Positions 1 through 64,000 of a stretch of DNA of 64,000 nucleotides are shown in pieces. This stretch comes from Pocillopora damicornis (taxonomy: Eukaryota). The position numbers and the translations under genes were made by a program. Where the stretch lies: NCBI RefSeq assembly GCF_003704095.1, contig NW_020843568.1, forward strand, positions 62,001 to 126,000, written 5' to 3'. The notes beneath the pieces are model-generated. The model made no database searches. It saw only the letters and a program-made list of their open reading frames with translations, and was not told the origin of the DNA. Position 1 is the stretch's first letter. Each line of letters opens with the position of its first letter.

Positions 1-2
1 GT

Positions 3-635
3 TTCCTGTGCGAGCTGTGTCGGAAACCTCTGCGATCAGACGGAAAATTTACTTTCTACAAGGAGCAAGTTCTGTGTAATGATTGCTACATCACTAACTT
101 CCAGAAGACGTGTGCAGGATGCCATTATGCCATCGAGTCTGGGAGCGCGCGCTTAGAATACAATGGCACCTACTGGCATGAAGAATGCTTCAAGTGCGCC
201 GTCTGTCGGGAAGCTATCGGGACAAGCGGTTTTGTTCCAAAAGATGATGAGTTCTACTGTCCCGGATGCTATCAGAATTTACATGCCAAGCGTTGCGCGG
301 ATTGCGGAGAGCCACTCTCCGAAGGCGGTGTCCTCTACAACGAACAGACCTGGCACAAGGAGTGTTTCAGTTGTTTTACTTGCCATGAATCGTTGGCATC
401 TCGACCATTCTCTGTGCATAGTGGCCACCGCTACTGTATCGAGTGCTATGGAAGGTTCCTGGCCAAGCAGTGTGAGGTCTGCTTTAAACCAATTATCGGC
501 GGTGAATACTTCACGTTAGAGGAGTCAAATTTCCACAAAGAGTGCTTTAACTGCACTCGGTGTCAGCGATCTCTGGCCAATGAAGGATTTGTTAGAGAAG
601 GGGTTGAACTTCTATGCGCCAGCTGTGCTGATTGA
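3..635 (+). CDS. 3' terminal exon (5'-partial) of a multi-LIM-domain protein, FHL/Limpet-like
   Basis: The frame starting at base 3 is open to TGA at 633-635: FLCELCRKPL...LCNDCY | KTCAGCHYAIESG..WHEECFKCAVC..FYCPGCY | KRCADCGEPL..WHKECFSCFTC..RYCIECY | KQCEVCFKPIIGG..FHKECFNCTRC..LLCASCAD*. This is three complete LIM domains (CxxC..HxxC.xCxxC..CxxC) plus the second half of a fourth. The ORF track shows only 393-635. Confidence 0.9.
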   Translation, partial: FLCELCRKPLRSDGKFTFYKEQVLCNDCYITNFQKTCAGCHYAIESGSARLEYNGTYWHEECFKCAVCREAIGTSGFVPKDDEFYCPGCYQNLHAKRCADCGEPLSEGGVLYNEQTWHKECFSCFTCHESLASRPFSVHSGHRYCIECYGRFLAKQCEVCFKPIIGGEYFTLEESNFHKECFNCTRCQRSLANEGFVREGVELLCASCAD

Positions 636-1688
636 ACAGAAGCGTACAAACTAAACGAATAAGACTTCATGCAAGTCCATATCGAAAAAATTACTTAATC
701 TAACAGAGCAAAATGTTATAAATTTTTCGTAAGTTTCCAAAGTAAGCTTGTTTCATTTCAGTGGCAATGAAAAGTCTTTGTTTACATCCTTTTAAACCGA
801 CAATCCCGGCGTATAAGTAAGTTGATCTGTGTGCTTGTAAACGAGCTGACAAGAGGGACAAACATAAACGATTCAACTTATGGGTGTAAAATTAAGTGTT
901 GACGTTTTTCCTGTTTCAGGAAATCTTTCATCATAGCAGTTTACTACGCTGCGAAGAAGCATGAAAATTTAAGTAAAAGTTGCAAATGTTTCTTTTTCTA
1001 AATATATATCGTAACAATGAAGATAGATTATCGCTCGATGCCAGATGATGATGTACTTACGAAGTTCAGATTTTATTTTTTGTAACAATCGCCCTTTCTT
1101 TTTCCTCGAGCAACAGCTAGTTCTGTTAAATACGTTTTAGCTGCTAATGTCATGCTTAAAAAATTATATGTAGAAATAATCATATATTGATGATGCCTTC
1201 GCAACTTTTTGTTGCAAAATTCTTTTTCGGAGGGCCTCTCTAAAGGGAATTTGGGATGGGGTATGTATGGTGGACGGTATAGGAGGGCTATAGGCAGGCT
1301 ACCTATTCTTCGCTAACATACCTTCAGCCTTCCGCCGAGCTGTTTTGAGGGTTTGTGCGAACTTCGTTTCTTGTTGACGTAGGTTATTTGGATACCAGTT
1401 CTGTTGATTTTTGTGATGGTTAAAATTTTTATCAATAAAGTGTTTTCCAGAATTGTCGTGCGGCAGGTAAATGCCATTCAAGTTGAAAGAGGAACGATTA
1501 TGTAGTTATCAGAACAGGACTCGTACTAAAGTTATGATAATGAGACGCATTTTTTTACTATATGGTTTAAGACTTCTATTGACAGTGAGGCCTGTATTTT
1601 AATACCTTTTTCTGAAACCTGAGAACAAAGTGAACAGCATCTTTATATCTGTGGTTATGCTGAAAAGAAAGTTAAAATCTCTGCCTAA

Positions 1689-3200
1689 TTAACAATTATC
1701 AATCTTCCCCTCAGCTTCGTGTAGTGTGCTGAAAATCAGCAAAATTTTGTTTGCATAATAATTTACAATCATATAGACAGTAACTATACAAACAATAAGA
1801 TGCGATTTCCATTTTACATTCCATACTTTAAGAACTGGAATATTTCTTGTACGAGTTAGCATCATCACAAATATTACGTTGAACATGATCTCTACAAGCA
1901 GCGCTAAAACTATACGTATCAAAAGATCCACAATCATTTCCTGGTACTCTTCAGGACGCAGGATCCGGTGAATTATACCATAAACTATCATAAGTCCAAC
2001 TGAGAGGACAATTGCGGCAGCGCTAGACATCATTTCGTGTATTGTTAGGTCAGCGGCTAGCCTCTGAGATCGACGTTCCTTCATTTTGGCGGCACTAAAT
2101 GGTCCTGTGGGATCTGCTTCCAACCCAGAGAGTAAAATTCTCTCAGACTGTGATTTATCCTCGTGAGATTCTCCAGCTTTGACGATTAGTTGGTACACTA
2201 GGTGAATTGTTTGTTCGCCGATAATTAACGCAATAAACGCCCAAAAGCTTTTAAATTCGGCCAGCATAAATTTCACCGCCATGCAAACCGCGCTAGATGC
2301 AGTAGACACCAAAACATATGAAAAGCCTGGGTTTATAACGTACAATCCTGAGACACATCGCTTTGAGAGTATCTTAGGTATTATGCCGACTGAATATGAA
2401 AGAGCAATCATGGCGACTTTTAAAATACCTTCGAGGTGCGCAAACAGTGGACACAAGACGGACGCGAACAAATAAAACACTGGGGCCCCTATGATGAACT
2501 GCGCACAGAGCTTAAATCCGAATAAACTTGCACTAAATATATTACCTCTGAAAATACGCCCGACAGAAAAACTTTGGACAAGAATCATAATTAAATAAAG
2601 AATATTCAGTGGATATGGAATCCACGGAGGGTAGTACAACCCATAGACAGCGACCAAAAATCTGTAGGCGAGATCAAAGAAAATTCCAATCAACGTAAAC
2701 GTAACTAAGTTAACTTGTTTGATTAGAGGCCATCTGAACACAAATAGCAACATCAGTGGCTGCCAGAGGTAGAGAGTTGAAGCCAGGTACGATTCACCAA
2801 TGATACGCGGTCGCTTTTTTTCTAGAGGGATGGACGAATCACGGAGTGCCTTCCAATCGCAGACGAAAATTATCTTCATTTGAAAGTATATAAAGAAGAT
2901 GCACCCAACACCTATAAAGCCACCAGTCAGCACTGTTACCTGAAATGCAAACCAGGCACTCTTCTTCAAGGAGACTTTCATTGCTGGTCTGTTTTCTCGC
3001 CATGTGGATGTATCTGTGGAGTTTCGTGGGTTTTCAAATTCTTCACTCAAGGTATCTTCTGCGTTAAATTGTGTACAATCAACAGGCAATTCTCCGGTGA
3101 ATGAATCCTTGTCTTCGGAAAGTTTGAAGATGTGTTCTGTGAACAACATGAAGCCGCTGCAAAGCAGCTCTACAGGTACGGAAAGGAATTCTGCTATCAT
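1689..3200 (-). CDS. Uncharacterised multi-pass membrane protein (503 aa, ~11 hydrophobic segments), single coding exon
   Basis: A 1.5-kb uninterrupted ORF with an acidic N-terminal region followed by ~11 hydrophobic 20-25 aa stretches. A minus-strand splice acceptor (ttttttttccttaaacag, ending at 3218) lies just upstream of the ATG, implying a non-coding upstream exon. A candidate minus-strand donor GTAAGT starts at 4260. Confidence 0.8.
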   Translation of the reverse strand: MIAEFLSVPVELLCSGFMLFTEHIFKLSEDKDSFTGELPVDCTQFNAEDTLSEEFENPRNSTDTSTWRENRPAMKVSLKKSAWFAFQVTVLTGGFIGVGCIFFIYFQMKIIFVCDWKALRDSSIPLEKKRPRIIGESYLASTLYLWQPLMLLFVFRWPLIKQVNLVTFTLIGIFFDLAYRFLVAVYGLYYPPWIPYPLNILYLIMILVQSFSVGRIFRGNIFSASLFGFKLCAQFIIGAPVFYLFASVLCPLFAHLEGILKVAMIALSYSVGIIPKILSKRCVSGLYVINPGFSYVLVSTASSAVCMAVKFMLAEFKSFWAFIALIIGEQTIHLVYQLIVKAGESHEDKSQSERILLSGLEADPTGPFSAAKMKERRSQRLAADLTIHEMMSSAAAIVLSVGLMIVYGIIHRILRPEEYQEMIVDLLIRIVLALLVEIMFNVIFVMMLTRTRNIPVLKVWNVKWKSHLIVCIVTVYMIVNYYANKILLIFSTLHEAEGKIDNC

Positions 3201-4660
3201 TAGTCGTGGATGATAGACTGTTTAAGGAAAAAAATACCTCATTTTATAACAATCTATGTTTATTGAGGAAGCACACGTCTCTCAAACTTTCGAAAGTAAC
3301 ACGTTGAATTTTGATTTGACGTGGAGAGAGTGGACAAGAAGTGCTACCTTGGGATTGCTTCCTTTTACTCTTATTGATTTTTTTAGTATTTCACTATTTT
3401 AATTGTTCATAGGAAATATATGAAATCGTTGTAAACAATTACAAAACAGACCCTGAAAGAACAATAACATTTGGGGTCGTAGCTGATCGCGACAAAAGAA
3501 CAGTTGAGACCGTTTAATTCGCGAGGAAAAGTGCATCAGTTTTAGAAGAACATCCGTTTTCATACACACCACGTTTTGTTGTTGTTGTTTTTTTAACTTA
3601 AAAACCCAAAATGGCAAGTTTCGAACTGGGTTCGAAACTTGCTATTAAATTTCGAGTTGATTTCATTTGTACGCACGCCACGACATGTGGTTTCTATTTA
3701 CTCGAAAGTAAACTTGTTAGCTTTATCAGAATGGCAAAAAAGTAAGGCTGTTTTTCTATTATGACTATTTTTTTCACCTTCTGCCTTCAGTTCGTCTGGC
3801 TCAGCGATTACAACCATTCTGTGGATTTTAGTGAAATTAGCAGGCGATCGCTACCCAAAGTGCACATTTATAGAAATCCAAACTGTGTAACTGGATCACG
3901 TTAATCACTGCCACTGCTTTTACTGACTACCATATTTGGAATCAGTGAGGTTGGTTCAACTTCATGTTTAAGCAATATCCTGAGTTTCAGGTCCTCGCCG
4001 GGGCTGTCGGATACAACCGGATGCTTCTTAGCAGTTTTCGCTGGTTATTTCATAATTTTGTACAATTTCTCCTCCATGTTACATGTAAGCAGCATTCATA
4101 AATTGTAAAATCTGTGTGGTTCGCCTGTAATTAGCGTAAAAAAACCCTAAGTATCATCCAACTCGTTTGTTTGAAGCCAAAGCGCACCAAAATTGATGAC
4201 ATCGGTCAGTTTCTTCTCATCGCTATACACCACACAACTCGTCAAACAGTTTCCACTTACAATGAAAGGGCTGCTAAGCAGCTGAATGAAACAAAAGAAA
4301 TCAAGTCACGTATTCTTCTTTGATGAGTCACATGACGCTTTATAGTCTTAAGACCGAATTTTATTCAGTAGTGGTTGGTAACTGCCATATAAGTTTTTCT
4401 GCGAATCATTTTACTTCAACAGAGACAAGGTATGCTAAAAAGTCAAGAGAGCCATTTACTTCGTGCGTATGCATACTGCTTCCTGTCACTTATAGGAAAG
4501 CTATGCTCGCTAGCGGGCTACCCACAGGCCAATATAAACTCCTAGATAAACAATTCATCGGAAAACAACAGGAAATGTTATTCTTTAAGTGGAAGAGGGA
4601 CTTAATTGTAATGAAACTGATTTTCATCAAGTACATACACTTTTTTTCAATGTTAGTTGC

Positions 4661-4966
4661 GTCAGTCAATCATAGAATCAATCGGTGGGTCAGTGAGTCA
4701 GTGAGGCAGTCAGTCAATCTGTCATTCAGTCAGTCAGTGAGCCACACAATCAGTCCAGCTCGTCAGTCAATCAGTCGGTCAGTCAGTCGGTCAGTCAGTC
4801 TATCATTCAATCATTCAGTCAGTCAACCAGTGAGTCAATTAGTCAGTCATTAAGTCAGTCAACCAGTCAGTCAGTCAGTTAGTCAATCAGTTAGTCAATC
4901 AGTCACTCAGACGATCAGTCAGTAAATCAGTAAGTTAGTAAGTCAGTCAGTCAGTCAGTCAGTCAA
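4661..4966. repeat. Degenerate (TCAG/AGTC)n tetranucleotide microsatellite
   Basis: About 300 bp of gtca/gtcg/atca/gtta units, e.g. agtcagtcagtcagtcagtcagtc near 4941-4964. Confidence 0.92.
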
Positions 4967-6847
4967 TGTTAAATTGGTAAGCTTCTGAGTATAGTGATCG
5001 GACTTAAAAACCAACTGATCACGAGTGGCTCATTAAAGGACCGTTGGACTTTGCGAATAAACCATTGCGTATCATGACAATCATATTTTTATTCCAGCTT
5101 TTTACTAATAGAGTTTAATTTCGCTCGAAACTGTCTTGACAAACTACTTTAGAATAACTCAAAACAGGTACATACCATCAGTGGAAACAAATCTTTCTAG
5201 GGCTTTTACCCCGACGACGGTTTTAATTGTTGTACTTTGTCATTCCCACGCGCAGGAAGTTGTACTTGTTTTCCGCTTTTCCCGTGATTTTGTGTCACAT
5301 ACAATACATCAATGGATTAATGTAATTAAACGATTCACGGCCACGCAACTTTCAAAATTTTGAGAAGTCACAACAGGATTTAAAATCGTTCCCAAAAATC
5401 GAACAGATATTAATAGCGAAAGTGCAATATTTTGTCAGCGCTTCTTGAGCATTGAGACGAAAAAATAAGGAGTTGGTTTTCAGTTGTATTTCAATTACGA
5501 GAATGATATGAGTGTCATGACATCGAATGCAGAGGGCTCTTACATGCAAGGGTCTGCTAAACAGATTGGCAACTGACAGATAGATTGCTCAAAACGTACA
5601 AAACACAAAGGAAATTATTTGATTCGGAAAGAAATACTTTTTTTAGTTCCTTTCCTGAACTTTACTTATTCGTGAGGTATTAAAACGTTCGATATCCATC
5701 CAATGTGTGAACGATCAGTTTTGTTGATTTCTGAGCGAATATAATTAATCGAACTGCATTGTTTTGCGTGATCTCCTGTAAGTTAAATTATCTCTTAAGG
5801 GGGATACAGTTGAGCGAAAACTGAGCAAAGAAAACAAATCCATCAAAAATCGGGAAGAGTTGGACTCATTTGTTTAAACCCACGCTTAGCTGTCTCTGTG
5901 TTTTGCGAAGCACAGAAAGAAGCATTCTTCCCTCTCTCGACGACGCTTTTACGAGATTAACAGCCTTGGGGGCACAATATTATCTTTAAACAAAGGTTTT
6001 GAAGTAATATCCTGTCTTTAACTTGTTTTAATAGATATTACTTTGCAGTTGATATTTCTCTAGGTGTACAGATGATTTTACACTTAACAAAGCGGATGAT
6101 TTTTCAATGAAATTCGATAAATTTGATTTTAGCCTTCCCTTGTTCTGTAAAGCTGTAAGATATCAAATTAGAAAATCTTATCAGTTGTTTTATCTTCTCT
6201 CCTCAAGTATGTTTTACCAAGAGTTTAGTTTCGTGTGTCTTGAAGATGTCCACTATACCAAAGTGACTTTAAATTCGCCACATAGTTCACATATCGTACC
6301 TAACGATCTTATTGGCTCAAATCAATTACCCATTGTCTTACTTTTTGCCGCGTCCGAGATCATTTGAGTCCTTGCTCCGCATGAGCGAATATTTCAGAAA
6401 TATTTCATCGCTGATGTGTTGTGTCTCTGGGGCACTCCACCTAGTGCTTGGAATATCGTAGTACGCTGTAGCAGTCGTGGTTCAATTATTCCTTCGCTCG
6501 GTACTTCAAAGGAAGTTCGTGGGTCTTGAGTCGAAGGATTGTTCGCTGGTTGTGCAACACATGTCAGGTACGAGCGCTCTCTCACTCACAGACATCGACT
6601 GCTCTTTTCGCTCCCTGAGCGTGCTACATGAAATCATCTGGTTTTTATTGAGTCGATGTATTTAATGTTGACTGAGCAACAGATCGAAGACTTAACGATA
6701 CCCGTGCCTTTTTGTATCCTTCAGCAGTTTTGGAATGCTTTGTCCCAAATGTTGATGAACGATTGATTTGCTGTGGGCGAACAAAATCTTTTTGCAACAG
6801 TCATTGACAGAATTTCAACTGAATCTTCAGCTGGGAGGTATCGAATC

Positions 6848-6905
6848 ATGAGTTTTGAAGAAGACGATAGTGGAACATTCACGCTGCGAATTAAGTCCCG
6901 TTCAG
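6848..6905 (+). CDS. DMD: Probable first coding exon of full-length dystrophin ([19 protein letters not shown])
   Basis: atcATG at 6848 in a CpG-rich region. The strong donor CAG|GTAAGA is in phase 1, matching exon 2 (G+AT = Asp of [11 protein letters not shown]). Confidence 0.75.
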
Positions 6906-9900
6906 GTAAGATTTGTGTTTCGTTATGGAGTACTTCCCATGACGAAAATGGACATCTTATAAACATCCAAGTGTGAATTCAGCTGTTCGATCGTGATCTC
7001 TGTTATCGCATGACTGAGTTCTAAAGCGTCATTTTATTTCGGTGACACCTATTTTGGCTGTATTGAAATGTTCTCCAACCGTCAGAGAGAGGCCTTTTGT
7101 TTTTATACAATAAATTAAAGGGAAGCTTCGCATTTAAACGAGAATTTTCTTAGGTGTTGTCTTCCGAAGGTTTCAAGCATGTTTGTGAGTCCACGCTCTC
7201 GAACGGAAGGGTGGTTTTCTTGCGGACAATAACCTAATCCCGCAATTGTCATCAGGATAGAAAGTTTCTTAGACTTAAACAATAAACTTAATTTTTTCCC
7301 GTGGGTTTTTTTTTCGCTCTCGGGGTAAATAATTTCAGCGTTGAAGCGAAGCAACTCGTGCCCGTTGAGTTCTTAGGTCGCTTTCGCCATGTTGTTTTGT
7401 TAGTCGTTCACGGCTTACTTGACGTGTTTTTATACTCTTTACGTACCTTCTTGTTCGGGCTCTTCATCCTGACACCTAAATGAATAAAAAGTGCTACTTT
7501 GTTTACTATTAGGATCTTTGAACTCAAGCTTTGAATACTAAGTCATTTAAATCTGGAGGTTGTAGACGGTTCGGCATTCAAAAATTGTTTTGAAGATTGT
7601 TGTAGAGCGCAATGTGCTCATTCCTTCACTTTATGGACATAGCATAAGCGGCTAGCCGTTATGACAACACAGTACATGATTTCCATAATTGACCTTAAAA
7701 AGCTGGGGTACTTTTTATTTAAGTTTTTTAGAGAAACCATATGCCGATAATTGGGAAATTAGAACACCAATGATTTCACTAACAAGATCGAATAAAAGGT
7801 CAAATGCAAAGTTTTTTGCGAATTTTCACCATGCGAGATTTATCTTGTTATGAGTCGAATACCTCGCATTTGAGAAATGCCTGTGGCTTTTTAGGAGCTT
7901 ACTGTCTCTTCACTCTTCACGTGTTCAATTACTCCGTTGAAATCTACATCGTTGTGGATTTCACGAGGAATGGAACAAGCGAATTTCACGCAACCCTGTT
8001 GAAGCAAATGCGCTCATATATTGAGGACACTAACATATCAGCTGATCAATTTAAGTGATTTTGATCCAGACGTGAAATATTTGCATTGTCAATATCCTTC
8101 CGTGGGAAACCACAATACATTTTACATTTAGAATTTTGAACACACCAATTCAATTAGCAGGGGGCTGAGATTTAAAACATTAAGAGTAAGGTTAGAATAT
8201 CAGTAAACTCATCAAGTAAAATCGAAATTTTACCCAGGGTTTGTTACAAAAGTAATGTTCATTTGGCATAGAAGATCATTCATTACCTCAGCTCATTACA
8301 TATTAAAGCAGTGGTGAGGTAATTCATAAAAGTTAATTTTGGGGTTCAAATTAATTGATCTTTATGTATCAGAGCTAAAGATTTTTTTAAAAATTAAATG
8401 TAATTTGATCCAGTTATGATTCCCTACAGAGTACCACAATGAGTTGTAATTTTAGAGCTAAACCTAGTAGCTAAACTGTGGGCAAATAAAGGGAAATTAA
8501 TCTATTATGCATGATGGAATATGCAATGTGTTTCTCTGCCTTTGCTGAGCACTTTTAAGTCAAAGTGTACATTAATACCACCTAAATACTTTTGTGCAGC
8601 TTTTTCAACTTTGAAACCCTTCCAGTGATTGGGAAGAAATGTATCATTCTGAATATTCTATCTTTCTTGTTTCTAGATTTCAAAGGGATTCATTCTCCCT
8701 CCAAGATATTTTAGCCATTTTTCCCTCATTCCTGTTATTTTTGTTTTCACCATTTCTCTATCTTAATTCTCCAATTTTTTTTACCCCTCTGGCACAAGAA
8801 GCTTGATGATTGTTGTTGATCGATCAACCATTTGAATGAAAATTTATTAAAGAAATCAGAATTATCATGTACTTTCATTGTAGAAAGTATAATTTATAAG
8901 ATCATAGGTCATTGGATTCTCCCTGTTTTTGTTGATATTTCCTTTATGTTTCTTCAAAGGAGCAGAATGTTTTCTCTCTGTCATGCTGAAATATTGGATA
9001 GTTGCATGTACATGTGATATTGCTTACTCTATATATGTACCTTTCACTTATCTTCATTTGTGTTCTAAATATAGATCTGTCACTGGTGAAAAGGAAGTTC
9101 AAATTCTTTTAATGTTTGTGTATATGCTCTCTGATTAATTTCCTTTTCTGCTCTATTTTTAGATGAACATGAAGGAACACAGAAGAAAACCTTCACAAAG
9201 TGGATAAATGCACAACTAGCCAAGGTACAATACATGTTTTCTCATATCACTTGATTTCTGTGATGTTTTTTCCATTTTGTTACCATCTCTGTTGTTTTTG
9301 TCTCCGGGGGTGATTTCTTTAATGTCTATAGCTTATGTAGTTGTATAATATATACATGTGATAGTTCTTTATCACTTTGATTGTAAGTAGAGAAAAAAAG
9401 TCATTTTTTACATGTGGTAAGGGCTTTCAACAAGATTTAAAGTAGAAGGCAAATGAGAAATATTAGGCAGTAAGGTTATTGCAAATGCCATGTTGTTATG
9501 TCAAATTACATGGGAATTATTTGCATGAATCTTCCAGCAAATTCTGCACGTGGGATGGAGTTGTGCATCTAAGCTTGTTGCGTGCAAATTATGCATTTAA
9601 TTCCTTTTCAAACTGATGAAAGCTGTTGTACAATTTTTTTTATGGTGTTTCATCAACTGAACAATTTTACAATAGAAATTACTGTAAAATGAGGGGAAAG
9701 CAGTTTGCTAAAGATGATAGACAAGCCAACAGTTAATGACAGCTCTGGTGATGAGCTGGGTGAGTGAGGGGAGAGGGGAGGCAGGAGGGGAGGAGGGGAG
9801 AAGGTGTGAGTTGGAACAACCAGGATAATGCAGATATTTAGCACATGCAAATTGTAGATTATCATTTTGGTCACTTTGCACAGAAGTTAAGGGCTAGTTT

Positions 9901-12900
9901 ATTTCAACAATTGTGGTGTGATTGTAGCATTTACTATTATACACTTTTTGGTGGTGTAATTCGAATTTTTCAAAACTATTCATTTTCTGTGTTGGTAGGC
10001 TGGCAGTGGCCAACAAGTTAAGGATTTGTTTGAAGACCTAAAAGATGGAACCAAACTACTTCTGCTGCTGGAAATTTTATGTGGAAAACGAATTGTAAGT
10101 CTGATAGATTGTTGTAATCTTGATTTCTGTGTCATATAAATGTTGTTGTAATTGAAAAAGCACTTTTTGTGACTCCCCTTTGAAATGTATACTGCAGTTA
10201 CATGTCATGTTCTATGTAACTTTAGTTACAGCTAAGAGTATTTACAGTATTCTGATTTCCTTTAAAATAAGTGAAATTTTGAGTGCATGTAATTTAAAAA
10301 GACTTGCAATTAAGGCTTAATTCTCTATGTCTTAAAATCCATTTGTTTTGCATTGTTTGATAGAGAAGTGAAAAAGGACGCACCCGTGTTCACTTTATGA
10401 CCAATGTAGACAATGCCCTCCGGATCCTCGAGGAAAACAATGTAAGTGGTTTTTACCAATTGTTTATGTTGATTCAAACATGTATGCATACTTATCAGGC
10501 TTTTACCAATATGAATAAATTATACTTTTTTCTATTGATCAGGTACGACCTGTTAATATCAGTAATGATGACATTGTTGATGGAAACCCCAAACTAACCT
10601 TGGGGCTGATGTGGTACATCATTTCACACTTTCAGGTATGAAGATGAAAATTTTTTCTACACTATTGCATTATATTATTGACATGTGACAATTGTATTCT
10701 GCGGGAGGAGCAGGCAAATGCACCAAGCAGGAAGATACACGTATTGTCTTGTAAATGTGACTGACTTTTGGTCACCATGTCACATCATGCTTCCACACAG
10801 GAAGGGTGCTTATGTTGTACATGTAAATCTTTCAGTAAGAGGTTTGCTTCCTGACATTGCATGACTTGCATCATAGGGGTTAGAGGAATCTTGTACCCTC
10901 AAGAACTGCAGATTGAAAACACACCCTCCAAGAGGTTGAACTCCTTCCTGGGATTGTTGAGATACTCAAGCTTTATCACTTTGCAATGAGGTGTAAGCTC
11001 AATGTGAAGGATAAAGGCAATAATGGGCTGGTGAATGCTTTCTGAAAATGTGACAGTCAACAGGTCAAAAACTGACATGAATTCTCTGACTTATTAACCT
11101 GGGGTTTCAAAAACACCTCTTACAGCCATCTGTTTAGCCTGCAAGCAGGCTCTTATGTTTGGGTATGGTGTTTATTGTCCCCAATCTGCTCCATCAACTG
11201 CTACCGCAGAATGGTATCATAAGAGATGTGGTTTGATATGGAAATGCTAATATAAATGTACAGCTTTATGAGACTCATTTAAAATTGTGTAGAGGATCAC
11301 ATCTATGCAGCAAGTGATAAATAATTCAATGTTTTTCATTCTAGTTGCAATTGCTGCTCAAGAATTTGATGTTGGATTCTGATTCAGAGACACCAGAGGA
11401 GAAACTGCTGGCCTGGTGTCGTCAGTCAGTTAGGGGGTGAGTGATGATGTCAGACAAATGACACATGCAATGCATTACGGAGTGCATAGATTACCGGAAA
11501 TAACGAGGGATATACATTTTTTTGTATCTTAAAGAAATTTCCTTTTGATGGTAATAAGCTGTGAGCTAATATGTAGCTATTCTGAGGATTTTTCCTTGAT
11601 TTTACAACTTAAAATTAGAGACATAGTGATACATGTAGATATACAATATGTGGTTTATGGAATGGAGGATATGGTGTATTTTGATTGCAAGGTATAGCAA
11701 TGTATTTTGGGTGAATTGATTTCTAAATTGGATCAAAGTACTATGTTGTAGTAATATCCATCAATGTTTTTTATATTAGATATGACGGTGTGGATGTCAA
11801 GAACTTTACCACAAGCTGGCGTGATGGACTGGCATTCAATGCGTTAATCCATAGATACAGGTCAGATGCTTGTTAATTTCTTCACTATTTATTGCTGAAA
11901 CATGTACTTCAAGACATCCACTGCTACGTGACACTTCCACTTCCTGACTTGTCTACCACCCACAATCTATTACCTGATATCTACCACCTACCATTTCCTT
12001 CCTGCCACCCTTCAGGAGCAGTCTACTACATTCATCTATGACCTAATAAATGCTTTTGATCATCCTCACCCACTATTTTTTAGTTGCCACCCATTAATCA
12101 TCAAATTACCACCCACATCCCTGACCTAAGACAACCCACCTCCTCCTTCCTGCTGTCCATTGAAAGGAGTCTATTGCCCACATCCATGACCTGCTAAATG
12201 CTTCCCATAATACTCTACATGCATCTCATCCCTTGAAGTCTGCTGGTGATTTACCACCCACATCCATGACCTGACACCATCCTCTCTGAGGATGAAAAAA
12301 AAAGAACGACAACAAACAAAACAATCAAAAACCGTTGACTCTCAAGTATTTGATAAAGGAAAAGAAAATTGCAAGTTCTTTGTAGTTGCTGTACTTTAAC
12401 CCTCTAACTCCCAGAAGTGATTAACATTAACACTTCTCCCTATTATATCTGAACATTATCCAGCAAACAGGTCATGAGAATATTCAAACTTATCAGGTAG
12501 AAGTTGTTATCTCGATCTGACACCAGATTCTCGTAACGTATTTACAAGGAAGTGTGTAGCAGCTAGAGGGGAGAATTAACAATCAGATCTTGGGAATTAA
12601 AGAGTTAGCAACATTTTTTCTCCTCTTCAGACCCCATCTGTTTGACTACAGTGACCAACTGGAAAAGAATCCTTCCGATTGCTGTGAACACGCGTTTTCC
12701 GTTGCAGAGCAGTTTCTTGATGTGGACAGACTTTTGGATCCTTCAGGTACTGACTAAATTTAAGACAGGTCAACTTCTAGCTTTACACAATAAAATATTT
12801 TGTTCTCTTCTGTTCAGTCTGGTTTAACTTTGTTTAATCCAATGTAAATGATGGGTTATTGTAGCATCTGGCCTCTGTTCGTGAAGTTAATGGAAGATTA

Positions 12901-15900
12901 CAAATGAGGCGATTTTCAAAAGCAAAATTTCTTAGTTGATAATTTAATTGCGCAGGACACAATCATCCTCAATCCTTTTAACTGTACTTATGTTGGCCAA
13001 TTATTGCTACAAGGGACACCTAAGTTCTTTGCTGCTGATAATCGTTTCTTCTACTGACGGTTTTAACTGGTACATATGTACATTGACATGCGAATAAATA
13101 CATTGAAAAATTGTACCTCATATGTACATGTGTGTTTTAAAGACAAATGCCTGAACATTCATTATTGAATGTGTTGTGTTAATTTTTTTTCAGAAATTGG
13201 GCAGCCGTAGCTATCGTGTAATTTGTCTAAAACATCTTTAAAACAAATGTTATTATATCATTTAGAACATTCAGGAGGGAATTTTCTGGAATATCTGGAA
13301 ACATTCAGGGTAGTTAATCTGAGCCTCAATAAATTTAACAGCGAAGTTTTAACACCCAAAATTAAATCCAAATGATATATATTTTGTAGATGTTGTGCGT
13401 GACCGACCAGACAAGAAGTCAATCCTGATGTACGTTTCGAACTTGTACAACAAGCTAGCACCTGGCGTGACTCACATGACCGTACAAAGGAACGCTACGA
13501 GTACATCGTCACGCAAGATCGAGAAGTCGGAACACACTCATACCGTGTCGAAACGCACGATTAGCAGCACGTATCACACTGAACACACAGTGAAACACGT
13601 GAAAAAGGGTTATGATGAGAGAGAACCCGTGAGATATGTGACCACCACAAGTACCACAGTGAAGGAGCCGCCAATACAACACTCAGCCATTACCACTGTG
13701 GTAAGTCTACAATCATATCATATAATTATATCACATGTAAGTCACTAAAAAGCCGATTGAACTTGAAAGGTAAACCATAATTAAAGATATCGTAGAAATG
13801 TAGTTTGAGAGAAAGTTATGCTCCGACGATGTTCGAACACGTGATTTCCAGATACCAACTGAGCAACCAAGCCACATGGGTGTGAGGAAGATATGAACGT
13901 AATTTGCAATGGTGATAAAATGTGTTTTCAAATCTCAATAAAAGAAAAAAAATCTAATAAGTTACAATTCTCTCTGATTTCTCGCCGCGACAAACAGGAT
14001 GCTTGAGAATTTTTTCGTTTTCTGTCTCCAGGGCCTCTTTCGGCGTGTTTATTTTTATCGCTCTGTCTCGTGATATTCACACGTTTAGTGATCATAACTT
14101 AAAGTTTGTAAAGTAAGCAAAACAGTGTTGCTATTCAAATACCGAACACACTTAGTTGCAACAGTGAATAATCAAAATTCCTTCAAGTTGTCAGATTAGA
14201 TAAATCTTTGTAATGATATACGGTCCTGGAAACTAGAGCAATTATGACGGAAGCCATTAGATTCTACGTGGCGGTAATTTTCAATTCCTTATCTTCATGT
14301 TTACCAGGAAACTTGGAGAATCGCCCGAAAACTTTATAAGAGGTTCAACGTGCTATAAAGAATGCTCAAGAGCTGTTGTTGATGACCCATTTTTAAAAAT
14401 TTTTTTTTCATGCCCAGGTTGAACGTAGTCAGGAATCAGAAAGACCCGACTCCATGGTCAGTGAAACCAGCAGTATCCGAGATTCTGTCGGTTCGTTTAA
14501 AGAGTGGGAAGACTACAACACTGCGCTACAGGATGTTTTGAATTGGCTGTCAAAGGCAGAAAGAACTCTGGAATCACAAGAGAACATCTCTGGTGAAGTG
14601 GACGCCGTCAAAAAGCAGTTTCACGGACATGAGGTAAATACCACTTCCTATAAACCGACTTTGAGGTCTGTTATCTTTACAAGATATTAACTCGACATTT
14701 CATCAGTTCACGGTACATTTTGCTGTAGCTGGAAGCAAGGTTTTTAAAATAACACTTGAAAAAAATTTAATAGGTAGAAAGTATGGAACAATTTTATGTA
14801 TAATTTGTGGGAAAATCACTGAAATGCGCTCGCCTATTTGCCCGATTACGTGATTTTTATGCGTAGTTGAGGATGCGCCGTGCAATACTGAGGAATCACC
14901 TTGAGTTAAAAACATATTTATTTGAATGAGAAATTTTTTCAAGAAAAGTTTTTTCTAATTCCAGGACTTCATGATGGAGCTTACCTCTCATCAGTCGGAA
15001 GTGGGAGCTGTTTTAGAGTTTGGTAACCAACTGATTAGCGAGGGGCTTGTGAACGAGAAAGAAGAAACTGAGATTCGAGAACAAATGATCTCACTCAATG
15101 ACCGATGGGAGGCACTGAGAGTTGCGGCCATGGACAGGCAAACAAAGTAAGTAAAGCTGGTGCTAAACATTGTAGCTCTGGTGCTAAACTCTGTAGCGTC
15201 GACAGAAATAATAGATATTCGCTCGCAAAAACAGTGGCCCACAGTGCATGTATCAATTTTACTGGGAAACCGTCGGAAGTTAGACATGGTCAAATCCTAT
15301 GACACACAGTGGAAAAACTCTCAACGGTCTCAGTGATTCGAGAAATCTGATTGGCCCGCTATCTTGTGAAAATGCGTGATCGTAAAACCAGAAACAAAAT
15401 GGCTGGCATAAACACGCGTTTTTTGTCAGTCTATTTTTTTACGAAAATATTTTTCTTGTAAGGAAAAGTTAAAAAAAAAATCTTCAAAACCTTTATTTTA
15501 AAGTTTATTTTTCATCTCGATCATCTCTAATATACGGAACTTGAAATTTGTAAACGTCCTTACCTGGTACAATTTACTAAAATACGAAGAATCCATTATA
15601 GCCTCGTTTGCCCACCGGAATAAAGCTTTTCATGGCACAAAGAAAATATTACAAGATGTTAAAATAAAGCAAAGCTTACCTTACTCACAGCCGCGTTTGG
15701 TGGGCACCTAACCCTGAATGACACCACAAGAGATAATGTCCCCAGTTCTTCCCACACCTTTCACTGAACATGCATTTAGCGAAATTTTGCCGTCCATTTG
15801 AAAAGTTGAGAATGCCCACATCTCACCGTTACATGTAGAAAATGACATTGGATTTCAACAACGGTTGTCCAAAGTTCAATGTTCAACTTATACGAGCTTC

Positions 15901-18900
15901 ATAGAGCGTTGTAGTGTCCTCGGCCTCTCATGACCTCTGATTTTTAGGCAAAAACTGTACCTTAAAGTGTCAACCCAAATGTTTTCTCAAGCACGCCGTT
16001 GATTTCTATTTTGGACGTATTTCTTTTGAATGACTGTCTGAGAAATCTTTTGGAAGAAAAAATTTTCAAAGATTTTATTTTGTTTGCGGGCAGAATATTA
16101 ATCTTGCTTTTTGGAATAAAGAAAATATCACGGAGAAAATAATAGAGGAGGATATTACGCTTTCCCTGACGCGTGATCAGCGCGCGTCTTACAAGAATGT
16201 CGGCTTTATGGGCGAAAATCGCAATTAAGGAAAGTCTTCAATTTATCACTTGATGCCCTCATGGGCACGAAATCACCAGTGTTCGACAAGTGGAACTCTG
16301 TCGGCGTTCTAAGACGTATATACTTGTAGACATGTATTTTTAGCGTAACGTTTTCTAAAAATAGCACGCACCTGGTATACTGCTAGTAAGGCGATAGTCT
16401 GGGGAGACGTGAACACTGTTGCCTTTCGGGGCTTCAACAATTTGTTAACATTGGTGGAGAAAATTGAATTCTAAAATGTTGTGTTGTTGTTTCCTTGCGT
16501 CAGGCTTCACATACAGTTGATGGATCTCCAACAAAAGCAGATCAATTCCTTGGGCGACTGGCTGGCTGTGGCCGAAAAGCGAATCGAGAGCTCGGAAAAC
16601 ATTGGCTCTGATCTGGACACCGTGAAACGCCAGGTGGAAAATCACAAGGTATGAGATTCACTTTGTATTAATTTCCATGACTAATTTTTTAACATTGCAG
16701 GCATTTGTAAGTTCGTCGATTCCCTCCTTAAACTTGCTAAAGATTCGGAATCTTAGCGCTCGTAATATTGTATGAAGTGAAGGTAGGTGTGGCCGCACAA
16801 GGAGAACCATTCCACGGCTACGTAGTCTATTGACTAAATTTCCATTTGTTGGTATTAACCTTGTTGGGTCACACAGTTTTTCCAGGAAGACCTTGAGAAG
16901 CAGCAACTGCAGGTGAACTCACTGACGCACATGGTTGTTGTAGTTGATGAGAGCTCTAATGAGAGTGCAACCGCTGACCTGGAGGAACAGCTGGCGGTTC
17001 TTGGGGAGCGCTGGTCAAACGTTTGCAAGTGGACAGAGCAGAGGTGACGCAATCTTAATTAAGATTCTCTGTGTTGATGTCTGGGAAAAAATGTTTCCCC
17101 GCTCGCTCGAATTCTCTCGTCTCGGATTTGGTGTGCTGAAGTTTTTCTTCTCCCATTTGTATTTTTAAAGAAAGCGACCCTGTAAATGAACCCAAGTAAA
17201 ATTATGGACTATCCTATAAGGGGGATTTGCATGCCTATTATCACATGTTAAACGCCTCGTGTGGCTTATTAACGGAGGATTTTGGGGGCTGACAGTCTTT
17301 TTCATTTTATCTGCGATTTCTGCAGGATTGTTTGAGTGACGTGCCAAACGAAATTCTGTTTTGTTCAATCAGTGTGACGCTTGGTCGATCTAGTTCTTTC
17401 TTCTCGTCATCCTTTTGCATGGAAATTTAGTGTTATTGATGTGAGAAATTCTTTGTTGGTGATATACCAGGTGGTCTATGTTACAAGAAGTGTTGAAGAG
17501 TTGGCAACAGTACAGAGACGAAGAAAGGAGACTGTCTAAATGGTTGAAAGAAAAGGAATCACAGATTGAAGATATCAAGCACATTGACTTGGGCGATAGC
17601 GATGTTGTAAAGAAGACGGTGAAAATCTTAATGGTTAGTATTATGTGTGTCGTGGTGACCTTCCTCTTGCATAAAATCCCTAGTGTATTCTCTTGTTATG
17701 GTTTTTTAGTCTAAAACATCTTAAGAGGCGAAAAAATGTGATCCATTTACGATTTATGGTTTTTACTTCAATTTTGAGTTCTGGTATTCCGTTGCCATGG
17801 TAAAATTGAAGTTGGTCAGTATTTAATTTCTGCCAGTATTTAATATCTAGCATTATTTATATATTTTGGGCTGTAGTTGTTGAAGCTAGAAATTTATTTT
17901 TGTCTTCAGGTGTTGTGAACACCGTGTAACCAGTTTTATCCTTTATTTCTACTTTGGACAGGCTTTAGAGCAAGAGATGGAAGCACAACAGGCCACGTTT
18001 GGAACTTTTAATCTTGCTGCCGAGAAAGTCGCTGAAAACTTAGACGAGGACTCGCCTGGAGTCACTGAGATTCAAGACAAAATGGAAGAGTTTAATGACA
18101 GATGGAACAAAATTACCACAGAGGTTTCCAGTAGAATATCCCTGGTAAGGAATGGTCTGGCGCTCATCGAATATTACGAAAATAACTCCGCTTACGGGTT
18201 CTTCGTCTGGTTTTCTCCTGTTTTAAAGTTAAATTCTAAATAATTTTTACGTAAACTTCATAGAAAATCCAGGTAAATTGAAACGAGGACCTGCTGTGTG
18301 ACCTATCGGTCATGTGCTTTGAAAATACCAACAGCAACAGGATCTTTAATAATGTTGACGACAAAGCATACGCATGCGCTGTGAGGATTCAAGCCGATAG
18401 GGGATTTCACCTTTTACCGACCTTCATCAGCCGTAACGTGTCTATCGTTGGGTCTTTTGTATTTCTCGCGCCCTGTACGTTGCATCAAGAGTAAATGCTT
18501 ACTAAGAATTTTTGCTTTTAGTTGGAAGGTATGGACGTAAAACTGCAGCATTTTCTGTCTGACTTGGTTGATAAGAGTCAATGGATCACAGATACAGAAA
18601 CACTGCTCAAGTCCCCCGGGTTTAATCTGGATGATGAAAACATTTCTGGTGATAAAGTGGCTCAACAGAACGAACTGGTTGAGGTAATAGATGGAAAATG
18701 TATAGGGAAATTTTAGCTCGGTCTTCGAAGGGTAAAAGTCGCTATTCATTTGTGACGTGTAACGAGGGACATAAGACATTGTATTCCCAAAGCTAAATTC
18801 GTTGATCAATCACTAATGACTGGCTCTAGAAAATTTAATTTTCATGCCGCACCAGGTACTGCCCTGCAGTGCAAGGAAATACCCCGAAAGATCATAGCAT

Positions 18901-21900
18901 TCTGGGCGATGGAGTTACCAACGAGGTTTCTAAGCTCAGATCTTTGTATCTCGCTGTCTGATTTATTATAGAACTCGTTGGGGACACATATTATGATCAT
19001 ATTTCACAAGTATTCTATACAGTACCAGATCAGCAGCGATGAAAGCGTGATGAAAGAGTTTTAGTTGCATTATATTTTCGACTGTAAACTTGAAAACGAA
19101 TTGCGTGAAACAGACGGATTACATGTCTCAATCGCTCATGATTTGGATGTATTTTGAGAAGAGTTTTGTTTCGCCTCCACAGTCTCTTGACAACGCTAGG
19201 AGACAGAGGAAATCAAGCGTGACGACCGTGCAGAAAAAAGGAGAAGAGTTGATTGAGTACTGCCGTAGTCAAGGCAACATACCAGTGTCACTTGAACAAT
19301 CGCTTAGCAACTTTACCGACCGCTGGAATTCCGTAGGTAGCTTAATTGATGATCGCAGGCACAAAGCTTTGCTGGCACGTAGGAGGCGGGAGGTACAAGA
19401 CTTGATGATAACTCTTGAGGCAGTGATCAAGGATGTGGAAAGAGTTATTCACAAGTTTAGTGCTGAAGTCCCGGACAATGAGTATGAGATGAAATCACAA
19501 CTGGAATTATGTAAGGTGAGTGGGTGAAATCAAATTCCTTGTAGCTCAAAGTTCAAATGCGTGAAATTAAATCCCTTGTAGTTCACCTCCTATCTACTGG
19601 TTCTATTCTTAAATGATGGATTTGCACCTTTCTGTGATTTTGGGATCAGTTCTCTTCAATTCCATACTGATTTTCCTTTATACTCACCCGTGTTGGGTTG
19701 CCAGAAACCCGACTAAGCTAACGTGAGCGTTGATATTAACATAAACTGTTCCACTGTAGATAAAACTTGAGGAAATGACCGTCAATGAGGTCTCCATGAT
19801 CAAAGTGCGTGAACTGTCGCGGAATCTGAGTAAAGAGGACAGACATACCCCACACCTCCAGTCTGGAGTGAAACGACTGGATGACCGCTGGACAAAAGCG
19901 CAGGCGACTCTGGAGGATAGACAAAAACAGCTGACGGCCGCACTGGAGTCTGGGCCCCCAAAGCAGTTCCTCAGCACAATGGACGCCGTCCTGGTTAAGA
20001 TTAAGAGCATGGAGTCACAACTCGGCGCGGAGTTTCTTATTTCTGATACAACATCTCTTGAGGAACAGTTACAGAAGTACAAGGTGTGAAGGAGATTTAT
20101 GATTCATTTTTGTCTTAAGAAAAGTGTCATTTGAAGTGATTATCGTCAGAGGTTTACATTGAGTTCAGTATAAAGTCACTCAACTCCTTGATCTCGTTTC
20201 TCAGCACAGAGCTGAAAATGTTGTCTGCGAACTTAAGATATGTAGGCGACATAACAAGAGCCGGGTCATGAAGTCGAGGCGTCATGGTTATGCAGACAAG
20301 AGAGGAAAAAGATACAGAAGCGAAACAAGGCACTTTAAACAGCTGACCAGTATTTCTACCTTGTAACAAGACACAACTTACGCTATGAATTGCGAGGGAG
20401 CCTGAAAAAAGTTATTTATCTTCTTAAACATTCGTATTCCCTGTTATCGTCTGTAAAGACTGATATAGTTATTTTTCCTTAGTCTTCAATGTTCTTCGGG
20501 CCCACAGAAAAATCTTCATACGTAAGAAGTATTAATTTTCTCTTCAACAGCAACTGCAGGCGAACATGACTGAACAGCAAAGAAACATGGACTATCTCAA
20601 TAGCACTGGAGACAAGTTTGTTAAGTCTCTTCCCCGACAGCGATCAGAACAGCTCAGGATGAAGCTAGCAGATCTGAATGATAAATGGCGGGACATCAAT
20701 CTTCACGCCGAGAAGCGACAAAACCAAGTAAGAAAGCCATGTCCCTCCGAACCTCGTGATAAAATAAAACGTCTCTCTTTGGTTATTGATTTAAGTTTCA
20801 GAAACGCTTCTGATGAGCTCTCTTTAGTGGATAGATACCTTGTGAGAATATTGTCCTCAGGTTTTGCCAACAAATACTCTAGTCTTTGGATGGTGTTCTT
20901 GGAAAAACGTTCCTGTTTGTCTTGACCCGTTAACTCCCATGAGTGACCAAGACAGAATTTCTCCTTACAATAGCAATACAATATCAACCACATAAGTGGT
21001 AAGAATAAAGAAAAATATCAATTTGGGGATAATTTGTTGATCCAATACTAAAGTCTCTGAACCAACATTACAAGAATTGTATGGTTAACAGTAAGGAGAA
21101 TGACAAATTTGATCAGGGAGTTAAAGGGTTAACTTACTTTATCTGTCAGGTTGGAAAGGCCGTCAACCAAACTCGACAATTTACGGAAGAGATCCGAGGA
21201 TTGTTCAAATGGATGACAGACGCTAGTGATTTCCTTAAGGATCAGGAACCTGCCGCTGGTGACCCGGAAACGCTGGAGGCTCAACTGGACCAGAGCGAGG
21301 TCCGTTTTTTTTTTTTACTTACCTGCATTCTTACTTAATATCTCATGGAGAGAACATCCATCTCAGACATATACTGTAGCTGTGACAAATTGAAATAAGT
21401 GTAATCCAGATAAGCCTTGGAAACACTCGCATTTCGTTTTCAGAGATGATAGGCGGCAAAGTGAAAAAAAATTGAAATATGTTGATAATGTGGGTTACCG
21501 GAAGCTTTTTTTTAGGGTAACAATGTTTCTGTTGGCTCAATCTTTCTGTTTCTTCAATGTTGTTTTTCAGGCCTTGCAAGGCGATGTAACCAAGCTTCAG
21601 CGCAAGTTGGACTCTTTGAATGAAACCGGGACATACATGATAAGCAAAGCTTCACCAGCTTATGCCGATAAACTCAAAAACGAGTTGGATGAACTGAACG
21701 GACGCTGGGAAGAGCTGGTACGTGTGTCGCTCAGAGTGAAGGATAACTTGGTCGCAGCTCTTGAGAAATATCAGAAGTTGAGTCAGGACATGAAGGAGAT
21801 CAGCCATTGGATCATGCAGGTGGAGCGGTCCATTGTTGATGATGAGGGAGAGATCACGGGTGGTGGCATCACCAAGGAGAGGATGGATCATTATAAGGTA

Positions 21901-24900
21901 GCATTACGTGTCCAGGAAAAAGTAAGACTCGCCTTGCATTTTACATGAACTTGACTGCCGAATACCTCGTGACTCTAACAAGAGAAAGTTGTTCTCAAGA
22001 TGAGGGCGCAATCTTTTTGCGTTCAAAGCGATTTGGGTCGTAGGTGACTTTTGTTACAATTGGAAAATGTTCATGTTGGTGTTGTTATGAGGGTAGGGTT
22101 CAGGGGTCACGGAAAACAGCAGTTTCGATATGATTTTTCATAAGCGGCTGCCGATGTTGTAAACTGTGACTGTGCTCGGAAAAAGGTGTTGTAAAGCCCC
22201 TCCCTTCTTCTTCGGGAAATCAGGGGGTATGCTAAACAGAGGGCGTTATACCACCAGTAAGTGGATTTTAAGGGCTCGTGTGTTTTGTGTTAGAGAAAAC
22301 CTTCTATCCCCTGAAAGAAAATATTATCTTTGCATTTCTTTGCAAAAATAGTTTTCTTTTTGTGTTGCAAGCCAATAAAAGAGTCTGGAATTGATAATTA
22401 CCCTAAATTTTTGGCACAATTTTTTGTACAGGAACTACAACAAGATATATCCAAGCGCGCGCCAGTAGTTGTTCGAATCAACACGACTGGAAATCAATTG
22501 ATTGACCGCACAAAACAGGGCAGCCCTACCCTCTTGAAAGAAAACTTGAAAAAGCTGAATAGCGATTGGAACCGTCTGAAGACAAAGGTTGCACAGCGGC
22601 AGCACGAGTTCAAGCAGACTCAATTAGAAATGGAACAGTTTCATGTGTTGATCGAGCGAGATTATAAGCTGATTGGTGAACTGGATCGAGTTGTGGAGAA
22701 GAGTTATCACGTTCTCGAGGGGACTGAAACCGAACTTGAGGAAGCTCTAAGGGTACGTCAGGTTTATTTTAAGGTTCTGAAATTATAATAAAGTATAAAG
22801 GAACAGAGGGTTGGTAAACTGGGTTAAATTCACTCTTGCGGTTGACGCTTGGCACCATGGTTAGTCCCATGGACTCAGGATTGGAGGACTTGGTTGGAGC
22901 CTCGATCAGGTCACTGTGTTGTGTTCTTGGTCTACGCAATTTACTCCTATATAGACTAGCAATGCTTCCCTTTACCTCAGGGTTGGGTTGTTAATGGGCC
23001 AGAGGAGCAAACCATATTGGAAACTAGTCTTGTGGCTGAATGGTCACTTGCAGTGTACAAGCATCCCAGGCAAGGTAGTGACAGCCCTCCTTGTCGCTTC
23101 CTGCTACGGAAACCATGATAGGTTGTGACAGTAATGGGTGCTTAAAATCTTTCCAACATTGATTACCACATACCCTCTTTAAGCCACTTATCTGTGACTT
23201 TGCACATTACTTCTGTTTTCCTCCTTGTAGAATCTAAATCGTCATTTCGCAGCCATCAAGGAAAGCGGTCCAGGCTCGGTGTCAGATCTCGCCAGGCAGC
23301 TGACGAGCAAAAGAATCGCTGTAAATGTGATCAGAAAAGATATGGGAGAGTACGAGGTCAGTTAAATTCTCATTACCCTATAGAGGTTCGTGTTTCTTGA
23401 GTGATGATCAGTTTTCTGTAAATCCTTCTCCTTGCTCACCTAATCCTGGCTGCTTTTGTTATTATCAGGATCGGTTGTCCGTCATTAAGGGTAAAGTTGA
23501 CAAAACACGCCAGGTTCTTGAAGGAGAAATACAGCGAAGGCAGCAGATGAAGAAAGACTTGGAGACAATTAGGATGTGGTTTGTCAAGATTGAAGTTCTC
23601 ATCAACTCGAAACTCGCCAAACACGAAGAGATGGACGAGAGGGAAATGAAGGTAAATGACAAACCTAAACAAGGCACTGAAATAAAAAAGCAAATAGACA
23701 TTCTGACTGACTGACAGATTCAAGGAAAGAGAGCTGGAAAGACAGAACACAACGACTTGTTGGAAATTATTTGGCCATTCAGATGAAAAATTTACATATC
23801 TTTTATTCAGCCGGACTATGAAATAATCAACACATTTTTTAGTAAAACACCTTCGTAAATTATTTTTTTTTTCGTGTATAATGCAACTCGTACAAAGTAG
23901 CCGAAAAAGAAAATTAAAATCTTTCTTGAACCATTAAGAGTCAGATTGTACGACTTGTTCCTATGATAAAGACGCAAATGATGGGGATATCACAAGACGA
24001 CGTTGATTCTTCTTTTTTGTTAAAACAGGCTCTAGAGGAGGAGTTCTCTCTAAACCAGTCACTTATGAACTCAGTGGAATCAACGGCCACCGAACTCAGC
24101 AAAACCCCTAAAGGGTCTGTCTACCTTAAGGTGTTAAAAGATCTGGAGCAGATTAGACTGAAATGGACAACAATCCACACTAAGTTCGTAGACCTCAAAG
24201 AACAACCAGGTAAAAAACTAGATGCGGAGTTTGACAAACTTCATGGTCAGACATTGACTGATTTGGATAAAATACACAGAAGTGTGAAAAAGCTCAAGTT
24301 AGAATCTGCTGAGCCAAGGAATATCAAGGGTCTTTTGGATAAATGTATGGTAAGTTGTTCATATGGTAATGTTGTTCGTGAAGGTATACTCTGATGATTA
24401 TTTTTATACTATTATTTTGTTATCACAGTATTATTACTATTATATATTAATAATAATCGTTATCATTATTAGTAGTACCATTTCTTAGGATCTTCGTTTA
24501 TCGCTAGGCGTAAACATACAGTCTCATATCGATAACACTTTGCATTTGAGAATAATTTACTTCTTTATGAAAAGCACTCTTTACTTAAGCTGTACCGACC
24601 CTTCAGATAATTAAAAAAAAACAACATTCGTAAACTAAAAATATATTTTAACATCTTGAGACTCTGATTTGTTTTTTAATAAACTTTGTTTTGGAATTAA
24701 AAATTCTGGGTGCGTGACCCTAGCGTAAAATTGATGGAATGAACAATAGCTTTAATGCTTCGTGTTGATAAATCAGCTTTCCAAATTTACGTGAAAATAT
24801 GCACTGCTTGTTAGTTTTGGTTTCCAACTGATTTTCATATCCTAATTGAGCGTTCTGAGACTCGTTTCAAAGTTTATCAAGTCAATCCGTTGTTTAGATT

Positions 24901-27900
24901 TTAAATAAAGTTTCTCTTATTGTGCATGGAAAAATCATTGAACCAAGAGGACCACCTTTCATTACTTTCCAAAATTTGGTTTAATGCAATGTTGGTGAAT
25001 ATATTGATAAACACAATGTTCATTGGTTTTTGAGGCTAGATCTTCAGATAATTTGAGGTTTCCTTTTATCAAGATTACGATAAGGGTGGTAAAGTTTGGT
25101 TTTGAGCGAGAGCTTTTTTAATTGTCTTGATGCAAATGAGAAGAGTAAACAGCGTTGTTGATATTTATTATGTTTACCAAGGTCTCTCTTCCTGCAAATC
25201 TGAGGCAGACCTCATTTGCTTACAAATTACCTGTTAGAGTTTTTTCCTAATAAAAACTCCACGGTGTGAAATTTAAGCTTGAAAATTGGATTCCAGCCAA
25301 GTTGTAATGACTTTTTCATGGGGTCTAAATTAAAGTTCCATTATTTTAAGAATTTTAAAAACAAATTGCAGCTAGATGTTTTTAAATGACCTCCTGAAGA
25401 GAGTGTTTTAGCAAGAATATTCTTTTCAGTCGTCTACAAGAGTTCGTAAATTTCTAATGCAGATTATTTGTGACCACAATTTGTGGGATCATGTTGTCGT
25501 CATTTTGTAACAAGCTGCGATCTGTAGCCGAGGTAATTGTGTTACACGTTTTGTTCTTCGAAGCTTTGCCTTCGTATTTTCCTTTCAGCTCGGTGGTAAA
25601 ACTGAATGATTCTCGAATCTTTAGACGAATTCGTTTGTTTTTGTTGCCGATCCTCAAATTTTCTTTTGTTTTGAAGAACTGTGCTTCTTGTCGCAAATAC
25701 TGGCGGTTGAGCTTACTGCTAAAAAACCTTTGAAAAAACTTTTAAAATCCTGCAGTGAACACATAGAAATTTGGTGGATTTTTTGTTTTTAAAGGTAATT
25801 ACACCAACCGTAAGTCGTCTTTTTCTTTTTTTTTTTTTTTTAAGACAGGCTTCCACGGAGCTTGGTGTTAATTAGGCACGTCTCTAAGCGAGAAGTGAGA
25901 CTTTTTTTAAACTAAGGATTTACAATACTCGTAAGTTTGTAACTCGAAGGAAGTGACATCTTTCGTTGTATGTCTATGCTTCGTCATCTGTTTTTCAAGT
26001 TTGCGGAAAGATTTCGCTGTCGCGATGTATTCATTTCTCGTTTGCAAATATATTTCCCTATTTTTTGACCGGATGTATCTGTGAGCGTCAGCATATTTTG
26101 GTTTCACAGCGTTTGCTTTGTCTCGGAGCAAGGCCCACAAGGATACCTTTGCTTTCTTTCAATAAGGAAGATCAATGTTTTCACTCAGGATGGCCTGAGG
26201 TCGAACCTGAAAATTGTTGTCATTCATTGTTGGTGTTAAGATGGAAGGTCTTTGCCATCGATTGGCCTCTCGGTGTGTTGAGAAGTTTTGCTCTGTTTTC
26301 AGAGCTGTCATGTCGTTAAGCACAGTTCATAATAGTTGTTGTCAGGTGAACTTGGTCCTATCACAATGTTCTTCTCTCGCTGTAGTCATACAAAGATGAA
26401 CTGTCCACAGTTAAGAAAGACTTGGAACAAGTCAAGAAGCTTGGCTTTCAGATTATGGAGCGAGTTCCAGAAGAAAAAAAGTCTGGGGTCGAAAGGCGAG
26501 TGGAGGAAGTGGTTCATGAACACAGGGAACTGGAGAAGAAAGTACGAAGCAAGGACGAGGTTAGTGCATGTACTGTAAGGACAATTTTTAGCGATAGTAG
26601 GATTTTCTGTGCGTCATGTTGTGTAAGATAAATCAACTCGCTTTCGCTTCAATTTCAGGTCGGATCGTCCTACCATTTATCAGTAATCTTGAACGTACTG
26701 TACGACCCTAAATTTTTAATTCCCCTGGTTTCCTGTTTTATAGTGATGTAAAGGGCAAAGTTCTTTAATCGCTGTCAATTCCAGCTGTGCTTCAAAACCA
26801 GTCAGCAGTTTAATTTTAGCATATTACTGAGCTGACATGGTCAAACCCATTCCCCCTCACTTCTTTACTGTTGCTTCGCCAGGTTTGTTTTCTGTGGGAG
26901 TATATTTGGTAATCAGGTTTTACTTTTCGGACCAGTCTAATTTTCTTTCAATTTGGGGGGCATTTGGTTTAAGTCTCGAATGGAGAAATAATTTGGATTG
27001 CGGTAAGTTTGAAGAATGTGAAATCATCTGGGACTTTTTCGTGACTTGTGGCTTGTAATCTTGTTACATTTTCAAACCGTGAAAATCACGAGAAAGTCTC
27101 ATTTGTTATTTTTGCGCAAGATCCAAAAGGAAGGGATTACTTCGGGATTACTTTGGGATTACTTAGCATTCAGATGTTGTTACTTTTTAAAGTATTTTTG
27201 TGGTGATAAATGTGAATTTTTTCGTTTTTAATTTAACAATTCGCTCCCGACTGGACATCGAAAAATTATCATTTTTCTTTTGATTAGTTTCCTTCTATCA
27301 TGTCTTGCCATTGACAAGTTTTTAAAAACCCATTGAGGATTTCCGGGAGACCCCCCACGTAGAATTGAAGTCAATGTTTTCAATCTTCTCCAGGGTTTCA
27401 AGAAGAGTGAAAAAGCTTAGAAATTAAAAGGAAGAAATATATAAAAGTCAAAAAGAGAAAAAAACGAAAATGGAAAAAAAGAGAAAATAGAGCAACTATT
27501 TCTAGAAATGCCGAGAATCGATGTTGTTTATATTTCATTCTATGTTTTCTTTTTTATCAAAGTAACCGACATGTTTGTTGTTAACTTGGCCTCCTTCTTA
27601 ATTTAACATTGCATGGTTGTTCATGTACAGTCTTTTTATCTTGCTTTGTTTCGTAATTCATCCCTACTAGCATAGCCATTGAAATAATATTGAAATAATA
27701 TTTCTTTTATCGCAAATTTTGAGAATTTACCCATTTTCATGATTCTTTTTATTTTTTTTGTTACAATGACCGGTTTGTCGGAACATGCTGATAGATTTAA
27801 AAAGATTCTTTCTGGATTAGTCTGCAAGAATCTAGAGAAAAGTCTTATTAATCTGACATATTTCGATCTGCTTGGATTCTTGTGATTTGAAGATGACAAA

Positions 27901-30900
27901 TGATTTTATCAGCTTTAAATTCTAGATTTATTATTTTGTTTTCAATCTTTCTTGTCAAAGTACAGATTAATTGCCTTTCACAGGTAGTTAAATGTGATCT
28001 ATTTTTGGTTCAACAAACAGTAGCTTTTTCACGCCGACTTCAGCAATTATGAAATTGAAAACAAAATCTGCAATTTATTCTTTCATTGGATTTTCATAGC
28101 CGACCCTCCCTGATTGTTACTGATAAAGCTGTGACATCTGTTTTTATTCCCTTTGGATTAATTATTCCAACGGCGTCGTTGGATCGTATGATTGCAGTCA
28201 AAATTATCGCTTCGGTTATATGTTACCAGACTTCGGCACTGGTAAACTCATTACACTGGTTGCATTGAAATCCCCGGGAAGAATGCGGTTTTTGGTGAGA
28301 TACAAAGGTAAACGAGTTTTGAACTAGAAAAGAGTGTGAATTTACGATTAGTCTTTAAACTTTAATATTTATTCCTACGTTTTAAATTGCGAACTCGTTA
28401 AATTAACTTCAAGCAATGTTTAAAAGGCGCTTTCCAAACTCCGCCGTATTTTCTAAGATTTCGCTCTCTGCCGCATATTTGATTTTAAACGTACGATCCC
28501 AGTTTTCTAAAAGAAACCTGATCGTATTTAATTCAGGAATGTTCATGTATTTCCGAAGGTTGTGGTTTGGGCCATAGTCTCCAACGAAATTTCTTGCTGT
28601 GATATTTCTGTTGCAGTGATAACTTTGAAGTTGTGTGATATTTGTTGTGTTAGTCTTTTCATGTTGTATGCTCTTTAGCGTACGTATTTCGTACTTCACC
28701 CCTCATATTCTGAAAACAGGAATCACAATGCATTTATGTAAATTCACGAATTGCATATTTTCTAAACCACTTTCTTGTGGAGATGCTATTAGTCGTTACT
28801 GGATTTTATTGTGACAACGTTGTAAGTTAATCTTTTTTTACTGCATATTAATTCTGATAACCGTTTACAGTTCTCGAAAACAGGACTGCTTGAAACGAGA
28901 AGGGAGACAGGGAAATTATTGTTATTATTCTGAAGTTACTTTACTACTTTGAATTATCAATGGGTCATTACTTACTTTACTGAGATCAGGAGAACCTTTG
29001 TACAAATCTCACAGATAGATTGCACTGTTTTCACTCGCTAATACCGAATGAAAATTGTTGTGTTTTAGTTCGGCTGGCTTTTGCATAAAAACAACGATAA
29101 ATTTTTCATTTCACGGCAAGTCTCGCGGTGGACGAGGAAAGTGACGTGACAAACGTGGCATGACGAGATCGTCTCTGTCATGTGACAAAGTGTACGTTAC
29201 AATTATGAAAGTGTCGGCACCTTCAGATGGAGCTCATCGATGATTGTTTTTGTGCTTTTTGTCATAAAATAGAATTTTAAAAAAGAAAAAGGAAAACACC
29301 TCCATACAACAATCCTTCTCGAGTTTCAAAGAGATCCCGTGGAATTCTTGAACTTCGAATCTTTTTTTCAGAGTCTGTACTCTGGAAAGCATTTCTGTAG
29401 AAAAATATGCATATTGGTGTCCGTATATTCAGGAGTTTTGGTTGGTCTTTTATGAAATTCGCCGCCTTATTAAATTTGGCTTGGTAACGGTAGCAAAGCA
29501 AGTAACTATAACCGCTGATGTTTAACATTGCTGATCATTTCATTCCTAGTCTCTCCGTGAAGCGTTACCTTTGGCCGAGCGCCTGGAAAGTGATATGAAC
29601 AGTTTGGAAAAGTGGCTGGAGGACAGGACTACTGAAGTAAAGAAGAGAGAAGAGGACGGATTCCCAGAGGACGTGGATGGCGAGATTAAGTGGAACAAGG
29701 TTAGTTTTAGGGCATTGATGACAACGACAACATAAATAAATAAGAATCTTCTCCATCCTCAGCCATCCTTGTTTTGTCTTAGATTAATGCCTTTTTGGTG
29801 TTTTTCTATCTTAGAGAACATTTATTTCGTAATAGTTTGCAATCCGTTAGAATCCTCTCCGTCCTGCGTCTTTCTTGGTCTATTATTTCTTCTCATTTTT
29901 TTCTATCTTTATTTACTAATATTTTGAAGTCATATACAATCCGTGTCACTCCTCTTCATCCTTTGTCGCCTTGTTCCTTCTTGGTTTATTATTGGCTCAC
30001 TGATTTTTTTCCTTTTTTGCCAAACTAATGAACTTATGTACAAACAGTGTCAATCTTGTCCATCCTAAGCCTTTCATGGCTCCTTTCTGGTTCAGTTTTA
30101 CCTCTTCGGTGTTTTTCTCATGAACCAAACTTATATTTTGTTGTCATTTCCGATACATTTTAGTTGAGTTCATCCTTAGCCATCTTTGCAACTTCTTTGC
30201 GTACTCTTACCACCCTTGTGTTTCTCAGACCTGCGATCAGACGGTCCCTTTTTTCGGGGAGCACAATATTTTAAATCGCAAGAGCCGGGGTTGGGATTGT
30301 GAGGGTGTCCTTTTTCCCTCGCTATGCTGCCTCCCCCCTCTCCCAATAACTTTTGCGCCGCCACTGTATCGGGCTCCTTCCAGAAAAAGAACGCCTGGTC
30401 GCAGGTTAGCGTTCTGTCTGTTCAATCCGACATTTTGTGATGTCAGTCAATCTGGAGTTAGTTTTGTTCTCCACAGCAGGAGTGATTGCGTGACTCTTTA
30501 TGTACACTTTATTAAGCCCTGTGGAGTTTCAGCAATATAGTTTCAAACTCAAGAGAATATCATTCTTAAACTTGTGTTAGTTAGCCAATATAGATATTTC
30601 TGGCCTCGGTCTCTTTTGGTAACGATCGCTAAATTCAAGAGTATAATATTAACTCAATTATCAGCATCTGCGGCGCTCGAATCCAATATGGCGATGTTTT
30701 CGTAGTTTTAATTCAGGCTTGTTCAGTGTATTTGTCTGCTGCGAAGCGACCGGATAAGGAAAAACTCCTAGAAAAATGTTAACCAGGAAAAGAGAGTTTT
30801 CTAAAGATGGAAAAATGCGCCAAGGTTTTGTTTTGACGTATGAATCTCGGAGTCGTCAAGCAAAGTATTACAAGGTAGTGTTCTGAACGGTTGAAACTTG

Positions 30901-33900
30901 AATGAGAGCTAACATCCTAACTGTTTTCTTTCCGTTTTGACTGTATGTTTCAGATTATCTGAGCAAGTGTATAAAACTTTGACTCTTATGTCAATACCTT
31001 TGCTTCTTCAAATTTCTTCTAGTGGAGAAGTAGTTTGTTCTAACCAGTCATTTGCGTTGAATAGTTATGTAATGTGGGTGTATTTTCTCCGCTTAGGGTC
31101 TCGTGCAAGAGGTCACTGGCAAAATGTCAGACGTGCAAAACCTCACACAAGTTGGTCGTGAATTGGTCGACTTGTCTGAAACTGGCCAACTTGTGAACTT
31201 AGAAGACCGACTAACACGGATCAATAACGCATGGGAAGACTTGAGTTCAGCGGCAGAACAGCGAATGTTGACCTTGCCTAAGTACAAGGCAAAACTGGCG
31301 GACTTTGAGAAATCTGTGGATCAAATGAACCAATGGTTGGAGGATATGGAAAAAGAAACCAACAAAGTGCAGCCGAAATTAGACGAAGCGGACGTAGCTA
31401 AGAACAAAATTGACGTAAGTGCTTTAAAATTTTAAGTTTACTCTTTAAATTCTAAGAGCGATAGTATCTGATTTAGAATGCAATATTGGTTTCGGTGAAG
31501 CGTACGCGGGGCTTGGATAGCAAAAATTCAGATACTATTGAGGGCAAATACGTACCTTAAGTCAAGATTTCTGTCATATTCGTGGAATTAATACTAAATG
31601 AAATGATACACTTTCTTTCGGTAAACCTGATTTTTTTATGTCTCGAGATTCAAAGCAATAGTCCAGCCCACGCATATTCCTGGTATGTGATAATCATTGC
31701 GATATTACAGTGAACCCTTCTCGTTTTTGTCAAATTTTAGAACAAAGAAATGCCCAATAACTCATATTAAATTAATAGCTCGTTTTTCACTTAAAGAGAG
31801 CAAAAGTAATCTTAGAATAAATAATATGACTTCCGGTTACAAGTGCACTACAAATTGATGGTTCCAAGCAGGACATGAGCGGCTTGGCTCGTCCGTTCAT
31901 GTGAAGGAGAATCAAACTGCAACTTTGCAAATTGCCAGTCACGAGATTTAACTTCGTAGCGAATCCAATCGAAAGTACTCTATTGAAAATATCAGCGGAA
32001 GCCTGCGGTTATTCTAAATATTTCAATTATATCTCCACTACTGTTCGCCACACCACAAACACTTGTAAGATAAGAATATCCCCTCATCTATATCGTCTTT
32101 TGTCAGATGTCAATATAAAATCTTAACATTCAAAAATCAGACGTGAGTATGATGTGATTTTCCTTGCATCTCTACCATCGACTTATCACGCAATCATTTA
32201 GGACCCTCCTGATTTAATTAAGTAAGGGTGGCTCAATATAATTGAATTGTGGGCTATTGTGATTTTTTTTGTTATTGGGTGGGCGTGCAATATCGTAACG
32301 ACTATATAAATCACATCGGATATTGAATCAATAATAACCCTAAGTCGTAAAAGGATGTCTCTTAGTTTCAGGAGGATGTCTCTTAGAGTACTGTTAAACA
32401 TGCGGCAAAAGTTGGTCGAGAATGATAAAAGCATTAGGCAGACTTTCATTTTTTTTCTCTGCTGAAATCATACGAGAATAACGATTGTCGCAATACCTTT
32501 TAGGTCTTGTCAAAAAACCCTTCATCTAAGCTACAAACCCTTTCCTTTTCAAGAATGATAAACATTTGAAGTATCCCCCGGCTTAGCTGGATACACCGTC
32601 ATGTTGGTGGGCATTGTTAACTGGGAAAGTTATCATCTGGGGATTATCTTTCATATGCAACCTCAAATTGTCACGACAAGCTGGTCTTTATATCGTGCAC
32701 GTTAATTGGAGCTCTTTGTTTTAACCCTTGGAGTGACTGGCTTCAAATTTCTCCTCACATCATCATCCTTAAATCAAATGTGAAGGTCATGAGAATAAAG
32801 GAAACGATCAAAAATTTAAGAAGCTCTAAATTGTCAAACAAATTCTCCTTATCAGTACCACAGGAAATGTTAAGAGAACTGTGTCGAGAGCATGAATACT
32901 TATGTAACGGTGTAAAGGGTCAAGTTAATCTTCGTAAAAGTTCCAATATAAACTCCTCCTATTAATTGGAAAGTGTTTTTAAATGGTCGTTCTGTTCGTT
33001 CGTTCTGTTTCAGGAAATACAAGAAAGCATCAAAAATCGCGAGCCTCAGCTGAATCTAATCAGGAAGCAGAGCGGTGAATTCGTTCATCGCGGCCGTCCC
33101 ATCATGGAACCTTACAAGCGTCTGCTGGACAGAAGGTGGGATGACTTGTCAGCTCGGATAGGTCAGCTGGAGCAAGACTTGGATGAGGCCAAAAGGACGG
33201 CCGCGGAGGCCAGAGCTAAAGGAGGAAGAGTGGAAACAGAGATTATCGTCACGGTGAGAAAGTTTTCTCTTTTTTTGTGTAACTAATTATTATGGATGCA
33301 ACAATTTCACAGTTAAAAGGTAAACTATGGAAGAAAATGTATCGAAAAAACCCTCTTGATCTGGTCTTTTTATGTTCAGGAGCGTAAGACAGTGTCGTCT
33401 ACTCCCGGGGGGTTAATTGAAGAATATCTATCGAGAGAAAAAAGGACAGAAACTGACGCAGGACTCCCAATCACCACCATCACCACTCACAGGACCTACA
33501 CAACAAATTCGGCTCCAGGTGAGACTTAGATTACGTATGTAGCACATGCAGCGGTGAAAAGAGATCTCAGAGGAAAGACCGTCCTGTTTATGTCTATTTA
33601 CGAAAGATCAAATGATGGAAAAAGTTATTAATTCAAACAAGCATGGAGAAAAATGTCTGAGTTCCCCGCGCGGAGCCAACCTCAGACCGGTAAAGAGCCG
33701 CAGAGAAATGTTATTGATGTCGGCCGTATACTGGGCTCATACGCGACAAGCGTCTTGTATACTATTGTGATCGAAAGCGTCGTGTGTGTATAAGAAAGAT
33801 AAATAGTTAAGTTAACATAGCATCGAGTCACGAGCTATAAAGGTCTGAGCTTCAATTGCTCTTGGGTGACTCCAAGGTTTTCGTTCATGTTTCCTTTAGC

Positions 33901-36900
33901 TAAGGATCTGTAGATCGCACATTGATCCAAAGTAGGTGTAATCTAAAACGAGTGATGTGGTATACAAATAGTAATAATAAGCTTTTTCCTCAACTCACTG
34001 CCATCTTTTTTCTTCTTTTAGGGCACTACGTGGATGATGACTTTCAGAGGCGTTTAGATCAGATTCTTTTGGATATCAAAGGTTTGGAAGATATTATTCG
34101 TGACATTCAATCTCCCAAGAAATCATCTGAGAAAGAAGTCAAAGAGAAAATCAAGGTAGGACCGGAAACCATTGGAAGAAGGATGTGCACTGACAGAAGC
34201 TCGCATTTGATTTGGAAATCTTACATGAATCGAGAGTTTGGAGACAATTCTTAGTTAGGCTCTTATTGGAGTTCAGTTAGGGAATTTTTAGACAAATTAA
34301 TTTTAATGGCATTCTTAGATCCCTCCAAAAAGCCTAAACCCAAAGTTGGATGAAAAAGCGCTCGGTGAACCTATGTCAAATCTTAGAAAACGCCTTACAA
34401 ACCTACGTGTGTGTATTGGAGGTTTCATAAACGCCTTGTGGACCTCTTCTTTAGGTTGCGGAAATTCAAGTTGACAATCTGCAGCCCCGCGTAGAGCACC
34501 TGTTGAAGGAGAGTAAAACCTATGCTAACAGGGAGGGGGCACGGGGAGATCACATCCACCAGTCGTTGCTTGATTTGTCCAGTCGTTGGGTGAAGGCTTG
34601 TGATGAAGTCGAGAAGCAGAAGAAAGCTGTCCGTATTGTGCCGAACTGGTATCAGTTCAGAAGCAACTTGGATGACATTGATGCGTGGCTCAGAAAGATG
34701 GAGCAGGAAAAAGAATTAACGGTTAAGGTGAGGAGGACTGGGTCGATTGTCATACTCAACACGTGCTGCGGTGTTTTGAATGGTCACGAAGAGTAATCAA
34801 ATGGTTATGAGAGAGAGGAGTCTTCTGAAGGAGATAAGATTTCTTTGTTTATGTTTTTTTTTCCTTATCGTTTTGCGACGTAGGATATAAGATAGACAGA
34901 GAACTTACAATTCTAGTTTGCTTATGAAGGCCGATTAACAGTTGCAGATGGAAGAGGTGGAAATGAAGCAATAAAAAAAATTGAAAGAATTGAAAAATGT
35001 TGAAATTTATGAACTTGAGACTGAATAAAGGAGAGATTTTTCAAGATTAACAAATGATGTCTTACTCCATCAATACAATGATGTTGTCTTTCCTAATTCT
35101 TTAAAGCCGGAGGAAATCGAGGAGCAACAAGCGAAATACGAGATGGTGTTTAAGAATATCGAGGAACTAGACAGACAAGGAGTTCAGATACTGACTCCTC
35201 GCGAGATTGAACGACTGAGGAAGAGATTCAGGGCCATTCACACCAAGTTTATGCAGTACCACAGGCCAGCTGGAGACAGTGAGTGCAATGTCTTGATAAA
35301 CATTTTACTTCTTCTTCTTTTCTTACTACATTTTGCCTCTTGTTTTTCATCTTTCAGCGACTTCTTATCGCATCACAGTTCACACTGGTGATGTAAAGGA
35401 TGCTGGTACGCAGTCGAACGTGTCTGTGATGTTGTTTGGTGATAAAGGAAAGTCGTCGAAACTTCGCTTGGACAAATCCGAGACATACAACACCAAGTTC
35501 TGTCGCGATCAGCTTGACATATTCACCGTGTACAATATTCCACAGCTCGGCGATTTGCACAAGGTCCAAGTTTGGCATGATAGGACTGGACCCAAGCCAG
35601 ATTGGTTCGTGAAGGGATTTTACGTCGAAGACAGATCAACTAGAAAGGTTTACTTTTTCAATTGCAATGCGTGGATTGGTCGAGATGCTGACATGCAAGA
35701 TATCAAGTGTGAAGGTTACACCCTACCAGAAGGTGAAAAATAAGTCTATACAAAAATATTCTCTTTGAGCCCTCAATGCTATGGAGGCAAAGCTTAGTTT
35801 CTTACAAAATTAGTAGCAACAGTTTTTCATTTAACGATTTTGTTCAATATCTTAAAATCAGACTGCCTCGTCAACTCCCCAAAACCTCTCGAAAATTGGT
35901 GATAGCAAACGATTTTTTCTACGAAATCTTCGTTGGTGAAGAAAATCTTACCAAGGGGGTCCCATAAACAAATAACGTATCGTTTAACCTCGTTCATGTT
36001 TAACCATGCTCATAACATTCTACAACTTGAATAGTGCAATAGTTGAATTCAAACACAAAACTGCGACTCAAGGATTGTAATCTGAGAAAGATGTACGAAA
36101 ATTTACCATGGCAAGGATATAAGGGTTTACAGGAAAAGGCCTGGGACTTTACGTGAGATATTCAATGCCACAAAGGTTCGCGTTGGTTGATTAGTCGTAC
36201 ATTCATTACATTTGCTTAACAAATTGACAGTAAAGATGGTGCGAAGAGAATTTCAACCGGATGTTTTCATATAGATTAATTTTGATCAGTGTCTGCTTTG
36301 TTATGTTAAACTCTTTGTATTTTCCACTACATTGCCGCGTTGTCGGCGAGCGTAATTTCATTTGCTTTTATTGGTGCATTTCAATATTTTGCGAAGTAAA
36401 ACCTTAGGAAATGTCGAGATGAACAGTTTTGTTTTCAAGTGTTACCTGTTTTGAAAAGAGAGATACTTATACTTTCCAAATTGTCATTCCAACCACGTGT
36501 TACAAGGCCTGCTATTGGTTGTAGCTGGGCGACTCGCCCAGTGAATAATAATTTCCATTTGAATGGTCGAATTTCAAAATAGAGTGTTCGGCTGGTCGTT
36601 CAAGTTTGATAAATTACGGAAATCTACGACTATTTTACGACTTTTTTGTCGTTCTTAGTTTGTTTTGATTGATGTTAAGTGGCCGTGGCTTATAGTTGGT
36701 TGCACTTAAGGTATGATAGAATTTTTACGAAAATTACTGATCCAGTTCTGTGTACGTCCGCCGCTAACACCATTTTCACAGATTAAGCTACAAATAGCAA
36801 ATTTTGAACTTTATTTCGGCATACCAAACAGATCATTCAGATCATTACATCATTACAAAAATACTGGTTCTGTAATTTTTCGTGATTCTCTGTATTCTGA

Positions 36901-51900: not shown

Positions 51901-54900
51901 TGACCACTATATATCAAAACATTGAGGTGCCAGCGGATTTATCGATGACCAGCAATGAGTTCTGTGTTGACCTGACGCTTAACTGGCTTCTTAACGTCTA
52001 TGACAGGTAACTATTTTGATGGTAGTTTGTAAGCATGGTTACCTTTCTAAAGTAAATGAGTTGGCTATTAGGGATTTCATGAAGCCTCCAAGCTGGTTAT
52101 CTTCGATTTATTTCGATGGATGTTAGCCGACTTCTCATACCAGGACAATTTGACCCGCTCTCTAAGACATAATTAATCACTGTGGGGATGGGCAGGCAGC
52201 AAGTGTTCAATAAATTTTTCCGGAGTAAAGCAAGCTTGAAAGTGTCTTCTTCCCCGAAATGTTCATTTGTATATAAGCGCGCTTTCTTCTCAGAACATCG
52301 CATACTACAAGGGCATTTAAAATTGAGTCCTTTATTTTTTTCTTTTAGCGGGCGAGTTGGAAAGATCCGTGTTCTTTCTTTCAAAATTGGTCTGGTGACA
52401 ATGGCGAGAGCTCATTTAGAAGACAAATACAAATGTAAGAATCTGAAGGTTTGATTTTTTTTTTGTTGACGCTTATATTTCTTCTTGCGTTGTCCAGCTA
52501 AAAAAAAAGGTTTGATGCCTTTTTCAGATTTATACCGGCTTGTGACGGACGAAAAAGGCTTAATGGACCACAAGCAACTAGGATTGCTCTTACATGACTC
52601 ACTGCAGGTGAAGCTTAAAGCTTTTTTTTATTTTTACTGAAATTGTACACCTAATATCGAGACAAAGAGGCGGCTTTTATTCGGTAAATACAGGTATTTA
52701 GTCAGGAGCAAGATATTCTCCTCTGGTCTACTATTTAAACGGAGCCTTCTCTCGAGTTATGGTGTTTCAACCCGATAGTTCGACCGAATTTCAAGATTTT
52801 ATTCCCATTTGTTTGTTTTTACAGATTCCTCGTCAACTCGGTGAAATTGCCGCCTTTGGTGGCAGTAACATTGAACCGAGTGTGAGAAGCTGTTTCTCGA
52901 AGGTAGGCTACTTAAGGACTCCAATCTCAAAGTTGTTGAAATTCACCATCTGAAATCATAAAGTTGTTGCCAACAAGAACACGCGCCATCCTCTCGAGCG
53001 AGCAGATGCACGACTGAAACAATTCGCTTCTTATTGTGTTATTTTACTATGAGTTCTATTTGCCTCCTTGCGATATTTCCCGCTCTTCTGATTAGCTTCT
53101 ATAAGTATTTTAATGAATTTGTCTAACGAGACCCAGTCGAAATGCGCTCTAAAATCTCTATATGGTGGTCGCAATTATCTCGTCGTCGTCCATGTACTAA
53201 TTACCCCAACAGACGCCACAAATCTCGTATGTCGGTCGAGCTCAGTTTAATTCGGCAAGCACAACTTTGGTCATAAGTTCAGAAAGATCGTCGGTTAAAA
53301 GTTTGAAACTGATTGCATTTATTGCTGTCTGTTGTCAACAGGCCGGAGAAAAAAAGACCATCGATTGTGCAGAGTTTATGACATGGCTCTCAGTTGAACC
53401 TCAGTCTATTGTTTGGCTGCCAACACTTCACAGACTCGCCGCGTCAGAGGCTGGTAAGCACTTTACTTCCCTTTTTCTTTTGTCATCTAGTATTTCTCTA
53501 TTTCCTTCATACCCTAGGTAAATTTGCATATAGCCGTGAATTGATTAAAAAATTTCCGATGTTACCTATTAAAAGACAAAAAAGCTTTTGGCTTTGTCTG
53601 TCGCTAATGTTCTGTTTTTTTGGGTCTCTCTTACAGTGAAACACAAAGCCAAATGCAGTATATGTAAAGAGTACCCTATCGTTGGGTTTAGGTATGTGAC
53701 TTTTCTTCAAGATCACCATTCCATGTTTTTTTCTTCTTTTTATTCTCAAGGCCTTCCTTAGTGCATTAAAAATATATCCCCTTGAAATGTTTTTCATTTG
53801 TTGCAGGTTCCGTTGTCTAAAGTGCTTCAATTACGATTTATGCCAGGTACCAAGCATTGAATGTGAAGTGTATTGCTTTGCTAGCTGTTAATAACAAATT
53901 CAATTCTTACTAGTTTCCTAACTATCGTATTTGTCATTCCTCATCAGAGCTGCTTCTGGTCGGGCCGAGTCTCCCACGACCATCGTCTCACTCACCCAAT
54001 GCATCAGTACTGTTTGTCGGTGAGTAGGTGCTTCGTTATTAGATTGACTTTGTTTGATTGACAATTTATCCATTAAGTGTATTAGTTAAGTGTTGCAGCT
54101 GGTTTCAGGTAAACGCGATTTTTTTATGGTCAGCGCGAAGTTAATCGAATTAGAGGTGTGGCTTCGAGCCTGGGCAGGACATATAGACTCAAGACACTTT
54201 CTCTCACAATGCCTTTCCACTGAGAACAATAAACGATGACCCTTGCGCCTGTGCGCGTCTTGGTTTGTGTCAAGGCTTCAGTTGTCAGCTGGTCAAACGT
54301 TCCAGTCGTTTATATTTTTTTTGTTTTTGTTTATGATTTTTGTTTTTTGTTCCACCCTTTTATCGTGTTTGCTGCTGTGGTGCATGTAAATTGTTGCATT
54401 CTGTATTATAGGTAAGATTAAGTATTGTTATTTTTCTTTTTATTAAGACCACCTCTGGTGAGGATGTGTTAGATTTCTTGGCCATGGTTAGAAACAAATT
54501 CAAGAAAAGGCGATACAAGAACAAACCGCCACGAAAACTCGGTTATTTACCGATTCAGACTGTGATGGAAGGAGGAAATCTCGAAACGTAAGTTAAGCAA
54601 ATGATAAATAATGACTGTGAAAATCATAAATGTGCACTGCGGTTGAAGAAACGAATACAAGCGATCCTCGCAGTTATGAACACCACTGAACTAGTAGTTG
54701 AAATAAAGTTTGAAAAACAAATTCAGGCTCGTACGGGATTTGAACCCATGACCTTAAGCAAATGTTGTTTGGTAAACCGCGCAACAGATACAAAACTGTA
54801 TTTTTGTTAGCCCGTCAAAATTAGCCCTTTTATTTCAAGAGGAAATGGACAAGAGGCTTAGTGTTCGTTTCCTTTTGCATTCCTTGTTGTTGTATACCTT

Positions 54901-57900
54901 TTGTTTGCCTGTTATTTTTTCCCCTCTCTGTTGATAATCACTTTCCTTTCTTTTTTTTCTCTTTTGTAGGCCACCCATGCCGACTCCTCAACAAAATGTC
55001 AATCACGAGGTACACAACAGACTAGGCATGTTTGCTCACAGGTGCGTGAATTATTCACATCCCATTTCTCCCTTTACTTTCCATGTATTGTTTGGCAGAA
55101 GAGTTAACTGAGGAAAGAAATTGGTTTTGAAGGGATTGTTACAGGAAAACCATCTCCTCTTTCCTGTTCCGCATACGGGAAACAAGAGCTTTGAGACTTA
55201 TTTGAGTAATCCAGGAGCTAGGTTACTAGACACTATTTAACGTAAATTCCCCAAACAGAAAAGGTGATTTTTTTTCTCCTTTGCTGTCAGGTTGGCCGAG
55301 GCAGAATCAGAAGGAGGAAAATATAATCCACAGGATTTGTAAGTCTTTGCACGACTAGGCAGTCTTATCCTTTCTTCTGCGTTAACATTTCCAACAGAAT
55401 TGGTCTCAGTAAATGTATTGATCTGCCTGGATTTGCCGTCCTGTGGTCATCATTTGATAAGGGCTAAACCTGTATTGTTATTTCGCAGGGACGAAGAACA
55501 TCAGCTTATAGCACAGTACTGCCAAAGGTAATAGCTCATCTTTCCACCATCTATCTGTCTGTTTGTCTGCCAACGTTTCCTAGATGTTTCCGTACGCTTT
55601 TCATTGCACCTTAAATAAAACGTCTCCATGGGCACTTCGGATATTAGCTGTTTGAACTGCGCTGAATTTTTTAAATCTTAAAAAGAAGAATTTACTCTAG
55701 GGAGCGAATTAAGATAAAGTTGCGCCATCGTTTTAATTGTCTGTAGACATTAAAAATTAGTAGACTCTGTTGTTCCCATGTAGCTTGTTGAAGTTGTTTT
55801 TCTTCATTATATAAATAGTACTTTTCTTTTCTTTATTTACAGCCTAAAGAGCGATACAGCAGACGCGGTAAGAACTTCACAACTGATTTACTAAATGATG
55901 ATTTTCTTGAGCCCTTGAAGTTTGTCGCGATGTCTCTTATTTCTGTATTATGACATTCGCTCTTGTTGTCGTAGCCCAAAAGTCCAACTCAGATTGTAAT
56001 GGCTTTAGATGCGGTAGAAAAAGAAGATCTTGAAGCTGAACTTCTCAAACTGGAAGAAGAAAACAGGTCAGTATTTTGTGATAATTTATGATAACGAGCT
56101 CGTCATCTTTTGCCCAAAAGTCTTTATTGCCAACAATGATCAACGTGTTTATTGCCTTCAACCTTATGCATTATTTTTTTGCCAGGGACCTCCAAGAAGA
56201 ATACGAACGGCTCAAGTCTATTAGAGATCAGTCTAGCCTTCCACCTGATGGTGAGGCATCTCCTGGGGGACCTCAGAACAGAGATTCCGAGCTGTTAGCG
56301 GAAGCTAAACTGCTGCGTCAGCACAAAGGTCGCCTGGAGGCAAGGATGCAAGTTTTGGAGGACCATAACAGACAGTTAGAGGCGCAGTTACAGCGACTTA
56401 GACAGCTACTCGATCAGGTGCAGGCAAATGATGGTTACTGAATGACCCAGAGTAGAAATTTCCCAAAAATTCTCCACAATATCTCATACGTATGTTATCG
56501 TTAATTTCTTTTTAGCCTGGTCAAGACAAACAGAGCGGGGCTCAGTCCTCTGAACGAACCACTCCGTCTTCCTCCATCAGCTCGCTCGGAGACGGTCCAT
56601 ATTCCCCGGTAAAGTCAGGTCGATCGGGAAAATCCCGCGGGAATGATAGTGATTCCGAATCGGAACCTGGTGGGACGAACTCAGGACCCATAAAGAACGG
56701 TTTTGCCGGTAAAGGAAGTGAGGATCCAGCTTTAAAAGAAGTCATGAGTCAAATAAGCTCTTCTTTTCCTCCTGATCAGAAAAGTGAGTGAGGAGCGAGG
56801 CACGGTAAAGCACCATTTGGTTTGTTGTTTGTTGTATGTTTTCAGTGACTAATGCTGTTAACTCTTGTGTAGTGTCTGCTGAAGCCTAACCAGTGGAATC
56901 TAACCCTGCATGACTGTTGACTCTTCTGGTAAGAGATCTAAACTTACCCACTTTTACAATCAAACTCTGCACAATTATTGATTTGTCCAAAAAAATTAAA
57001 ATAAAAATAATAATAAAATCCTATCATGAGATCAAAAGAAAACAAAATACAGCAATCACTAAAAACAAACGCCTGACACAGCCCGCGGCAATCAAGATCA
57101 CGATGTAGTCCTCGCTTAGTTGTTCCTGCAGTAACTTGCTTTTTTGAAGGACACAAAGCTCTCCCGTGACCATCTGTTTCAGCAAGCCTGTCACAAAATT
57201 ACTTCTTTGTATCCACCTGCACTTGCTTTGATGCGTCACGTGCACTTGCACTGAAGCTGACTTGATACTTCTAACTCGTAACATTTAAACGTGCATTTGA
57301 AAGAAATAGCAATGCATAGTGCTATGTATACAATTGTTAAGATAAGTCTATTCGTCAAGAAGGTATTGAGAACTGTACTTATTGTTCGCCATTTTGTTAA
57401 AAGGGAAGTGTGCTAATCTTCTCCCAGGTTCGGAACGTAGCATTAAAACGTGCGATACATAGCATAACAAAACATAGTGCTGTGTATACAATTGTTTCAG
57501 TTGTTATATAAGCCTATTCGTCAAGAAAATTTTGAGAACTGTACCATTTGTTCTCCAGTTTGTTAAAGGGGAAGTCTGCTAATCTTCTCCTAAGTTCAGA
57601 ACGTAAACATATTTGTTGAAGAAGGGAACTACTTTAAAGAAACACATCAATTTATGTGCTTGGATAATTCAATTAAATTTACCATGCACTTCGCACATTA
57701 CGTCTATCAGAGCAATCTTCACTTGTATGTGGAAAATTATACGGGGTTGCCTAAGTTTTGCTTTATTTCGTTGTGTGTTTGATCCAGAAAAGTCGCCTAG
57801 TCTCTCAACCAATCAGCTTCAAAACAAAAAGCTATGGCGACTTGGTCACTCGCGTTTTCCCGCGCTTCGAACATTTTCCTTGTTTTTGCTTCGAGTTCTC

Positions 57901-58210
57901 ATAGTTTCCTGGTGAACTCTTCTTACTATGAATGGTTTTCGTGATTGCTTTGGTTTTGGATTTACGAAACTCAATCGAAAAGAACCCGAAGCACGAGTTG
58001 AACCGCGAAATTTATGAAGACAGTCTTTTTTTTTTCGCTGAAATGCCAGTACAAGTCCAACCATGTTTAGCTTTGATTGGAGCTGATCATTAATCCATAT
58101 TGTTTGTTTTAGGTGCAGACCCCGTTGGACATTTGTTTGCTACTGCAAAAGATGTTAATAAAGCTGTGGAATCTCTAGTTCAAGTCATGACAGATGACGA
58201 AGCTGAGTAG
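6848..58210 (+). CDS. DMD: Dystrophin, full length; 71 coding exons, ~3858 aa; CH-CH, 24 spectrin repeats plus an inserted PLAT domain, WW, EF-hands, ZZ, coiled coils
   Basis: Exons (all GT-AG, phases consistent, total 11577 nt): 6848-6905, 9163-9224, 9999-10094, 10364-10441, 10543-10635, 11345-11436, 11780-11860, 12631-12746, 13390-13700, 14418-14633, 14965-15146, 16504-16648, 16877-17043, 17471-17633, 17962-18144, 18522-18683, 19183-19515, 19760-20083, 20551-20727, 21150-21299, 21571-21897, 22432-22761, 23231-23356, 23469-23651, 24029-24349, 26386-26559, 29550-29699, 31097-31414, 33014-33253, 33380-33518, 34022-34155, 34455-34727, 35107-35278, 35358-35732, 36929-37143, 37497-37649, 37949-38110, 38472-38647, 38940-39090, 39283-39594, 40014-40281, 40466-40608, 40731-40847, 41013-41228, 41736-41890, 43534-43720, 44357-44493, 44614-44806, 45335-45568, 49579-49713, 50208-50433, 50703-50763, 50976-51037, 51332-51406, 51796-52006, 52349-52434, 52528-52607, 52825-52902, 53342-53453, 53637-53691, 53807-53846, 53948-54019, 54448-54587, 54970-55041, 55291-55338, 55489-55527, 55843-55867, 55975-56066, 56186-56417, 56516-56783, 58113-58210. 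Diagnostic motifs: [87 protein letters not shown]. Confidence 0.97.
9163..13700 (+). CDS. DMD: Dystrophin exons 2-9: actin-binding domain (CH1+CH2) and hinge 1
   Basis: [21 protein letters not shown]; [19 protein letters not shown]; [27 protein letters not shown]; [11 protein letters not shown]; [27 protein letters not shown]; [26 protein letters not shown]. Confidence 0.96.
11945..12280. repeat. Degenerate C-rich tandem repeat in intron 7
   Basis: Recurrent units related to ttaccacccacatccatgacctg (e.g. near 12108, 12177 and 12251) and tctaccaccc/tctaccacct. Confidence 0.6.
12396..12608. mobile_element. ~210-bp TTAA-flanked MITE (piggyBac-like non-autonomous element)
   Basis: Ends ttaa-ccctctaactccc ... 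gggaattaaagag-ttag form imperfect TIRs. A reverse-orientation homologue lies at 48003-48195. Confidence 0.75.
13790..13890 (-). mobile_element. Degenerate tRNA-derived SINE fragment
   Basis: The minus strand reads gtggcttggttgctcagttgg (A-box-like) ... gtgttcgaacat (B-box-like). The anticodon arm is missing, so this is not a functional tRNA. Confidence 0.45.
14418..35278 (+). CDS. DMD: Dystrophin exons 10-33: spectrin repeats R1-R15, with a Thr-rich insert after R13
   Basis: Repeated helix-A and helix-C Trp signatures (LNWL..RWEAL; GDWL..RWSNV; SKWL..RWNKI and so on). The R10/R11 junction [10 protein letters not shown]12 [15 protein letters not shown] and R15 [26 protein letters not shown] match the human repeats as I recall them. 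Confidence 0.93.
20922..21132. mobile_element. ~210-bp TTAA-type MITE, related subfamily
   Basis: TIRs ttga-cccgttaactccc ... gggagttaaaggg-ttaa; same terminal structure and length as the 12396 element. Confidence 0.75.
22845..23142 (+). mobile_element. Degenerate SINE (tRNA-like head, gtgttgtgttcttgg core, tcgcttcctgctacggaaacc tail)
   Basis: The core motif cactgtgttgtgttcttgg recurs in reverse (cccaagaccacaacac) near 51148-51163, and a more decayed copy lies near 54150-54225. Confidence 0.55.
30229..30407. mobile_element. ~180-bp MITE-like element with imperfect terminal inverted repeats
   Basis: Left end acctgcgatcagacgg..ttttttcgg versus the reverse complement of the right end acctgcgaccaggcgttctttttctgg; the interior is GC-richer than the flanks. 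Confidence 0.6.
32721..32923. mobile_element. ~200-bp TTAA-type MITE, decayed
   Basis: ttaa-ccctt ... taaaggg-tcaa. Internal blocks (gagtgac, atttctcct, ggtcatgagaata) are shared with the 12396 and 20922 elements. Confidence 0.6.
35358..35732 (+). CDS. DMD: Dystrophin exon 34: in-frame PLAT/LH2 domain (125 codons, phase 1-1)
   Basis: Acceptor tttcatctttcag|CG; donor GAAG|GTGAAA. The translation [80 protein letters not shown] fits the PLAT-repeat consensus (Y.V.V.TGD...AGT..NV.I.L.G..G; F.R...D.F; LG.L.K....HD..G....W; Y.F.C..W). Confidence 0.9.
36929..50433 (+). CDS. DMD: Dystrophin exons 35-51: spectrin repeats R16-R24, hinge 3 and hinge 4
   Basis: R16 [24 protein letters not shown]; R17 [27 protein letters not shown]; hinge 3 [22 protein letters not shown]; R20 [12 protein letters not shown]; R23 [23 protein letters not shown]; R24 [17 protein letters not shown]. 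Confidence 0.94.
37193..37328. mobile_element. ~135-bp palindromic (hairpin) MITE, copy 1
   Basis: gatcaac..caactgggcacctacccctcccc ... gggaggggtaggtgcgaggttg..attgatc. A second copy lies at 44880-45015. Confidence 0.75.
44880..45015. mobile_element. ~135-bp palindromic (hairpin) MITE, copy 2
   Basis: tcagtatcttagcaactgcacacctac ... gtaagtgtgcagttgtttagatactga; the aacattaac.ctaacttgt core is shared with copy 1. Confidence 0.75.
45932..46002. repeat. Two-copy ~35-bp tandem repeat
   Basis: cagtggccatgtaccgtggggggtagggtgatgaa followed by cagtggccatgtactgtagggggtagagtggtgaa. Confidence 0.8.
48003..48195. mobile_element. Reverse-orientation copy of the 12396-12608 MITE, truncated at one end
   Basis: atctgattgttaattctcctctctagctgctaca..atttcct and ataacaaccgctacctgataagtt are reverse complements of blocks in 12490-12590. 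Confidence 0.8.
50703..54587 (+). CDS. DMD: Dystrophin exons 52-63: cysteine-rich region (WW, EF-hands, ZZ)
   Basis: WW: [35 protein letters not shown]: [52 protein letters not shown]: [53 protein letters not shown]. Confidence 0.97.
51095..51235 (-). mobile_element. Degenerate SINE, same family as 22845-23142
   Basis: The minus strand reads gtgttgtggtcttgggcaag...tctccacccaggagtatacatgggtagc. Confidence 0.55.
54617..54753 (-). mobile_element. 5'-truncated tRNA-derived SINE-like repeat
   Basis: The minus strand begins aggtcatgggttcaaatcccgtacgagcctgaattt (T-arm/B-box GGTTCAAATCC), followed by a non-tRNA body. Confidence 0.55.
54970..58210 (+). CDS. DMD: Dystrophin exons 64-71: C-terminal domain (syntrophin-binding helices, dystrobrevin-binding coiled coils, terminal tail)
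   Basis: [18 protein letters not shown]; [15 protein letters not shown]; [27 protein letters not shown]; terminal exon [35 protein letters not shown] (58208-58210). Confidence 0.93.
57306..57610. repeat. Imperfect ~150-bp tandem duplication in the last dystrophin intron
   Basis: Copy 1 is 57306-57445 and copy 2 is 57459-57610. Shared blocks: catagtgct.tgtatacaattgtt, ctattcgtcaagaa, tgagaactgtac, tttgttaaa.gggaagt.tgctaatcttctcc, gttc.gaacgta. Confidence 0.88.
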
Positions 58211-59497
58211 TAATGGTAGATATTTGGGCAAATAACTTACATTATTCAGGACAGACACTAAGGAACATTTTGTAAACATTTTGTCTAGGAGATTGTATAC
58301 GCGTATTTTTACTGGTTTTCCCAAAGATTTGCTGTATGGGATAATAAATACCTGCTCACTTGCCACTCAAATCAGTGCTCGAATGTTGTATTCTACGAGA
58401 GCCGAATGTCTCCGAATTTGATCGTCGGGTGTACTCGACTTTCGGCGACGGAGTTGTCTCGAAGAAATCACTACATCTGGGCGAAATATGTTTGAGACGG
58501 ATGTTGTGCGAAGTAGTTGTTTAAGGGCAGACTTCGTTATCTGTTAACAAGCGGTGAAGCATTACTCGTTATTCAAAACTACCTTTAAAGACTTTTTTGT
58601 AATTGTTAGCGAAACTACTGCACTTTTTAAAATGCAGTTTTTTCGGAAATTTGATAATTCATTTTTAGTGAATTGAATGATTTTCGTCGAAATTTGCTGT
58701 GGAAAAGTTACGAACAGCTCCGCTATTAACCAATAATAGATAATGATAAATTGGTAAATTAAATATTTTAAGTGCTTTTTAATTTTAAATGAACAGTTCC
58801 AAGTGAAAACCACAAAGGTAGCACTTTCTGACATGTGGTTGGAAATGAATTTTGTGAAATCAAACCAAGACGTTGTAAGTTGACTGGCATGAGGTACGAT
58901 AACCTCTCCTAATAGCGTGACTCAACGTGTGCGAAATAACAACGTAGGGTATCTTAGGTATCTTAGATTCATCTTGTTAAATTTTTCAACATGGTTCTCT
59001 TTTAATCCATTTAATCTGTTTAATCTGTATCGTCGTCATCCTAGTCCTTTTGGGAGTAGCTTTTGATCGTTGTTTTAATATTTGTGTTATTTTCAAAGTA
59101 ATTTTTGACTTTGTTAGTAAAACGATATGAAATACTTTAATTTAGCCCCATTTTGCACTTTTTCAAACTTCAGTCGGTATAATTTCAAATACTTAAGTAA
59201 ACATTAGACATTAGCATATGTAGCTTTAGAAATCCTAAGTTATGTATTTTTGGCCTATTATAAAACCTTGTCTTGGCGAGTGAAGCGAAGGCAATGCAAT
59301 CTATTTAAACAAAATTTCGTTTGTTTTAACATGAAAGTGAAAACTCTGCTGTAGCTGGTAATACCAATACGATCAAGATGATTTCAAACAATTCCAAAAA
59401 GTTTAGTTGGTCTTAATGGTGTAATGGAAGAATATTTTCGTATTGAATAATGTTATTTTCGTATTATTAGTTGAATGGTATGTAAATTTTATAGCGT

Positions 59498-59514
59498 AAT
59501 AAAGTGCTAATAAA
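59498..59514 (+). terminator. Tandem AATAAA polyadenylation signals; probable end of a ~1.3 kb dystrophin 3'UTR
   Basis: gtAATAAAgtgctAATAAActtg, followed by a GT/T-rich tract (cttgttgcttgttcaatccttttttt). Confidence 0.55.
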
Positions 59515-60291
59515 CTTGTTGCTTGTTCAATCCTTTTTTTGTTTTCAGACGAAGTTCTTCGTGGTGTTTCGAAAATCTCCTAATTTAATCCCTGGATAAA
59601 ACAACTAGTCATTCTTTGCTGAAATGATGAGATGCAGTTTGTGAGTAATCGTAACAATGTAAGTATCATCGTTTCAAGTAGGCTGTATTTCTTTCCTACC
59701 ACTTTTAATCAATTGTTGTAATTTTGTATGTTTTTTAGTTTCAACTCTCATCGTTTTTCCACATCAATAAATCGCCTTTTTTATTAGTTAATCGTGGTGT
59801 TGGAAAGCTACGGTTACCGCAGTCACAGTAAATGATGGAAAAAGATAAAAACATCAACTAGAGAAAAAAAATTTAGTAAAAAACCAAATCTTCATTGCTA
59901 AAATTAAAATAAACGTAGAGAAACAAGTAAGGAGAAATGATACCGAGATCCTAAAGGTCACAGGGTCGCCAACCGGTCGATGTTTCTTAAGTGGGTAGTC
60001 GTAAGGAGAAAGGTGATGTTTTTTACATCTGTGCTTGTCAAAAATTGTCATGTCAGTTTTGAACAATAAAATGAAGCTTGTGAGGGGCAAATGATTGACG
60101 GTGAAGATTACTTAACGCAGAGACAGCAAACAGCCTAAGAGAAAACATTATACGGCAAATTTCCCACGACATGCGTTCGTTTGGCCGAGATATCAAATGG
60201 GTTCCCTAGCTAACGTAAGTTGAATGACGTGACAGAGACCTTGCAAAACAAAGAAAACGGATTTAACTATTCTTCGATGGAGAATATTATA

Positions 60292-60434
60292 CACTTAATG
60301 TATGGTCCCAAGGAAAACAGTTTGTTTTGTTTTCCCCGACAGCCCTGATGTTTCACGAGACAAAGTCGAGGGAAACATGAGGACTCGAGGGAAAACAAAA
60401 CTAACTAGCTTCCCGAGAGACCATACATTAAGTG
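60292..60434. mobile_element. ~143-bp long-hairpin repeat element
   Basis: Perfect 16-bp outer arms cacttaatgtatggtc / gaccatacattaagtg, with inner arms gttttgtttccc / gggaaaacaaaac and atgtttc / gaaacat. Confidence 0.75.
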
Positions 60435-62236
60435 CCTTGCTATATATTTAGACTTTTTCCTAAACAATCACATGGCAAAAACAAACAAACGTGTTGTTGT
60501 ATTCGAGGCGGGAGAAACAACTGCGCAATTGTGTACCGGTCGAGATACATTTGAATTTGATCAGGGGCAAGTGACCGAGAATCAACTCATCACAGTGCTC
60601 GTTTTGTTGAGTGGAAGTCTAGGTGTGTAACAATCTCGAATGTTTGCCCATAGACAGTCACTATTGTCCTCGAGTCGCTTGTTGCTCGAAAAAATTTTTT
60701 GGTTTTATTTTCCCTAAATTTTGCAATTAATTTCTTTTATCTTATATTTTGTTTAATCCTTCGTAATGAAAGGTTAAAGCTGAAACATATGCAATGCAAA
60801 TTAAAGGGCAATCATCTAAATTTCGTCAGTGACGTCGTCGTATTTGTTATCAGAGTTCTTGTTTGTAGTGTACAGTGGAACCTGTATTAACCTTACTTGT
60901 ATTGACCTTATTTTCATTAGAGCAGTTCTTAAACAGTTCTCCTCTTCTCCACCGAATAAAATAGAGGAAATGGATAACCTCTCAATTTCCATACAGAGAG
61001 CACGCTTTTCCATATGTTAAACATATCTCTTAAGAACTTATCACAGGATTTGTCTCCATTACTTCTTCAATTTGGAAGTAGTTGGAAGGTTCATGACGAA
61101 TGGCAGCCGATCTGGTCATCAGATAAACATTAGATCCTATAAGAAAAACGGCTAGAGAAAAAATTATTTTTAGCGGCTTTAAGTTGGTACTCGTATTTTA
61201 TCAATAAGTTTGCATGGAAAACCACACCACCGGGCAAAATAACCCTTTCGGATCATCTGATTGGCTGATTCGAATTCATAAAAATATCATTTCCGCGGCT
61301 CTGATGTAAAAAAAAAAAATAAAAAAAAAAACAAAAAAATGAATAAAATTCAAAGATAAGGATAAGGATTTATTCCGTTCTTTTGCTTTTTGGAATTTTT
61401 CAGCTTCATGCTCACTGGAAGAGATTGAATTTCAACCCTCAAACACGGATAGAACGTTTGAAAAAGCTTTTTAGCAGATGAGAGGAGTTTTTATTTAATA
61501 AATATTCAAAGCAATATTGTCTTTTTCAAAGAGAGACTAATGATTCATTCACACCAAAGCTCAAATACGTTCGAAAGCTATTTTGTTTAACACGATTTAA
61601 AATAATTGTCTTCAAAGAGGTTTCTGAAACTGATGTTTGTCCACTTTATGTAAGGGTCATTTATCTTTCGTGTTTCTGTCACCAATTTTCGTTGATTTAA
61701 TTCTGGTTTGACTCAACATTTTTTGTTGCTGTGAATGGGGCAAAAGAAACGACGGAAAACAGTTTCGAAAAGAGATTAAACCGCTTCAAATAATTGAATA
61801 GGAACACTCTATGAAGTAGATGAGCAGGGTAATGTAACACACCCCACCCTTTTACCTTCGGCTAGTTGATGATACCTTGATGATAATTTTGCTTTCATTC
61901 CAGTTATTGTGACTCTAATGTGCTAAAGGCATATTTTGAATTGTTCAACCCATGAGTTATACAGACAGTATCAGTTGTGCAGACCCTTAGGTGAATAAAC
62001 ATGTCAGTTGTTTTATTTCTCAATGCGCGTCATATCCGGTGACCCTTGGTAAAAGTAACCCTTCTCTAGGTTACTTGGCCGCGGCGGCGGTAAATACGCG
62101 TTGAAAATAGTTAAAGCGAATTTTTTAACAGTCCAGACGGCCGACCAAGACTAATTACCAATGACATAGAAGATTGCGTTAATAGGTCAAGGTAGTTACG
62201 TCTTGAAGGGGACGTTTCTGACGCTTATTGTACAAG

Positions 62237-62303
62237 ATGACGGTTTCGACGCAGACGTTTGTAAGGTTTCTTGCCCTGATTGCGGCAATCTTTGCTGTGA
62301 AAG
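62237..62303 (+). CDS. First coding exon (signal peptide) of the next gene; the remainder is not identifiable in the window
   Basis: caagATG, then MTVSTQTFVRFLALIAAIFAVK (basic residue plus hydrophobic core), then a perfect donor AAG|GTAAGT in phase 1. It is preceded by a CpG-rich patch at ~62020-62230. Confidence 0.65.
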
Positions 62304-64000
62304 GTAAGTGAATTTGAAGGTATAGGATCTTTCTGTAATCTTATTTGAGTTTTTTTGGTTGATGTCGATAACACCTTAATTAATTATTTGCACGGCTTTT
62401 GTTCGGGTCTTTACTGTTTGATACATTCGGGCCAGTTTTTGTAGCTGTATCGTCGAAATTTCGGACGTTTAGATTAGTTTGTAAGAACAATCTGTTCATA
62501 ATCTTACTCATTTCAGAATAACATGATATTCATCAAACTTGAAATCATTCTTTAAGGTGGCCAATAGGCTTGCCTGGTTACGATTCCTGTCCTTGGTATT
62601 CATTGTTTCAGAAATCAGAAAAACTGATGCTTTTGAGTCAGTCAGAACGCATTTGCTTTTAAGCCATAAGCATTTGAGACATGTTTAGTAACCGATTTCC
62701 GAATGAGAAGAGAACGTATATTTTTTTCCGATCATTTGATGATACTTCCCCCTAACATCGCCAGACCTGATTTGTATTTCATTTTCCACCGAAGGCCATG
62801 AAAATCCATTTACCCGAAGAAGATTTCAGTTTCTCCATCACTGTTGGATTATATTTCATTAGAAATTTGCATTTCTTGTTGAGTCAATTTCAGTCAATAG
62901 AATGTCAACCGAGGAACAAAACTTTGACAAGCTATCATAACGCTGGAAAAGTGTTGTTGTACATTGTACGGTTTCGTACATCATTTTTTTTTTGCCCACA
63001 TTTTATTTTATTTTATATCCGGATCATTGTTAAGTGGAATCACTGAGAGATACTTGAAAATTCAACGACCAAAGTTTAAATTTCATCAGTACTCGAGAGG
63101 TTTAAGAAATTTTGAATAATCCTCACGTTTTCTAAGAGGATTTGTCGGTGGTTATGTATTTTTGAGGAAAACCTGATTGATCATGAATTGGAAATGTTAA
63201 ACACGCATTCATAGAATGTTCCACTTCTGGGACTGCATGGTGAGGATTTCAAATCCAACTCGACTTAAGCAAAAGCAATCGTACTTCGAAAAATCTTTTA
63301 AAAAATAATGAGAAACGCTTCTAATTAACACATTTCATCAGTAAACATACAATCCAACTCACGCCGCAGGGCTTACTGGTACAGAATCCCATCGATATGT
63401 ATTTGAATCGCTAATATCTTAGAAATGAAGCTTATCATTCTAAAATCTTTTAAAAACAGTGAGATCAAAACTAGCCTCCGAGAGGGCCGTGTGGATATAA
63501 AGCTTTACATGAACCGTCGCCAGCTGAACTCTGTGATTTATTCAAGAAATACATAACGAGGCAGAACGAAAGAAAATTTTGTTCGTGTGATAAACAAAAC
63601 GATGAAATTTTTGCGAGTATATTGTCTGCTAATAAACTGACATCTAACATAATATATTTATGGTAAGAAACCTTTTTGTGTTCTTGTATTTACTTAGGAT
63701 GTCAGATAAGCCAAAATATGTTTTGCTTTCCTTGTATTACTCGACGGTAGAAGTCTCACGCACTACAAACATTTCCTTATGACGGGCTGATTCTTTTCTT
63801 AGAATTTTTCCCACTAAATCTGAACGACGAGCGTAAAGTTGATTATGAGAAGCCTAATGGATGCCGTTAGCATATACCCTTTGCCGATTGCAAATCAAGT
63901 CTCAGGTCTGCACGGTCAAACCATTTCTGTTACGAAACGGGGCGGGCACAGGCGGCACACAACGTATCCGAATAGAAATGACGCGACAAAATGCAGAGGT

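What the first reader, a model, noticed from the sequence alone, without database searches (positions are those of the whole stretch)
35358..35732. A PLAT/LH2 lipid-binding domain exon-shuffled into the dystrophin rod at the R15/R16 junction
Seen: exon 33 ends in phase 1 (GAC A|GTGAGT). After a 79-nt pyrimidine-rich intron comes a 375-nt stop-free exon encoding a full PLAT domain, ending in phase 1 (GAA G|GTGAAA). Exon 35 also starts in phase 1, so the domain is in frame and can also be skipped without frameshift. The flanks [14 protein letters not shown] and [22 protein letters not shown] correspond to human R15 (RWREIESKFAQFRR) and R16 (LNAPDLCAKDFEDLFKQEESLK). Established: PLAT domains (polycystin-1, lipoxygenases, LOXHD1, alpha-toxin) are beta-sandwiches that bind membranes or lipids, often Ca2+-dependently, and proteins. 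Symmetric 1-1 exons are typical of exon shuffling. Human dystrophin has an atypical ~20-aa linker at precisely this junction, next to the nNOS-recruiting R16/17. I know of no characterised dystrophin, utrophin or DRP2 with a PLAT domain. Inference: this dystrophin has a dedicated, possibly splice-regulated, dystroglycan-independent mid-rod membrane anchor, and the vertebrate R15/16 linker could be either the scar of this module or its landing site.
Basis: partly seen in the sequence, partly recalled or inferred. Interest (0 to 1): 0.92.

Follow-up and report, generated by a model that had tools for sequence, protein, structure and literature searches.

The report
Coral dystrophin carries a PLAT domain
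In this coral, and in at least four other anthozoan lineages, the dystrophin gene has one extra, always-spliced-in exon that puts a PLAT/LH2 domain (a fold known for binding membranes or partner proteins) in the middle of the rod, where mammalian dystrophin has a short linker between repeats 15 and 16; no paper I could search describes this.

Summary
Window 35358-35732 is a 375-nt exon, phase 1 at both ends. It encodes a complete PLAT/LH2 domain (Pfam E 3.6e-22; the predicted fold is an eight-strand beta-sandwich that matches the PLAT domains of lipoxygenases and Rab6IP1).

RNA contigs from four independent studies all join 35278 to 35358 and 35732 to 36929. They carry the exon in one transcript with the neighbouring spectrin-repeat exons. 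No skipped form was seen, but assembled contigs cannot exclude a rare one.

The host gene is a true dystrophin. WW, dystrophin-type EF-hand, ZZ and C-terminal coiled-coil exons lie 15-21 kb downstream on the same strand. Against a full-length mammalian dystrophin chain (PDB 9c3c_D), the downstream exons match residues 1997-2039 and 2092-2132 (repeats 16/17). The upstream exon fits best at 1918-1968, weakly. The R15/R16 placement therefore holds.

The exon, its phases and its flanking rod exons are conserved at 90%, 82%, 64% and 56% protein identity in other coral genomes and in two more distant anthozoan metagenome contigs. Substitutions between two corals are mostly synonymous.

The roles as membrane anchor, splice-regulated module and "vertebrate scar" remain inference. 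I rate it a new variant of a known kind, apparently unreported.

The parts
35104..35278 (+). Last exon before the PLAT exon (end of spectrin repeat 15). 175 nt, starts in phase 0 and ends in phase 1.
   Evidence: RNA joints 34724->35104 and 35278->35358 in 4 runs; translation; best place on dystrophin chain 9c3c_D is 1918-1968, weak; orthologous exons in L002, L003 and L007
35279..35357 (+). 79-nt GT..AG intron
35358..35732 (+). PLAT/LH2 exon, 375 nt, phase 1-1, 124 whole codons from 35360
   Evidence: Pfam E 3.6e-22; present in transcripts of 4 RNA studies; fold model and Foldseek matches; orthologues at 56-91% identity
35733..36928 (+). 1196-nt GT..AG intron
   Evidence: Joint in 4 runs
36929..37143 (+). 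Exon with a conserved segment after the PLAT domain (GEDIMTK..LARVRWQ.T) followed by the start of repeat 16. Starts in phase 1 and ends in phase 0 after ..KQEDKLK.
   Evidence: matches dystrophin 9c3c_D 1997-2039 as the top PDB hit; five-lineage alignment A6
37495..37646 (+). Repeat 16 exon
   Evidence: RNA joints
37946..38108 (+). Exon spanning the repeat 16/17 boundary
   Evidence: RNA joints; matches 9c3c_D 2092-2132, E 1.9e-5
50636..50767 (+). Open frame holding the start of the WW domain ([16 protein letters not shown])
   Evidence: Read in the ORF list; not tested with an HMM
51331..52007 (+). Dystrophin-type EF-hand (PF09068) in two exons
   Evidence: the genome search on the own genome: 61.6 and 36.5 bits against a cut-off of 27, at C203:113331-114007, which is window 51331-52007
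53588..53761 (+). Open frame holding the start of the ZZ zinc finger ([19 protein letters not shown])
   Evidence: Read in the ORF list; the ZZ HMM did not report it, and the domain looks split by an intron
56088..56441 (+). Open frame holding the C-terminal coiled-coil exon (..[38 protein letters not shown]..)
   Evidence: ORF list; it resembles the C-terminal coiled coil of the mammalian dystrophin chain, residues 3560-3596, shown in passing

Best explanation
The coral's single true dystrophin orthologue contains a globular PLAT/LH2 beta-sandwich as a regular part of its rod. One symmetric phase-1 exon (35358-35732) encodes the whole domain. It is spliced between the exon that ends spectrin repeat 15 and the exon that begins repeat 16. 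So about 125 residues of beta-sandwich, plus a conserved segment of about 20 residues (GEDIMTK..LARVRWQ.T), replace the short 'R15/R16 insertion' of mammalian dystrophin. These steps are shown: the domain identity, the splicing into the dystrophin mRNA, the position, the single-copy status, and conservation of sequence, exon limits and phases across several anthozoan lineages under purifying selection. This step is inferred: by analogy with the PLAT domains of polycystin-1, lipoxygenases, lipases and Rab6IP1, the domain most likely gives the middle of the rod a second, dystroglycan-independent attachment point at the inner face of the plasma membrane, either to lipid head groups directly or to a membrane-associated partner. 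The best-conserved feature is the loop KSETY.T.F.RDQLD, which corresponds to the membrane/Ca2+ loop of lipoxygenase PLAT domains. I propose it as the binding surface. My confidence is about 0.95 for the anatomy, about 0.45 for direct membrane or lipid binding, and about 0.3 for partner docking.
For: PLAT HMM at E 3.6e-22. The AlphaFold model is eight strands with pLDDT 74.5 and pTM 0.71. Foldseek top hits are the PLAT domains of Rab6IP1, coral 8R-lipoxygenase, 5-LOX and lipases, with TM about 0.7. The closest solved sequence is polycystin-1 PLAT, E 1e-14 alone and 3e-17 with a profile. Splicing: in four RNA studies one contig per run carries both joints, and in X10 a single 13,227-nt contig carries the laid exons from 33014 to 38647 with the PLAT exon among them. 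Host gene identity: the dystrophin EF-hand HMM hits on the same strand at window 51331-52007, and WW, ZZ and coiled-coil exons can be read there. Position: searches are significant on the downstream side; searches are collinear but weak on the upstream side. Conservation: L003 90%, L002 82%, L004 64% and L007 56% identity, each with dystrophin rod exons beside the PLAT exon. In L007 the exon has the same phase 1-1 limits. In the four-way coral DNA alignment the introns do not align. My hand count of window against L002 from that alignment gives 54 identical codons, 48 with only synonymous changes and 22 with amino-acid changes. There is one copy in the genome, and the other 113 or more PLAT matches are at most 38% identical over a full domain.
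Against: There is no functional evidence of any kind. The acidic residues of the loop that binds Ca2+ in coral 8R-lipoxygenase (WFHNDFE) read ETYNTKF here, so Ca2+-dependent membrane insertion of the lipoxygenase type is doubtful; which residues are the ligands is from my memory. That loop is also the least confident part of the model (residues 40-47, pLDDT below 50). PLAT domains also act purely as protein-binding modules (the Rab6IP1 hit). The N-terminal CH domains of the gene were not found on this contig at E <= 0.001; they are probably split into short exons, but this is unverified. Presence outside Anthozoa is unknown.
Confidence: 0.7

Rival explanations
1. The PLAT domain is a protein-docking module, not a lipid anchor. 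It would recruit a specific partner (a small GTPase, a channel or a signalling enzyme) to the mid-rod, next to repeats 16/17, which recruit syntrophin/nNOS in mammals.
For: The best Foldseek hit is the Rab6-binding PLAT of Rab6IP1, and the profile also matches it at E 1.4e-9. The lipoxygenase-type acidic loop residues are not conserved. An invariant and unusually long loop (KSETY.T.F.RDQLD, 4 residues longer than in polycystin-1) looks like a specific recognition surface. The conserved segment after the domain could be part of a composite site.
Against: No partner is known or predicted. The closest sequence relative, polycystin-1 PLAT, is reported to bind acidic lipids (from my knowledge). The two roles do not exclude each other.
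Confidence: 0.3
2. The exon is a regulated cassette: tissues or stages make both PLAT-plus and PLAT-minus dystrophin.
For: The exon is 375 nt with phase 1-1, so skipping it keeps the frame. The upstream intron is very short at 79 nt.
Against: All four RNA runs from four studies show only the inclusion joints, and no 35278->36929 joint was listed. Contigs drop rare variants, so this is weak negative evidence. Protein-level conservation is as high as in the neighbouring constitutive exons.
Confidence: 0.12
3. The domain is a tolerated passenger or mere spacer/hinge in a naturally flexible linker, with no binding role of its own.
For: It sits in a linker that is poorly conserved and tolerates insertion in mammals (20-residue insertion, PMC2873924).
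Against: It is retained with intact frame, limits and phases at 56-91% identity in five lineages. Surface loops are invariant, and 48 synonymous-only codons stand against 22 changed ones between two corals. A neutral passenger would have decayed or been lost.
Confidence: 0.08
4. It is not part of dystrophin: a nested gene, a pseudo-exon or an assembly artefact.
For: None found.
Against: Both joints link it to dystrophin exons in single RNA contigs of 4 studies. The same arrangement occurs in independent genome and metagenome assemblies.
Confidence: 0.01

Closest known systems
Vertebrate dystrophin (Dp427), e.g. chain 9c3c_D
   Same: Collinear rod exons (repeats 15-17), WW, dystrophin EF-hand, ZZ and a nearly identical C-terminal coiled coil. 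The exon end after ..KQE(D/E)(K/S)LK falls at residue 2039, which by my memory of the human exon table is the DMD exon 42/43 boundary, also phase 0.
   Different: Vertebrates have only a linker of about 20-30 residues between R15 and R16. The coral has a 124-residue PLAT domain plus a conserved segment of about 20 residues there, encoded by an extra exon.
Polycystin-1 PLAT domain (6a70_B, 8z6f_A)
   Same: Closest solved sequence relative (E 1e-14 alone, 3e-17 with a profile). A single PLAT on the cytoplasmic side next to a membrane.
   Different: About 30% identity. The coral domain has a 4-residue longer, invariant loop (KSETYNTKF against GDR-AF). The host protein is a cytoskeletal rod, not a membrane protein.
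Lipoxygenase N-terminal PLAT/C2-like domains (coral 8R-LOX 2fnq, 5-LOX 3o8y)
   Same: Same fold (Foldseek TM about 0.7; sequence E 1e-9 to 1e-7).
   Different: The loop that is acidic in the Ca2+-dependent 8R-LOX (WFHNDFE) is ETYNTKF here, so the same Ca2+ switch is not expected.
LOXHD1-like multi-PLAT proteins
   Same: The best-scoring proteins in the 1.84-billion-protein library are multi-PLAT proteins, about 30-36% identical per repeat. The coral genome has such genes (C294, C3130, C2045).
   Different: Those are tandem arrays of 10-20 PLAT repeats. Here a single PLAT is embedded in a spectrin-repeat rod, and no close donor repeat was found.
Lipid-binding spectrin repeats of human dystrophin (R1-3, R10-12; from my knowledge)
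   Same: The idea that the rod itself touches the membrane along its length.
   Different: In mammals this is ascribed to the helical repeats. In anthozoans a dedicated globular domain would do it.

Membership tests
PLAT/LH2 domain (PF01477) | Match to the family HMM above the gathering score | tested here: met
   79.7 bits against 23, E 3.6e-22, profile positions 1-108 of 117
PLAT/LH2 domain (PF01477) | Eight-stranded beta-sandwich fold | tested here: met
   The AF2 model has 8 strands, pLDDT 74.5. Foldseek matches PLAT domains of Rab6IP1, lipoxygenases and lipases, probability 1.00, TM 0.6-0.73
PLAT/LH2 domain (PF01477) | Binding to membranes, lipids or partner proteins | not testable with these tools
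   Needs liposome, lipid-strip or pull-down assays
Ca2+-dependent lipoxygenase-type PLAT (C2-like) | Acidic Ca2+-ligand residues in the loop after strand 3 | tested here: not met
   In the alignment to 8R-LOX, WFHNDFE lines up with ETYNTKF. Which residues are the ligands is from my memory, so treat this as likely rather than certain
Dystrophin/utrophin orthologue | Dystrophin-type EF-hand region after the rod, on the same strand | tested here: met
   PF09068 at 61.6 and 36.5 bits at window 51331-52007. Only 3 such loci in the genome
Dystrophin/utrophin orthologue | WW and ZZ domains and the C-terminal coiled coil | tested here: inconclusive
   Recognisable by eye in the ORF lists. WW was not tested with an HMM. 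The ZZ HMM did not report the split domain
Dystrophin/utrophin orthologue | Rod exons collinear with repeats 15-17 of a reference dystrophin | tested here: met
   9c3c_D is the top PDB hit for two downstream exons, at 1997-2039 and 2092-2132. The upstream exon is weak but collinear at 1918-1968
Dystrophin/utrophin orthologue | N-terminal pair of CH domains | tested here: inconclusive
   No CH hit on contig C203 at E <= 0.001. The transcript contig extends about 6.4 kb 5' of the PLAT exon. Short split exons may escape the search
Exon-shuffled module | Domain limits coincide with exon limits, and the flanking intron phases are symmetric | tested here: met
   Phase 1-1 and 375 nt in the window; phase 1-1 and 384 nt in L007
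Exon-shuffled module | An identifiable donor gene or close paralogue | tested here: not met
   The best other PLAT in the genome is at most 38% identical over a full domain
Cassette (alternatively skipped) exon | A transcript form that lacks the exon | tested here: inconclusive
   No 35278->36929 joint in four runs, but these are assembled contigs, which drop rare forms

The most novel reading that the evidence does not exclude
The mid-rod PLAT domain was already present in the dystrophin of the cnidarian-bilaterian ancestor. It would have been an ancient second membrane or partner attachment site beside repeats 16/17, and the unexplained 20-residue insertion between repeats 15 and 16 of vertebrate dystrophin would be what was left after its loss. 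The conserved coral segment GEDIMTK..LARVRWQ.T could then be the counterpart of that insertion.
Probability: 0.12. Interest if true: 0.8.

Novelty: new variant of a known kind. Interest (0 to 1): 0.6.

Why it matters
Dystrophin is one of the most studied structural proteins, and its rod is usually treated as 24 helical repeats plus hinges. A recent review that compared human and cnidarian dystrophin domain by domain says the human layout is "already found in cnidarians" and never mentions a PLAT domain (PMC10293626).

A conserved globular domain from a membrane- or partner-binding family, placed exactly at the odd R15/R16 linker and next to the repeats that recruit syntrophin/nNOS in mammals, gives a concrete handle on two questions. 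One is how the middle of the rod relates to the membrane. The other is why that linker exists.

It also bears on mini-dystrophin design, because nature has tolerated, and kept, a 125-residue globular insert at this junction. For coral biology, it marks a lineage-specific change in a core cell-matrix adhesion complex.

Tried and rejected
(1) Full-length architecture search. The search for homologous proteins only sees proteins of 0.55-1.75 times the query length. All three searches used the PLAT exon or an alignment of PLAT exons. The joined step was left out throughout; every search was exon by exon, by reference.

(2) The exhaustive representative search is swamped by multi-PLAT proteins. Because it clusters at 50% identity, it cannot show whether orthologues at 55-80% identity exist. 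An inference I first drew from it (no orthologues outside corals) was withdrawn when P0189 and P0196 appeared.

(3) The metagenome scan with the alignment found only further close coral copies at 89-91% identity.

(4) P0197 and P0198 (34-40% identity). P0198/L008 lies among further PLAT ORFs, and P0197 starts a second PLAT repeat. Neither is an orthologue.

(5) The protein Atlas gave only generic PLAT clusters.

(6) The Python machine was lost, so there is no dN/dS program, tree or exon-sum computation. The codon count is by hand from alignment A1.

(7) The origin of JGI sample 3300037190 (L007) could not be found. L004-L006 trace to the deep-sea coral metagenomes of Vohsen et al. 2020 (BioSamples SAMN12856788-811: Leiopathes, Callogorgia, Paramuricea). 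Which of the three hosts they come from is unresolved.

(8) No CH domain was found on the contig.

(9) The nested-gene, pseudo-exon and artefact readings are rejected.

The only mammalian sequence I compared was the PDB dystrophin chain, inside search of solved structures.
Full report
1. THE OBSERVATION

- The upstream exon ends GAC A|GTGAGT at 35278.
- A 79-nt T/C-rich intron ends in CAG at 35357.
- A 375-nt exon runs 35358-35732 and ends GAA G|GTGAAA.
- The next exon starts at 36929.

Only the frame starting at 35360 is open, giving 124 codons. That translation matches Pfam PLAT (PF01477) at E 3.6e-22, 79.7 bits against a gathering score of 23, covering profile positions 1-108 of 117. This is far beyond chance.

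2. IS IT SPLICED INTO THE NEIGHBOURING GENE?

I laid assembled contigs of four RNA-seq runs from four different studies on window 32900-38700. These were coral or marine metatranscriptomes, three poly-A or cDNA libraries and one random-primed.
- Every run has one contig with the joints 35278->35358 (GT..AG) and 35732->36929 (GT..AG).
- The same contigs carry the neighbouring exons: 33014-33252, 33379-33516, 34020-34153, 34453-34724, 35104-35278, 36929-37143, 37495-37646, 37946-38108 and 38470-38647.
- In run X10 a single 13,227-nt contig carries the laid exons from 33014 to 38647, with the PLAT exon at record positions 6445-6817. That leaves about 6.4 kb of transcript on either side.
- No joint from 35278 to 36929 was listed.

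These are assembled contigs, so a minor skipped isoform cannot be excluded. Inclusion is clearly the main form. The nested-gene, pseudo-exon and artefact readings are ruled out.

3. WHAT THE HOST GENE IS

The window is G000:C203:62001-126000. The genome is a coral (the RNA holders are coral or marine metatranscriptomes). The assembly size, 234.35 Mb in 4,393 contigs, fits my memory of a published Pocillopora assembly, but that is only an inference.

Evidence that the gene is a dystrophin:
- The exons around the PLAT exon give weak spectrin-repeat hits one at a time.
- The dystrophin-type EF-hand HMM (PF09068) hits window 51331-52007 on the same strand at 61.6 and 36.5 bits. It hits only two other loci in the whole genome.
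- Just upstream, an open frame reads [16 protein letters not shown], the start of a WW domain.
- Downstream lie [19 protein letters not shown], the start of a ZZ finger, and a coiled-coil exon ..[38 protein letters not shown]... The latter is close to the C-terminal coiled coil of mammalian dystrophin.

This is therefore the dystrophin orthologue, not a dystrobrevin or another spectrin-repeat protein. The N-terminal CH domains were not found on this contig at E <= 0.001. I leave that open; short split exons may escape the search.

4. POSITION IN THE ROD

The PDB holds a full-length mammalian dystrophin chain, 9c3c_D (3,696 residues). I searched exon by exon.

| Coral exon (window) | Place in 9c3c_D | Score |
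|---|---|---|
| 36931-37143 | 1997-2039 | top PDB hit, E 0.017; 0.0014 with a five-lineage profile |
| 37946-38107 | 2092-2132 (..YKDRQGRFDRSVEKWRRFHYD..) | E 1.9e-5 |
| 35104-35277 | 1918-1968 (..RWREIESKFAQFRR) | best place within the chain, collinear, not significant (E 6.9; 1.1 with a profile) |
| 34455-34724 | none | no hit |

The PLAT exon therefore lies where the mammalian chain has residues of about 1969-1996. [quoted passage not shown]

From my memory of the human exon table, residue 2039 is the phase-0 boundary of DMD exons 42/43. The coral exon also ends in phase 0, after ..KQEDKLK. The phase-2 boundary between the coral exons ending at 37646 and starting at 37946 corresponds to human 43/44. 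By that reckoning the PLAT exon sits in the counterpart of human intron 41. That human intron is phase 0, whereas both coral introns are phase 1, so identity of the intron is not established.

5. CONSERVATION

Word-indexed searches with the exon, then with growing alignments, found open frames in other assemblies.

| Locus | Source | PLAT identity |
|---|---|---|
| many coral contigs, incl. L003 | ERZ26692634 and others | 89-91% |
| L002 | ERZ25071792 | 82% |
| L004-L006 | ERZ234995.. metagenomes | 64% |
| L007 | JGI 3300037190 | 56% |

In each locus with enough flank, the PLAT frame sits between recognisable dystrophin rod exons. In L007 the limits are the same as in the window:
- the upstream exon ends ..KPKDD + G|GT, in phase 1;
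- the PLAT exon is 384 nt with phase 1-1;
- the next exon starts ..AG|AT GGA GAG GAC.

L004-L006 come from BioSamples SAMN12856789, -93 and -94. These belong to the deep-sea coral metagenomes of Vohsen et al. 2020: 12 Leiopathes (black coral), 8 Callogorgia and 4 Paramuricea (octocorals) (PMC7068898). So at least one lineage outside the stony corals has the domain. Which host it is, I could not tell.

Identity to the window, in the order L002, L003, L004, L007:
- PLAT exon: 82, 90, 64, 56%;
- downstream exon: 77, 79, 69, 55%;
- upstream exon: 72, 83, not available, 51%.

The PLAT domain is thus kept about as well as this fairly well conserved part of the rod. In the four-way DNA alignment of coral copies the introns do not align, while the exon aligns without gaps and differences fall with a three-base period. 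My hand count of window against L002 gives 54 identical codons, 48 with synonymous changes only and 22 with amino-acid changes. That means strong purifying selection.

Within the genome the domain is single copy. At least 114 PLAT matches exist, only one of them on this contig. None lies at the other two EF-hand_2 loci. The best paralogue is at most 38% identical over a full domain. This is an old, fixed part of the gene, not a recent insertion.

6. WHAT KIND OF PLAT DOMAIN

- The closest solved sequences are polycystin-1 PLAT (E 1e-14; 3e-17 with the profile), then coral 8R-lipoxygenase, Rab6IP1, 11R-LOX and 5-LOX.
- In the 1.84-billion-protein library the highest scores go to multi-PLAT (LOXHD1-like) proteins, at about 30-36% identity per repeat.
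- An AlphaFold model built from the five-lineage alignment is an eight-strand sandwich (pLDDT 74.5, pTM 0.71).
- Foldseek returns the PLAT domains of Rab6IP1, lipoxygenases and pancreatic or lipoprotein lipases, with TM about 0.6-0.73.

The most conserved stretch in the five lineages is the loop K39-D53, KSETY.T.F.RDQLD. It is 4 residues longer than in polycystin-1. It lines up with the WFHNDFE loop of the Ca2+-dependent 8R-lipoxygenase but reads ETYNTKF. It is also the least confident part of the model. I take it as the likely binding surface, and I take Ca2+ switching of the lipoxygenase type as unlikely. The roughly 20 residues after the domain (GEDIMTK..LARVRWQ.T) are also strikingly conserved and may belong to the module.

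7. HOW IT MOST LIKELY WORKS

Shown: anthozoan dystrophin carries a constitutive, selected PLAT domain between repeats 15 and 16.

Inferred: it gives the mid-rod an attachment point at the membrane that does not depend on the WW/EF/ZZ-dystroglycan link. Known PLAT domains are membrane, lipid or partner binding modules, so I weigh the options as follows.
- Direct lipid binding: about 0.45.
- Docking of a membrane-associated partner: about 0.3.
- A regulated cassette: possible but unsupported, about 0.12.
- A neutral spacer: unlikely given the conservation.

8. NOVELTY

Full-text searches for dystrophin together with "PLAT domain", "LH2 domain", or PLAT plus cnidarian found nothing relevant. A 2023 review that aligns human and cnidarian dystrophin domain by domain never mentions PLAT (PMC10293626). 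Nor does the 2015 study of dystroglycan-complex evolution (PMC4582122). Automatic annotations of coral gene models may well show the domain, but I could not inspect them. I class this as a new variant of a known kind: dystrophin with an inserted PLAT module.

9. LIMITS

- No full-length relatives could be retrieved, because of the length window of the protein search.
- No scripts ran.
- The taxonomic range beyond Anthozoa, the isoform question and the function all remain open.

Noticed in passing
window 37168-37361: RNA-contig depth jumps about six-fold (1338 against about 200) inside the intron after the exon ending at 37143. Loose ends occur at 37227-37279 in several runs. This looks like a short C-rich, partly palindromic repeat (..cccctccccaaaccc.. 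/ ..gggaggggtaggtg..) that is transcribed from many copies elsewhere.
   Followed up: no
window 36931-37010; L002:11058-, L003:11777-, L004:1725-, L007:2100-: The roughly 20 residues right after the PLAT domain (GEDIMTK..LARVRWQ.T) are better conserved across five lineages than the repeat-16 helix that follows. They may be part of the PLAT module or a motif of their own.
   Followed up: partly
L004:2717-3019: In the deep-sea anthozoan contig, the two exons that are separate in the window (37495-37646 and 37946-38108) form one open frame. This is an intron loss, or an intron gain in stony corals.
   Followed up: no
G000 contigs C14, C4019, C3735, C1535, C601, C4136, C4382: Dozens of PLAT domains lie in open frames of 350-600 residues, clustered in tandem. 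This is an expanded family of single-PLAT genes with large exons. The classical multi-PLAT (LOXHD1-like) genes on C294, C3130 and C2045 are separate from it.
   Followed up: no
G000:C3101:228217-228728 and G000:C2884:71191-71421: These are the only two other dystrophin-type EF-hand loci in the genome, presumably dystrobrevin or another family member. Neither contig has a PLAT hit.
   Followed up: partly
window 56088-56441: The C-terminal coiled-coil exon is almost identical to the mammalian one over about 40 residues ([30 protein letters not shown]). It is far better conserved than the rod.
   Followed up: no
window 37143 and 37646/37946: The exon ends here (phase 0 after ..KQEDKLK; phase 2 between the next two exons) appear to coincide with human DMD exon boundaries 42/43 and 43/44. 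This rests on my memory of the human exon table and suggests intron positions kept since the cnidarian-bilaterian ancestor.
   Followed up: partly
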